From positions 1,178,001 through 1,242,000 of the forward strand of contig OZ251224.1 in assembly GCA_965240325.2 (NCBI GenBank): a stretch of 64,000 nt of DNA, written 5' to 3'. Shown one piece after another: positions 1 through 64,000 of the stretch. The DNA comes from Rebecca billardiae RCC1528 (lineage: Eukaryota; Protista; Haptophyta). The notes beneath the pieces are model-generated. The model did not search any database, was not told where the DNA came from, and saw nothing but the letters and a program-made list of their open reading frames with translations. Both the position numbers and the translations under genes were made by a program. Numbering within the stretch: the first letter of the stretch is position 1; the number at the start of each line of letters is the position of its first letter.

Positions 1-638
1 CACCGTAGTACCGGAATTCCGACACGATGTCATCGCTTCACGTCATCGACGACTCAACGATACTGTATGAATGGTGCGCTGCTTGCCTCCGCAGGCGAGC
101 AGCGCGCAGTTTACGCCGGGCATGTGGACCTGCTGCCCACCCTTTGACATCAGATTCCAGTTCTTCCCTTCGGCTGGGGCTCGATCAGTCGACGCGGCGT
201 CGCTCACAGCGCAGGCAGGTGTTTGGCGCGGCTGCACTCTCTAGGTGGCTGGGATACAACATCCAGGTGCAGCACCCTCCCCGTGTGGTGTCAGAGCGCG
301 CGCTCGAGCGCGTGCCTCCGAGCGCGGGGCGGCCGCTTGCTGCAATGGCCGCCTCGACGAGATGCGGCAACGCGCCCCTCACCTGCCTGCGCCGGTCTGT
401 TTTGTGGCGGTGTCTTTGTGCAGCACTTGTTGGATGTCATCAACCACGCCTCGCGTCATCCAAGTCTGCATCACGTTTTTTCGTTGTAGGACTACTATAG
501 CTACTATAACTAGCAGGACTTCTGACGACATATATTGTCATCATCAGCATCAGACTCAGCTAGGGGACCGTGTCAGGAGCGATCTTCGCGCGTGATCGTG
601 GCTGATGATGAGCTCAGAATGCGTTCATCATCAATTCA

Positions 639-3464
639 TCACCCCTGCGGCGGCGAGCAAACGAGACGGCGACTCGGGTGCAATGGCGCGCCCGGTGCAT
701 CACGCGATGCCGCGGTAGTGCGAGCCACCGAGGCCGATGCACTCGAGCTGAGATCGGCCACGGGCACAATCGTCGGCCGCCCATGCGCACACTGGAATGG
801 AAACTTGGTCGCACCGAGCGCGGTAAGCAAGTCCAAGCACTGCTGCCGAGTGAGTGCGGTGCCGAACATGATGGCGCTGCGGCACGCCTTGGAGATGACC
901 GCGCGCAGCACTGCTCGTGGCGGTGCCTGCGCGCCGCCTCCCATCTCATCGAGCAGCGTCACGTACTCGAGCAGTGCGCGCGATCGCAGCGTGTGAGAGC
1001 ACACGACGGGAGCCTGGACCATCCACACCTCTGGCGCGGCCGCTCCACTCATGCGCACCTGCCAGCCCCAGCTGTGCACTTCGCGCGTGTGGTGCCGCAG
1101 GAGCGCCACCTCGTGCGCCGACGGCCGCATGCGCTCGGGCGGATCGAGGCGCACCGTCTCGATGTGCGCGGGCGCGCCGTCCGGCTGCACGTGCAGCTCG
1201 AGCAGCGCCTCGAGCTGCACGCGCTCGTCGGCGGCATGCTGGTCGATCAAGGCGAGCGTCGGGCCGATCCGGACGGCGAGCCACTTGCGATCGACCTGCC
1301 CCACCAGCCGCGCCTCGTACAGCATGCGCTTTGTGATGGTCATCGTGCCGTCCGAAGGGTCGGACGTCCCGGCGTGCAGAGGCTGCGCGGGCGTGGGCGG
1401 CTCGGGCGCGCGCGCACGGCTGCGGTCTGCTTCGGCCATGCCGACCGGCAGGCTGTCAAACATGCTGTTCTGCTCTCCCCCTCGGAGAGCCGAAGCGTCG
1501 GCGAGCACGGCCTTGAGCTCTGGCGCCGAGTCCAGAGTGCGACGCTTCCGCCGATCTGGCTGCGCCGTCGGCTCTGCGGCGAGGGCGACGACGGATTCGA
1601 GAGCAGGCCGCAGCGTCCACTCTGGCGCATGCGCGCGCGCCACATCGCTCGCCGCGTCGTCACCCGGGCGCTCGCGGTGTGCCTCGAACGACGGGTTGGC
1701 CGAGGCGCGGTCGCGCTGCTCATCGAGCCAGCTCCGAGCGCGCTTCGCGCCCGTGAGCCCTGGCGAAGGACGAGCCGCGACCCGCGGCCTCTCGACGAGT
1801 GGCGCCCTGGGAGGCGCCGCGGGCGAGTGCGGCACACCGGCGGGCGACTGCGTCAAGTCGCGTCCCGGCGTGCGTGCGAGCTCGCCGCGCGCGAGCTCGT
1901 CATCCACCGAGTACCCACGGATGTTCAGCTCCTGCGCGCCACGCGGGGGCGCGCCGCGCCATTCCGACCACGTGGGCTCGGGCGTGATCGGCGCATCCGC
2001 TTGAGACTCGTCGTCGCTGCTGCTACTGCCGAGCGTGCTGCGCAGGAGGCCGACACGCACCGGCCGATGCCCGCCACGATCAGACCTGCCGGGGCGCGCG
2101 GCTGCAGGTGCAGCAGACTCGCGCGGCCGGTCGGCATGCGGCGGCATGATGAGGCGGCGCGATGATGGCGACTGCAGGCCCAGCGCAGCGACTCGCGGCA
2201 CGACTGGGTGCGCGCGTACGCGAGTGGGCTGCCCCGTGCCGCCTACCGCGCGCGAGCAAGCCCGTGGCCTCGCTCGGTGCTCGGCAGCAGCATGCAGCCG
2301 TGGCACTTGCGCGGCTGTGGCCGCGGGAGGCCCTGCTGCGCGGGCGATGTGATCGCCCGCGCGCGCTGCGGCAGGCGAGGCCGAGGCGAATGCCGCTCGC
2401 AGCGCCTCGCGCAGGTGCGCGGCGACGTTGAGATCGCGCGCGAAGTGCGCAACGAGGCCCTCGCCGTCGTGAAGAAGTGCCACGTGCTCGGGCGACGCCG
2501 TCACGAAGAGAAGGAAGGCGGCGTGCAGGCAGCGGCTGCCATCGGGGTCTGCGAGCGTGCTGACCGCCCGCCCGACATCCGGCATGGCGCCATCGTCCAC
2601 GTGGTCGAGAGGCGTGACTGCGGCGAGGCGAATGATCGTGTCCGCTGCGAATCGGTGAAGCTCGTCCTTCCGCGTGAGCGGGCGCCCGTTGACGCACAGG
2701 AGCTGCGTCTCGGCAGACCGGCCGCCCGTTGCTGTCGCCGTCGCCCACCCGCGCACCTCGAGCGGTGGCACGTCGCGCGCTGCGAGGCCCGTGCCCACAC
2801 ACGCGAAGGCGCCGGCCGGCACGGACGGGCACAGCTGCCGGAACGTTTCGAGCGCGTTCCCGTGCGCGCAGGTCTCCAGCAGCACCCGGCCGCTCGATGC
2901 GTCGCGCAGCGAGAAGGCGACATGCGCATGCGCGATCGCGAGCTTGCCCAGGTCTGCTCGCACCGCCTCGCATGCAATAGCAGCCGCTCCTGGCCGGGCG
3001 AGCACCTTGCGCTGGACGGGTCGGTTCCAGAAGAGGTCGCGCACGACCACGGTCGTACCCCGAGCGCGCATGCCCGACGCGACCGCCGTCATCAGCCGAC
3101 GGCCGCCACGCAGCACGGTCAAGTGCGGCGCGGCGTCGCGCTCAGTTCGCGAGGTGATCTCGAGCGTGCTCACGAGCCCAATCGCGTGGAGTGCCTCGCC
3201 GCGGAAGCCGAAGGTGCTGTTGTTCGCGCCCATCTTGGACGTGCAGCCGCGATCGCCGACGCGTGCGAGCTCGTGCGACGCGATGCCCGTGCCATCGTCG
3301 CGCACAGTGACGACGAACTGCGGCACATCAAGGGTGACGACGATGCTTGTCGCCCCGGCATCGAGGGCGTTCAGCGCAAGCGCGTCGACGACAGACGCGA
3401 AGGATGTCACCTGTAGCACGCCGCTGACACGCTGCGCGAGCGATTCGTCGAGTCGGCGGATCAT
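639..3464 (-). CDS. MLH3: DNA mismatch repair / meiotic crossover protein MLH3 (MutL family)
   Basis: N-terminal GHKL ATPase motifs (NALDAGAT, DDGTGI, TFGFRGEAL, GTTVVVRDLF), C-terminal endonuclease motif DQHAADERVQLE, ACRSAIMFG and FPFQCAHGRPT. The first ATG is at 3464. Confidence 0.92.
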   Translation of the reverse strand: MIRRLDESLAQRVSGVLQVTSFASVVDALALNALDAGATSIVVTLDVPQFVVTVRDDGTGIASHELARVGDRGCTSKMGANNSTFGFRGEALHAIGLVSTLEITSRTERDAAPHLTVLRGGRRLMTAVASGMRARGTTVVVRDLFWNRPVQRKVLARPGAAAIACEAVRADLGKLAIAHAHVAFSLRDASSGRVLLETCAHGNALETFRQLCPSVPAGAFACVGTGLAARDVPPLEVRGWATATATGGRSAETQLLCVNGRPLTRKDELHRFAADTIIRLAAVTPLDHVDDGAMPDVGRAVSTLADPDGSRCLHAAFLLFVTASPEHVALLHDGEGLVAHFARDLNVAAHLREALRAAFASASPAAARAGDHIARAAGPPAATAAQVPRLHAAAEHRARPRACSRAVGGTGQPTRVRAHPVVPRVAALGLQSPSSRRLIMPPHADRPRESAAPAAARPGRSDRGGHRPVRVGLLRSTLGSSSSDDESQADAPITPEPTWSEWRGAPPRGAQELNIRGYSVDDELARGELARTPGRDLTQSPAGVPHSPAAPPRAPLVERPRVAARPSPGLTGAKRARSWLDEQRDRASANPSFEAHRERPGDDAASDVARAHAPEWTLRPALESVVALAAEPTAQPDRRKRRTLDSAPELKAVLADASALRGGEQNSMFDSLPVGMAEADRSRARAPEPPTPAQPLHAGTSDPSDGTMTITKRMLYEARLVGQVDRKWLAVRIGPTLALIDQHAADERVQLEALLELHVQPDGAPAHIETVRLDPPERMRPSAHEVALLRHHTREVHSWGWQVRMSGAAAPEVWMVQAPVVCSHTLRSRALLEYVTLLDEMGGGAQAPPRAVLRAVISKACRSAIMFGTALTRQQCLDLLTALGATKFPFQCAHGRPTIVPVADLSSSASASVARTTAASRDAPGAPLHPSRRLVCSPPQG

Positions 3465-3729
3465 GCGGCCACGCCGGAGGCCCGGCGCGCCGCTGGCTGG
3501 TGCGCTCCGCTCTGCCGCTCGCGGCTGGCTGCGCCAGTCGGCAGCGGAGGCCACAGCACAGCGGGAGGCCAGGACTGCTCCCCTGGTGGCGCAGCACCGG
3601 ACTCCAAGTCACCGCGCCCGCTGCGCCCATCGGAATTGTATTTGTCCGGGACCGCGCGCATCTGCGCATCAGCAGATCGAAGCCCGATTCGCCCGCGCCG
3701 CGCCGTCCAAGGGCGCAGGCGCTGCGAGG

Positions 3730-4971
3730 ATGGCGGCGATCATGCGCTTCGCCAAGGCGAACCCTTTCGCGTTCGGGCTCGGGTACTCAGGCGTGAAGAC
3801 CTGCTTGTGTGACCTGCTCGTCCAGAAGCTGGTGGAGAAGCGCGAGGAGATTGACTGGCGCCGGAACGCCGCGTTCGCGACCTTTGGGTTTGTCTACCTG
3901 GGGGGCGTGCAGTACGCGCTGTACGTGCCTATCTTCTCGCGCCTGTTCCCCAACGCGGCCTCTTTCGCGGCCAAGCCCGTCTCCGAGAAGCTGCGCGACC
4001 TCCCCGGCATCCGCAACCTGTTTGCGCAGGTCTTCCTCGACCAGTGCGTGCACCACCCGCTCACCTACTTCCCTGTCTTCTACATGATCAAGGATGTGGT
4101 GACCAACGACAAGCCCGATCCGGTGAGAGCCGTCAACGGGTACCTGGAGAACATGCAGGAAGACCTCGTCGCGCTGTGGAAGGTGTGGGTCCCCTCGACG
4201 TTCCTCAACTTTGCCTTCATGCCGATGTGGCTGCGCATCCCGTGGGTCGCCTCCACGTCGCTCATTTGGACCTGCATCCTCTCGGCGATGCGCGGCGGGA
4301 GCGACCGCGTGCCCACGACGGAGATCGTCGGCCCACACGTCGATGGACGCTCTCTCGAGCTCGCCATGCGATCCCTCGCCCCGCCACCCGTGCTCGACCC
4401 TTCGCGCGCGCACCTGCTCGTCACCGTGCACGGGCCTGATCAGCCCGGCATCGTCGCCGCCGTCTCGCGCTCCGTGTTCGATGCGGGCGGCAACCTGACG
4501 ACGTCGAAGATGATCAAGCTGGGCGGCGAGTTTGCGGTGATGATGCACGTCGACTGCCAGCCCGACGCCGTCGGCAACCTGCGCGAGAAGCTGCACGCCA
4601 GCACCGCCAAGGCGCTCGCCGGGTGTGACATCGAGACGAGGCAGGTGATTGCTGTCGGCGACCCGTCGCAGCGGCCGTCGTTCTCGGCGCACGTGCGGCT
4701 TTCGGGCCCGGATCAGCCCGGGCTTTTGATGCGACTCACCGAGGAGCTCGCCGCGCACGGCCTCAACGTCGAGCACGTGCAGACGGAGCAGCACGTGCCG
4801 CCCGCGCGCAAGGGTCTCCAGCGGCGGTTCTCTCTGAGCGGCATCGTGACTGCGCCCGTGAAGCCCGACTCCGAGTCGCTGAACCTCGCCATCGAGTCGC
4901 TCAAGAAGGAGCTGAATGTCCAGTGCTACGTTGAGGAGGACCACCACCGCCAGCCGGACTCTTCCAAGTAA
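3730..4971 (+). CDS. Mpv17/PMP22 family membrane protein fused to two C-terminal ACT domains (GcvR-like)
   Basis: KTCLCDLLVQK..IDWRRNAAFATFG..DQ..WVPSTFLNFAFMP is Mpv17/PMP22-like. LVTVHGPDQPGIVAAVS and LSGPDQPGLLMRLT are ACT signatures. Single uninterrupted frame from ATG 3730. Confidence 0.85.
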   Translation: MAAIMRFAKANPFAFGLGYSGVKTCLCDLLVQKLVEKREEIDWRRNAAFATFGFVYLGGVQYALYVPIFSRLFPNAASFAAKPVSEKLRDLPGIRNLFAQVFLDQCVHHPLTYFPVFYMIKDVVTNDKPDPVRAVNGYLENMQEDLVALWKVWVPSTFLNFAFMPMWLRIPWVASTSLIWTCILSAMRGGSDRVPTTEIVGPHVDGRSLELAMRSLAPPPVLDPSRAHLLVTVHGPDQPGIVAAVSRSVFDAGGNLTTSKMIKLGGEFAVMMHVDCQPDAVGNLREKLHASTAKALAGCDIETRQVIAVGDPSQRPSFSAHVRLSGPDQPGLLMRLTEELAAHGLNVEHVQTEQHVPPARKGLQRRFSLSGIVTAPVKPDSESLNLAIESLKKELNVQCYVEEDHHRQPDSSK

Positions 4972-6062
4972 GGTGCCTGGGCTCCTCTGCCAGATCCTGA
5001 CCTGTTGGGTTGCCCCAGCCCCCTTGCCTTTGAGTACCCCACGACTAGCACCTCTATTCTCTGCATCTTCATCTTGGCGCGTTCACGAGCGCCTCGGCCT
5101 TTGTCTCATGCGCGCGGTCTCGGCGCTCGCCTAGCTGGGACTCGGGCCTGCGCGCCACTGAGCCATGATTCACCAGCTGGTGTCCGACTACCTGATTCTG
5201 AATGAAACCTGTGAGCGGTGACGGCTGCGGCGGCGACGGGCAGTTTCAAAGTGTCAGCACGGCAACCGGCCAACCGGTCACGTGTGCACTACAATGATTA
5301 TATAATCGATCAGCATCCGCCCGATTCTCTAGGACTAGGAGTCAGTAGACAGTAGTCACTCGACCGTCTCAGTCATCTGAGCCCGAGCCACTACTCAGCG
5401 CAGTTATTTATTTGCGCTGCTATATATATATGATATATTTTAAGATTCATCATGTTTTTACCGCGCAGTGCCCAGGTCGCGTTGCCGCGCCACTCCCCGT
5501 TCCGTCGGCGGCACGCCTCTCCGAGTGGCTCGGACCGAGTCCGAAGAGAGACCTGAAAACGACGACTGGTAGTATAGTCCTAGTCCGTGAGACCGAATCC
5601 GAGTACGGAGGAGTTAGTGAGTTACTGAGCATCGGACTCTCATAGTCTAGTTACACTTGTCATCGTATAAGACACTGTATGTCATAGCAGACATTTAATC
5701 GGAATCAGAGAATCCGTCCGACGGCGACTGCCGCTCACTCAGAGTCAGTCTCGGTGACTGCGGCGCCGACGGCCCGACGGCAGCCGACGCGGCGGCTGCC
5801 TGGCCCGTGGCCGCGCCGGAATCCAATAATGGCAATATCCATGACCACGGGGCCCTCACTCCTTAGCAGCCAGGCCTCACCAACGGTGGTGCCCGCATTA
5901 TAACGGTGGGGCGAGGACGACGGGCGCTGGCGCGCCGCGAGCGGCGAGGCGGCCGCAGCCCTCATCCAGATTCCAGGCCTCGCAGGCGGACGGCAAAACG
6001 AATTTCCCGGCGGCGCAGCCATCGGCGACGGCTTCATGGGCGGTGACAGTTGGCGGGCGTCG

Positions 6063-6112
6063 ATCTCGCCTGCCTGAGCTGTGTGCGCCTCATATTCTTA
6101 TTATAGTAAATT
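6063..6112 (-). repeat. Solo terminus of the CAGTTTACTAAGAATAAGAGACGCACACAGCTCAGGCAGGCGAGAT MITE family
   Basis: Reverse-complement match to the copies at 18918, 20652 and 43237. Confidence 0.7.
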
Positions 6113-6551
6113 TGTAGTTATATAATACTACGACAGCAGAGTGTTATCGTCATAACGGTTATAGCTATTACTACGACAGCAGAGTGTTTAATAATAATGT
6201 TATCATAACGGTTATCTGAGCTATCTGACTAGTATCATCCGCCGATGCCAATAAGCAGGCTGCGCACGCAGACCCCTGGCCCTGCCTGCACGGGCTGCAT
6301 AGTGGCTATAGTGAGTCCGAGTAGTGCATGCTGTGACACTGGGCACCACAGTGACGTCCGACAGTCTGAGGTGCCGGGATGCCGCCTGTGTCACGCGCGG
6401 TATCGACCCCGACCTCCCGGCTCACCTGACCGGGTGTGGCAGCCTGGCAATCACCATACCCAGCATCCGCCGGCCTTCCGGAACAGAGAGAGCGCGCCAA
6501 GATGGCGCGTGTCCAGTGATCGGCGAGCCTGCCCCGCTCGGCGTCGCGTAC

Positions 6552-7696
6552 TCACTCGGTGCTCGCGTTGCGCTTCCCGCCGGACGTCTTGCGGTACTTG
6601 AGCTTGTCGCGCTGCTCGCTCTCGATATCGAGCACCTCGCTCGACTTCATGCTGAGCGCCTCGTGGGTGGCCTCGAGGTCGCGCACCATCTTCCCCAGGC
6701 CCGCGGGCTCGAGCGACGCCGCGTGATCCGTCCCCTTCCACGTGCGGTCCTTGGTGAAGTGGCGCTCGATCCACTTGGCACCGAGTGCGTACGCGGCAAT
6801 GTCGATCGCGATGCCGAGGTGGTGGCCCGAGAAGGCGAGCTCGTGTACGCGGGTGCCGTACTCGTCGTACAGGCGCGCGAGCTCGAGCATGCACACGTCC
6901 TTGAACGGGACGGGGTAGCCCGAGGTGCAGTTGTACACGACCAGCCTGTCCTTGGCCTGGCCCGTCTCCTCGAAGAACTTGACCACGTCCTCGATCTCCG
7001 ACTTGGTCGTCATGCCCGTGGACACGTGCACCTTGCCCTTGAAGTCGTCGCGCAGCACCTTGAGCATCTCGAAGTGGTTGTTGCACGCCGACGGCACCTG
7101 CGCGAGCGCGAGTGCGTGCGTCGCCCGCGCCGACGCGACCGGCTCAGCGCGACGCGCTCGGCAGGACCGACTGGGCAGCGCGCGCGCGCACGCACCTTGA
7201 GGAAGTCGCACGGGATCTCGATCATCTCGCGCGCGGATGTGACGTCCCACACCGACGTTGCCCATTCGATGCCGATCTCCTTGCCGTACTTGTGCAGCTC
7301 CATGTGCTGCTCCTTGGTGAACTCCAGGAACTCGCGGTGCGCGCCGTACGTGGCGCCGTACGCGTTCGCAGGCACGGGGTGCGGCTTGTTGTACTGCTCC
7401 TCGGTGAGGAGCTCCTTGTTGCAACGCTTCTGGAACTTCGCATACGTCGCCCCGCAGTCCTTTGCGAGCCTCATGAGCTCCTTGGCGATCTCCATTTTGC
7501 CCATGTGGTTGCAGCCGATCTCGGCGACAACCTTGCACTTCTCATACTTGAAGCCCGAGCCCTCGAGGTATCCTGCGCGGCGTGGTGAGGGCGGTAGGAG
7601 GCGCAGCAGGCGGGTGAGCAGCGCGCGCCCAGCCAGGCGCCCGCCCCCCCTCCTTATGCGCCGCGACGTGCGCTCACCTGTCGGCCGCTTCGGCAT
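6552..7696 (-). CDS. NeuB/SpsE-family sialic acid (Neu5Ac/KDN-type) synthase, 3 exons (7696-7678, 7572-7196, 7097-6552), ~313 aa, no C-terminal SAF/antifreeze domain
   Basis: VVAEIGCNHMG, AKFQKR, LKVPS, STGM, CTSGYP, FSGH and WIERHFT..W.GTDHAASLEP motifs. GT-AG introns at 7573-7677 and 7098-7195 join the exons in frame. Confidence 0.9.
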
Positions 7697-7968
7697 GTTG
7701 TCGTGCGATGAAAGAACGGGGCGCCGTGCAGCTCGAGCCGTTGAGTTGCACGATGGATGGGCCGGACGCGCAGGAAGCGGTTGTGAGCGGAAGATCGCGC
7801 GATTTAGAAGCGAGCGGCCAATCAACGCTCCGCGCGCTCATCGGTCGCCTCGCGCGCGAAATAGCGCGCATCTTGGCGAAAGATCAAAGATTCGCGCGAA
7901 AAAAGTGAAAAACGGCAGTTTCGCGTTATTGTTTTTCGCCAGCATCAAAACCAATCGAGCGCAGCAGC

Positions 7969-9522
7969 ATGGCTGACGACGAGCAAGAGGCCGGTGAGGA
8001 TGCCCCACTTCTAGGCGCGCCATCGCGCGAGGCGCGGTGGTGTGGCGGCAGCATCGCCGCTGCACACTCCGGTGAGCGTCGCCTCGGGCTCGCCGCGGTC
8101 ATCCTCACGGCCGCCATGGCGCTCGCGTGGCATGTGGCCAGACAACCTGCGCTGCCATCGGCCTACGACGACTGCGCGCGCGCCACGCCCGCGTGCCCCG
8201 TGGGCGGTGGCGCCCGTCCCAGGTCGAATGTTGGCTCGATCGGCACATCCGGCCGGCTGTGGTCACCTGTCCACATCCGAAACTTCACGCGTCCGCGACG
8301 GTTCGCGCGCTCGGTGCGGCAGCAGCAGCAGCGCGAACGTGCTTGGGCGCGGCTGCCGCAGGATGGGCACTGTGAGCAGTGGGTGGTCATCACGACCATC
8401 TTCCCACCCACGCGCCTCGTGCAGCAGCTGGCGGAGCTGCCTGGCTGGTGCACCGTCGTCGTTGGCGACCGCAGAGCGCCGACCGCCGAGGCGTACATGG
8501 CCGCCATAGAGCGTCCAGCCTCGGGCGGCGGCCGCGTGGTGTACCTCTCTGCGGCCGAGCAGGAGCGGCTGGGCTACCGCGTGCTCGGCCTGCTCAAGTG
8601 GAACCACTTCGGGCGGAAGAACGTGGGCTTCGTGTACGCCATCGCCCACGGCGCGAGGCTCGTCTACGACACGGACGACGACAACGAGCTCCTCGACCCG
8701 GGCGCGCTCTCCGCGTGGGCGCGCGCGCTGCGCAGCCCGAGCACGCGCGTCCACGCGTGGCGCGCGTGCGCGCCCGTCCTCAACCCCTACCCGCACTTCG
8801 GCTCGGCGCGCGAGCGGGACGGCTGGGCACAGTTCGCGTGGCCCCGCGGGTTCCCACTCGAGTCGATCCGCGACTGTGGGACCATGCTCGAGCGGCCCTC
8901 CGACGCGCCGGCGGACACGGCGCCCATGTCGGCGATCGGCGTCGTGCAGTCGCTCGCCAACCACGACCCGGACGTGGACGCCATCTACAGGCTGCGGCAC
9001 CACCTGCCGGTCGGGTTCGAGCGGCGGCACCCGGCGGGGCACCCGGCGGGGGCCGTCGCGCTGGGCAACGCGACGGTGGCGCCGTTCAACGCGCAGGCGA
9101 CGCTCTGGTCGCACAGCGCGCTCTGGGGGCTGCTGCTGCCGATCAGCGTGCACGGGCGCGTGTCGGACATTTGGCGCAGCTACTTTGCGCAGCGCGTGCT
9201 GCGCGAGCTCGGGCTGCAGGTCGCCTTCGCCGAGCCCTGGGTGAAGCAGGAGCGCAACGCGCACACGTACCTCGCCGACTTCGACTCGGAGACGCCGCTG
9301 TACCTCCGTGCGGGGGCTCTCGTCGCGTGGCTCGACGCGTGGTTGCCGAGCGCGCGCGCGCCGGGCTCGGGCGCGGGCTCCGTCGCATCGGTGATCGAGG
9401 AGCTGGCGATCGCGCTGTACCAGGTCGGCGTCATCGAGGAAGGAGACGTGCTCCTCCAGCAGGCGTGGCTGGATGATCTACTCGCTGCCGGCTACGAGCT
9501 TCCCACTGCGGCTGTGAGCTGA
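7969..9522 (+). CDS. STELLO-like (DUF288) type II membrane glycosyltransferase
   Basis: N-terminal TM segment, WVVITTIFPPT, RKNVGFVYAIAHGA..YDTDDDN, WPRGFPL, DPDVDAIYRL, PFNAQATLW and GRVSDIWRSY. Confidence 0.88.
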   Translation: MADDEQEAGEDAPLLGAPSREARWCGGSIAAAHSGERRLGLAAVILTAAMALAWHVARQPALPSAYDDCARATPACPVGGGARPRSNVGSIGTSGRLWSPVHIRNFTRPRRFARSVRQQQQRERAWARLPQDGHCEQWVVITTIFPPTRLVQQLAELPGWCTVVVGDRRAPTAEAYMAAIERPASGGGRVVYLSAAEQERLGYRVLGLLKWNHFGRKNVGFVYAIAHGARLVYDTDDDNELLDPGALSAWARALRSPSTRVHAWRACAPVLNPYPHFGSARERDGWAQFAWPRGFPLESIRDCGTMLERPSDAPADTAPMSAIGVVQSLANHDPDVDAIYRLRHHLPVGFERRHPAGHPAGAVALGNATVAPFNAQATLWSHSALWGLLLPISVHGRVSDIWRSYFAQRVLRELGLQVAFAEPWVKQERNAHTYLADFDSETPLYLRAGALVAWLDAWLPSARAPGSGAGSVASVIEELAIALYQVGVIEEGDVLLQQAWLDDLLAAGYELPTAAVS

Positions 9523-9757
9523 GGCGACGTCCGTCCCAAGTCGGATCAGATGACTCCGTGTCACGTCAGGGTCTCAGAGAGTGCGCAACTGCTTGCAGCT
9601 TGGGGAATGTCAATGACAATGTTCCAATGTAGACACATGCACAGACACAGTCGTCCGATTTTCGGGCGGACGATTTCCTATTTTCCTCAGCATCAAGTTG
9701 GGCAGCCGGGCTCAGCCGCGCCGGCGGGCGGAGCCAACGGGCACGGGAGCGCGGGCC

Positions 9758-10849
9758 ATGGCGGGCTTGGCGGCTGAGCCGTCGTTTGTACACTGGCCGA
9801 GCAGTGGCTGCCCGCACGCTGAGGCCGAGCGTGCGGCGACGGCGTGCGCCTGGAGGGTCCCATGCGTCAGCGCCGCGTGTCATGGCGCTGCGGTGGCAGA
9901 CGGCTGGCAAGAGGTGCTCATGGCGTACACGAACGCGCTCGCGTCCTTTGAGAACGCACGGCAGCCGGCCTTTGACGGCCAAACGCTGGCCGAGCCGAGA
10001 GGAGGGCACGAGCGCGTGCCACAGGCCGAGGCCATCCCCACGCACGACGCCGTCGATGGTCGATCTGATGCACCTGCTGCCGCGGACGCAGCGCCCACGA
10101 TGACCCTGGGCTCGTGCCACCAGTGCAAGCGCCGGCTCCTCGTGCGCCGCTGCGCGCACGAGGAGCTCGTCTTCGTGCAGCGCAAGGGGCGCCTGGATCA
10201 GCAGTACGAGCGCTGTCGGCGCTCGTTTTGCGCGACCTGCTTGCGCAGGTACGCCGCAGAGCAGCCGGACGAGCCCAAGTATCGGCCGGGCATCTTCAGG
10301 TGCCCATCGTGCCGCCGCATGTGCGTGTGCAAGCCCTGCCAGCGCCAGCGGGGCGCCATCACAGCGCCGAATCGCAAGGCGTCCGCCGGCGGCGGCGCGC
10401 ACGGCAGCCAGCCGCCGCAGCCGGCCGTACCCGCCACCGTGCCTGTGCCGGCGCCCGCTTCGCAGGGTCCGCCGCCAACACCGGCGGAAACGCCACTCTC
10501 GCAGACTCTCGAAGCGGAGCCAAGCACGCAGCTGCCGAGCGCATCTGCGACAGCCGCTGACGAGCCAGCTTACATCCCAGCCGCAGCCCTGCTGTCGCTC
10601 TCTGCGTCTCATCCTGATGCTGCCGGCGCGGTCGCAGCCGCCACCTGCCCTGGCGCGCCCACGCGCAGTGCTTCCGTGACGATGAAGTGCAAGCTGACCT
10701 GCCCTGGCTGCGCGTGCGTGCATCGTGTGCGGATCCAGGGCTCTCGCGACGCGCTCGAAAGGGAGCCGCAGCTGATTGCCTACGCTTGCCGCGAGTGCTC
10801 TTGGCACTTCCACGTGCGTATCGCTAAGCAAAGCCCAACGTCAAGTTGA
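9758..10849 (+). CDS. Zinc-finger protein with a zf-4CXXC_R1 (CDCA7/JPO-like) domain and a C-terminal CxxC..CxxC ribbon
   Basis: SCHQCKRR..C..CRRSFCATCLRRY..FRCPSCRRMCVCKPCQRQRG, then TCPGC..ACREC. Start codon uncertain (9758 or 9920). Confidence 0.7.
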   Translation: MAGLAAEPSFVHWPSSGCPHAEAERAATACAWRVPCVSAACHGAAVADGWQEVLMAYTNALASFENARQPAFDGQTLAEPRGGHERVPQAEAIPTHDAVDGRSDAPAAADAAPTMTLGSCHQCKRRLLVRRCAHEELVFVQRKGRLDQQYERCRRSFCATCLRRYAAEQPDEPKYRPGIFRCPSCRRMCVCKPCQRQRGAITAPNRKASAGGGAHGSQPPQPAVPATVPVPAPASQGPPPTPAETPLSQTLEAEPSTQLPSASATAADEPAYIPAAALLSLSASHPDAAGAVAAATCPGAPTRSASVTMKCKLTCPGCACVHRVRIQGSRDALEREPQLIAYACRECSWHFHVRIAKQSPTSS

Positions 10850-12009
10850 CCGCTGCGTGTCTGGTCAGTTCCGGTGACCGGTGACGGGTCCGACGGACGC
10901 GCAGGCTAACAGCGCATCAGTCACGTTGGACGCGGCTGACGAAGTGACGACGATAAGCTACATGTAGTAGTTACACGTCAACATATGATGTGTACGTGGT
11001 GTTACTGCGATGTCATTGATGGCGGCACAAACTATACGACCAGCATCATATCGATGATGATCGAGTAATAGCAGTAGTAGTCTGCGGCGCTGCTTAATCA
11101 GTACTACTTAGTTCTGCTGCCATTCAGACGGACTCGACGATCTACTAGACTGCTACCGATTGATATGCGACATACGACGCGCGACTAACGAGTCTGGCTG
11201 ACGGCACTGAGTGACTGACGACGCGACGCGGGTCCGACGACTTATTGCTCATGCTGCTGCGCTGACTAAGTAGTATAGCATTGTAGCAATGATGGCTTAT
11301 TGAGCAGTGTCGCAAACGTAACGTACCGCCTGCCACCGACACCGACTAATACGCTAGAAACGTCTGAACAGTCAGTCAGACTGTCAGTGACTGCTCCTAA
11401 GAGACGTACTCAGCAGTAGTAACTCAGTAGACCGGTCGACCGGGTCGTGACGCGCCGATGAGCCCGATGACGACGTGACACGTCGTCGTAGCTGACTGCT
11501 ACGAGTAGTATTAGCCGAGCGAGTGAACTCTAGCAGCGACGCTAATAAGATTCATGATGGGCCTCCGGCTCCCGAGTTAGGACCTGACGCGGCCTCTGGT
11601 CTGACCTGAGGCTGGCGGTCGGCGGACACGGTCATGGCGCGGTCCGTCGGAACGACGGACGTCGCCGCTAACAGTCACATATGCATGCATGACATATTAT
11701 AATAATACTGTATAGTTAATACTGACTCACACGGAATGGCCGCTCTGCCGTCACTCTGCCAGCAACTGAACTAGTCTGCCAGCAGCTACATAGACCGAGT
11801 ATGACATCTAGTACATAGACGACGCGTCGTCGTCGTCTTGGCTGGCGCCGTGCAGGCTAGATAGCACATCATGCAATGCCATTACGTCGCGGCTGCACTC
11901 ATTGCGTCTGTGACTTCGCAACGGTCAGTCACTGAGCAGCGCCTAGGTGCAGCGGCTGAGCGCGGCCAGCGGCTCGGACGGATGATTGAATCATTGATGT
12001 ACGGGCCGC

Positions 12010-12714
12010 TCACCGCGAGCTCGAAGCGGCCGACTCAGCGCCACATTCAGCCAGCCACTTGGCGTAGTCGGCGGGTAGGATCTCTGTGAACTTCGTGCGA
12101 GCCCCTGCCAGCAACGTGTTGCAGAGCTGCTCAGCTGCAGCGCGAGATGCAGCGTCGGGGACGGCCGAGAGCACCTGCGGGGCTTGACCTGACACCTCAA
12201 ACTCAACGTATGCACGGAAAAGCGGCATGGTCGCCGTCGGCGGTGATGCACGCACTTCGCCTCGCACCTTGATGCGGTACGAGTCAAGGCTGACCTGCTC
12301 CTCGAGCCCTGGTATGCGCCAGCCCTTTGAGAGAAACGCTGCCGAGCCATCGCGCGAGAAGATGTGCACGTCCACCTCTGGCCGAAGCTTGAGCACGAGG
12401 AAGTCGAGGGTCTGGAACCTGATCGTGTAGTGGTCGGCCTTGTCGAGCTCGTCGACTTGGGAGGGGTCCCATGACGCGAGGATGAGACGCTTCCCGCCCT
12501 CCTTCACGTAGTCAGCCACGGGGCGAGCGCCTGGCTTCACGGGTACGGTGAACTGCTCCTGGGCACCGAATGTGATGATGTCGCCCTCTCGCGAGTAGGA
12601 GAAGGACCGTGCGCTCGCAATCGGGACGGCACGCGCTGCCGAAGGCGTGCGGGCCAGTGGCGCCACACGCTGCACCGCGCTGATGGACGCGAGCGACACG
12701 AACGTCCAGAGCAT
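12010..12714 (-). CDS. DUF1997-like protein, probably plastid-targeted
   Basis: Hydrophobic signal followed by an Ala/Arg/Ser-rich transit-like segment. The core (ADYVKE..D...V..L....Y.I....L.FL.L.LRP.VDV; ends ADYAKW) resembles DUF1997. Confidence 0.6.
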   Translation of the reverse strand: MLWTFVSLASISAVQRVAPLARTPSAARAVPIASARSFSYSREGDIITFGAQEQFTVPVKPGARPVADYVKEGGKRLILASWDPSQVDELDKADHYTIRFQTLDFLVLKLRPEVDVHIFSRDGSAAFLSKGWRIPGLEEQVSLDSYRIKVRGEVRASPPTATMPLFRAYVEFEVSGQAPQVLSAVPDAASRAAAEQLCNTLLAGARTKFTEILPADYAKWLAECGAESAASSSR

Positions 12715-12838
12715 CTCGCTCGTCACGTCCGGTCGCTACAGTACCAAACGACGACGACGATCTCGCTGATGAATCTCCAGTCCTCGAGAAGGTTTCGGTC
12801 CCGCAGCTCATGATCTGGCTCCAAAGCCAGGGTCGGAG

Positions 12839-13952
12839 CAAGGGAGTCAAGGGTGCCCGCGCCCCAGTGGCGCGCTCGGCGGATGTGGGCACACAGATTT
12901 TTGCCCGACGCCTGCGGCGGGCGGCGGCGAGGGCGTGCTCCGCTGGCGGGGCGAGCGCACGGGGCACGGCGCTGCGGGCGCGGATGTGCCCGCGAAGCCG
13001 GCGCGTGCGGACGGGCTGTTGCGGGAGAGTATCTGGCGCCCTCCTGCGCCGCGCGTCTTGCGCAACGCCTCTTTCGCCTCGGCTCAGAGCAGCGCGCACG
13101 CACGCGCCGCCTCAAGGCCAGCCTTGCCTGCGCCGCAGCCGACCGCGCGCGCGCCGTGCGCGGCGTGGTCGGGAAGGAGCGGGCGCTGCTGCCGGGCGAG
13201 ATGGCGACACCATGCGCGCACGCCATGCCGCCCCGCCACGCCTTGACGAGCGCGTCGTCGGTCTGTTTGCATGCCTCTTTGACTTGTCACAAATGTTGTG
13301 CACGGCCTCGCGGTCGTGACCCTTGTCGGGACGATCATTGAGACACAGAACAGTGCCAGACGGGCACGCGGGCTACTCTTACATGAATGTTCATCACCGC
13401 GTGGTCATGCAGACGTGCTGGGTGCGACGCTTTCCTCGCGCTGATGCTCTTTCATCATCTTCTTCGAGCTCAGGTCTGGCTTCAGGCACGGCAAGAAATC
13501 AGCACTCGTCAACAGCTGTGCGGATCCGTTCTCGTGCCCATTCGCGGCGCCACGGGGCGGCATGGCGTGCGCACGCGATGTCGCCATCTCGCCCGGCAGC
13601 AGCGCCCGCTCCTTCCCGACCACGCCGCGCACGGCGCGCGCGCGGCCGGCTGCGGCGCGGCAAGGCTGGCCTTGAGGCGGCGCGTGCGTGCGCGCTGCTC
13701 TGAGCCGAGGCGAAAGAGGCGTGGCGCAAGTCGCGCGGCGCAGGAGGGCGCCGAATGCTCTCCCGCAACAGCCCGTCCGCACGCGCCGGCTTCGCGGGCA
13801 CATCCGCGCCCGCAGCGCCGTGCCCCGTGCGCTCGCCCCGCCAGCGGAGCACGCCCTCGCCGCCGCCCGCCGCAGGCCGCGGGCAAAAATCTGTGTGCCC
13901 ACAATCATCCGCCGAGCGCGCCACTGGGGCGCGGGCACCCTTGACTCCCTTG
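12839..13952. mobile_element. Non-autonomous foldback DNA transposon with ~400-bp terminal inverted repeats and a 7-bp target site duplication
   Basis: Begins CAAGGGAGTCAAGGG and ends CCCTTGACTCCCTTG. Arms ~12839-13235 and ~13553-13952 are near-identical inverted copies. GTCGGAG flanks both sides (12832-12838, 13953-13959). Confidence 0.88.
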
Positions 13953-14137
13953 GTCGGAGTTTGGCGAGGGCCGCACCGATGTTCGACGCCACGGTGAGGG
14001 GACTTCCTTCACTCATCATGACACTGTGATGGCTTCGCGTCATCTTGCACGCCCGCGCCCATGAGCAGAGTCTATGACGTACATGGCATCAGCCTTCAGC
14101 ATCGTCATTCACGATTGAGGGCGCGGTGCGTCAGCTG

Positions 14138-16540
14138 CTACACCTGCTGCAGGGCCCCAGTCGCGGTATCGTCGTCCGCGTGGTCCAACACTGTCACAAC
14201 CGGCGCGATGGTATCCACCGGCGGCGCGGGCGTAGCTCCCGGTAGGTCCGCAACGGCAGCGGGGACTGTTGCCACTGGGACCAAGTCGTCTGGGACCAAG
14301 TCATCGGTCACGGCCGCAGCCGCGATCGCTTCCGCCGCGCTGGGAGCTTGCTGCGACGCCTGGATGGAGGGAACTTGGGCGGGCAGCGTGACTTCCTCCA
14401 GCTGCACGGAGTCGATGGTGCCGGCGCCGGGCGACGCGCCGCTTTCGGGCGCGGCGGCCGGCACCGCCGCGACGACGGCCACGTTGGCCTCGGGCTGGTT
14501 GAGCGGGAGCCAGCGAGCCAGCCGGCGGACGACGACATCGATCAGGGTCGCGCGCCTGCCTCCGCGCCCCGCGGCCGCCTCGTCGAGCTCGGCCGTCGCG
14601 AGCAGTGCGACCAGCGCCTGCACGCTCACCAGCGCCAAGTCAGGCGGCGACTCCTCGCCCGCGGCGGCACCGTCCGCCGCCCGCGCGTGGATGTCCATCG
14701 CCAGCGCCTCCGTCACGAGGGCGCGCGCGCGCTCTGGACTGAGAGGCTCGTCGGTGCCAAGCGTGCTCAGCGCGCGCACGAGCAGCTCGGCGTCGACGTG
14801 CGTCTCGCCAGCCCCGAAGAAGAGCTCGAGCGCCGCGACCACCGTCGCCTTGTCGCACGCCTTGCCGGCCTCGCGCCGCTGCTCCGCGCCGTGTGGCGAG
14901 TCTGGCCGCGAGGCCTCGATGTCCGTCGAGGAGAGCTCCGCGTAGGCGTGCCGCGCGCGCAGGCGCGGGGGCGTGGCCACGGCGTCGGTGGGAGGCGACG
15001 CGGTGCGGGAGCGGCCGAGCCTGCCACCGACGCCCGCCCCGTCGGCCTGCGTCGGGGGCCCGTGCATCGTGCTGTCGGCGCCGAGCGCGTGCGCTGTCGG
15101 CAGCGAGTGGCGCTCGTCCACCGCGCCCGGCCTCGAGGCGGTGGTGTCCCCTGGGCGCAGGGTGGGGATGAGGTCGTCGGGGTGCGGCGGGGCGGCCGAC
15201 GGCTGCCCCGGCGCGCTCAAGCTGTTCGCGGTCCCTGCCTGACTGCTGCCTTCGCCGGCCTGGCCCTCGCCGCTGTGCGCGCTGCCGTTGTCCGCCGCCT
15301 CCCCCGCCGCGTCGGCGCCGCTGCCGGCGCCGTGCGGCGGCGGCCCTGCCTGCTTGCTCCGCCACGCATCCGCGAGCACTGACGCGGCCGCGTGCAGCTC
15401 GGCGAAGTACGGGTTGAAGGCGAGCTCGTCGTCGAGGAGGGTGGGCACCGTGGGCAGCGGCAGTCCCTCCCCGTTGCGCCGCCGCCTCGCGCGCAGCAGC
15501 GTGTTCGTCAGCCGCGCGTATCGCGCCGTCTGCTCGCCGGCACTGGAGCTCGAGCTCGGCCCGGGCTCTGCGATGGCTGCGCTGAGGAGCACCTCGGTGT
15601 ACTCGTGCCCGGGGAAGATGTACCCGTCGGGGTGGGGCGCGAGGAGGCGCCAGATGCGCGAGAACGCGGCGGACACGTCGCGCATCGTCCCCTCCATCGG
15701 CGAGCCGCACCCGCCGCAGAACATCGTGTCGCCCGTGAAGAGCACGCGCTGAGCGCCCGAGACGAGGAACATGACGCTGCCGACCGTGTGCCCGGGCGCG
15801 TCGATCACCTCGAGGTGCACGGCGCCGACGTCGATGGTGTCGCCACCGGTGACGGGGTGGGTGCACGCCGCCACCTCGTCGCGCGCGCCGCCGTACACGC
15901 GCACCTCCGGGAAGCGGCGGCTCAGCTCGACGTTGCCGCCCTGGTGGTCCCAGTGCTTGTGCGTCGTCAGTATCGCCTCGACGACGAGTCGCCGCCCCGG
16001 GTAGTGCTGCGCCTCGATGAGCTCGAGCTGCGCGAGCACGACGTCGGGCTCGGACGGGTCCACCAGCGCGCACGGGATCGGCGGCGCGACGTCGTCCGCG
16101 CCGCTGCCGAGCCCCGCCTCGTCGACGAGCAGGTACGCGTAGTTGTCCATGTGGCACGCGATCGTGAACACGCTCAGCGGCGCGCGCTCGATGGGCACGC
16201 GGATGGTGCGCGAGTGCAGCCGCATGCCCGTCCACCACTTGTACAGCCGGTACGCCTTGAGGTGCAGCTTGCCCAGCGACGTCGGGTACAGGTGCACCGA
16301 CGCGAGCGAGAAGGCAAGGTAGATCAGGGGGCCGACGAGCATTCGCGCGATGAGCATCGTCAGCGAGCCCAGGCCGAGCAGCAGCAGCGACGCGATGCCC
16401 GGCACGAGAGCGCTGACGGCGAGGAGCCGCATCGTGCTCCTGCGCGCGCGCGGCGTGCAGCATGCGCACCTCGCGCCCGGCGTGCCGAGCCGGTCGAGGA
16501 AGGAGGCCTGCGAATCCTGCCTGCTCGTCGTTGACGCCAT
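14138..16540 (-). CDS. PNKD-like / glyoxalase II-like metallo-beta-lactamase hydrolase with N-terminal TM segments and a long low-complexity C-terminus
   Basis: DNYAYLLVD, ILTTHKHWDHQGGN, PGHTVG, LFTGDTMFCGGCG, FPGHEY and E..FNP. THKHWDH is the PNKD-type variant of the metal-binding motif. Confidence 0.85.
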   Translation of the reverse strand: MASTTSRQDSQASFLDRLGTPGARCACCTPRARRSTMRLLAVSALVPGIASLLLLGLGSLTMLIARMLVGPLIYLAFSLASVHLYPTSLGKLHLKAYRLYKWWTGMRLHSRTIRVPIERAPLSVFTIACHMDNYAYLLVDEAGLGSGADDVAPPIPCALVDPSEPDVVLAQLELIEAQHYPGRRLVVEAILTTHKHWDHQGGNVELSRRFPEVRVYGGARDEVAACTHPVTGGDTIDVGAVHLEVIDAPGHTVGSVMFLVSGAQRVLFTGDTMFCGGCGSPMEGTMRDVSAAFSRIWRLLAPHPDGYIFPGHEYTEVLLSAAIAEPGPSSSSSAGEQTARYARLTNTLLRARRRRNGEGLPLPTVPTLLDDELAFNPYFAELHAAASVLADAWRSKQAGPPPHGAGSGADAAGEAADNGSAHSGEGQAGEGSSQAGTANSLSAPGQPSAAPPHPDDLIPTLRPGDTTASRPGAVDERHSLPTAHALGADSTMHGPPTQADGAGVGGRLGRSRTASPPTDAVATPPRLRARHAYAELSSTDIEASRPDSPHGAEQRREAGKACDKATVVAALELFFGAGETHVDAELLVRALSTLGTDEPLSPERARALVTEALAMDIHARAADGAAAGEESPPDLALVSVQALVALLATAELDEAAAGRGGRRATLIDVVVRRLARWLPLNQPEANVAVVAAVPAAAPESGASPGAGTIDSVQLEEVTLPAQVPSIQASQQAPSAAEAIAAAAVTDDLVPDDLVPVATVPAAVADLPGATPAPPVDTIAPVVTVLDHADDDTATGALQQV

Positions 16541-18917
16541 CGCGCCCGGCCCCGCGCGCGCGCGCGGAAAGTCCGGGCACAGGAGCAGCAAAAGAACTTC
16601 CCACTGGCCCACGTGGGCCCGGACCGGCGCCGCGCCCGTTGTACACATTCTATGATTTAACGACACAGGTAGGACGACGCGGGTCTCCTGATTCGTCGGC
16701 GGCAGAGAGTGACGATGATGATGAATAAACGTCAGTCTGTGTCAGTGCAGCAAGGTCGCTCTTTGGCTGGTGCGGCCATCGAATACACAGTATAGATCAA
16801 GCTGCTGCAACGACATCCGGGAGTCTGAGCTGAACTACAGTGAATAGTGATAGCCTGTCGTCAGTCAACCGTACCGGCGTGAGTCTCACCGACTCGAGTA
16901 TCAGCGATCATCGTCGAAATCGCCCGGAGAAGATTCTGACCGGGAGAACGCCTACAATATTACAGTTTATTTGTTTTAACGTGCGTAAGGCTCACGGTGG
17001 CAGGTTGCCGCGCCATCCTTCATCGCACGCTCTCCGAAGAGAGACCAGTATGACAGCACGTCGCCGTAGCGTATACTTATAATAACTTAAAGAATTATGC
17101 TGCCATCAAACAGCGTCTGTAGTTACATCACGTACTCGTTATTCTCGCGAGTCGTACGGACAATAACGGAGTACTGTACAGTAGTAATAATAGTCTGCCG
17201 CGCAGTCACTTGCCGCAGTGAATCTGAGTAGTTAGTACTTAGTTATTAAGTGATGCTGCATCTATATCTGCAACTACGGTCCGGGTCGAACGACAGTTGC
17301 CGCATCATACTGTATATCTGGCCTAGTGCAGACTTGTGAGACAGAACTCGGTGACACGGGCTCACTTTATTATTGTCGTCTTTAACTTCTGGAGCACGAC
17401 GAAGCTGACCACGTCACCACGACCCCGCCCGTACCCCGCCCCCCCCCCCCCCGGCCAATGACAATGGTCGTGTCATCGATATTCGATCACTCATGTCTCA
17501 TCGCCTCCTGACGGGACCTGGACGTGTACGCCGCTGCGCCCGCTCAGGCCGCTGCCGAACGGGGCCGAACGGGGCCATAAGAGGCATAAGACCTGACGAG
17601 AGCATAATCGTGGCCCGGATCCAGCCGCCCGCTCAGCCGAAGGCACATAGATGCGCGTGCCGCATGCACCGAAAGTACTGTACGGCTTCAAGCAGCGTGC
17701 GGATTCGAATGGGGGCGGTGCACACGACTGCTGAGCCGACGGCAGCTCCGCATGGTTTGCAGGGCTAAACTTGACGAATTAACGCACGGGCATCTCACAG
17801 CGATGGTTCGACCGCCAACCGATCACTCCTGTCGCCACGCAGGGGCGCCGTCCCCGACGTCGTTGTTATTGTTGTTGTCGTCAGCGATAGCGACGACGTC
17901 GACGTGGGCAGGCTGAGCGGCGTTCGGGCGTTTCACGCCAACTGGGGCCACTGCTGCTGGTGGTGCGACCGCGATTGGCTGCGCGCGCGTCTTTACTGCT
18001 GCATATGGCTGACAATGCAGTTCACCCTTGGCAGCCCCTGGCCCTGCACGGCCATGCGAGCGTGGATCTGCGCCCGCGGACGTCGCTAGTAACCCTTCAG
18101 CGCCGTCGAGCGCGATCATCGCGTCCTCAAATGACGCATTGTCGATCTCAGGTGAGGGCTTCCACTGAAGCACGGAATCCGCTACTCATACTGCATCCTG
18201 CTGACCTGTACACTATGACTACTGAGTACTGGGTTGCGGCGACCGGCACGCTCGCGGCCTTTGCGCCGGGGGTCGTAAACCCGTACTACAGTATCGCCCC
18301 GCCGCCGGGCCTAAGCCACGTCCGTGGCCTGTCGTGCGCGTGATATGCGCCTGTGGATCCTCCTGACCAAAGGTGTGATGGAGGGTAACCAGCTGGGTGC
18401 TCAGCGCAGATCAGATCAGCTGCAAGTGCAGCGAGCAGCCTTCAGTTGCCTGGCATGACGCAGCCTACGGCTACAGGGGGGTCCAGATGGTGGCGCCCAC
18501 TTTGGCGGTGGCTGGCCAGGGAGTGCTGACGACGGCGCAGTACCGATCGTCGACAAGTCGGCGTTGGGGTGGGCAGAGCACTGACCAGGTCTTTGCTCGA
18601 TCGAATATTCGTGTTTGATGCGCGACGATGGAACATCGTCATCATTAGATAATGAGTGGCTTACTAGCTTATGGGGGTACGTACGATAATCATAATAAAT
18701 TCCCCTTTATAACGGGCTCCGGGTGATCAGACTGGCAGCCGAAGCGTTATCCAACACTGCACAAAGACACCGCCACAAAACAGACCGGCGCAGTATCCAT
18801 ACAGACCATAGTAGAGACCATCGACAGTATCCATAGAGACCATCGCTGGTGCATGATGAAACATCATTGCATTTATCCTCGAGATATTCATCTCGGTACT
18901 GTGCAGTCAGATGCAAC

Positions 18918-18961
18918 TTTACTAAGAATCAGAGACGCACACAGCTCAGGCAGGCGAGATT
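18918..18961 (+). repeat. Solo terminus of the same MITE family
   Basis: TTTACTAAGAATCAGAGACGCACACAGCTCAGGCAGGCGAGATT. Confidence 0.7.
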
Positions 18962-19196
18962 GTACTTCATCATGAGTACTCAGTAACGGACGGTGTCCTT
19001 GATGAGCACAACCCAGACCTCCATTGATGGCGGCATCACGGCGATGCTTCGATCGAATGCTTGGAACCATCTTTGCACCCGAGTCCAATTAAGATACTGT
19101 GCGGCAACGCGCCCCTTGGTCACCTGCACACCTGCTGCGCCGGTCTGTTAACCGAGTGTGCGCACACAGTCAGATTTCGCCCGAGCCGCCAGGCGG

Positions 19197-20381
19197 ATGG
19201 CGAAGCGAGCGCCGGAAGCGCCGACAGGCACGAAGCCGCCGAGGGTCAAGTGGACGCGGGAGCTCCACGCCACGTTTGAGGCGGCCGTGAACGCTCTTGG
19301 CGGCTATGGGACTGCCAAGCCGGCGCAGATCCTCGCGCGGATGAGCGTGCCAGGCTTGACGCGGACCCATGTCAAAAGCCATCTGCAGAACTGCACTTCC
19401 AGCAAGCGCACGGAGAACGAACCGCTCGTCGCCGCGGCCGCCGCCCCCGTGTACCCCTCCCCCGCTTTCGCCGCGGCGGCCATTTCGACCCACGTTGACG
19501 TTGGCCCGCTTCCTGTCGGCCCGTGCTGTTCGAACTTTACCGACGCGCACGGGTGCGCGGCCGCTTCGTCGTGGACGGGCGTGCATCCTCCTGAGGCGCG
19601 GTGGTCTGAGCACACATACTGCTGCGGACCGGCCACCGCCGCGGCCCCCGTGGACACGGGCCCGCAACCACAGCCGCAACCGCCTCTGCCGCCACAGCAC
19701 ACGAGCCAGCCAGCTCCGTCGTGGCAGGGCTACTACTGCCTGCCACAGTGCGCTCCAACGCGTGATGGTGCAGCGTACCAGTCCTGGTCAGCGTGTGCTA
19801 CTCCTCAGCAGCAGCTGCTGCCGTCGCCGCAGCAGCAGCAGCAGCCGCAGCAGCAGCCATTGCGGTTTCCGCAGTACACCAACAACAGCAATGCGCCACC
19901 GCCGCCGCCGCCGCCGCCGCCCTACCACTACTATGGACAGCAGCACAGCTGCTGGGTGTCGCACAGCGTCCACGGAGTGGGCATCCAGCCAGCGCAGCAC
20001 GCTGGCAGCACTGGCGGCGGCGCGGCCGAGCAAATGGCCGGCGGCTCCCCGCTGCCGCAGCTCATGCGGCTCCCGGGCGCGGGGTGTGGTTTGCCGGGCA
20101 GCCTCGACGGCCACAGCAGTGCCCGCCACGATTTCGACAACGACTCCTGGGAGGAGCAGGTCATGTTGATGTTTGGCGAGCAGGAGCGCCTGCAAGCTGA
20201 GCTCGCGCGCATGATTGGCGAGTGCATCACGGCGGTGCGCGTGCGCAAGGCGGCAGGAACGCTCGAGGTGACGAAGGACGTGCGCACGGCCTCCACCAAC
20301 ATGCAGTTCGCCCTGCGTCTCCTGGTCAAGAAGTACGAGCAGCTCGTCTCACTGCTCGAGGCGGATGAGCCTGCCGGCTGA
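19197..20381 (+). CDS. GARP/SHAQKYF-class Myb-like transcription factor
   Basis: KPPRVKWTRELHATFEAAVNALGG..AKPAQILARMSVPGLTRTHVKSHLQ, followed by a Q/P-rich region. Confidence 0.85.
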   Translation: MAKRAPEAPTGTKPPRVKWTRELHATFEAAVNALGGYGTAKPAQILARMSVPGLTRTHVKSHLQNCTSSKRTENEPLVAAAAAPVYPSPAFAAAAISTHVDVGPLPVGPCCSNFTDAHGCAAASSWTGVHPPEARWSEHTYCCGPATAAAPVDTGPQPQPQPPLPPQHTSQPAPSWQGYYCLPQCAPTRDGAAYQSWSACATPQQQLLPSPQQQQQPQQQPLRFPQYTNNSNAPPPPPPPPPYHYYGQQHSCWVSHSVHGVGIQPAQHAGSTGGGAAEQMAGGSPLPQLMRLPGAGCGLPGSLDGHSSARHDFDNDSWEEQVMLMFGEQERLQAELARMIGECITAVRVRKAAGTLEVTKDVRTASTNMQFALRLLVKKYEQLVSLLEADEPAG

Positions 20382-20651
20382 CAATGTCAGCAGACGTGTG
20401 AGTGGCCGGCGCAGAGCAGTGAGTCCTACATACAGTTCTGACTGCTGTACCTACCCGCAGCCGCCGATTCGCCGCTGGCAGCCTGAATAGCATGCATCAT
20501 CAACCCTGACAGGGTGAAATCGTTCGTCGGTCCGTCCCGGCCGCGGGCCGGGGGGCTCGCCGCCCGAGCGGGGGCGCCAAAGACGGTCGCTCAGCGTCAG
20601 TGGGCCCCGGGATCCTAGCTACTGTGCCTACTGTCTAGGAGCTACTAGCTA

Positions 20652-21030
20652 CAGTTGACTATGAATAAGAGACGCACATAGCTCAGGTACCCCATAGAGG
20701 GGCAACACTATCTAGGAAGGACACATCACTGTGAACTCGAAGAACCTGCCCTGCCAGGCTGATGGACTGGTTACTGGTCAATAACGATTCATGCATGCGC
20801 GTTAAATGGCATTATTCATTCATTCAATCTAATGGCGCCGCTCGTCGGGGCGCCCGGGGCGCGAGGTGCCTGGCAGTGCGCCTGCTTATGAGCGCGGTTA
20901 GACTTAGTTACAAAATACATCAGCAGGCGAAGTCGCGGGCACGAGCTTACTGCGCAGAAACAGCCGTAGTGAGAATGCTAACGTAGAAATGTCAGAGGTA
21001 CTGTGTGCGTCTCTTATTCTTAGTAAACTG
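20652..21030. mobile_element. Tc1/mariner-type MITE (~380 bp) with CAGT termini and TA flanks
   Basis: TA|CAGTTGACTATGAATAAGAGACGCACATAG ... CTGTGTGCGTCTCTTATTCTTAGTAAACTG|TA, i.e. ~30-bp imperfect TIRs with TA on both sides. Confidence 0.75.
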
Positions 21031-22142
21031 TAGTGTCGTACTCTTTCTGCTGTCTATTTGCTAGCTATCTAGAAACTGATCCTGATAGCGATTAAGCCGA
21101 CCGCGTCAGGCAGCGCCAGCGCGGTCAGCGCTGGAGGCGCGAGGCGCGCGCGCCGCCAGTCGTGACCATATCAGACCCGACGAGACCCTGCGCGTCGGAC
21201 GGTGACCGGAGAATCCGGAGATGCTCAGATGGCTGACGACAACCTCGTTCGTCACAGACATCTGACTCTGTCCTGGAGTCCGGCCACCCGGAAGAAATTA
21301 ATGTGCGCAGTGACCCGCCGACTCAGAACGCGCCGATGTGGCCGCGCGATCACTGACATGACTATGATGATACATGACAGGGTGCTGCGCGAGATCGCGC
21401 AAGAGCAGACGAAGTTTATAAGTGTCATGACGACGCCCACTACGACTTATCGAGGCACTGCGAGACGCCGAGACCCAGCAGTGCTGTCCCAGCAGCGCAC
21501 GTGTCACGGCAGCATACTTGGACGAGCGCAACAGCGCGCCGACAGGATGAGTAGTAGTATGGAACGTGGAGCCCCACTGTCGGTTGGGGAAGGCGTGTAT
21601 TACGCGGCATGACTGGGGTAGCTTATCACACAGAAGGCCTGGCCCTCAGGTGATATGTGCCCCAGTATGGCGTGTCGGCCTCAAAGCCGGCGGCAGGGTC
21701 CTGTTGCCCGGAGGGTTCGCTGGCTCACCAGCTGCGAGGGCCGGGGCGTCCGGCTGTTTGCGCTTGCGGGCTGGGGCAGGCACTGGTGCCACCCCACCGC
21801 GTGTGCCTGCCTGCATGTATGGCTGTTGCCCAAGGTCCGCCTCGGCGGGCTGCTCCCGGGCAGGCTGTGCCTGCACGCCGGGTGCGCGCGAAGCGTCGTC
21901 TCGCTGGTGAGGAGCTGCAGTGATGCCTGCTCCGCGCGTGCGGCGCTGGCACAGCCTGGCAGACTTGCGCAGGGGCGGGGCCTCAGGCACCGCAGGTGTC
22001 GGGGGTCTGGGCTGGTCAGGGGCAGGGGGGGCAGGCCAGAGGGGCTGCTGCAGGGCATCAGAATCTGGGCGGCCCCGTTTGGCCGGCAGGCCACGCCCCA
22101 TGATGGCCATGCCCGTGACAATGCGTCGAACTCGAAGCTGCA

Positions 22143-22144
<2 letters not shown>

Positions 22145-22222
<78 letters not shown>
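22145..22222. repeat. (TA)n microsatellite
   Basis: Directly visible. Confidence 0.98.
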
Positions 22223-22225
<3 letters not shown>

Positions 22226-22292
22226 GGCGACCGTCGCAGCGCGTGACGAGCTGTGACGTCATGATCGACTCCGCCGCTGTTAATTGACTGTT

Positions 22293-22545
<253 letters not shown>

Positions 22546-22911
22546 AGCGTAATTTAAATAAATACATCAGAAATTACTTCAACAAAGTAGTTAGATGAAT
22601 TAAATGACAAAATTTAGTGGGGTCAGAGCCCCGACCGTTTCACTCCCGAGTGACACAATCTCCCGAAATATCGAATTATCTCTTCGGTTTATAACTGTTT
22701 GAGTCCGTTTAACTTCGTTTAGGCTCAATTCCAGGGTGTAGAATCCGCCTGTGCCAATTTCAGACGGCCAAAATGTGATCTAGCCGGTGCGATTCTGGTG
22801 CAAATAGCGAGATCGCCTTGGAGTTGGAGATCGTATCTCCCCTACTGATTCTGACTGATGTGGCTGAGATCGCGTCTAGATTGAGGTCGATATCTCCCGA
22901 CTCTGAGACAG

Positions 22912-22940
22912 TATATATGTATATCTATATATATATATAG

Positions 22941-23023
<83 letters not shown>
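22912..23023. repeat. Compound (TA)n(TG)n microsatellite
   Basis: Directly visible. Confidence 0.95.
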
Positions 23024-23026
<3 letters not shown>

Positions 23027-23792
23027 CCTTTTTATTCGCAAAACTTGTCAGCGCGACACCAGGTCATTTCAGGCGGAATATTGACATCCCGCGACTAGTA
23101 ATTCACTAATAGTTTGAGAGCCTCATCTCGAGACGACAGAAATATTAACGACGTGGTATGCAACGGGCAGGCGTCAGAGTCAGCAAGCTGTAGCGGCAGA
23201 TCGAGCAGCAGAGACGAGACAGAAATATAAGTTGGATTTTGGCCCGAAATTTTGGGCCACACACCCCAGTCCCCAGTGTCCCCACAGGCCACAGTACCAG
23301 TGGGCGGCAATCTCAATCTGACCCCTCTGCTTAGCTAGTTACCTGATCTAGTAGAGATGACTTATAACGTGATGACGAATGCGCATGTCCCGGGCCTCAC
23401 CGGATAGACTCACCGGACCGGCAGCCGGCCACGGCGCGACTCGGACCGCTAGTAGCAGTCTGTCGACATTGGTGCGCCGGACCGGTCGTAGTTGTCCTCA
23501 TCATGCAGGCATCACGACTCATCCCCGCTGACACATTTGGATCAGCGTGGCCCGCGTGGCCGACGGCAACGGATCTGCCAAGCACAGTGTGCCAGAGGCA
23601 CTCACTCACTGACAATTGACAGTGACACTCACAGACACTGGCTCCAACCCGCGATGCCGGCCAAGCCGCAGCCGCTTCGCTTGGGGGTCTGAGGGTTGTC
23701 TTGGTGGAGCCAGGTCTCTGCGTCGGCCGGACCTGGACGGCGGAGTGTGCGCGCTGGTTCAGCTTGAGGCCACGTTGAGGCTCCATCGTGCC

Positions 23793-24296
23793 TCACTCAA
23801 TCTTGACGAGCCTGAACTCTGCTGTCTGTTCCGAGGGCTTCTTCCCGCCGCGGACTCGCCTTCGCACCTCCCCGTCGTCGACCACGTAGGGAAAGTACTC
23901 ACTCTTTGCGATCTCCCCTCGAAGCTCCAACGGGGCTGCCAGTGTGTCCACCATGTTGATCGTCATCTGCTGCTTGCCATCCGACGTAGACTCGACTTGC
24001 CAGGAGACGACCTTCCCGTAGCGCGACGGCATCTTCCCGGTGCCATCTTCGCGCAGCTCCAGCACGGGCGGCCCACCGTATGCAACCACGTCATTTGAAT
24101 GGAGCTCCCAGTATCCTGCGTAGGGTAGACGCCGGTTGGGTTCGCAGCACGCCACCGAGCTGCGACGCATCGCCGACCGGATGCCGCGCGCCGGCAGGCT
24201 CGCTGCTTGTCTTGCACTGAGCGACGAGGTGCGAGAGGCGAAGGCAAGCGGCGTGTGGACCAGGGCTAGTGCGATGTAGATCAGGAACAGGAACAT
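23793..24296 (-). CDS. Uncharacterised small protein with a signal peptide and transit-like peptide (probably plastid-targeted)
   Basis: MFLFLIYIALALVHTPLAFASRTSS.. bipartite-like leader, then a globular-looking domain (YAGYWEL..VLELREDGTG). Confidence 0.6.
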   Translation of the reverse strand: MFLFLIYIALALVHTPLAFASRTSSLSARQAASLPARGIRSAMRRSSVACCEPNRRLPYAGYWELHSNDVVAYGGPPVLELREDGTGKMPSRYGKVVSWQVESTSDGKQQMTINMVDTLAAPLELRGEIAKSEYFPYVVDDGEVRRRVRGGKKPSEQTAEFRLVKIE

Positions 24297-24902
24297 CACG
24301 GGCTGTCGCGCAAGCCGTTGCAGGTGGACGCCCCCCACCAGCGCCTTCCACAACGACGCAGTCCGCGTCTCGATCGTCGACGAGCTCGCGCCTCCAACTC
24401 TGGTGCTGTTCTCTGTCGTCCGTTCTTGATCATCAACGAAATCGGTGAGTGAAAAACTGGATCCTCAATCCACGGCCGAGGAACCACTGCTGCACCGGCA
24501 ACTGAGAATCGCGATGCATGTGTGCCGCTACAAAGTACAGAGTGTACAGACGCTGCTACAAACGTTATACAGAAGTGCATGACGCCGCACCGTAGTCTGC
24601 GACACCCAGGCTGCCACGCCTCTGACTCACGGACAGCCGATCCCGAACCGTCTGACACCGACAGTCCGACACGGACAGCGACTGGCCCTCATAATCCGTG
24701 AATCGTGATTCGAGTTGATGCCGCGCTCAGCTTGATTACTGCTCGACTGACGACGCCCGCACCGCGCACGCGCCTGGTGCCACCGATCTCGCCCGCGAGT
24801 CGCATCGCTCATCAGCCCTTGGCGGCGATGGCTGACGGCCTCGCGGAGCCGGGTCCACCGGCGAGGCTACCGTCGCCGCCGCGCGCGCGTGCCCGCTCAG
24901 CC

Positions 24903-26982
24903 TCAGGGCTGTGGGGCGGCTGGCATCCCCGCGCCCGGCAGGGCGAAGTCGAGGGTGACGCCGGGCGGCGGGGGCGGCGGCGGGCCGGGGTGCTGGATGG
25001 GTGCCACGCCCGGCGGTGGCAACGGCGGCGGACCCGGCGGCGGCACGAAATGCGACGGCGCAGACGGCGGCTGGCCGCCTGGGCCAGCGCAGCAGCCGCC
25101 CGACATGGGCGGCGGCGGGCCAAAGCCAGGCGGCGGCGGGGCACCGGGTGGCCCACGGTAGCGGTCTGTGGCGCGGGGCGCAGGGGCGCGGGGAGGCGCG
25201 CGGGCGCTGAGCTCTCGTCGCGATGGCGTGCACGCGCGCGCGAGGCCCATGGCGCGCGCAGCCGGCCGCCGCGCGCTCACCTGCGTGCATGTCCGCGTGG
25301 TACGCGTCCGCGCTGTGGCCCCCACCGTACGAGTAGGGCAGCGGCTGTGACGCGTCCGCGCCGTGGCCGCCGCCGTGCCCGTACGGCGGAGGCGGGTGCC
25401 CGGCCGGATGCGGTGGCAGGCCGGGCGGCGGAGGCTGATTCCGACCCGCCATCGGCGGCGGCGGCGGCGGCGGCGGCAGGGATGGGAGCCGGCCGTCGTG
25501 GTGCGCACCAGGCGGCGGAGGTGGCGGGGCGTGCCCGTGCCACGGCGGCGGCGGCGCGCCATGCGGCTGCTCGTACGGTGACGGCGGCATGGGCGCGGGC
25601 GGCGGTCCCCCCGGCGGCGGCGGCGGCCCGCTCGCCCACGGCGCGGGCGCGCCGCCGCCGTCCGCGGGCTCGCGCCCTCGCGAGTCCGTGCCGTTGCCCT
25701 CGCCGAGCTCGGCCAGGAACGCCTCGAATTCGGAGTTGAGGTGCTCGCCGCCCTGCCCGCCCCCCGGCCCGCCCGGCGGCGGCGGCGGGCCCGGCGGCGG
25801 CGGCGGCTGCCCAGGCATGCCCATACCCACCTCCCAGGGCGCCGGGCCGCCGCTCCCCATGCCGGTCTCCCACGGCCGGGGCCCGCCGCCGCCGCCGCCG
25901 CCGAACGGGCCTCGGTCGGTGGCCAGCCTCTTGGACATGCCGTGCACGTCCGGCCGCTCGTCGTCCAGCGCGGTGCCGTTCATCACCGCGAGCGTGCGCA
26001 GCTGCTCCTCGCGCTGCGCCTTGGCGTACTCGTTGGTCGGGTCGAGAAGAATCTCGATCGCCTTCCGCGCCCGCTCCATCGTCTCGTCGTCGGGCGCCTC
26101 GATGAGCACGTGCATGGGCTCCTCCTCCTGCCCGCCTCGGCCGTCGTGCGGCCGCGAGCCCTCCTTCACCGACCCCTTCCCTCGGATCCAGATGCGCGCC
26201 CCCGTCTCCTTCTCCAGCCGCTTCTGGTTGGAGCCGCGCGGGCCGACGATCGAGCCGAAAAAGTTGTACCCGGGGTACTGGTCGAGCGGGATCGGCAGCT
26301 TGAGGTACCTGCACGCGGCGGGCGCGGGGCGCGCGCGCGGGAGGCGTGGGGTTGGCCGGTGTGGCGCCGAGCCGATCGAGGCGGCCGGCGCGTTGCACGC
26401 CGCGCACGCGCCGGGCGCGCGGACGCGCGCGCGGCGAGCGCGCGGCCTCACGCACCGCTTGCCCGGCGGCTTGGGCGGCTCAGGCGGCCGCAACTGCTGG
26501 AGGATGTCCTCGCGCTTGTGCAGGAGTTTGGTGCGCTCGCGCTCCTCCCTCGTGTTCAGCCGGTTCCCCACGTCGTCGAACACCGGCTCGGGCGACGGCG
26601 AGCGCGCCTCCGCCGGGATCTCGGAGACGCCGTGGTCGGGCAGCGCGAGCCGGCGGTCGATGTCCTCCACCTCGTGCCGCACGCGGAGCAGCGAGCGTCG
26701 GCGGCCTTCGTCCATCTGGTTGAAGATTGGGATGGGGATGCCGAGCGCGATAGCCGCGCCGAGCATCTCGCCCGCCGTGGTCACCGCCAGAGCCATGGAT
26801 GGCGGTGGCGGCGGTGCCAAGGCCGCGGCCGCGGCCGCGGCCGCGTCCTTGTCAGCCCATCGGCTGCGTCGCTTTGGCTCAGCCCCTTCCTCCGAGCCCG
26901 CCCACCGCGTCCGCTTTCCAGCCGGGCGCTCCTGCGCCGCGGGCGCGCCCGTGCCGGCCGCCGGCGCGGCCTCGTCCGCCAT
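24903..26982 (-). CDS. SF1: Splicing factor 1 / branchpoint-bridging protein, 3 exons (26982-26456, 26308-25281, 25165-24903)
   Basis: KRRSRW ULM motif, RSPSPEP..GNRLNTRE helix-hairpin, KH-QUA2 (YPGYNFFGSIVGPRG..IRGKGSVKEG..QLRTLAVMNGT) and a Pro-rich tail. GT-AG introns at 26309-26455 and 25166-25280. Confidence 0.92.
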
Positions 26983-27076
26983 CTTCGCGTCGGTCGCGCT
27001 GCTCGAGACGCAGGCGGTCGGCGCGCCGCGGCCCGCGGCAGCACGTCTCGCGGGGAGGGCTTCCGCAGATTTCAGC

Positions 27077-27727
27077 ATGGCGGAGCGACGCGGCCGCGTG
27101 GAGGATGATCGCCGATACGACAGGGACCGGTACGATCGTTACAGGGACAGGGACTACGATCGGTACGATCGCTACGACCGCCACAGTCGCTACGACCGGC
27201 ATGACACGCGGGGTGGTGACGACGAACGCTACCGTCGAGACGACGCGCGCGATCGCAGCGAGTACCCTCGCCACGACCGCCCGGATCGCTACGAGCGCCG
27301 ACCCTACGACGAGGACCGACGCGATCGCAACGGAGGCAGGCGCGACTCTCCACCCCCGTCTCGTCCCGACGCCTACGGCCGTGAGCGCGACTACCGCGAT
27401 TATCGACGATCGGGCGACTCTCCCGGGCGCTCTGCAGGTCGCGCCGACCCTCCGCCGCCGCCGCCGCCGCCGCCCCCGCCTGCGGGCTCGGGTCGCCAAG
27501 CTGGGAAGGAGGCAGGTGCACAGCCTTCGGGCGCGGAGGAAGGCGAGGACGAGCTTGCCATGATGGCGGCGATGGGTATCCCCGTCAACTTCGACTCGAC
27601 CAAGGGCAAGGAAGTCGACGACCCCATGTGCAAGATGGGCGCGGTCAAGCAGGTGTCCAAGCGCGAAGCGCGCCAATTCATGAACCGGCGCAAAGGAGGG
27701 CTCATCAAGGGCGACCAGATCAAGTAG
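27077..27727 (+). CDS. SNRNP27: U4/U6.U5 tri-snRNP 27 kDa protein (DUF1777)
   Basis: RD/RY-rich N-terminus and C-terminal MMAAMGIPVNFDSTKGK..KREARQFMNRRKGG. Confidence 0.88.
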   Translation: MAERRGRVEDDRRYDRDRYDRYRDRDYDRYDRYDRHSRYDRHDTRGGDDERYRRDDARDRSEYPRHDRPDRYERRPYDEDRRDRNGGRRDSPPPSRPDAYGRERDYRDYRRSGDSPGRSAGRADPPPPPPPPPPPAGSGRQAGKEAGAQPSGAEEGEDELAMMAAMGIPVNFDSTKGKEVDDPMCKMGAVKQVSKREARQFMNRRKGGLIKGDQIK

Positions 27728-28211
27728 CTCGTGGAGTCAGGCGTGTCGGTTGCCATCTTGGCTCCGTCATCGTCCAGACGCCGCTGCACTGTTACCACTG
27801 CCAATCCAAGTGCCGCTGCGCGCTGGCGGCCCGACGGGCCGCGACCGGCCGAGCGTGTCACAGCACTCCGCACTTGGCAGAGTTGGCAGGCAGGCTGCTC
27901 CACTCGACCACCCACCCACCCACCCACCCACCCACCCCCCGCTTCTTTCTTATCGTATCAGCCTAAAACGACCGAGCGGGCTCGAGTGCTCGCCGTGCCT
28001 CGATGACGGTGATGACGAACGAAAATCTGAAATCTCAAACTCAAAATCATCAACCGCCGCGTCATCGTCGTCGTCGCGCGTTTTCCCGACGCGACAATTA
28101 TTATTCGGAATTCCGTCCTCGAAGGCTGTTACTACCGACGCGCAGGTCCCGCGGCCATCGATCTCTCGACAGCTCCGCCCTCGCTGCGCTGGATTGGGGC
28201 CCTTGCCGCCC

Positions 28212-28930
28212 ATGACGTTCTTCCACCACGATGGCAAGTGCGCCGCGAATATGCACGGAGACGATCTGGACGTGGACAGCCCGGGCGAGCTGCACAACCT
28301 CGAACGTGGGAAAAAGATGAGCCTCGGCAAGTCTGTTCAGACCATTTCGTACGGTCGCTGGAGCAAGTCCAAGCGGACCTCGTACCTTGATCAGGTGATC
28401 AAGCAGTCCAACGAGTTCAGGCCGGGGAGGGCATACATCGACCCGTATGGTGCGACGACGGGCAACCTCTGGAGCGAGAACTATGAAATGACGCGCTATC
28501 AGAAGGGCGGTCAGACGAGCCTTGCCGGGAGATCGAACTCGCTCAAGTTTGCGCCACTCGTCGACCGCACGCTCGACCGGCGCCAGGTCGAGTCCTCGCA
28601 GTATGTGCTTGATCAGACCACGCAGCTCGGTGGACGCTTCGTCCCGCCCTTGAAGCCCGTTTGCAAGCGCGACGTGGGTCCAGGTGTGCAACTGGAGCGC
28701 AGATGTGCTTGCCTGCTGTGCGTCGTCCTGCGGCTGACACATCCCCCACCTTCCCTGCGTGCGCAGATCCGTATGAGGTTGGTCGCGGCGACTTTTGGAC
28801 CATCGACTCTGTTGGGCTGGGCCGCGACAAGTCGCTCTGGCAGACGGAGTTCCTCTCACGCCAGGACACGGCAATGGTGCGGCCGGCTGCAAAGCCGATG
28901 GGAGTCAATACGGGACCTGTCCGACTTTGA
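28212..28930 (+). CDS. Uncharacterised protein, 2 exons (28212-28683, 28767-28930)
   Basis: Coding-like composition. A GT-AG intron at 28684-28766 with a CTGAC branch-like site joins ..DVGP-DPYEVG.. in frame. Confidence 0.6.
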
Positions 28931-29182
28931 GACAATCGTCTGTCAATCGACGTCAGTATTCGTGTTGCATTGCACTGTGGTACAGTGGTCACAGTAGCAT
29001 CATATGCCGGCCATCACGACGCCGATGTCAGCAAGGCTCAGACTGGTACGAAGCGCGGCATCATATGGTACGTCGTTCACTCGCTGCTGCCTCCGGGCCG
29101 TGCTGCGGACACCAGGCCCGTCCGCCCGGGGCCGCTCGCGCGTCGTAACTAGTATTACTACGTCTACTATTACTACTATATA

Positions 29183-30790
29183 TGACCGCGTTCCGCGGTC
29201 CTTTTCCGTAGAACGAACGTAGTTCGGGGCCCGCGGTGGCGGTGCACCCTCCGTCGCAGTCGTCCCGTACACGTGTAACTAGACTCCATCCAGCGGCGCG
29301 CCGCCCCAGCGCCGCGCCGCCGCCGGCGTGCGCCGAGTGTGGATGTCGGTCGTCGGCCGAGCTGCCCTCATCACAGACGGCCCTTACCTGACCCCCTGCG
29401 CGTGCGCGACGGCCGACAGGCGGATGCGACTCGGCGTGATCGACGCACGAGCGCGACTCTTGCACGCCAGGCCACCGGCGGAGCTGACTGACAGCCAGGG
29501 AGCCGGACGGCGCGGGACCGCGCGGATTCGACCGTTCGTTCGGGCCTGCCGCTGACCGTCGTCGCCGCGACGCCAGCAGCGCAGGAGTAGATGATCTGCA
29601 GGTCAGTAGGGTTCGACCTGCGCGCCTGCGCGACGGCCGACAGGCGGGCGCGAGGCGTGAGCGACGCATGAGCGCGACTCTACGTGCACACCAGGCACCA
29701 CGCGGCCGAGCTGACTGACCGCGAGCCAGGGAGCACGGTGCGAGCAGCCATGCAGCACCGGTGCTTGCGCGCGCCGCGCGTGCACGGGGTGACACACCTC
29801 GGTCAGGCTCGGCACGCGTCGCAGAGGCACGGCCAGCTCTGGGCACGCCAGGCGCCCAGGCCACGCGGAGCTGACAGCCACGGGGAGCCGACGGCGCGCG
29901 GGGCCGCGGCCAGTTCCGAGTTCGACTTGCGCCTGCTCTGAAGAAGAGTTCTGGGAGACCCTGGCGGAGAGGCATGGCAAGGGGGGCGTGTGGTGAAGTC
30001 GGAGACTCAGAGATCGATCAGTCCGGCATCATGCGCCGCTGCCCCCGAGCTTGCGAGAGCCCGAACACAGGGCGGCGGCTGCGGCGGCGGCGCCGCGGCC
30101 GCGCGGCCGGCCGCGCAGGCATCGACAGGGCGCGGCAGGGGCGTGCGGAGTGACTAGTGAGCGGGCACGAACGCGATGTCGACGGCCGTCGGGACCCGCC
30201 GCAGACGCGCGCTCCAGGCGCCACTCGGCACTCGCCACGCGCACCTGCCCATCGAGCGCCCCCTTGCGGACCAACCAAGAGTCGTCGCGGCTCGCTCGCC
30301 ACCCCAGAAGAAACCTGCACACGTCGTCCTTGCGACGGCGGCAGGTTTTGAGCTCGCCAGCTCGGTAAGTCAGTGACTATGGAATGGGCTGGCAACGAAT
30401 AGCTGCGCGGGTATTTTCAATAAGGCTTGCGGGTTTTAGACTCTAGATACCAACCGCCGCGAAGCCAAGTTCATATTCATCAAGGCGGAGGCAAACTATC
30501 ACACATGAACGAGAGTCTACCCACAAAATCGCGCTCGTAACGAACCGTTACACTAATGTCACGTCCAGCTGACGTCCAGATCGCACTTTACTTAAGGGAA
30601 TCAGCTGGGCGCGCTTTTTTTCGGCCTAATAGACCTCTCTATGCGATCTCAAAAACTCGAAACTCGGTCTCCGCCAGCCCTAAAAATCGCCCCCCGTCCC
30701 TTTTTTCTTGATCAAAGATCTTTTTGAAACGTGGTTCGGGCCCGCTGGTGCGGGCTCCACGCTGCGCGCTCCGCCCTGCACCGCGGGCCA
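29183..30790 (-). mobile_element. Non-autonomous Helitron2/Helentron-like element, copy 1
   Basis: One end is TGGCCCGCGGTGCAG (minus strand at 30790). An inverted subterminal copy lies at ~29228 and a terminal hairpin GACCGCG-TTC-CGCGGTC at 29184-29200. Homologous to copies 2 and 3. Confidence 0.7.
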
Positions 30791-30828
30791 TTAGCTGCTC
30801 CGAATATAAAAAAGGCGCTAAACACGTT

Positions 30829-32409
30829 CTAAACCGATTTGGCGGTGAGAGTCACAGTAGGTAGTGCTCCTCTTTCGGAATGCCAGCGTCTCTCGCTGTC
30901 ACGCAAAAACGCGCCAAAGTGTTCGCCGTCGAGAACGACGTTTCGCAAGTCGCCGTCCACCGTGTCCTTCTTCGGGACGCGGTAGCGGTGGCACACGTTG
31001 CCACGCCAGTGGCAGTAGTTGCCGTACAGCCATGGCGCGCTCGAGTGCGGGTGCATTTCGATCATGGTTGTGCCCGCGTTTGTGAAGAGGCCAAGCGTCA
31101 TACCAGCGCCGTGCACACCGACGAGGACCGAGTGCTCGCTCAGCAGCCGCACCTGCTGCGCGAGTGGCAGGGTGCCCAGGTCCACCGCGTCCCACGACGC
31201 GTCGAAGTGCTGCGTGACAACGCGCCTCAGCTCCTCCTTGTTCTTCACGAGCCGGCCGCTCTTCTTTGGGCCCTTGTTCGTCTTCTTGATGCGGAACTCG
31301 CGATCGAGGAGGAGCGCTGCGTGCACGGGCTGGCCCACGCGCTTGCCCTGCTCCGCCCGGTGCGCCCACGGGTTGAAGGGCGCGCGCGTCGCGACCGCCA
31401 TGCCCATCCACGCCCGCCGCGCGATCCAGCCGGCGATGGAGCTGGTGTTGCAGTCGACCTTGTCGTGGAAGTGCGCCGCAAACGCGGCGCCGGTCGATCC
31501 GATGACGACTTGGCCGTAGCATCCGGCCGGCGGCGGGTGCACGCTCACGCTCGAGTAGAATGCCCGGTAGAAGCCGTCCACCGAGGATGTGCGCTTGTCC
31601 GGCAGGTAGAGCTGAGCGGCCCTCGGGTCGACGCCCGCGATCAGCGTGGAGACGAGCGTGCCCAGGAACGCGTGCGAGGCGTGCCACAGGTTGAGCATCC
31701 CGTCGGTCAGGTGCAGCACGATCGGCGCATCCACCACGCGCTTCTGCGCGCTGCACGGAGCGCGGCCCTTGACCGCGGGCAGAAGCTCGAACTTGATCGC
31801 CTGGTACATGGTCTTGCCAAACTTGGGCTCAAACGAGAAGTGCGTGCAGTCGCTGTGCACTGCGTACGTGCGGTAATCTTTCTTCGCCTCGCCGGCCGGG
31901 GGCTCGAGCATTCGAGCGTGCTCGAGGAAGTACACGCCTAGCCGGTCCTTCTGCGGGTGCGGGTACAGGCGCACCGACTTGCAGACGTCCACACGGCGCT
32001 CCCGATGTGCCAGCACGAAGCCCTCCCCAACGAGCTCGGAGCATGTTGAGGGCCTCTCGTGCCACACCAGGGTTTCGTTCTGCAGCGCTCGGGGTGGGGC
32101 GAACGGGTCGCTCGCGGGCAGCGGGAAGCCGGTCTGCCTCCACGATGAGGCAGGCTTGCTGACAGCCGCCGCCACCGCTGGCGCTGGTGCCCCGGGTAGC
32201 ACCTCCGCGCCGATCGCGTGCGCCGGCCGCGCCTCGACAGAGCGCGCGTCCATCTGCTGCCCCGCGAGCGTGTGGCCTGAGCGCATGAGCGGCGACGACC
32301 CTATGAGTGACACCGCCGCCAGGACCACGGAGAGACCCACCAACCATAGCACCGCCGGAGTTTTGCGCCTCCTGGGCAAGCTGTCGGTGTCGTGCGAGTC
32401 CGCCGCCAT
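30829..32409 (-). CDS. GT61 family (DUF563/EOGT-like) type II membrane glycosyltransferase
   Basis: N-terminal TM segment, NLWH, R.VKNKEEL and LPLAQQVRLLSEHSVLVGVHGAGMTLGLF. Confidence 0.85.
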   Translation of the reverse strand: MAADSHDTDSLPRRRKTPAVLWLVGLSVVLAAVSLIGSSPLMRSGHTLAGQQMDARSVEARPAHAIGAEVLPGAPAPAVAAAVSKPASSWRQTGFPLPASDPFAPPRALQNETLVWHERPSTCSELVGEGFVLAHRERRVDVCKSVRLYPHPQKDRLGVYFLEHARMLEPPAGEAKKDYRTYAVHSDCTHFSFEPKFGKTMYQAIKFELLPAVKGRAPCSAQKRVVDAPIVLHLTDGMLNLWHASHAFLGTLVSTLIAGVDPRAAQLYLPDKRTSSVDGFYRAFYSSVSVHPPPAGCYGQVVIGSTGAAFAAHFHDKVDCNTSSIAGWIARRAWMGMAVATRAPFNPWAHRAEQGKRVGQPVHAALLLDREFRIKKTNKGPKKSGRLVKNKEELRRVVTQHFDASWDAVDLGTLPLAQQVRLLSEHSVLVGVHGAGMTLGLFTNAGTTMIEMHPHSSAPWLYGNYCHWRGNVCHRYRVPKKDTVDGDLRNVVLDGEHFGAFLRDSERRWHSERGALPTVTLTAKSV

Positions 32410-32989
32410 CGTCTGACCGTTCTACGGCTGTCCGGGGCTCCGGCCCGAGTGGCCGACACGCTACCGGACAAGGAAAGCTGGAATAACCGTAGGCTCCGTG
32501 GAAATCGTTGGTCGTTTTTCGGGCGGAGGGCGGGAACGAGCATCATGGCGCACCTTGTTCGCACGTGTCGGTCAATGGCTGGGTGGCGGCGGTCACGCGG
32601 CGGCGGGTTAGCCGAGTCCGTCATCGGCTGGCGGCGGCGGGATTGACGACGACGAGTCCAACGTGCTCGATCGTTCCGGGGAGCCCGAGGCGGAGAACAC
32701 GTACGTGTCCGGCTACATGGATGCGGACGAGCATCATGATGATCCCGTCGCTCCGCCTTGCGGCTCGCATGACGAACATGCGGCGTCGAGGAGGCGAACA
32801 TGGCGCGCGCTCAGGGCGATGCGCCAGATAGTGGCGAGCACATGTTCGTCGACGCTGCCGAGCCTGTGGTCGTTGCCGAGGACGCAGAGGAGGACGCCGA
32901 TGGTGGCCTGACTCTGCCGGCTGCAGCACTCGCGGCCGAGCAGCACTCGCGGCCGAGCCGGCGCGCGTCCCTGTGTCGCGCGAGGGCGG

Positions 32990-33760
32990 GACGGTGAAGC
33001 CGGACGCGAAGCAGGAGTGTGTGTACTTCTCTCTCCGCGCGATCGGCACCACGGCGCGTGCGGGAGCGCCGGTGCAGCCAGGCATCGGCTGGTCGAGCTC
33101 CATATCGTCGCCAGCATCAACACACTTCCGGGGCCAGATGAAGATGCTGAGGCCGAGCTGGAGCCGATCAAGGTGGGTGCGTGGGCGGGCAAGTTCAACA
33201 CGGCGGGAGTGTCCATCGCACCTGACCCGGAGTGGCATGCGCTCACGGCCGAGGCCGTGGCGACCAAGCCGGACTTCGCATCGGAGGTGGACGGTCTGCT
33301 GGATTGGATGAAGGAGATCATCACGGACACCGGGTTTGATGGCATTCTGTGTGCGCACGGCGGCGACTCGTACGACTTCCGCCTTCTCGCGCTCGAGCTG
33401 GCCGCCGCAGAGCGGCTGCTGCCAGCGAGGGTGCAGATGTGCGCTGACCCCGCGGCGATGGCCCGTCGCTTCAAGGAGGAGGACTGGCAGGAGTGGACCA
33501 AGGGCAAGCCGGTGATGAGCCCGAGATCCATGGTCACGTTCGAGACTCAGAGCCGCTGCGAGGCAGGCGGTGATGTGTCGGATTGGGCCGATGCAACGGC
33601 GCTTGTCATGCACGAGCCCGCAGTCGCTGCTGCCCTGCACAAGGGCAAGGTCGGTGCGCGCTGGCTTGACGAGCCGAGCCGAGCGCGCAGCCGACGGCGG
33701 CGGCCGCCGCCGCTGCGGCAGGGCAGCAGGTGGCAGCGCAGCGAGCGCCCACCGGCGTGA
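32990..33760 (+). pseudogene. Degenerate DEDDh (DnaQ/TREX1-like) 3'-5' exonuclease remnant
   Basis: An ExoI-like CVYFSLRAIGTT (acidic residues lost) lies in one frame. HALTAEAVATKPDFASEVDGLLDWM..ILCAHGGDSYDFRLLALEL lies in another, implying a frameshift. Confidence 0.55.
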
Positions 33761-35057
33761 TGCTCTGGGCGCGGCGGAGCCTGGCAACCTCGGCGCAGCG
33801 CGGGCACGAGCCAGTGACAGGTGCCTGGGTCGAGCTCGACATGGGTGAGATGCAGGACGAGCTGCAGCGCGTCGGCGCTGCGAGTGGCGAGCCCGTGCAG
33901 CCAGCGGCTCTCCGCGCGCACGATCTGAGGCGGCAGGACAAGATTGCAGCGGTGAAGAAGAAGGGGGCGTGACAGCGCGAGGACGGGGCTGGCACGCGAG
34001 CGAGGCGGCCCCATGGCCGAGCCGCGAGCTGTGCGCGCACCTAGCCGGACACGGCTTCGTCACGCGCCGGGGCAAGCTCGTGGGCGTGGCGCTGGACGGA
34101 GTCGGCGCTCTCGGCATTGCGCTGCTCCGCTTCATACTCACGTTGCCCATTCTGTCGACGGTGGTGGCGGCGACGAACTGGTGGGCGACGCAGAAGGTGG
34201 TCGAGGTGCGGCGCGCGCGCGCGCGCGGCGTGCGACCACCGGCGAGGCGAGGCGTTGTTTTGACAACGCCACCTGTCTCCCGCGGCGCGATCGCGGCTGC
34301 GCGCGACTGCTGTCTCATCAGGAGAAGCAGGACGGCAAGACGGTCGTCCGCCCGGGTGATCGACGACCGCCGGTCGCATCATCATCAATATCAGTGCAAC
34401 GCGTGTCAGTGCGCTGCATCAGAAGTAGTCACCGGCCGCTTCGTGCGCGTGGCAGCCGCCCGCCAATGCGGCATCGTCCGCTGCTCCGCCACCGCCACTG
34501 TTACACGCTGCGGTGAGTGACGGTCTGATCGCCGACGCATTCATCATTTCATGACAGTGAGCAGCAGCAGCACGCAAACAATATACGGACAAAACGCGTA
34601 AAAAGCCCCAAAATAAAACTGCTCCGACGGAATTCTCCCATGCTTGCTTTTTCACCGGGAGCACCGCCCGGAAAAAAAAAAGAATCGGTCCAAAACGATG
34701 GCGTCAATGTACCAGGCGCCCCCCCCCTCGACCCGCCCCTCGCGCGACGGCTCTCACTCGCCGCGATGGACGAGTCGAGCGACGCCCGGCTGGGGCTAGG
34801 CGGTCCGCTCGGGGGCACGATGTGCACCGCCGCGCATCTCGCCTCCGGCCCTCCGCAGCGTCCGCGGCGAGGCCGCAAAGTGCCTGGAACCACATGGAAC
34901 CACAGGGGGCGTACGGATAAAGGACTTTGCCCACTGCGTCAGCGGCGCGCCGCCGCGCGCCCGCGGGTCTGCAGCGGCAAGGTGTGTTGCATCCATCTCC
35001 GCGTGCAGAGCAGGCGCTCGCTCGGCGGGCGGGCGTGTTAGGTGCGGCGCCGAGGCA

Positions 35058-36568
35058 ATGTCGGCCGACGACGTGAGCGGAGAGAACGGGGCGAAGCCGC
35101 CTCTTCCCACGGCGCGCCTGCTGCGAAGGCTCTCTTCGAAATCGCTCTTCTCGGCCGTGATCCATGACACGTCCATGTCGGGGGGACGTGCTGCGGCGCT
35201 GGCGGAAGGTCGCAGCGGGTCGGCTGGCGATGAGCAGTTCACGCTGCTGACGGACTCGAGCTCGCTTGACACGCTCTCGAACCAGCTGTGGCTGGCGTAC
35301 ACCGCCCTCCAGCGCGAGCAGGCGGGCAAGCCCGAGGCCGACCCGGGCGTGCTCGTCGTGCTGGTCGGCTCCGAGTCAACAAAGATCTTTGCGCACAAGC
35401 ACATCGTCGATGCGCGCATGCCGCACATCTCGACGCTGGCGAAGGGATCGAACTCGTCGGCTGGCGAGGTGTTCCTCCCCGAGCTCCACTACGACGCCGT
35501 GTCCGCCCTCTTCAAGTGGGCGTACACAGGCAAGCTGCTCGTGACCACGTCGACGATGATCCCGATCCTCGAGGCCGCGCACTTCCTCGGCATCGGCTCG
35601 ACCAAAAACCTGATCACGGGGTACATGCGGGAGAACCTCTCGGCGGAGAGCGTGTGGGACATCCTCGACCTGGCGCGCTCGACGGCCAACGACGAGCTCT
35701 CCGACGGCTGCCTCGCGTACATCGCCAACCACACGAAGGAGGTGCTCGCGTCGCGCACGTCGTTCCTCAGGACGTCGCCCGAGCTCGTGCTCGCGATGCT
35801 GCAGCGCGACGACCTGGGCGGCGTCGGCGAGGCGGAGCTCTTCGGCGCGGTGATGGACTGGTGGGAGTGCCGCGTCGACTCGAGCCCGACCATCCTCGCC
35901 GAGCTGCTCGAGCACATCTGCTTCCCCTCCATGTCCAAGTCGGACCTGGAGGAGGTGATCCCATCGGGCGTGGTGCCCGCGCACCTGATCGAGGAGGCCA
36001 AGCGCTGCCTGGACGAGCCGCGCGCGCTCAAGGACGTGCCGTGGCAGCGGCGGTGTCGGGACCCGTCGGCGAAGGACTCGAACGTCACCGCGTACCACGT
36101 GAGCGGCGCGGGCATCGTCGAGGCCAACGGCGTGTACGTCCGCGACGGCGAGCACGACGGAGTTCCCATGTACACGCGCGGCCAGCTCGTGCTGATGCGC
36201 TGCCAGCTCACGCACAAGTGGTGGTACATCTCCCACCGCCGCGACATGTCGAGCCCGGAGGGCGGGTTCTATCGGTGCGCCTCGCTCGCGCCTCTCCCGC
36301 CCAGCCTCCGCACGCACCGCCCGTCAAGATCAAGAGCGCGCGGCCGGCTCACACGCGGGCGCGCGCGCACGTGCCGTGTGGATGTCGTCCGCCCGCCCGC
36401 AGGATCAAGAGCGAGAGCGAACTGCCGCCCACCCCCGGATACTCTGGCTCTGGAGATCTTTGGGGCCTGGCCCACGATGGCATCCCGCCCTTGCCCGTCG
36501 TCAAGATCGCGACCCGAATGCAGAAGATCGAGGAGCTCCGCCGTCGGGAAGCGGAGGCCGCAGCGTAA
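35058..36568 (+). CDS. BTB/POZ-BACK domain protein, 2 exons (35058-36274, 36403-36568)
   Basis: IFAHKHIV..LFKWAYTGKL..ILEAAHFLGI (BTB) and L.RDDL...EAELFGAVMDW..LLEHICFP.M (BACK). The intron at 36275-36402 gives ..GFYRIKSESELPP.. Confidence 0.85.
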
Positions 36569-36978
36569 GCGCGCGCAACTCGCCCACGTCCGCACCGCGA
36601 GCTCACCTGGCTGGCTGTCGCCGAGCACCTGCCTGCTGGTCCTGCCTGGCGTAGATCCTTCAGAGAAGGACCACCTCCGGCTGGCTGGCGTCTGGCGTAG
36701 CACGACTGCAAATGCAGCTTCTGCGAGTTGCGGCGGCAGATGCTGCAGCGCAGCTCGGAGCCAGGCCGTGACACTGCTCTAAGACTGACGTCGCCGTTCG
36801 TAACGTTGGCATCACCGCATGTTGTGCCTGTAGTTGCTGCGGCTTCGCCGTCCCACGTACCGGCGGCTACCGCCCTCGGCCTCGGGGCACCGTCACAGTA
36901 GAGTCACACTGCCGCGGCAATGGGCACGGGCTACGTATAGCTACTGCCGGACTGCGTCTGCGTGCCGGTTAGGTCGGA

Positions 36979-37111
<133 letters not shown>

Positions 37112-37845
37112 GACGATTCAGTATCTAGGATTACATACAGCAGGGTCAGCAGGCTAGTTGAACAGCCTTCACAGCTAGCAGGCTTATTCGCTCGCGGATT
37201 ATCGTCCGAAGATGATGCATCGGCCGGATGACTGATATGACCGACGATATAAGTTATAACATAAGTGGCACTGTCAGCCGTGTCAGCGAGTGCCGGACTG
37301 ACGGACTCGGTCGGAGTGCGATGCCGATGGTCATGGACATGGTGCCACTGCCATCGTCACGCTGCCAGTGTCGTGCTGACCTGATCGAGTCGTCGAGAGC
37401 GGTCATCGGTCATCTTACTCTTAGGAATCGTACGGTGGGCGCGGTGGCAGTCAGTGTCACACTCACTCTCAGGCGTCAGTCAGTCTCAGTGGTCCTCACA
37501 CTCACAGTGGTCGTCAGCCTTGGAATCTTGGAAGTGCTGTGTAAGCTACTCAGCGTCGACCGCAGCCACTGCCGCAGGCACCGCAGCCAGTGCCCACCAG
37601 TGCCATCTAGATAGATAGATATAGATATAGCGATATATATATATATATATATTGTAACTATATATATATATATAGTGTGAGTGATGATGACGAGTTCATA
37701 TAGCGCGGCATTATATTATTAGCTTAAAATCATTGCTCGTCGGGCGCGAGTCTCTGTCGTCCGTGAATATTACGTATGTCAGTGTTACCACTGTAATATA
37801 TATATTTATAAAAATCATTCACTCAGTGTGACGACAGCATCAGCA

Positions 37846-38925
37846 CTACGAAGCTGGCGTCGGCGACGGATGACAGAAGGCTCGCACCCAGACGCACTGC
37901 CCCACAGCGCACCTGCCACTTTTCTCGAGGAAGGCGCTGACGACTGCGCTCTGCTGCGGCGTGGCTGCTCCCCGAGCCTCGACGCGCTCAGCCCGCTCGG
38001 CGTCGCCGTCGGCGGGCGACTCTAGGCTTGTTCGTGGGCGCGCTGGGATCGCGTTCAGAGTCATCAGCACGCGCACGTCGCTCACAGAGCGCCACGAGAG
38101 ACCCAGCGCCGCCTTGATGCAGCTGTGCGTGACGCCCTCGCACATGTTCTGCTTGTCGGCGGTGACGACAGTGTTGGCGACGAGCACAGCAACGTTGCGC
38201 GCGGCGATGTCGTGCAGCAGCTGCGAGAGGGCGAGCATCCACATCTGGCCCGTCTGCGTGCCTCGAGCGAGGATGGGCACGAGTGGCAGCGAGACGCAGT
38301 CGACGATCACGGCCGTCAGGTCCGCCGCCCACCCACGCCCATCCAGCTGGTCGTGGTGTGCGCGCGCGAGCGCCTGCACGAGCTCATCCGTCTCGTGCAG
38401 CCGCAGGACGTGCACCCGGCCCAGCGCGTCGTGGAGAGTCGTCATGTCGAGGGCGTCGCGGTCGGGCGCGATCCTGCGGCACTCATAAGCGAGGCGCTGC
38501 GCGCTGAAGCTGTTCGTCGTGTCGATGTACAGCACGGGCGCGCGCATCACGAGCGCGGCGTGAGCACAGACGGACAGGCAGACGCGCGTCTTGCCCACGC
38601 CAGACCGCCCGGCGATCTCGCTGACCTCGCCGCTGAGAAAGCCGCCACCAATGAGCGCGTCAAGCTCCGTGCATGTTGGCACCATGAACGCCGTCGACAT
38701 GCGCTCCGACCAAAGCTGCGCACAGCTCCTCGGCCGAGCAGCATGGAGGGCGGCAGCTTGCGTGTGCGCCGCTTGGAGCGCCGACTTCTCGACCGTGGGC
38801 GTGCGCGCGGAGATGACATCGACGCTGCCGGATATGATATCGGCTATCGTCGTGATGCCGCGGCTCACAAGCTCCTCGACATCATGCTCGCTGAGGCCAC
38901 CGTCGCGGAGGAGCAGGGCGGACAT
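37846..38925 (-). CDS. RAD51D: RAD51 paralog D
   Basis: LDALIGGGFLSGEVSEIAGRSGVGKT (Walker A), VLYIDTTNSFSAQRL, VIVDCV (Walker B) and AALGLSW..V...R, typical of RAD51D. Confidence 0.85.
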   Translation of the reverse strand: MSALLLRDGGLSEHDVEELVSRGITTIADIISGSVDVISARTPTVEKSALQAAHTQAAALHAARPRSCAQLWSERMSTAFMVPTCTELDALIGGGFLSGEVSEIAGRSGVGKTRVCLSVCAHAALVMRAPVLYIDTTNSFSAQRLAYECRRIAPDRDALDMTTLHDALGRVHVLRLHETDELVQALARAHHDQLDGRGWAADLTAVIVDCVSLPLVPILARGTQTGQMWMLALSQLLHDIAARNVAVLVANTVVTADKQNMCEGVTHSCIKAALGLSWRSVSDVRVLMTLNAIPARPRTSLESPADGDAERAERVEARGAATPQQSAVVSAFLEKSGRCAVGQCVWVRAFCHPSPTPAS

Positions 38926-39129
38926 CGCGCGCGGCGCGTCCTCCGATAAGACCAGTGGCGCCGCCTGGCGCGTGAGGCCAACGGCCGTCTGCCGGGGATT
39001 TGACGGGACACGGGGGTTCGTTGATTTGAAGTGCCCGCGATGGAGTCGCCACCGCGGCTCGCGGGGCTGGGAGGCCTGGTGTAGCCAAAGGGACATCCCA
39101 TGGCCGCAAAGGGTTCGGCGGGGCTCAGG

Positions 39130-42100
39130 ATGAGCGCCGTCGCCGTCGAGTCGGTCGACGCCAGCATCGAGTCGCACGCCAGCGAGCCGGTCCCCGAACG
39201 CGCCATACTCAGTCAATCCGAGCGATCGCAGGCGGAGCCTGAGAATCGGCAGCTGCGCAAGCGCCTCGCGCACATGCAAGCGCACTCGTCGCAGCAGGCA
39301 CGGATCGAGCAGCTCGAGACGGAGCTGAAAACGGCCGAGCGTCGGGCCACGCTCGAGCGCAAGCAGCTCCTGAGCGAGCGAGACCGGCGGCGCTCTGCGA
39401 GCCAGCGCGCCGCAGAGCTGCAGCAGCGCTTGGAGCGCGCGCTGCAAGAGCGCACGGGCCGAGCTCCCGCGCCAGGTGCACGGACGGCCGTGCTCATCGA
39501 TACGCCATACCGCGCGTGGCAGGAGCTACCACGCACCGACCCGCCGCCCACGCCGGCCGGGCCCAACGCGCCGCGCGCGCAGCCCACGGCCGGAGCTTCA
39601 GAGCAGCAGCCACAGCCGCCGCCACAGCCGCAGGCGCACGGGGAGGAGGAGGAGCCGCGCGCCGGGCGGACGGCGCTCGAGGCCGCGCTCGTCGAGAGCG
39701 AGGCCGCGCGCGACGGCCTCACCTTCCGCGTGAACGAGCTCGAGGCGTCGCTCGAGCTCAGCCACTCGGAGCTGGCCAGGGCGCACGCGCGCGCCGGAGA
39801 GCTGCGCTCGAGGGTGGCGGCGCAGCGGGCGCGGGCGCGCGCGCAGGCGGCGCACGGCGCGCGCGTGTTCGCGGCGGATGTGCGCGAGCTCACAGGCGCG
39901 CTCGTGCACATGCTCGCGGGCGAGCGCACGGCGCTGCTCGGCGCGCGCGCCATCGCGAAGAAGGAGAAGGGCGCGGCGGCGCAGCAGCGCACAGCCCTGG
40001 AGGAGGCGGAGGCGCGCGCGCGCTCGCTGGAGCAGCAGCTGGCTGCGGCAGGCACGCGCGCGGCCGAGGCGACGCAGCACAGCCGGCAGCTGAGCGCGCA
40101 GCTGCGCGAGTCGCAGCGCCGCGAGCAGCTGCTGCGCGCGACGCGCGTCGGCTCGGAGCGCATCGTGCGCGCGCCGAGCGCAGCCGCCGGGCTGCCGGGC
40201 GGCGCCGGGGCAACCGACGGCCGCGTCGAGCGCGAGCGCGAGGGCCGCGCCGAGGGCGAGGGCGAGGGCGTGGCGGCGGCGCGCCCGGCGGCGGCGCGCA
40301 GCGAGCGCGCAGGCGGCGCGCCGCCGGATGCGGCGGCAGCGTCAGCTGGCGAGGAGGACGCGCCGTCGAGCCCGAGCCGCGCCGTCCAGGCCGCCCTCGG
40401 GCACCGGGGCGCCGAGGGGCGCGCAGCAGGCGGCTCGGCCTCGGCGCGCGAGAGGGCGCGCGCGGTCGCGGGCACACGCCTTGCCCTCGCCGCCGCGCAC
40501 GCGGCGCTGCGCGAGCGGCTGGCGCGCGCGCTGCACAGCTGGCAGCTCGCGTGCCACATCTTCGCCGAGCGGCGCACGCGCGGCCTGCTCATGGCCGCGC
40601 AGCAGGCGCTCGCCGCCGAGCGGCTGCGCTTGAGGCAGCACGAGCTCGCGCTGAGCGCGCGCAGCTCGGAGGCGGCGGAGCGGATGCAGCGCACCTCGGC
40701 GCTGCAGCGGCAGCGGCTGCTGTCCGAGCACCAGAGGCACGAGGCCGCGCTGCAGCGGCACGTGCTCGAGGCCGAGGGCCGCGCCGCGCGGCTGAGCGGC
40801 GCGCTCGAGCGCGCGGTCGAGCGTGTGAGCGTCGAGCGCGCGCGCGCGCGCACGCCGCCTCCGCGCCGGCCGGCGCCGATGCCGCGGCCGCGCGCGCAGA
40901 GCATGCCGCCCTCGCCCGCCGCGGGCCGGCGGCTCTCGATCGACGTGGTGAGCCTCGTGCGGCAGAGTAGCGAGCGCGCGGCGCGCGAGTCCGTGGCGGA
41001 GCGCCTCCGCGAGGCGGACACCGTCTCGACCGCGGCGTTCAGGCGCGGGTACGTCGACGGCTATGCGTGCGAGGCGCACCACGCGCACGCGCTCCCGCGC
41101 ACCGCCGACCGCGCCGGGCTGCCGAGCGCGAGCGTGCGCGCGGGCGTGCGCGCGGGCGCGCGCTGGCTGCACGAGTCGAGGCGGCACACGCACGCGCACG
41201 CGCACGTCGAGAGTTACGCGCACGAGCACGCGGCGCGGCTCGAGCTGGGCGGCGGCGGCGGTGGTCTGGTCGCGGCGGCCGCGCGGCCGCCCGCCCCGCC
41301 GGGCAGCGAGGAGGAGGAGGGGGCGGACACGGACAGCACGCTCACCACCGCAGCGCCGGGCGTGCACGCCGAGCCGGCGGGGGCGGCGGGCGGCGCCGAG
41401 CCCGGCGCGGACGCCGCCGCCGACGCCGACGCGGCCCTCGCGGCGGCCGAGCTCGCGCGCCGCCGCTCCGCCATCGAGGCCCTGGGCGCACACGTCGATG
41501 AGCTCGTGAGCCGCGGCGCGCGGACGATGGAGATCTGGCGGGCGGGCAGGGCGCACGCGGTGCTGCTCACGGCGCGCGAGCTGCGGCTGCTGCGCGCGCT
41601 CGCGGAGTGGCAGGCGGCGGCGTTCGCGATGCGGCACGCCGACGCCTCGGCGCGCGCGCTCGAGGCCGACCTCGCCTCGACGCGCGCGCGCGTGTCGCAC
41701 GCGTCGCAGCATGCCGCCCTCGCGTCCGCGGAGGCGCATGAGGCGCGCAGCGCGCACGCGCTGCTCGGCGCCGCGCTGGACGAGGCGGAGTCGCAGGCGC
41801 GCAGCAGCTCGAGCGCCGCCGCGGCGAATGGGGTCGCGGCCGCCTCGCTCCGCGCCGAGCTCGGGCTCGCCGAGTCCCTCCTGAGCGCGGAGGTGGCGCG
41901 CTCGGCCGCCGCGGACACGGCTCACGCCGCGCTCGCGCGCGCGCTCCGCGCTAGCCTCGCCGACGCGGACGCCGAGCTGGGCGCCACCTCGGAGGGCGCG
42001 GAGCACACCGTCGCCCTCCTCGGGCACAGCCAGGCGCTGTGCGCCGCGCTCGGCGCGCGCGTGGACGCGCTCGCGGCCGAGCGCACCCTCGGCGCCGCCG

Positions 42101-43163
42101 CTGCCGCAGAGGCTGTCGATGGGCAGTCGCGGCGCGCGTCGAGTGCGGAGGCGACGCTCAGCGCGCTCGAGGGGCGCGTGCACACCAAGGCGGTGCAGCT
42201 GCGCGCCAGATCGCACGAGATCGAGAGGCTGCAGGTGCGGCGCGGCGCAGCTCGCGCACCCGCGTCGGCGCGCGCGCGCGCGCGCGGTGGCGCCGTGCGT
42301 GCCCGCGTGTGTGGCGCGCCGCCGCGTGCGCGCGCTCACCCTGCGCGAGCGCGCGCGCCGCCCCGCGCGCCCGGCGCGCGAGCGCAGACGCAGCTGCGCG
42401 CGGCGCACGAGGACGCTTCGGCCGAGGGCGGCCGGCTGCGCGAGCAGCTGCTGCGGGAGCGCACGCGCGCGCGCGCCGAGGCGGAGAGGCACCAGGTTGT
42501 GCTGCGCGAGGCGCGCGAGCTGCGCACGCGCCAGCTCTCGCTGCGAAGGGCGGCGGGAGGCTCGCTCGCGCGCGCGCTGCGTGCCCTCTCCGCGCTGCGC
42601 GGCGCGTGTGCGCGGCTGGCGCTGCTGCGCTGGGCGAGCGCGGCCGCCTTCCTCCAGGTCGGCTCCGCGTCCGCCACCATCTCCGGACTGCACCACCGGC
42701 TCCAGGTGCGGCCGAGCGCGCGCCAGCCGTGTGCGCGCCAGCCGCGCGCGCCGCGCCCCAGCAGCTGACACGCGCGCCGAGCCGACCCGCGCTGCCCGGT
42801 GCGCGCGCACGCCCGCAGGTCGCGCGCCAGGGGCAGGCGGACGCGAACGCGGGCGCAGCGCACGCGCGCGAGCTCCTGCAGAGCGCGCTGAGCGCGAGAG
42901 ACGTCGCGGAGGACGCCGCGCGCCGGAGCATGGCGGCGCTGCAGGCGTCGGTGGAGGAGCGCAACCGGCTGGTCGCCGAGCTGCGCACCCGCGAGGTGTC
43001 GGCGACGCAACTAGAGACGAGGGTGCTGGCATCGCAGATCGAGCAGACGACGTGGTACCAACGCTCCGTGTCTGCGGCGGCTTCAGCCGCCGATGAAGTG
43101 GACGAGCTCGCTGGCTCGGCCGCGCTGCCGGCAGTGACGCACGACGATGCCATTGGCGCCTGA
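39130..43163 (+). CDS. Large Ala/Arg/Glu-rich coiled-coil protein, at least 3 exons (introns 42235-42387, 42706-42818)
   Basis: Long frame with heptad-rich segments. GT-AG introns remove low-complexity GC runs and connect to the frame ending at 43163. Start may be 39100 or 39130. Confidence 0.65.
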
Positions 43164-43236
43164 GACGTCAGACAGAAAGATCGTCATGACGATGCACCCC
43201 CGCCTAAGTAGCTTAGTAAGTTAATTCGGGGAGTAC

Positions 43237-43284
43237 AGTTTACTAATAAGAATAAGGGACGCACACAGCTCAGGCAGGCGAGAT
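43237..43284 (+). repeat. Solo terminus of the same MITE family
   Basis: TA|CAGTTTACTAATAAGAATAAGGGACGCACACAGCTCAGGCAGGCGAGAT. Confidence 0.75.
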
Positions 43285-43304
43285 TACAGTAGTACTCATC
43301 ATTA

Positions 43305-44951
43305 TGGCCCGCGGTGCAGGGCGGAGCGCGCAGCGTGGAGCCCGCTCCGTGGGCCCTAACCACGTTTCAAAAAGATCTTTGATCATCAAGAAAAAAGGGA
43401 CGGGGGACGATTTTCATGGCTGGAGGAGACCGAGTTTCGAATTTTGAGACCCTCTCTAACACGCATCACGGCCGAAAAAGGTCGCGCCCACGGCAAGTTC
43501 ATAGTAAAGCGTGGAGTGACGCCCGTCCAAAAAACTTCACGCCCTTTAGGATCCCTAACGTAACGAACCGTTACAAGCGATTTTTTCCGGCCAATGAGAT
43601 TGCAGCAAGGTCCAAGGAGCGATGACGTATCTAGATAGAGATTGCCGCGAACCGATGTGACCATGTACGTCCCTTGAATCAGTTGAATCAACTATTCAAT
43701 CGCGCCGTGTCTGTATCAGGAGCCGACGAGGCAAGGGTCATTAGTAGCCGATGGGCCAACCTCGGCGAATCTCAATACTATCTGACACCGGAAGCGGGAG
43801 CCGGGGCGCGCGGGCCCGCGTTTTGTACGCCACGGCTGCGGCGAGACCGCGAGAGGAGGCGAGCTGACGAGCGACCGACGGGTGAGGACGGCGATGGGCA
43901 GGTGCGCGCGGCGAGTTGCGCCTGGAGCGCGCGGCTGCGGCGGGTCCCGACTGCCGTCGACATCGCGTTCGTGCCCCCGCTCACTCCGCGCGCCCCCGCC
44001 GCCCCGTGTCGATGCCTGCGCGCGGCCGCGCGCCGGTCGGCGCCGGGGCGCCCCGGCCGCGCCGCGGCAGCCGCCCTGTATTCGGGCTCTCGCAAGCTCG
44101 GGGGCAGCGGCGCCTGATGCCGGACTGATCGATCTCTGAGTCTTCGACTTCACCACGCGCCGCCCTTGCCATGCCTTTCCGGGGAGCGCCGACGATCCGA
44201 GTCCATCGTCGACGGTCGACTCTGAGCGAGGGCTACGCCTCGGAACTGAACGGTACTCTACGAGGAGGACGAGCTGAACGGGCGACGGTGGTGCGTGACG
44301 TCCCCAGAGCTGGCTGTGCCTCTGCAACGCGTGCCGAGCCTGATCGAGGTGTGTCAGCCCGTGCACGCGCGGCGTGCGCGAACGATCCGTGACTGGTGCC
44401 CAGTCGCACCTCCGACCTCGGCACCGTGCTCCCTCGGGCTGTCAGCTCCGCGTGGCCTGGCGTGCACGTCGAGTTGCGCTCATGCGTCGATCACGCCTCG
44501 CGCCCGCCTGTCGGCCGTCGCGCAGGCGCTGGTCGAACCCTACTCGGACCAGTGCAAATCATCTAACTATCCTGGCGCTGCCGGTGCGCGGTGACCCGCG
44601 GCGGGACAGCGGTCAGTCAGCAGCAGCGGCCCGAACGAATCCGCGGCCCCGCACCGTGCTCCCTGGCTGTCAGCTTCGCGTGGCCTGGCGTGCACGTGGA
44701 GTCGCGCTCATGCGTCGATCACGCCTCGTCGCATCCGCCTGTACACAATCGGCGCCGCGCCGGCGGCTGCGAACGAAGTGCGCCGATGGGCCCGCGCCCC
44801 GGGGGCGGCGGGCGGCGGCGCGCCGCTGGAGTCTAGTTGTACGGGCATGCAACTCCGGGTCTGTCAATAGACGACTGCGATGGAGGGTGCACCGCCACCG
44901 CGGGCCCTGAACTACGTTCGTTCTACGGAAAAGGACCGCGGAACGCGGTCA
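43305..44951 (+). mobile_element. Non-autonomous Helitron2/Helentron-like element, copy 2
   Basis: Starts TGGCCCGCGGTGCAGG. Subterminal inverted CACCGCGGGCCC at 44896-44907 and hairpin GACCGCG-GAA-CGCGGTC at 44934-44950. Confidence 0.7.
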
Positions 44952-44962
44952 TATCAGTAGTA

Positions 44963-46575
44963 TGACCGCGTTCCGCGGTCCTCTTCCGTCGTCAGAACCA
45001 ACGAAGTTGGGGGCCCGCGGTGCAGAGTCTGTCTGTGCCGGCCGTCTGACAGTCTGTGCGGTCGCGCGGACTCGCCGCTCGCAGATCAGCCTGTGGCTCT
45101 CGTGTCAGGCAGTCAGGCATCCGTCGTGCCCATCAGCGCCAGAGCTGGCTCTCAGTCACTGAGTGAGTGAGAGCCGCCGCTCACGGTCAGCGCGCAGTCC
45201 GAGCTCCGAGCTCGCGCGCGAAACGCCCGCCCATGCGCCAGTCAAGCCGTCGAGACTCGAGACAGCTCGGATGCGGCGGACGAGAGCAAAAAGGATGTGC
45301 GCGTGGTCCAGCTCGTGCTGCGACTCGGACTCGCCCAGTCTCGTCGCCCGCAGATCTGCGCGCGCTGCTTGCCGCGCCGCTGCATCATGTGCAGCCAGAG
45401 GCTCCAGTCAGTCAGCACGCCGCACGCGGATGAGCCATCACAGCTCGGCCATGGACGGCGCGAGCGAGGGCTTGGGCGAGCGAGATGGCCGTGGTGGCTG
45501 CTCCACATCCCGACAAAACGTCCAAGACTACCCGCTCGCACCACGCCGACTGGATCAGGCGAAGGCTCCGCACTGCAGATCAGGCTCGGCGAGACGCGGC
45601 TGAACCGCGACGTCCTCGCGACCGCCCGCGCTTGAACATGCCGAGAGTTCAGCTGCGCGGCGTGCGGCGTGGCGCGCGCGGGCGCGCGCATGGATTCACG
45701 CGTTAGGATGCCCCGCGGTCTCCTCCTCGTACCGTCGCCGACTGCTCTCCGCGCGCGAGCGTCGACATCGATTCGTGTCCGCGGTCCGGTGCTCGGTTGG
45801 AAACCGCACTGACTGGGCCGAAGAGGGATCGGCAGGGCGGGGCGCGCGGGGTGAGCGGGCACGAAAGCGACGCTGACGACCGTCGGGATACCCGCCGCAG
45901 CAGCGCGCACCTGCGCTGAGTCCGTCGGATTGAACGATCGTGCGCTGCCGCAGCGGGCCGCCCCTCGGCCTCCGTTCGCTTTCGTTCGGCTGTGCTGGCA
46001 GTGGCCGAGGCGGCGAGGCGACGACTCCAGAGCTCAGAAGGCCGTATCCAGTATTCATCAAGGGACGAGATAGTATGAAGATTGCGTTGTGGTTGCGCGA
46101 TCAACATTTGATCATCAAACGTCGTCGCTCCTTGAATGCCGTTTTTATCGGTTGGCGGTTGGCGGCAATCTCATACTTATAAGGATAGCTGCGGCGGGTA
46201 TTTTCAATCTCTCGCACTATTGGAGTTGGTTGGACGATTATGTCAACGGTCGTTCTTGGCATCTTGCAGCGGCGAGGCCATATTATTTTACTATGGTCAC
46301 ACTACATTAAGGAGAGTCTACCCACAATTACCCTGCCTCGCACACTTGGGCGTGGGTTTCGTTGATTCCTCTGTTCACTATTCAAGACGGCGGACGCGCC
46401 CTTTTTCGACGAGGATGCACCTGTAAGGGAGTCTCAAAATTCGAAACTCGGTCTCCTCCAGCCCTGAAAATCGTCCCCCGTCCCTTTTTTCTTTGATCAA
46501 AGATCTTTTTGAAACGTGGTTCGGGCCCGCTGGTGCGGGCTCCACGCTGCGCGCTCCGCCCTGCACCGCGGGCCA
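44963..46575 (-). mobile_element. Non-autonomous Helitron2/Helentron-like element, copy 3 (tail-to-tail with copy 2)
   Basis: Hairpin at 44964-44980 and GGGCCCGCGGTGCAG at 45011. The end at 46440-46575 is nearly identical to 30655-30790. Confidence 0.7.
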
Positions 46576-46663
46576 TTATTATTACCGTTACTTTGTCGTA
46601 GCAGTCGTAACTGGCTGTCCCTGACGGTGGCAGCGCGTTGGACGAGCCTGTTTCTTTCCAATT

Positions 46664-46777
<114 letters not shown>

Positions 46778-47364
46778 TGACCATATACTCATCGTCATAC
46801 TCATAGCAGCAGATATAGATAGCTGCTACTACTGCGCGCGCGAGTTTGCAAATCGGTTCTTACTTATTCGTCTACTGCGCGACGTATTATTCGCTGACAG
46901 CTGCGACTCGGTCTGCTCATCAGCAGTGACGAGTTATTAGCAGACAGAATTATAATAGCAGTATGACGAGTCGTGATGAGTTCTGCTGCGCGAAAAGAGT
47001 AGTCGTGCTATGCGGGGGCTGTCCGAGGCTGTCATCACTGGGCCTGCGGCGGCCGGCCTGCGCAGTGCGCTGCCTGTGGAGTGTGGAGCCCGTGCGGTGT
47101 GCCCTGCTGCTCGGACAACTGCGCTGTAGTAGCAGACATTTTCAGTACTGTGTCTGTTATTACTGGCCGCTGTATATATATCATAGGGTGACTCATCCGT
47201 CTGTCGTGACAGTCATCGGTGCGCCGTAATGAAGAGTGCGCTGATGATGGCCGTATATACGGGAGGACTGACTACTGTCCCTAGCTAGACATGATCGGCT
47301 GCTCCTCTGGGAGCTCTGGGAGACTGGGACCGTGATGCTAGTTAGTATTGCAGCTGTATTGCTA

Positions 47365-48720
47365 CTACTGCAGCTCTTCCCTTTCGTGCTCGGCAGGCGG
47401 GGCCAGCCGCATGCCGAGCGTGCCCTGCAGCTCGAGCGCGTAACGATCGGCCTCGGCCACGAGCTCGTCGGCGACGCCCTCCCGCCCGAGCAGCGCGAAG
47501 GCGGGCACGTACACCTTCATGTCCTTGCCCTGCTGCACGTTGCGCGCGCGCGCGCTCTCCTGCTCCGCGCGGAAGGGCGCGCTCGAGCGGCGCTCGTCGT
47601 CCTGCTCGTGGCTGAGCGCGCACACGCGCGCGATGTGCGCCGCGGTGGCGTCCGCGTCGTGGCCCGCCTCGACCCACTCGAACGCCGGCTCCTTCCGGAA
47701 CCACTTCATCTGCGCCGCCGCGTACGTGCGGCTCGCCTGCGCGAACGCGTGCACAAAGCGCCACCACGCGGCCGCGTCCCCGGCCGCGTGCTCGGCGCGC
47801 AGCAGGTACTCGATGGCCTGGCGGTAGCCCACGGCGCGGCCGGCGGGGCTGTCCGGCCGCAGCTTGCGCGCGCGCAGCAGCTCGTACGTCTCGCGCAGCA
47901 GCCCGCCGAGCAGCATGCGCTCGCACCGCTCGTCGATCCTGCGGCTGAGCTCGGTCCGGTCCGCGTGCAGGAAGAAGCAGCGCAGCGCACACGCGCCGTG
48001 CACGAGCTCGTGCGGCGCGCGCGTGGGCTTGAGCGCGGAGAGCGGCGCGTTCGTCTGCCGGGCGATCGTGATCGATCGCGCGAGCCGGTACCAGTCGTTC
48101 CGGCTCAGCGACGCCGCGCGCTCCGCGTCCAGCGGCGCCAGCAGCGCGAGGCCAGCGTCCCAGTCTGCCGCTGCCTCGAGAGGCTTCAGCTCCGCACCGA
48201 CCGCCGCGGCGAGGGCCGGGTCGGCGCGCGGCGCCGTGGGCGGGCCGGAGGCGAGCCAGCGCATGTACATTGACGTGCCGCCCACGCAGATCGGCAGCGC
48301 CCCGCGCGCGCAGATCTCGGCGACCGCGTCGCGCGCGCGCGCGTAGAAGTCGCCCGCTGAGAACGGCTCGCGCGGATCGGCGACGTCCAGGAGGTGGTGG
48401 CGCACGGCGAGCTGCTCGGCCGGGCTGGCCTTATTCGAGCCCACGTCGAGCTCGCGGTACACTTGCACGGAGTCCACCGACACGATCTCGCCGCGGAGCT
48501 GCGTGGCGAGTCGGAGCGCGACGGCCGACTTGCCCACGCCGGTCGGGCCGGCGATGAGCACGACGACTGGCCGCGGCGGCGCGGCTGCTGCGGCTGGGCG
48601 GGCGCGCAGAGCTGTGCGAAGGGTCCGGCGGCACGCCGGCGACGAGCACACCGACGCCATCACCGCCGCGCTCGCGAGCGCCGCGGCCGCGAGCGTGGTC
48701 GTCGCCGTGACGTAGTGCAT
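47365..48720 (-). CDS. miaA: tRNA dimethylallyltransferase (MiaA/IPT), organelle-type
   Basis: IAGPTGVGKS, IVSVDSVQVYRELDVGSNK, HHLLDV, VGGTSMY, RAVGYRQ and SRTYAAAQMKWFR, with an N-terminal targeting-like leader. Confidence 0.92.
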   Translation of the reverse strand: MHYVTATTTLAAAALASAAVMASVCSSPACRRTLRTALRARPAAAAAPPRPVVVLIAGPTGVGKSAVALRLATQLRGEIVSVDSVQVYRELDVGSNKASPAEQLAVRHHLLDVADPREPFSAGDFYARARDAVAEICARGALPICVGGTSMYMRWLASGPPTAPRADPALAAAVGAELKPLEAAADWDAGLALLAPLDAERAASLSRNDWYRLARSITIARQTNAPLSALKPTRAPHELVHGACALRCFFLHADRTELSRRIDERCERMLLGGLLRETYELLRARKLRPDSPAGRAVGYRQAIEYLLRAEHAAGDAAAWWRFVHAFAQASRTYAAAQMKWFRKEPAFEWVEAGHDADATAAHIARVCALSHEQDDERRSSAPFRAEQESARARNVQQGKDMKVYVPAFALLGREGVADELVAEADRYALELQGTLGMRLAPPAEHEREELQ

Positions 48721-48885
48721 GCCGGCCAGTGCCGCGCGTGCGTCCGCGTGGGCGGCCGCCGAGTCCGGGGCCGCAATTGTTACGGCCGGGCGGCCAAACC
48801 GGGCGAATAAAAACTGTTAAAACTGCCGACGCCTCCCGCTCCCGACACCGACACTGCGCTCGCCTGGCGCGCCAACCGCTGACCC

Positions 48886-49762
48886 ATGACGTCCACGTTC
48901 ACCAGCTTCGCCGCCCGAGGCCTGGCGAATCGCGACAGCCGCTCGCGCACCGACCCGTTCATCCGCGTCTCCGTCGGCGATCGCTTTGCCGACACCGCGG
49001 AGCTGCGCAACTCGCTCGACCCGACGTGGCCGGAGACCGAGGCCGTGCGGCTGGCGCTGCAGGGCGCGACGTCCGTGCGCGTCGAGGTGTGGGACTACGA
49101 CTGGGCACGCGATGCGTCGGGCGCGCCCGTCGCGGGCGCGCACGACTCGTGCGGCTGGGCCGACGTCGACGTCTCCGAGCCGCAGGGCAGCGGCACGTTT
49201 CCTCTGCAGGGCGGCGCGGCCGGGTCGACGGTCTCGCTCGCGTGGACGACGCCCGAGCAGCCTGGCGGGGAGGCGGAGGAGGCCACGCCCGCACGCCCGC
49301 CGCGCGAGCCCGCCGCGCCGCGCATCGCCACGTTCAACGCCATCTCGGCGCGCAACCTCCCCAACCTCGACGGCCGCTCGCGCACCGACCCGTTTGTGCG
49401 GCTGAGCGCGGGCGCGTCGAGTGCAGACACGTACATGGTGCGCAACACGCTGGACCCGGTGTGGGCGGACGCGGTGAGCCTCGAGATCACCGGCGCGTCC
49501 ACCGTGCGCGTCGAGGTCTTCGACTTCGACTGGGAGCGCGACGCGTCCGGCTCGCTCGCACCGGGCGGGCACGACAGCTGCGGCTGGGCGGAGGTGGACG
49601 TGCGCGGTGAGGCGGGCGGCGGCACACTCGCGCTGCAGGGCGGCGCGGAGGGGAGCAGCATCACGCTCTCGTGGGCGACGTCGGGCGGCGCCGCCTCGGC
49701 GGCAGCCCCGGCGCCCGCGCCCGCGCCCGCGGTGCCTCCGACGCCCGCGCCCGCAGCCGCCC

Positions 49763-49796
<34 letters not shown>

Positions 49797-52679
49797 TGCG
49801 CCTGCGCCCGCGGCTGCGGCTGCGCCCGCCTCCGCGCCGGCCGCGCCCGCAGTCGTCGTGCGCCGAGAGTTTCGAGCGCTCTCGCGGCGCGAGCAGGAGC
49901 GCGTGATCGGCGCGTTCCGCCAGCTGATGCACGCGCCGTCGGGCCCGGGCTCGAGCGAGTACGCGCGCATCGCGCAGCTCCACGCCGACTTCTGCCACCA
50001 CGGGCAGGAGAGCTTCCCCGCGTGGCACCGCGCGTACGCCCTCGAGCTCGAGAGGGCGCTGCAGGCGGCCGACCGCGCGCGCGGCGGCGACGGGCGCGTC
50101 GCGCTGCCGTACTGGGACTGGACGTCGCTGCGCGCGAACGAGGGGATGCCGCGCGCGCTGCGCGACGCGTTCGGCGAGATGCCCGCCGACCTGGTGGACG
50201 CGTCCACGCACGCCCCGCTCGCCGAGCGCGGCTACACGCGCGTGCACGCGGACAGCGCCATCTATCAGCGGCTCGGCGCGGCGCGCGCGGCGCAGCAGGC
50301 GGCGGTGGCGCTGCAGCAGCCGCAGCACTGGCAGCACGCGTCGACGCGCTGGCGCGGCTCCTTCGAGGGCAACTCGGTCGAGGCGCCGCACAACGCGGTG
50401 CACAACGCCGTCGGCTTCCCGATGACGTCCACCCGGTGCGCGCGCCAGCGCACGCCGGCAGACCAGCGCGCGCGAGCCCTGCGCGGCCGCGCACCTGCGC
50501 GCGGCCGCGCGCGCGCGCGCGGCCGCCGGCTGACGCACGGCGCGGCGCGCGCGCGCGCACGCGCGGTGCAGGTACGCCTCGTTCCACCCGATCTTCTTCC
50601 TGCACCACTGCAACGTCGACCGCCAGCACGAGGCGTACCTGCAGCTGCACGGCCGCGCGGAGGTGGAGGCGGAGTACGTGGCCAGCCAGCGCGCGCTCGA
50701 GGCGCGCGGCGAGCCCAACCGGTACGAGGCGCCGCTCGAGCCGTTCGCGCACCCGCGCACGGGCGCGGCGCTCACGCCGGCGGACTGCTTCGACGCGCGC
50801 GGCCTCGGCTTCGAGTACGACGTGCTCCCGCCCGCGCCGCCGCTGCAGCTGCGCGCGCCGCCCGTGCACGCGTGCTTTGACGGCATCGAGCCGCTGCAGC
50901 TCGACTTCAAGTCGTGGCTGCTGCATGTGTTCGTGGCGGACGCGGTCGCGGAGGGCGCGGGCGCGTTTGGCAGCGCGGAGTGGGCGGCGGCGCTCGGGCC
51001 GTCGGCGTGGTTCCGCGACCCGCGGTACGCGGGCTGCGGCGCCGTCTTCGGCGGCAAGGCCACCGAGTGCGCCGGCTGCGCCGAGCGCGAGCCGTACAAC
51101 GTGTGCGTCGACGTGTCCGACGCGATGCGCGCCGCGCGCGTGACGCGCGCGGAGGCACGGCTGGTGGTGCTGTGCGAGGACGAGGTGGGCGGGCTGCGGC
51201 TGCTCGGGGCGGAGGGCGTGGCCGGCGTGCCGCAGCCCGTGCTCCGCGGCCCCGCCTTCGCCGAGCCGCTGCCGGGCGTCGACCACGCCGAGGGCAGCCC
51301 GCCAGCCGCGGACGCGGCCCACGACGAGACCGAGCGCGCGCAGCTCGTGCGGCTGCTGCGCCGCTACGGCCAGCTGGCGGACGGCGCGGCGGAGGAGGCG
51401 GCGGTTGAGGACGAGGCGCTGCGCGCGGCGGTGCGCGCGGCGCAGGCCGCGCTGGGGCTGCCGCAGACCGGCGTGTGCGGCGCCGAGACCAAGGCCGCCC
51501 TCCGCCGCGCGCGCGCCGACGACCTGCGCGACGACGTCGCCGACCGCGCCACGCGCGCGCGCGCCGAGCGGGTCCTGTACCACGTGGGTGCCGTGCCTGC
51601 GAACGTGGCCGCGCGCGCGCTGCTCGACGACGTGGCGGCGGCGCTGCGCGCGTGGGCCGAGCACACGTCGATCCGCTTCGCGCGCACGCTCGACGCCGCC
51701 GCGGCCACGCTGCACATCCGCTGGGTCGACCTCAGCGCCGCCTCCGCCTCCGCCTCCGCCTCGGGCGCGCACGCGCCGCCTCTGGACGGCGTCGGCGGCG
51801 CGCTCGCGCACGCGACCGCCAACGCCATCGAGCTCGACCTGGCGGAGCTGTGGCTCACGAGCGGCCAGCCGGCACCGCGCCCGGCGGGGCCGCGGCCGGG
51901 GTACCGCGTCTTCGAGGTGCTGCTGCACGAGGTGTGCGCGCGCGCGCTCGCACACACGCGGCACACGCGGCCAGGCCCGTGAGTGTGCACGTTGCAACCG
52001 GGCCTGCGCTCTCAGGCAGTGGCTCTCAGGCCGCTCGGCTCATCCTCCCCTCCTGCGCGCGCGCCACGCGTGTCCGGGTGCGCGCGCAGGCGGGCCACGC
52101 GCTCGGGCTGGGCCACTCGTCCGACCCGTCGGCGGTGATGAGCCCGTACTACGTCGAGGGCCGCACCGCTCTCACGCGCGCAGACATCGAGCGCGCGGCA
52201 GCACTGTACGGGCCCCCGGCTTCCAGGGCGGCGGCGGGCAGCGCGGACCTCGACACCAAGCTGGAGGAGGCGGCGCTGCGCGAGCGCTTCGTCGCGGAGC
52301 AGTATGCCGCCGTGGCCCGCGCCCACGCCGGCCGCGTCGAGGTGGCGCACGCGCTCGGCCTCCTGAAGACCATCGCGCCCGTCCTCACCCACCGGATGTC
52401 GGACGCGGTGCGAGCCGCGCGCGCGCGTGCGCGCCTACGCGCGCGCGGTGCGCTGGGCGCGCGGCTGGCGCGCGCACGCTCGGCTGCCCTGACGGCGATG
52501 CCGCGCCCGGCGCGGTGTCCGCCCTCGCTGCCGCCGACCCACAGGCACTGAACGCCCTCGTCCAGGCCACGCTCGGCGCGGCCGCCTCGCCATCCGACAG
52601 CCTGGAGTACGGCGCGCTCGCGAGCTGCTACAACGCGGTCGTCGACCGGTCTCGCCTGGCTGCCTCGGCCCATGCGTGA
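48886..52679 (+). CDS. Multidomain C2-C2-tyrosinase-matrixin (M10 metalloprotease) fusion, 4 exons (48886-50435, 50572-51931, 52090-52407, 52545-52679), ~1120 aa
   Basis: Two C2 domains (TDPF..VWDYD / VFDFD), a Pro-Ala linker, CuA (LHADFCHHG..FPAWHRAY), CuB (PHNAVH..FHPIFFLHHCNVDR), an MMP prodomain-like GLPQTG..ET..AL, and HEAGHALGLGHS.DPSAVM.PYY formed after splicing. Confidence 0.85.
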
Positions 52680-53339
52680 GGTTGCCAGTGCTGCCAGGCT
52701 GGCCTGCACGTGGCCACCGTTGGGCTGGCGCCGCTGGGCTCGTTCACTCGCGACGACGACTCTTCCTGCACGTCGAGCGAAGTGCCAACCGCGCAACCGA
52801 GTTGAGCGCCGCGGTGCCGGGCGCTCGGCCTCTGTCGAGTGTCAGCGGCCGTACAGTAGTCTTTACTCTTTAGTATGTAGTACGCCGAGCGGTCGCAATG
52901 CATGTCAAAGAGTCGTGATGTAGTCCAGCCTAGCATGAGGCGGGCTATCGGTGAACCTGGGCGTACAGTAGGTCTACAACAAGGCCGCCTAGTGGCTACC
53001 GCTAGCCGTAGTCGGTAGTGGATCAATTTCTGGTCAGCCACTTGCGCCGGCATCATGCGGGCCAGTGTCCAGCGCCGCTGGGCGCGAAGGCGTGCGCGCA
53101 TGCCATGTGCTAGACCGTCGAGTCGGCGACCAATGCCGAGGCCCCCGCGCAGCGCTTCGAGCGCGGTGCGTCCGCTCGCGCGGCGCACGTGACGCACATC
53201 CCGCACGCGCCGTGCGCCACTGCGCCCGTCACCGTTGGCCGGACTCCGGAAGCGGGAAGCCCGTTCCTGTGAACTCGCGTCCAGCGTGCCTGCGCGCTTG
53301 CCTCCTCACACCGCAGCTGCCCGGCCTCTACGCCGAAGC

Positions 53340-55455
53340 ATGCCACCACGCGCACGCGGCTCTGGGGGTGGGCGCTCGGGCCGCGGGGGTGGGCGCGCCC
53401 GCCGCCCGCCGCCCGCCCAGCCCCAGGACCCGCTGGGCGTGCTCGCGCCCGTGAACGTGGACAGCCTGCCGCCGGCCGTGCTCGCGCTGTACGCGTGCGA
53501 GTACGACGAGAGGCACTCGGTCAAGACGGTGCTCACGCGCCACGGCCTGCAGCTTGCACTTGACCGCATGCACCTCGTGCAGGGCGAGGACTCGGGCTCG
53601 GTGGGCGGCGACTGGGACGACGACGACGACGACGACGATGAGGAGTCATGGGATTCTGACGACCCGTCGCCGCGGGCCGCCGGCATCATCTTCCCGCCGA
53701 TCCTCGCGTCGCACGTGGGCGACCTGGTGCGCATGGTGGTCGACCGCAACGCGTACGCCGTGCACAGCACCGAGTACGACGACGGTGGCGACCCGATCGG
53801 CTGGGTGCCGCGCACCGCGGCGATCGTGCTCCGCGGCCTCGGCGCGCTGCACGGCGCGCACGAGCTCGCGCTCAGCGACGCGCAGGCGTCGGTGCTCGTG
53901 CGCGCGGTGTGCGCGCGTCCCGTGCACGAGGGCCTCGGCCACATGTCCGAGTTCATCGAGGCCGGCTCCATCAGCCTCGGCTGGAACCTCGCGCGCGCGC
54001 TGCCGTCGGTGCTCGGCGCGGAGCGCGCGCTGCGCGAGCTGGCGGCCTTGCTGCCTGGGCTGCCTGCCTCGGAGGAGGGGCTGCACGCGCGGCTCGGCGT
54101 GGCGGAGGCGCTGGTCGCGCTGGCCGATGAGGTCGAGTGCGCGTCCTCCCCACAGGCCCCGCCACCGCCGCCGCAGCCAGCCGCCGCGGCTCCGGCCGCC
54201 GCTCCGGGCGCGGCCGCCGCCTCCGCGCCCGCCGGCACCATGCGCGCGCGCGCCGTGCAGGCGCTGGTCTGCGACCTCGAGCGGGTGGTGGGCGAGCTGG
54301 TGCGCGCGACGCGGGTGCCGGAGAGCTCGGAGGAGGTGGTGAGCCGCACGCTGTGCAAGTACGGCAGGCGGCTCGTCGAGCTCGCCCTGCTGCCGCCGAG
54401 CGTGCCCCTCGCCGCCACCGCGTGGACCCACACGGCCGTCGGCGCGGCGCACAGCGCGTACAAGCTGGGCCGGCTGGAGCGGCTGATGGCGGGGGTGGGC
54501 GGGCAGAGCCCGGAGGGCCCGAGGCTCCCGTCGCTCGCCGCGCTGCGCTCCGAGCCGGAGGAGGTGCAGGTCCAGGGCTCTGACGAGTCGGACGCGAGCG
54601 AGGACGAGGACGCGCCGGCTCCGCTCGGGGCCGGCGGCGCGGCGGCGCGCGCTCGCGCCGCGCCGCCGCCGCCGCTCAGCGCGCTGGCCGCGCCCGCCGC
54701 GCGCGCGCTGGCGGCGCGGCGCTGGGCGGTGCCGCTCGCCACGCGCGAGCGCGCCGCCGCCGCCCTGCTCGCCGCCGCGCGCGCCTCGCGCCTCTCGGCG
54801 CTGCCGTCGGGCGGCGTGCTCGACCTGCTCGAGCAGCTCGGCGTCTCCCCGGATCCCCTCGATCCAGGAGTCCGGGACTTTGGCGCCAACGTGAGCGCGC
54901 TCACACTCGGGCGCATGAGCTCGGAGGAGGAGTCGGGGGAGGCGTGGCGCGCGGAGTGCGTGCGCCACCTCGCGCGCGTGCGCGCGCTCCGCCTCGACGC
55001 GTGGGCGCGCGAGGTCGACCAGCAGGCGGACGCCGAGCTCGCGCGCCGACCCGCGCCGAGCGCGCGGCCGTCGGCGCCGCCCGGCGCGAGCGCCGGCGCG
55101 CAGGGCGCGGCCGCGGCGATGGCGGAGGACCGCGAGTACGCCGCGGCGCGCGGCGCGCTCCTCTCCGCGCGCGCGCCCGCCGAGCCCGCGCTCAGCGCCG
55201 CCGACGAGACGCTCGCCGTGCTGCGGCTGCTGCTCCCGTACCGCAAGCTCGTGCCGGGACTTTCCGCGAAACTTCCGCGCGCGGCGCGCGGCGGCGGCGC
55301 GCCGCCTGCCTTCGCGCAGATCCAGACGAACGCCGAGGAGCTGATGGAGTTCTTGCGCGAGGGGCTGGAGCGGCTGCGCGCGGGTGACCGCGCGCTGCAC
55401 CGGCACACGGCCGAGTACGCCGCCCCCTCCGTGCTGCAAGAGTCGTTCGAAGCGC

Positions 55456-55502
<47 letters not shown>

Positions 55503-56343
55503 CCCGCGGTCGTCGGGCCGGGCGGCCCGGTGCCCGACCCGGGCGCGCTGCCCACGCGCGTGCTCGACTGCATCTGCATGGAGCTGCTCAGCAACCTCGT
55601 CCACAGCGGCGGGCGCGCGCGCGCGGTGCTCGCCCACGCCGAGTGCATGCGCGCGCTGCTCGCGCTCGGCGCGGGCCGCATGGGCGCTGGCGACGCGGCG
55701 GGCGGCGCGGGCGGCGCGGCCGACGGCAACGGCGCGGCCGGCGGCGGCGGCTCCGACGGTGCCGAGGAGCCCTCGGCCGGCGTCGGCGTGTGGACGGCGC
55801 GCGCGCTCCTCGAGGAGCGGCGCGTGCTCTACTTCCTCGGCGCGCTCAGCCACGGCCTCGCCACCGCCGAGCGCAGCGGCATCAAGGAGGAAGGTTGGAC
55901 GCTGCCGCCCGCGTCGGCGGACGCGCGCGCCGCGCCCGCGCTCGTGGAAGTGACGCTGCCGAGGATCAAGGGGGCGCTGCGCGCGGCGGGGCGCGCGTAC
56001 GAGGCCGCGCCGAGCGGCGCGCGCGGCGCGGGGCAGCGCGCGTGCGCCTCGCTCCTCGTGCGCGAGGCGGTCGGCGTGGCGTCCAACATGCGCGTGCTGT
56101 CCACAGCCACACTCTCACGGCTCGCGGGCTCGGAGGTGTGGGGCGCGGCGGTGGCGTTGCTCCGCGCGCCGCGCACGCCACACCCGGCGCGCTCGGCCGT
56201 GCTCAAGTTCTGCGTCGACCTGTGCCAGTGGAGCTTCCCGCCCGCCGACTCGTCCTTCAGCGCCAACACGCAGGTGGGCGCGCGGCTGCTGCGCAGCGGA
56301 CTCGTCCCGCTGTGCACCGAGCGCGCGATGCTCGCCGTCCCGA

Positions 56344-56374
<31 letters not shown>

Positions 56375-57830
56375 GGGCGCGGACGGCGGGGACGGCGGCG
56401 GCGGCGCGGACGCGGACGCCGAGGCGCCGCCCGCCGAGTGGCTCGGCCTCGCCGGGTACGCGGTGGGCCTGGGCGACTACGCCGAGCACGCCACGCGCAG
56501 GCTCGCCGGCCGGCGCGGCGACGGCCCGCGCGTCTCCGCTGTGCCCGACCGGCCGAGCGCCGCCGCCGCCGAGGCGGAGGGCGCGCGCGAGCGCGCGTAC
56601 CAGCGCGCCGCGGCCGCGTCGGCGCGCAGCGAGGGCGTCGTGGCGCTGCGCTGCCTCGGCATCCTCACGCGGATGGACGACGCGCGCGAGCTGATGGCCG
56701 ACGCGGACGACGCGGCGGGCGAGCCCGGCTGCTCCCTCCTGCGCCACGTCGAGCGGCTGTGCGGCTGCGCGCGCGGCGAGGGCGCGGCCTCGCTCGCGCC
56801 AGAGGTCGAGGCTTGGGTGAATGAGGCGCTCTTCGCCGTGCTGCACCTCGCGTGGAGCCCGCGCTGGCGCGCGCGGTTCGCGGCGGCGCACGCGCAGCCG
56901 ACGCTCGCGCGCATCGCGTGCCGCTTCGCGCGCCGGCTCTGGGCCACGCACCCGTTCACGCTCGCGCACGCGCGCACGGCCGACCTCGCTTCGCGCCCGC
57001 CGGCGCTGCGCCGCGTGCGGCAGATTGCAGGCGTGCCCACGTCGCGTGGGCTGCGCGCGCTCGCGCGCGCGGTCGCGACGAGCGGCTGCCTGCTGTACGA
57101 GGAGGAGCACTTTGCGCCACTGATCGGGGACGGGCTGTGGCGCGAGCTCGTCGGCATCGCACTCGAGCTCCCGTGGTTTGAGGTGCAGAAGTTCGCCACG
57201 CTCGCGATCGGCAACATCTGCCTCGCGCCGCGCGGCGCCGGCCGCGGCCCGCCGCCGTGCCAGCAGCTGCGCAGCCTGCTCACCGAGCCGCAGGCGGTGG
57301 CGATGGTGCGCGCGCTGCTGGACAACCTCTACTACGAGACGCAGGACTACAGGGGCGAGGCCCTCGAGGAGCGCATGCGCAAGGAGATGGCGCAGCCCAC
57401 CCTGCGCACGCTGCCCATCCTGCACGGCGAGGCGGGCTGGTCGGGCGCGCTCCGCGCCGCCGCCGCGTGCCACGGCGACGAGAGCGTGCACGGCTCGCGC
57501 GAGTGGCTGCTCGAGAACATGGTGGCGACGCTGCCCTCGCCGAGCGCGGGCACGGGCGCGTCGGTCGTCCCGCGCACCGCCGCCGACTTTGCCGCCGCCG
57601 CGCCCGGCCGCGACGCGCTCGCGCGCCGGTGCGCGCACTGCGCCAAGCGCGAGCCGCAGCGCGGCGTCTTCAAGGTGTGCAGCGCGTGCCGCAGCGCGGG
57701 CGTCGAGACGCTCTACTGCGACAAGGAGTGCGCCAAGGCGGACTGGAAGGGCGGCGGGCACAAGAAGGTCTGCGGCGGCCGCGCCGCCGCGCCGCCGCCA
57801 GGCGCCGGTGCCGGCACGCCGCGCTCGTGA
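53340..57830 (+). CDS. Large alpha-helical (ARM-like) protein with a C-terminal MYND zinc finger
   Basis: CAHCAK..FKVCSACRS..YCDKECAKADWK..HKKVC. The first ATG is at 53340. Confidence 0.8.
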
Positions 57831-58246
57831 GCCAGGCGGCGGCGACGCCGGCCGGCCGCGAGCAGGGCCGACGGCCGGCTGGAGTGGCTGACGATGCTCA
57901 GCCATCGCGCGTGCGCGCGGTCGTGCGCTCGTCAAACCGCCGCGGCCGGCAGCCGCCGGCGCCGGTCGGCGGGCGCAGCAGCAGCCGCCGTGCCGCGCGG
58001 ACAAGCAGTTCCAGAACATGAGTAAGCTACTACTGCGCTGCTGTAATACTATATACCTCATCATGGTCGCGTCATCATAATCGCGTCGTATAAAAGTGTC
58101 GTCATCTGCTATGCTATCATGATATTGTCTGGCGGCGCAAACTGCGCCGCCAGACGCGTATGATTCGGAGGTCGTCCGAGGTGCGAGGCCAGGGAGGATG
58201 ACGTCTCGACTGCTGCTGCTCGCGTCGTCATCATCGCACTACAGTC

Positions 58247-61200
58247 TCAGAGAGACGCAGCTCCGAATACGACGAATGGCGCCCAGTGGCGGATGTGGAA
58301 GGCTGCGCGCTCAGAGCCGTCGTCGTCGTCGCGCTTGCTGGTCCTGTGAAGCAGCTCGCGCAAAGTTGCTCGCATCAAGCCTGCAATATCCACGTCGTGC
58401 CCGTCGCTGCCCACGTGACCGGCAGCTTGGAGGCTCCCAGCCAGCCGCCCGTACAGCTCCTTCATCATGTCGCAGGTCTTGCTGTCACTGACGGGCCACA
58501 GCGAGGCGACGAGCGTGCTGCAGCCCGCGGAGAGGAAGGCGCGCGAGATGCCGATCAGCCCCTCAGAGCGCAGCTCGCCGCGGAACGTGTCGCACGCGCT
58601 CAGCACCATGAGCTGCACCTCTCGCAGGTCGAGAGACTCCACGTCCACCATCTCCAGCGTCGCCTCGTCGTAGCTGGAGCCAGCCAGGTGCAGGCCTGTC
58701 GGCGAGCCGTGCACGGCGAAGTGCACAAAGTGTGCGCGCGCGAGGTGCTCCATGAGCGCAGGCTTTGTCACATGCTTGCCCATCAGCAGCGTCACCTCCA
58801 GCTTGCTCGCCACGGCCGCCCTCGAGTCCAAGAGCTGGCTCACGGCGCGCGCCTCGGCGTGCGCTTTGCGAAGCTCGCTCAGCGCCTCGCCCACCACGTC
58901 GCCCACGGCGAGCTGCTCCGAGAGCTGCTTCCGCTGTGCAGGCTCGAGGTCACACACCACCTTCCGCGCGCCGCCGTCGACCGCCATCGCCTCCACCCAC
59001 ACGCACCAGTCCCTGTCATCGCGCACGCCTTCGCTCGCCTCCTCCACGTCCTTCTTGGTCTCCAGCCGCCACGGCAGCTCGTAGCCAGAGTAGTCCTTCA
59101 CGCCTGCCACGAGGGCGCGCTGCACCGAGTCGCCTTGCGTGCGGGCGGCGCGACTGGCCGCCCGGTGCGCCTCGAGCTGCAGCAGCGCGCCGACCGAGGG
59201 CGCGACGCTCAGCGCGTGGCGCTCGACCAGGTACTTGCCCTCAGCGTCGAGCAGCGCGGCAAACGGCAGCGCGTGGAGGGGGCCGTCAGGCAGCAGCACG
59301 AGCCGCTCGCGCCCTCGCAGCGCCTGCGCCAGCGGCTCGATGAGCAGCTCGTGGCACCGCCGCAGCAGCGCCTTCGCCTCCGCATCTGGGTCGAGTGCAT
59401 CGTCACGGCTGCGCTTCCCCCTCGTTTCTGCCATCGCTACCCGCATTGAGGCCCGGATGCAGGGCTCACCAGGCTCGCCCGCTGCGTTGTCCTCCTTGCA
59501 GCAGCGGTCGGTTGCTGACTCGCCGCTGCTGCCGAGGATCGCGTCGCGCGTGTCCTCCACTAGTCTCAGCAGCAACTTCTCGTCCAGCTCGAGCTTGTGC
59601 AGCAGCGGGGCTAATCGTGGGTCTGGCCGCACCACCCACGCCAAGAAGAGCGACTCGGTCGCCTGCGAGAAGAGCACGAGGCAGGCTCGATGGCGCACAG
59701 CGTACTCGCGCATCTGCTGCCACGAGGGCGCCGGCTGCAGCGCGCGCGAGGGGCTTGCGCTCGTCGTGGAGGTGATCGACAGCGGTTGCCGATGCTGGCG
59801 CGCGAGCAGGAGCGCGAGTGAGCGTGCGCGGCTGCGCTCGGCCGCCTCGAGTGCCTCTGCGTCCCTCCCTCCCTCCACGAGCGCACGCTGCAGGCCAGTG
59901 GAGGCCCTGACTGGCAAGCCGGTGTCCCCAAACGAGACACGCGCCAGATCCGAGCTCAGATCGGACCAAAGCGCATCGTACACGGACAGAGCAGCACTGT
60001 AGTTGTCAGCTGCGCGCTCGAAATGCCCGAGTTTGCAGTACGCTGCGCCCAGGTTGCCCAGGCCGATGCCCTCGCCCTGCCTGTCGCCAATCTCGCGGCT
60101 GATGGCCAGCGCCTGCTCGAGGTGCTCGATGGCGCGGTGATACTGCCCGAGGTCGCAGTACGCGACGCCCAGGCTGCCCAGGCGAGTGCCCTCGCCCCGC
60201 CTGTCGCCGATCTCGCGGCTGATGGCCAGCGCCTGCGTGTGGTGCTCGATGGCACGGTCGTACTGCCCGAGGCTGTGGTACGCACCGCCCAGGTTGCCCA
60301 GGTGGCTGCCCTCGCCCTGCCTGTCGCCGATCTCGCGGCTGATGGCCAGCCCCTGCTCGTAGTGCTCGATGGCAAGCCCATATTCCACGAGGTTGCAGTA
60401 CGCGTTGCCCAGGTTGCCCAGGCGCGTGCCCTCGCCCCGCCTGTCGCCAATCTCGCGGCTGATGGCCAGCGCCTGCTCGAGGTGATCAATGGCGCGCTCA
60501 TACTGCCCGAGGTTGCGGTACACGCTGCCCAGGTTGCCCAGCTGGCTGCCCTCGCCCCGCCTGTCGCCAAACTCGCGGCTGATGGCCAGCGCCTGCTTGT
60601 GGTGCTCGATGGCACGCTCGTACTGCCCGAGTTCGAAGTACGCGGCGCCCAGCTTGCCCAGGTCGCTGCCCTCACCCCGCCTGTCGCCAATCTCGCGGCT
60701 GATGGCCAGCCCCTGCTCGTGGTGCTCGATGGCGAGCTGATACTGCCCGAGGTCGCGGTGCGAGATGCCCAGGTTGCCCAGGTGGCTGCCTTCGCCCTGC
60801 CTGTCGCCGATCTCGCGGCTGATGGCCAGAGCCTGCTCGTGGTGCTCGATGGCGCGCTGATACAGCCCGAGGTTGCAGTACGCGACGCCCAGGTTGCCCA
60901 GGTGGCTGCCCTCGCCCTGCCTGTCGCCGATCTCGCGGCTGATGGCCAGCGCCTGCTCGTAGTGCTCGATGGCACGCTCGCACTGCCCGAGTTCGAAGTA
61001 CGCGGCGCCCAGGTTGCCCAAGTGGTTGCCCTCGCCCCGTCTGTCGCCGATCTCGCGGCTGATGGCCAGCGCCTGCGTGAGGTGCTCGATGGCAAGCTGA
61101 TACTGCCCGAGGTTGATGTGTGCGTTGCCCAGGTTGCCGAAGTGGTTGCCCTCGCCCCGCCTGTCACCAATCTCGCGGATGATGGCCAGCGCCTGCTCGT

Positions 61201-63262
61201 GGTGCTCGATGGCAAGCTGATACTGCCCGAGGTCGCGGTGCACGGTGCCCAGGTTGCCCAGGTCGCTGCCCTCGCCCCGCCTGTCGCCAATCTCGCGGCT
61301 GATGGCCAGCGCCTGCTCGTGGTGCTCGATGGCAAGCTGATACTGCCCGAGGTCGCGGTGCGCGATGCCCAGGTTGCCCAAGTGGTTGCCCTCGCCCCGC
61401 CTGTCGCCGATCTCGCGGCTGATGGCCAGCGCCTGCGTGAGGTGCTCGATGGCGCACTCATACTGCCCGAGGTCGTTGTGCGCGATGCCCAGCTTGCCCA
61501 AGTGGTTGCCCTCGCCCCGTCTGTCGCCGATCTCGCGGCTGATGGCCAGCGCCTGCGTGAGGTGCTCGATGGCAAGCTGATACTGCCCGAGTTCGAAGTA
61601 CGCGGCGCCCAGGTTGCCCAAGTGGTTGCCCTCGCCCCGCCTGTCGCCCATCTCGCGGCTGATGGCCAGCGCCTGCTCATAGTGCTCGGTGGCGCGCTGA
61701 TACTGCCCGAGGTTGATGTGCGCGTTGCCCAGGTTGCCTAAGTGGATGCCCTCGCCCCGCCTGTAGCCAATCTCGCGGCTGATGGCCAGCGCCTGCTCGT
61801 AGTGCTCGATGGCGCGCTGAGACTGCCCAAGGCTGTTGTACGCGATGCCCAGGTTGCCCAGGTGGTTGCCCTCGCCCTGCGTGTTGCCAATCTCGCGGCT
61901 GATGGCCAGCGCCAGCTCATGGTGCTCGATGGCGCGCTGTGACTGCCCAAGGCTGTAATACGCACCGCCCAGGTTGCCCAGGTAGGTGCCCTCGCTCCGC
62001 CTGTCGCCAATCTCGCGGCTGATGTCCAGCGCCTGCTCAAGGTGCTCGATGGCAAGCTGATACTGCCCGAGGTCGCTGTGCGCCATGCCCAGGTTGCCCA
62101 GGCCGATGCCCTCGCCCTGCCTGTCGCCAATCTCGCGGCTGATGGCCAGCGCCTGCTCGAGGTGCTCGATGGCAAGCTGATACTGCCCGTGGAGGCTGTG
62201 CGTGGCGCCCAGGTTGCCCAGGGCGATGCCCTCTCCCTGCATGTCGCCGATCTCGCGGCTGATGGCCAGCCCCTGCTCGTAGTGCTCGATGGCAAGCTGA
62301 TACTGCCCGAGATCGCTGTGCGCGTTGCCCAGGTTGCCCAGGTGGCTGCCCTCGCCCCGCCTGTCACCGATCTCGCGGCTGATGGCCAGCGCCTGCTCGG
62401 AGTGCTCGATGGCACGCTCATACTGCCCGAGGCTGTAATACGCACCGCCCAGGTTGCCCAGGTCGCTGCCCTCGCCCTGCCTGTCGCCGATCTCGCGGCT
62501 GATGGCCAGCGCCTGCTCGTAGTGCTCGATCGCAAGCTGATACTGCCCGAGGTCGCTGTGCGAGTTGCCCAGGTTGCCCAGGTGGCTGCCCTCGCCCGGC
62601 CTGTCGCCGATCTCGCGGCTGATGGCCAGCGCCTGCTCGAGGTGCTCGATGGCGCGCTGATACTGCTCGAGGTCGCGGTGCGCGATGCCCAGGTTGCCCA
62701 GGTGCCTGCCCTCGCCCCGCCTGTCGCCGATCTCGCGGCTGATGGCCAGCGCCTGCGTGAGGTGCTCGATGGCGCGCTCATACTGCCCGAGGTCGTTGTG
62801 CGCCATGCCCAGCTTGCCCAAGTGGTTGCCCTCGCCCCGTCTGTCGCCGATCTCGCGGCTGATGGCCAGCGCCTGCGTGAGGTGCTCGATGGCGCGCTCA
62901 TACTGCCCGAGATTGATGTACGCGATGCCCAGGCTGCCCAGGTGCCTGCCCTCGCCCCGCCTGTCGCCGATCTCGCGGCTGATGGCCAGCGCCTGCGTGA
63001 GGTGCTCGATGGCGCGCTGATACTGCCCGAGGTTGCCGAACGCGACGCCCAGGTTGCCCAGGTTGTTGCCCTCGCCCCGCCTGTCGCCAATCTCGCGGCT
63101 GGTGGCCAGCGCCTGCTCCAGGGCCTCCATCCGCGTCGTCTTTCTGATGAGGTTTCGACGCGTGGAACCGCCTTGGCGGCGGAGGAGGCCAGGGTCCAGA
63201 CGCCACTGGGCGACTGGTGCGTTGCGGGCGTCAATCTCGCCTGCCTGGAGAGCGCTGTACAT
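58247..63262 (-). CDS. TPR-repeat CHAT-domain (caspase-like) protein, TTC28-like
   Basis: About 26 tandem 40-aa TPR units, then AERSRARSL, LLIEPL..PDGPLHALPFAAL, HFAVHG and VLSACDT (His/Cys dyad), VASLWPVSD and WAPF. Start may be 63262 or 63130. Confidence 0.92.
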   Translation of the reverse strand: MYSALQAGEIDARNAPVAQWRLDPGLLRRQGGSTRRNLIRKTTRMEALEQALATSREIGDRRGEGNNLGNLGVAFGNLGQYQRAIEHLTQALAISREIGDRRGEGRHLGSLGIAYINLGQYERAIEHLTQALAISREIGDRRGEGNHLGKLGMAHNDLGQYERAIEHLTQALAISREIGDRRGEGRHLGNLGIAHRDLEQYQRAIEHLEQALAISREIGDRPGEGSHLGNLGNSHSDLGQYQLAIEHYEQALAISREIGDRQGEGSDLGNLGGAYYSLGQYERAIEHSEQALAISREIGDRRGEGSHLGNLGNAHSDLGQYQLAIEHYEQGLAISREIGDMQGEGIALGNLGATHSLHGQYQLAIEHLEQALAISREIGDRQGEGIGLGNLGMAHSDLGQYQLAIEHLEQALDISREIGDRRSEGTYLGNLGGAYYSLGQSQRAIEHHELALAISREIGNTQGEGNHLGNLGIAYNSLGQSQRAIEHYEQALAISREIGYRRGEGIHLGNLGNAHINLGQYQRATEHYEQALAISREMGDRRGEGNHLGNLGAAYFELGQYQLAIEHLTQALAISREIGDRRGEGNHLGKLGIAHNDLGQYECAIEHLTQALAISREIGDRRGEGNHLGNLGIAHRDLGQYQLAIEHHEQALAISREIGDRRGEGSDLGNLGTVHRDLGQYQLAIEHHEQALAIIREIGDRRGEGNHFGNLGNAHINLGQYQLAIEHLTQALAISREIGDRRGEGNHLGNLGAAYFELGQCERAIEHYEQALAISREIGDRQGEGSHLGNLGVAYCNLGLYQRAIEHHEQALAISREIGDRQGEGSHLGNLGISHRDLGQYQLAIEHHEQGLAISREIGDRRGEGSDLGKLGAAYFELGQYERAIEHHKQALAISREFGDRRGEGSQLGNLGSVYRNLGQYERAIDHLEQALAISREIGDRRGEGTRLGNLGNAYCNLVEYGLAIEHYEQGLAISREIGDRQGEGSHLGNLGGAYHSLGQYDRAIEHHTQALAISREIGDRRGEGTRLGSLGVAYCDLGQYHRAIEHLEQALAISREIGDRQGEGIGLGNLGAAYCKLGHFERAADNYSAALSVYDALWSDLSSDLARVSFGDTGLPVRASTGLQRALVEGGRDAEALEAAERSRARSLALLLARQHRQPLSITSTTSASPSRALQPAPSWQQMREYAVRHRACLVLFSQATESLFLAWVVRPDPRLAPLLHKLELDEKLLLRLVEDTRDAILGSSGESATDRCCKEDNAAGEPGEPCIRASMRVAMAETRGKRSRDDALDPDAEAKALLRRCHELLIEPLAQALRGRERLVLLPDGPLHALPFAALLDAEGKYLVERHALSVAPSVGALLQLEAHRAASRAARTQGDSVQRALVAGVKDYSGYELPWRLETKKDVEEASEGVRDDRDWCVWVEAMAVDGGARKVVCDLEPAQRKQLSEQLAVGDVVGEALSELRKAHAEARAVSQLLDSRAAVASKLEVTLLMGKHVTKPALMEHLARAHFVHFAVHGSPTGLHLAGSSYDEATLEMVDVESLDLREVQLMVLSACDTFRGELRSEGLIGISRAFLSAGCSTLVASLWPVSDSKTCDMMKELYGRLAGSLQAAGHVGSDGHDVDIAGLMRATLRELLHRTSKRDDDDGSERAAFHIRHWAPFVVFGAASL
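60025..63130 (-). repeat. Tandem array of ~26 x 120-bp coding repeats (TPR units)
   Basis: Exact 120-bp periodicity with no indels, visible as every second 60-nt line aligning. Confidence 0.97.
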
Positions 63263-63287
63263 GTGCGTCTCTTATTCTTAGTAAACT
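63261..63287 (-). repeat. Truncated terminus of the same MITE family abutting the TPR-CHAT ORF start
   Basis: The minus strand reads AGTTTACTAAGAATAAGAGACGCAC-ATG. Confidence 0.7.
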
Positions 63288-64000
63288 AGAGAGTGAGTTG
63301 CAGCCGCCGGAGGCCGCTCGAGCAAGGGTAGTAAGGGTGAGCAACTCCGCTGGCGACAGCCGCGGAGGTCGGCAGCCCTCTGTTTGAGACCCCTTCAGGG
63401 AAATCGGCCTTGGCCCGGATGAAAGCTGCACTGGTGGCCCGGATGCCATCCGGGCCAAGCGCGGCTTGGCCCGGATGGCGAGATACATACGGGATGCCGC
63501 TCAGATCATATGCCGTGCGCGCGTGCGCGCGGCCTCGCGCCCGCGCACGGCCGGGCACGGGCGCGGCGGGCCGGCGTTAGCGGTCGCGCACCGGCGCTTG
63601 GGTGCGTGTTACCCGTCCCCGCCCTCGGAGCGTGCCCGCACGCCCTCCTCCGCCGCCGCGCAGCGCGCTTGTGCCTGCGGCCTCGCAGCCCGCGTGGGCG
63701 CGCCGAAAGCACGGGCGCGCACCGAGCCGCTTGTGGCGCATCAGGCCCGGCGCGTGGGCGCATGGCATGGGCATTGGTGAGCATACGCCTTCGGGCTTTC
63801 GCGATGCCGGCTGTGCTGAGCCTCCCGACCACGAGCAGCGCGCGTGGCGCAGCAGAGGCCAGGCAGCGGCTGGGCTGACCGCTCGGGCGCTCGGCGCCGC
63901 CAAGCGACACATCCGCGGTCAGGACGAGGCGGCACGCGGCGTATGTGCCAGCTGTAGACTGCAAACCGTGCGTCAATCAGCGTGCCACCACGGAACGCCC

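Follow-up and report, generated by a model that had tools for sequence, protein, structure and literature searches.

In at least 98 sequence clusters, one chain permanently combines a latent oxidase with a pro-protease, and this arrangement may explain how such oxidases are activated. The member described here lies on the forward strand at 48886-52679 of the window (the whole 64,000-nucleotide stretch of DNA that was analysed). Reading frames, domain profiles and homologues together indicate that this locus is one spliced nuclear gene in a GC-rich marine alga and that it encodes a true fusion. The four exons join in frame to give 1120 amino acids and a stop codon, and all three introns begin with GT and end with AG. 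Along the 1120-aa protein, the order of domains is C2, C2, type-3 copper tyrosinase, beta-sandwich lid, matrix metalloprotease (MMP)-type prodomain, matrixin and a tail of about 105 aa.

The spliced gene

The gene model is as follows.

48886-50435, + strand: exon 1; start codon, C2-1, C2-2, Ala/Pro-rich linker and most of the tyrosinase core (from ORF/translation and Pfam)
50436-50571, + strand: intron 1; 136 nt, GT..AG, phase 2
50572-51931, + strand: exon 2; third CuB helix, core-lid linker, lid, prodomain and the first two thirds of the matrixin, to ..LLHE
51932-52089, + strand: intron 2; 158 nt, GT..AG, phase 0, separating HE from AGH
52090-52407, + strand: exon 3; AGHALGLGH, Met-turn, end of the matrixin and start of the C-terminal tail
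52408-52544, + strand: intron 3; 137 nt, GT..AG, with the weakest support among the three introns
52545-52679, + strand: exon 4 and stop codon (from translation and comparison with L001)

Exon 1 encodes the CuA site and the first two CuB histidines. The Pfam profiles are unbroken over the first two introns: positions 3-186 of the tyrosinase profile are in exon 1 and positions 190-212 in exon 2, and positions 6-115 of Peptidase_M10 are in exon 2 and positions 117-159 in exon 3. We compared the gene with a near-identical strain contig (L002). The exon parts contained 2/663 and 4/1193 substitutions (about 0.3%) and zero indels, and all indels (+10 nt and -32 nt) were in intron 1; this placement argues independently for intron 1. 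A metagenome gene (L001), which is 55% identical, possesses introns 2 and 3 at the same positions as the window gene, and the exon 4 peptides of the two genes are both 44 aa with weak similarity. Transcript-derived homologues are continuous at the intron 2 position.

If adjacent tyrosinase and protease genes had been joined through imagined introns, the fusion would be an artefact of the gene model. Intron 3, which is supported by one homologue only, leaves some room for this idea. We consider it scarcely credible, because exon 2 alone is stop-free from the last tyrosinase copper helix via the lid and the prodomain into the matrixin, because the homologue P0001 runs from C2 through matrixin in a single uninterrupted ORF that is continuous at the intron 1 site, and because complete transcript ORFs from other protists show the same domain order. 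Thus, the three GT-AG introns and the single frame of about 1120 aa, which a preliminary description had proposed from the letters alone, are borne out. The same description stated that HEAGH is formed only by splicing. Intron 2 indeed falls between HE and AGH, and HEAGHALGLGH is in one piece only because this intron is removed. As a side observation, the best named relatives of a neighbouring gene are from pavlovophyte haptophytes.

Domains of the fusion protein

The domains and linkers are located as follows.

48886-49251, + strand: C2 domain 1; residues 1-122, with D17, D23, D70, D72 and D88 (local family HMM E 3.5e-21)
49321-49671, + strand: C2 domain 2; about residues 146-262, with D162, D168, D213, D215 and D230 (Pfam best stretch 149-240)
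49672-49860, + strand: Ala/Pro-rich low-complexity linker; residues 263-325
49861-50824, + strand: tyrosinase core; residues 326-601, across intron 1 (family HMM E 3.8e-107, Pfam and PDB matches)
50825-50866, + strand: core-lid linker, VLPPAPPLQLRAPP; family motif P-x-Q-[LM]-R-E/A-x-P, candidate maturation site
50867-51241, + strand: beta-sandwich lid; residues 616-740, with F676-G-G and C683-x-x-C686 (family HMM E 2.5e-32)
51329-51535, + strand: MMP-type prodomain (PG_binding_1 fold), ending in RRARADDLRDD (Pfam, model and profile alignment)
51569-52221, + strand: matrixin catalytic domain, across intron 2; HEAGHALGLGH, Met-turn AVMSPYY, DG.GG and D..E calcium-site residues
52222-52676, + strand: C-terminal tail of about 105 aa, across intron 3; helical, common only to L001, no Pfam match

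The Pfam C2 profile (PF00168) matched two stretches (E 4.8e-24), and the five canonical Ca2+-ligand positions are Asp in both of them, as had been claimed. In the PDB, the C2 domains were closest in sequence to those of myoferlin (E 1.6e-11), dysferlin and synaptotagmin-1. Ca2+-dependent phospholipid binding is predicted; the five-Asp set is common to ferlin and synaptotagmin-type C2 domains and the window protein. In contrast to these domains, the window C2 domains have an insertion of about 10 residues in loop 3. Moreover, ferlins and synaptotagmins function in vesicle fusion and membrane repair and are enzyme-free, whereas here C2 is fused to enzymes. The equivalent of the Ala/Pro-rich linker in the structure model of a homologue (P0007, see below) had pLDDT below 50.

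The tyrosinase part contains all six copper-ligand histidines that were expected. The CuA ligands are H366, C370-x-H372 and H381, in which Cys370 is placed two residues ahead of HA2, and the CuB ligands are H502, H506 and H528/H529, in agreement with the spacings H-x(n)-H-x8-H of CuA and H-x3-H ... H of CuB; the core ends in an F-E-Y motif. The Pfam tyrosinase profile (PF00264) gave E 4.6e-18 plus the exon 2 remainder, and its key columns read HCHHHHHH. The PDB matches of this part were mollusc hemocyanin units and tyrosinases. Phenol or catechol oxidase function is predicted.

For the domain that follows, we used two structure models: that of P0007, a complete transcript-derived homologue (pLDDT 87.5), and that of the window's exon 2. 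The Octopus hemocyanin unit 1js8_A was aligned with the P0007 model with Z 32.5 and rmsd 3.3 Å over 345/382 residues (model residues 165-584). Latent tyrosinases and complete hemocyanin units align through residue 584, whereas the alignment of lid-less tyrosinases ends at 448-453. In the exon 2 model, the strands follow the pattern seen in P0007, and this model matches the hemocyanin unit 8tnv_A. In these models, the part that follows the tyrosinase has the structure of a shielding domain as known from latent tyrosinases and hemocyanin units, in agreement with the lid-like domain that had been suggested. Mollusc hemocyanin units (Octopus Odg, PDB 1js8) are the best matches for core plus lid in both sequence and structure. 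Hemocyanins are secreted, multi-unit oxygen carriers with Leu at the aligned lid position and no protease; the window protein, in contrast, has a single unit, Phe at this position and a fused protease. The lid FGG is aligned beneath the hemocyanin LGG, and the YAG...[F/L]GG loop aligns.

Fungal and plant latent tyrosinases are switched on by loss of the C-terminal lid. The latent fungal pro-tyrosinases Agaricus bisporus abPPO4 and Aspergillus oryzae MelB are cytosolic and have no signal peptide, as is predicted for the window protein. Like it, they have a Cys-x-His pair in the CuA site of the tyrosinase core and then a seven-strand beta domain. In the abPPO4/MelB beta domain, a Phe lies over the active site and a CxxC follows a few residues on, and the window lid may have equivalents of both: the CxxC is at +7/+10 from F-G-G, a spacing that resembles Phe454 and C462-x-x-C465 of abPPO4. 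FGGCC is the commonest lid pattern in the family (42 members) and is gone where the copper site is gone. F676 is a putative placeholder above CuA, and C683-x-x-C686 is a putative copper-loading motif. Both fungal enzymes are activated by proteolytic removal of the beta domain. Their activating protease is separate, whereas the window protein possesses a pro-matrixin in the same chain and C2 domains ahead of the oxidase. The protease that activates abPPO4 is of still unknown origin and type (PMC4157443).

The core-lid linker, whose motif is conserved, is a candidate cleavage site. In the P0007 model, this linker is ordered, with pLDDT above 90. The idea that an MMP site can be recognised in it (Pro at P3, Leu/Met at P1') is retained as no more than a lead: the pattern P-x-x-[LMI] was observed 25 times in the linkers and 23.2 +/- 3.3 times in shuffled linkers, showing no enrichment.

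The prodomain matched Pfam PG_binding_1 with E 3.8e-9, and proMMP-9 was aligned over residues 253-453 of the exon 2 model. The family profile matched proMMP-1 with E 1.6e-37 across the prodomain and catalytic domain, and in this profile alignment R-A-D sits beneath P-R-C-gvp-D. The cysteine switch PRCGxPD is absent from the window protein, as had been noted before, and in the profile alignment Cys is absent from most family members too. The switch Cys position is occupied by Ala in the window protein and, across the family, mostly by Phe, with a deletion of G-V-P, so that the former switch reads R-x-D (R-[F/Y/M..]-D) family-wide. By alignment and model, the protease part is a pro-matrixin without the cysteine switch. 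In astacin, meprin beta, fragilysin-3 and karilysin, a prosegment Asp instead of Cys blocks the catalytic zinc (PMC9629494). The likeness of our protein to these aspartate-switch metzincins may lie in the Asp after the former switch Arg, which is nearly invariant in the family. The prosegment of karilysin, a bacterial MMP, is a short peptide, whereas that of the window protein is a PG_binding_1 domain.

The matrixin (MEROPS M10A) was described in advance as complete in HExxHxxGxxH and Met-turn, and we found the zinc motif HEAGHALGLGH at residues 969-979 and the Met-turn AVMSPYY. Both are nearly invariant in the family. Peptidase_M10 (PF00413) gave 29.2 and 37.6 bits on the two sides of intron 2, and the MMP-12 and MMP-9 catalytic domains were superposed on the exon 2 model with Z of about 12 and rmsd 2.0 Å over 102 residues. 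The structural calcium site is present in the window protein (LDGVGGALAHA and ELDLAELW); in the family, G173, G174 and E190 are nearly invariant and D187 is invariant. The structural zinc site of matrixins consists of His168, Asp170, His183 and His196 in MMP-1 numbering. The family consensus does not conserve these positions, and His196 is aligned there with a non-His residue; in the window protein, only part of the His residues are retained. Thus the window protein has in common with proMMP-1, -3, -9 and -10 the three-helix PG_binding_1-type prodomain, the catalytic domain, the zinc motif, the Met-turn and the calcium-site residues, but differs from them in lacking the cysteine switch, signal peptide, hemopexin domain and conserved structural-zinc His residues. 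The C-terminal tail can be loosely aligned with the tails of P0017, P0062 and P0109, which are true EF-hands, but is without acidic EF-hand loop residues; it may be a degenerate EF-hand pair.

Family members and their probable location in the cell

The family counts were obtained by an exhaustive search of cluster representatives. Among the best 150 representatives, 98 contain tyrosinase plus matrixin and 25 additionally contain C2. The lid is present in 97/98 of the tyrosinase-matrixin fusions. In the aligned matches, Tyrosinase and PG_binding_1 were found in 54/54 and Peptidase_M10 in 53/54. The architecture therefore covers at least 98 clusters, from choanoflagellates, dinoflagellates, a green alga and haptophytes. 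Complete transcript ORFs are numerous among the members. The order C2, tyrosinase, matrixin is also found in transcripts of choanoflagellates and dinoflagellates. Thus the uniqueness that the preliminary description implied does not stand. As judged from these alignments, this is a large, uncharacterised protist family with a constant core of tyrosinase, lid, prodomain and matrixin. A literature search found neither a tyrosinase-matrixin nor a C2-tyrosinase fusion described, and absence there is not proof. An ESM Atlas feature search with P0007 gave no usable match. A word-based protein search returned one true relative because the Ala/Pro-rich linker drew unrelated acetyltransferases. Databases already contain some family members as unnamed proteins. 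Type-3 copper proteins were not found in an earlier survey of Monosiga (PMC3658974); the family places such proteins in choanoflagellates.

The ends of the family members vary, and they are membrane-targeting or Ca2+-sensing devices. Myristoylation-like N-termini were found in 25 members, EF-hand tails in at least three, and CaaX boxes with polybasic stretches and Dpy-30 domains were also found. These add-ons suggest when and where the proteins act. In the C2-bearing members, the canonical Asp residues are mostly present, and a quick tree, which had weak support and labels from a crude motif, did not unite these members in a single clade. Because C2 is present in about one sixth of the matches, Ca2+ control via C2 is at most a feature of a sub-family.

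According to a hydropathy heuristic, the N-terminus of the window protein has no hydrophobic leader and the chain opens in strand 1 of C2, which agrees with the earlier claim of no signal peptide. Family-wide, C2 domains, myristoylation-like N-termini, CaaX boxes and EF-hands replace signal peptides, which points to the cytosolic face of membranes and fits the intracellular location proposed before. Classical matrixins are normally secreted, and many tyrosinases likewise act extracellularly. Therefore, the protein might be extracellular by an unconventional route or by an unannotated upstream signal-peptide exon, and two family members (P0026 and P0084) have hydrophobic, leader-like N-termini. 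We regard this as quite improbable: only 165 bp separate the start codon from a divergent IPPT gene, a close homologue also begins directly in its C2 domain, and the add-ons, including the Dpy-30 domains, are cytosolic devices. If the location is cytosolic, the family shows matrixins inside cells without the cysteine switch.

Proposed activation of the oxidase

Self-activation triggered by Ca2+ is plausible. In the reading that we favour, to which we give a little short of an even chance, the protein would sit on, or be recruited to, the cytosolic face of a membrane as a double zymogen. A rise of Ca2+, for example from seawater entering a damaged cell, would bring the C2 domains onto the membrane and fill the structural calcium site of the matrixin. 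The matrixin would then cleave the linker between core and lid, in its own chain or in neighbouring ones, removal of the Phe-bearing lid would release phenoloxidase activity, and the quinones produced could serve in cross-linking or defence.

A wider proposal is that many marine protists keep such a one-protein phenoloxidase in the cytosol armed against injury, silent at resting Ca2+ and fired by a flood of seawater Ca2+; C2, EF-hand or lipid anchors would focus the reaction at the membrane. We consider this wider proposal rather unlikely as it stands. The arthropod prophenoloxidase is likewise a leaderless latent type-3 copper oxidase that undergoes limited proteolysis after injury, and the likeness is a functional analogy only. 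In the arthropod cascade, the proteases are clip-domain serine enzymes of the haemolymph, separate from the oxidase, and the copper protein is of another kind (beta-subclass), whereas the window protein has a fused metalloprotease and an intracellular setting. If the injury-armed proposal is true, the family would be a compact, independently evolved counterpart of the arthropod cascade and the first natural example in which the protease activating a latent tyrosinase is known, and an injury trigger would mean unrecognised wound-activated chemistry in bloom-forming and coral-symbiotic algae.

We compared the states of the copper and zinc sites in 66 members and obtained a table of 49/2/5/10 (raw Fisher p 8e-7). 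All six copper ligands, the Cys-x-His pair and the zinc site are kept in 49 members; five have complete copper ligands and have lost the catalytic residues of the protease; ten have lost both catalytic sites and still persist. In phylogenetically independent pairs, the second trait changed in the same way in 4.9 and in the opposite way in 0 (median p 0.06), a comparison that is underpowered. Because losses of the two sites tend to coincide, the two activities seem to be coupled. The five members with an intact copper site and a dead protease mean that self-activation in cis cannot be universal.

These data also suit another arrangement, in which a third-party substrate is shared by the two enzymes, which act on it in tandem: the matrixin would trim a protein or peptide at the membrane and the tyrosinase would oxidise its tyrosines or a small phenol, for cross-linking, a repair plug, a cell covering or maturation of a peptide natural product. 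The lid would then be opened by another route or be mainly a copper-loading domain. Correlated decay shows coupling and not that one site activates the other, the five protease-dead members agree with this arrangement, the lid retains the CxxC, a motif that in fungal enzymes is associated with copper insertion, and the linker motif shows no specific likeness to MMP sites other than what its amino-acid composition gives. Against it, no candidate substrate gene is evident adjoining the window gene, and the near-universal Phe-bearing lid of the fusions implies a gated oxidase that needs an opener, for which the fused protease is the nearest candidate. We judge tandem action to be unlikely, although it carries considerable weight.

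In a third reading, the protease is the effector and the tyrosinase-lid part serves regulation or the sensing of oxygen or redox state in the manner of a hemocyanin unit, or the protein is mainly a scaffold. The nearest solved relatives of the oxidase part are oxygen-carrying units whose lids are permanently closed, and the ten members that persist with neither catalytic site fit this reading. We find this reading improbable, because the window protein and the 49 intact members retain both sets of catalytic residues and because the lid residue is Phe as in latent tyrosinases. The half-dead and fully dead enzyme pairs of the family provide a natural series for studies of coupling.

Gene model of the fusion gene

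The local G+C content around 48886-52679 is 73-78%. The fusion gene in this region is composed of four exons and three introns.

48886-50435 (+), exon 1, both C2 domains joined to the tyrosinase
50436-50571 (+), intron 1
50572-51931 (+), exon 2, stop-free, reading from the last copper helix over the following domain and the prodomain into the matrixin
51932-52089 (+), intron 2
52090-52407 (+), exon 3
52408-52544 (+), intron 3
52545-52679 (+), exon 4

The joined exons give a 3363-nt frame of 1120 codons and a stop codon, and all three gaps between them begin with GT and end with AG. When the exons were given separately to Pfam, two C2 domains (E 4.8e-24), Tyrosinase, PG_binding_1 and Peptidase_M10 were all matched. 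The Tyrosinase profile continues across the exon 1/2 join (positions 3-186 in exon 1 and 190-212 in exon 2), and the Peptidase_M10 profile continues across the exon 2/3 join (6-115 in exon 2 and 117-159 in exon 3). Removal of intron 2, which splits HE from AGH, is needed to form the zinc motif HEAGHALGLGH. The preliminary description had named these domains, had placed them in one fused frame and had stated that HEAGH arises only upon splicing; it was correct on all these points. Because exons 1 and 2 each link domains without interruption, the fusion would stand even if one of the intron calls were wrong.

A 55%-identical gene on a JGI metagenome contig (protein P0001, DNA L001), which encodes one C2 domain, has no intron at the position of intron 1, and its uninterrupted frame confirms the join of exons 1 and 2 at every residue. 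Its introns lie at the exact positions of introns 2 and 3. Furthermore, a 1970-nt Logan contig from run ERR14847151 (L002:1-1970) is a copy of window 49773-51764 from the same or a sister strain, 98-99% identical overall. Its exon parts differ from those of the window at 2 of 663 and 4 of 1193 positions, by substitutions only; in its intron 1, 10 nt are inserted and 32 nt are missing, and the net change is not a multiple of three. This pattern is as expected for a non-coding intron between constrained exons. The complete ORFs of transcript-derived homologues are uninterrupted at all intron points. The call of intron 3, resting on L001, is the weakest; the exon 4 peptides of the two genes are 44 residues each and weakly similar. 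We regard an artefact of the gene model as a minor alternative to a single gene. The tail of about 105 residues (52222-52676) is common to L001 only.

Tyrosinase with a lid and pro-matrixin without a cysteine switch

Both C2 domains possess Asp at all five canonical Ca2+-ligand positions (D17, D23, D70, D72 and D88 in the first; D162, D168, D213, D215 and D230 in the second), and their loop 3 has an insertion of about 10 residues. By sequence, their closest solved relatives are the C2 domains of myoferlin, dysferlin and synaptotagmin-1. An (Ala-Pro)n low-complexity linker (window 49705-49809) lies between the second C2 domain and the tyrosinase. Bacterial lipoyl-domain acetyltransferases, which appeared in protein searches, were rejected as relatives: these are spurious word matches to this linker.

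The CuA ligands are H366, H372 and H381, and the CuB ligands are H502, H506 and H528 or H529. Cys370, two residues ahead of the second His, stands where fungal tyrosinases and mollusc hemocyanins have their Cys-His thioether. The tyrosinase core ends with F-E-Y at 597-599. To place the domain that follows, we used a structure model of P0007, a complete, transcript-derived protein of 872 aa from Savillea parva (105-row alignment; mean pLDDT 87.5, pTM 0.81). The whole Octopus hemocyanin unit 1js8_A aligns with residues 165-584 of this model (Z 32.5, rmsd 3.3 A, 345 of 382 residues), and Burkholderia BtTYR, abPPO4 and A. oryzae MelB, which are latent and have C-terminal domains, cover comparable ranges, whereas lid-less active tyrosinases end at 448-453. 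Because the lid-bearing structures align through the domain and the lid-less ones stop before it, the extra domain is the canonical shielding domain, at the place where it is found in latent enzymes. A model of window exon 2 (pLDDT 86.3) has the same seven-strand pattern and matches hemocyanin unit 8tnv_A (E 4e-4, 266 columns).

The most conserved lid stretch is Y-A-G-x4-F-G-G-K-G-x2-C-x-N-C, with one Gly invariant in 54 sequences. In an alignment with a multi-unit hemocyanin, it falls on the loop Y-A-G-...-L-G-G, so that FGG of the family stands at LGG of that hemocyanin. The placeholder residue of abPPO4, Phe454, precedes a conserved CxxC (462-465) that has been linked to copper insertion (PMC4157443), and the window lid similarly has F676 followed by C683 and C686. 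We infer from these alignments that F676 may be the placeholder residue. F-G-G-C-C is the commonest lid pattern in the family, and decays where copper ligands are lost.

The linker between core and lid is as follows.

Residues 601-614 of the window protein, core-lid linker, VLPPAPPLQLRAPP

Many members possess L-P-x-x-P-x-Q-[LM]-R-E-x-P between the closing Y-x-Y-D and the first lid strand, and the window version is PPLQLRAPP. If its Pro is taken as P3 and its Leu/Met as P1', this motif resembles matrixin preferences. The generic P-x-x-[LMI] pattern was not enriched (25 of 45 linkers versus 23.2 +/- 3.3 in composition-matched shuffles), and the linker is ordered in the P0007 model. Therefore, we regard it only as the obvious candidate place for a cut.

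The matrixin possesses HEAGHALGLGH at 969-979, the Met-turn AVMSPYY and the D-G-x-G-G and D-x-x-E calcium-site residues. PG_binding_1 is the fold of MMP prodomains. On the exon 2 model, proMMP-9 aligns with residues 253-453 over prodomain and catalytic domain, and MMP catalytic domains align with 325-453 (Z about 12, rmsd 2.0 A). A profile of the C-terminal half of the family matches proMMP-1 over both domains (E 1.6e-37). Because the family k-k-r-f-D falls under Q-P-R-C-gvp-D of proMMP-1, the family retains the Arg and the last Asp but lacks G-V-P, and another residue stands in for the Cys: Ala in the window protein, Pro in L001 and, in other members, mostly Phe, Tyr or Met. The structural-zinc His of vertebrate MMPs was not conserved in the family in the profile alignment. 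The Asp of the former switch is nearly invariant, and a prosegment Asp is the switch residue in astacins, fragilysin-3 and the bacterial MMP karilysin (PMC9629494). In the window protein, the segment reads R-A-D-D, with Asp833 and Asp834. By analogy, an aspartate-switch role is a reasonable but speculative idea. The Asp-retaining C2 pair, the six copper-ligand His, the lid-like domain, the MMP prodomain-like segment, the complete matrixin motif with its Met-turn and the missing canonical cysteine switch, all proposed initially, were borne out.

Extent of the family and probable cellular location

An exhaustive search over 1.84 billion cluster representatives gave 130 matches below 1e-30, dozens of which align in one stretch from the tyrosinase start to the end of the query matrixin. 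In 54 aligned matches, Pfam found Tyrosinase and PG_binding_1 in 54, Peptidase_M10 in 53 and C2 in 15. Among the best 150 matches, family HMMs found both enzymes in 98, the lid in 97 of those 98, and C2 in 25 of the 150; the remainder were mostly short fragments. Members occur in choanoflagellates (S. parva, Didymoeca costata), dinoflagellates (Gymnodinium smaydae, Polykrikos kofoidii, Durusdinium trenchii), a green alga (Ostreobium quekettii) and a haptophyte (Scyphosphaera apsteinii), and several are 'type:complete' transcript ORFs. By these sequences, the tyrosinase-matrixin fusion is a family and not a singleton, and the two-C2 form of the window is an unremarkable member. This type-3 copper protein family is encoded in the choanoflagellate transcriptomes (P0007 from S. 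parva and P0042 from D. costata). In contrast, a 2013 survey reported no type-3 copper proteins in the Monosiga genome (PMC3658974).

Of 142 matches beginning with Met, 30 start with Met-Gly and 25 have a myristoylation-like start, often with Cys at position 3. The N-terminal boundary is complete in 68 members, of which 17 have C2 and 11 a myristoylation-like start. At the C-terminus, P0007, P0010 and P0013 end with CTLL, CALL and CAIL, respectively, a Lys-rich stretch preceding the CaaX box in P0007 and P0013, and further CaaX-like boxes end other members. Bona fide C-terminal EF-hand pairs are present in three members and a Dpy-30 domain in one. Thus, two kinds of Ca2+ sensor recur, C2 and EF-hand, and the ligand Asp residues of the family C2 domains are mostly kept. 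The C-terminal add-ons vary among members (EF-hand pairs, Dpy-30 docking domain and CaaX in P0017, P0062, P0109, P0055, P0007, P0010 and P0013). Judged by their sequences, the add-ons at both ends are devices of cytosolic, membrane-peripheral proteins. They support the intracellular location suggested in the preliminary description more strongly than the lack of a signal peptide alone would. An extracellular role, for which leader-like N-termini in two members only would speak, is a minor alternative to this location.

Paired loss of the two sites, possible mechanism and neighbouring genes

The states of the two metal sites were counted in the 66 members with all key columns present.

Copper and zinc sites in 66 members
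Copper intact, zinc intact: 49 members
Copper lost, zinc lost: 10 members
Copper intact, zinc lost: 5 members
Copper lost, zinc intact: 2 members

The raw Fisher p is 8e-7. Because relatives share states, phylogenetically independent pairs were used as well: of about eight pairs differing in one trait, an average of 4.9 showed a change of the other trait in the same direction and none in the opposite direction (median p 0.06, underpowered). The copper and zinc sites thus tend to live and die together. The catalytic Glu or His of the matrixin is lost in about one-quarter of the family, and most of these members also lack copper ligands and the lid F/CxxC. Both sites are dead in P0026, P0032, P0035, P0086, P0109 and others; a sensing or scaffold role of the fusion protein, which the persistence of such members favours and the 49 members with both sites intact speak against, is a minor alternative. 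The family therefore provides a natural series of pseudo-enzyme pairs.

The joint decay argues for one pathway, without distinguishing a protease that acts on the lid from one that acts on a shared substrate. In the former case, the protein would sit on the cytosolic side of membranes as a double zymogen: a rise in Ca2+ would recruit it via C2 and stabilise the matrixin, which would then remove the lid, in cis or in trans, and release phenoloxidase. We consider opening of the lid by the protease to be slightly short of an even chance, Ca2+ as the trigger to be a more tentative proposal, and a role in wounding or defence to be rather unlikely. Action of protease and tyrosinase in tandem on a third substrate is the main rival to lid removal, and we give it the same odds as the defence role. 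Because five members are copper-intact and protease-dead (P0018, P0025, P0095, P0116 and P0138), self-cleavage in cis is not a universal rule. Since dinoflagellates have both protease-dead and protease-active kinds, activation in trans by active paralogues is possible.

All single domains are known, and family members are already in public databases under generic names such as 'Tyrosinase copper-binding domain-containing protein' and 'Hemocyanin G-type'. A literature search in a limited library found no description or test of a tyrosinase-matrixin fusion, with or without C2. In our view, the family combines a latent tyrosinase zymogen with a candidate activator in the same chain and with membrane and Ca2+ modules that vary between members.

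Two genes flank the fusion gene.

47365-48720 (-), tRNA isopentenyltransferase (IPPT) gene, head-to-head with the fusion gene
53235-57830 (+), open frame of 1531 aa, directly downstream of the fusion gene

The best named matches of the IPPT are from Pavlovales sp. CCMP2436 and Diacronema lutheri (55-56% identity), which makes a pavlovophyte-like haptophyte the likely host. Because only 165 bp separate the two start codons, the IPPT and fusion genes likely share a bidirectional promoter. The downstream frame has abundant Ala/Gly/Asp runs and a MYND zinc finger at its end.
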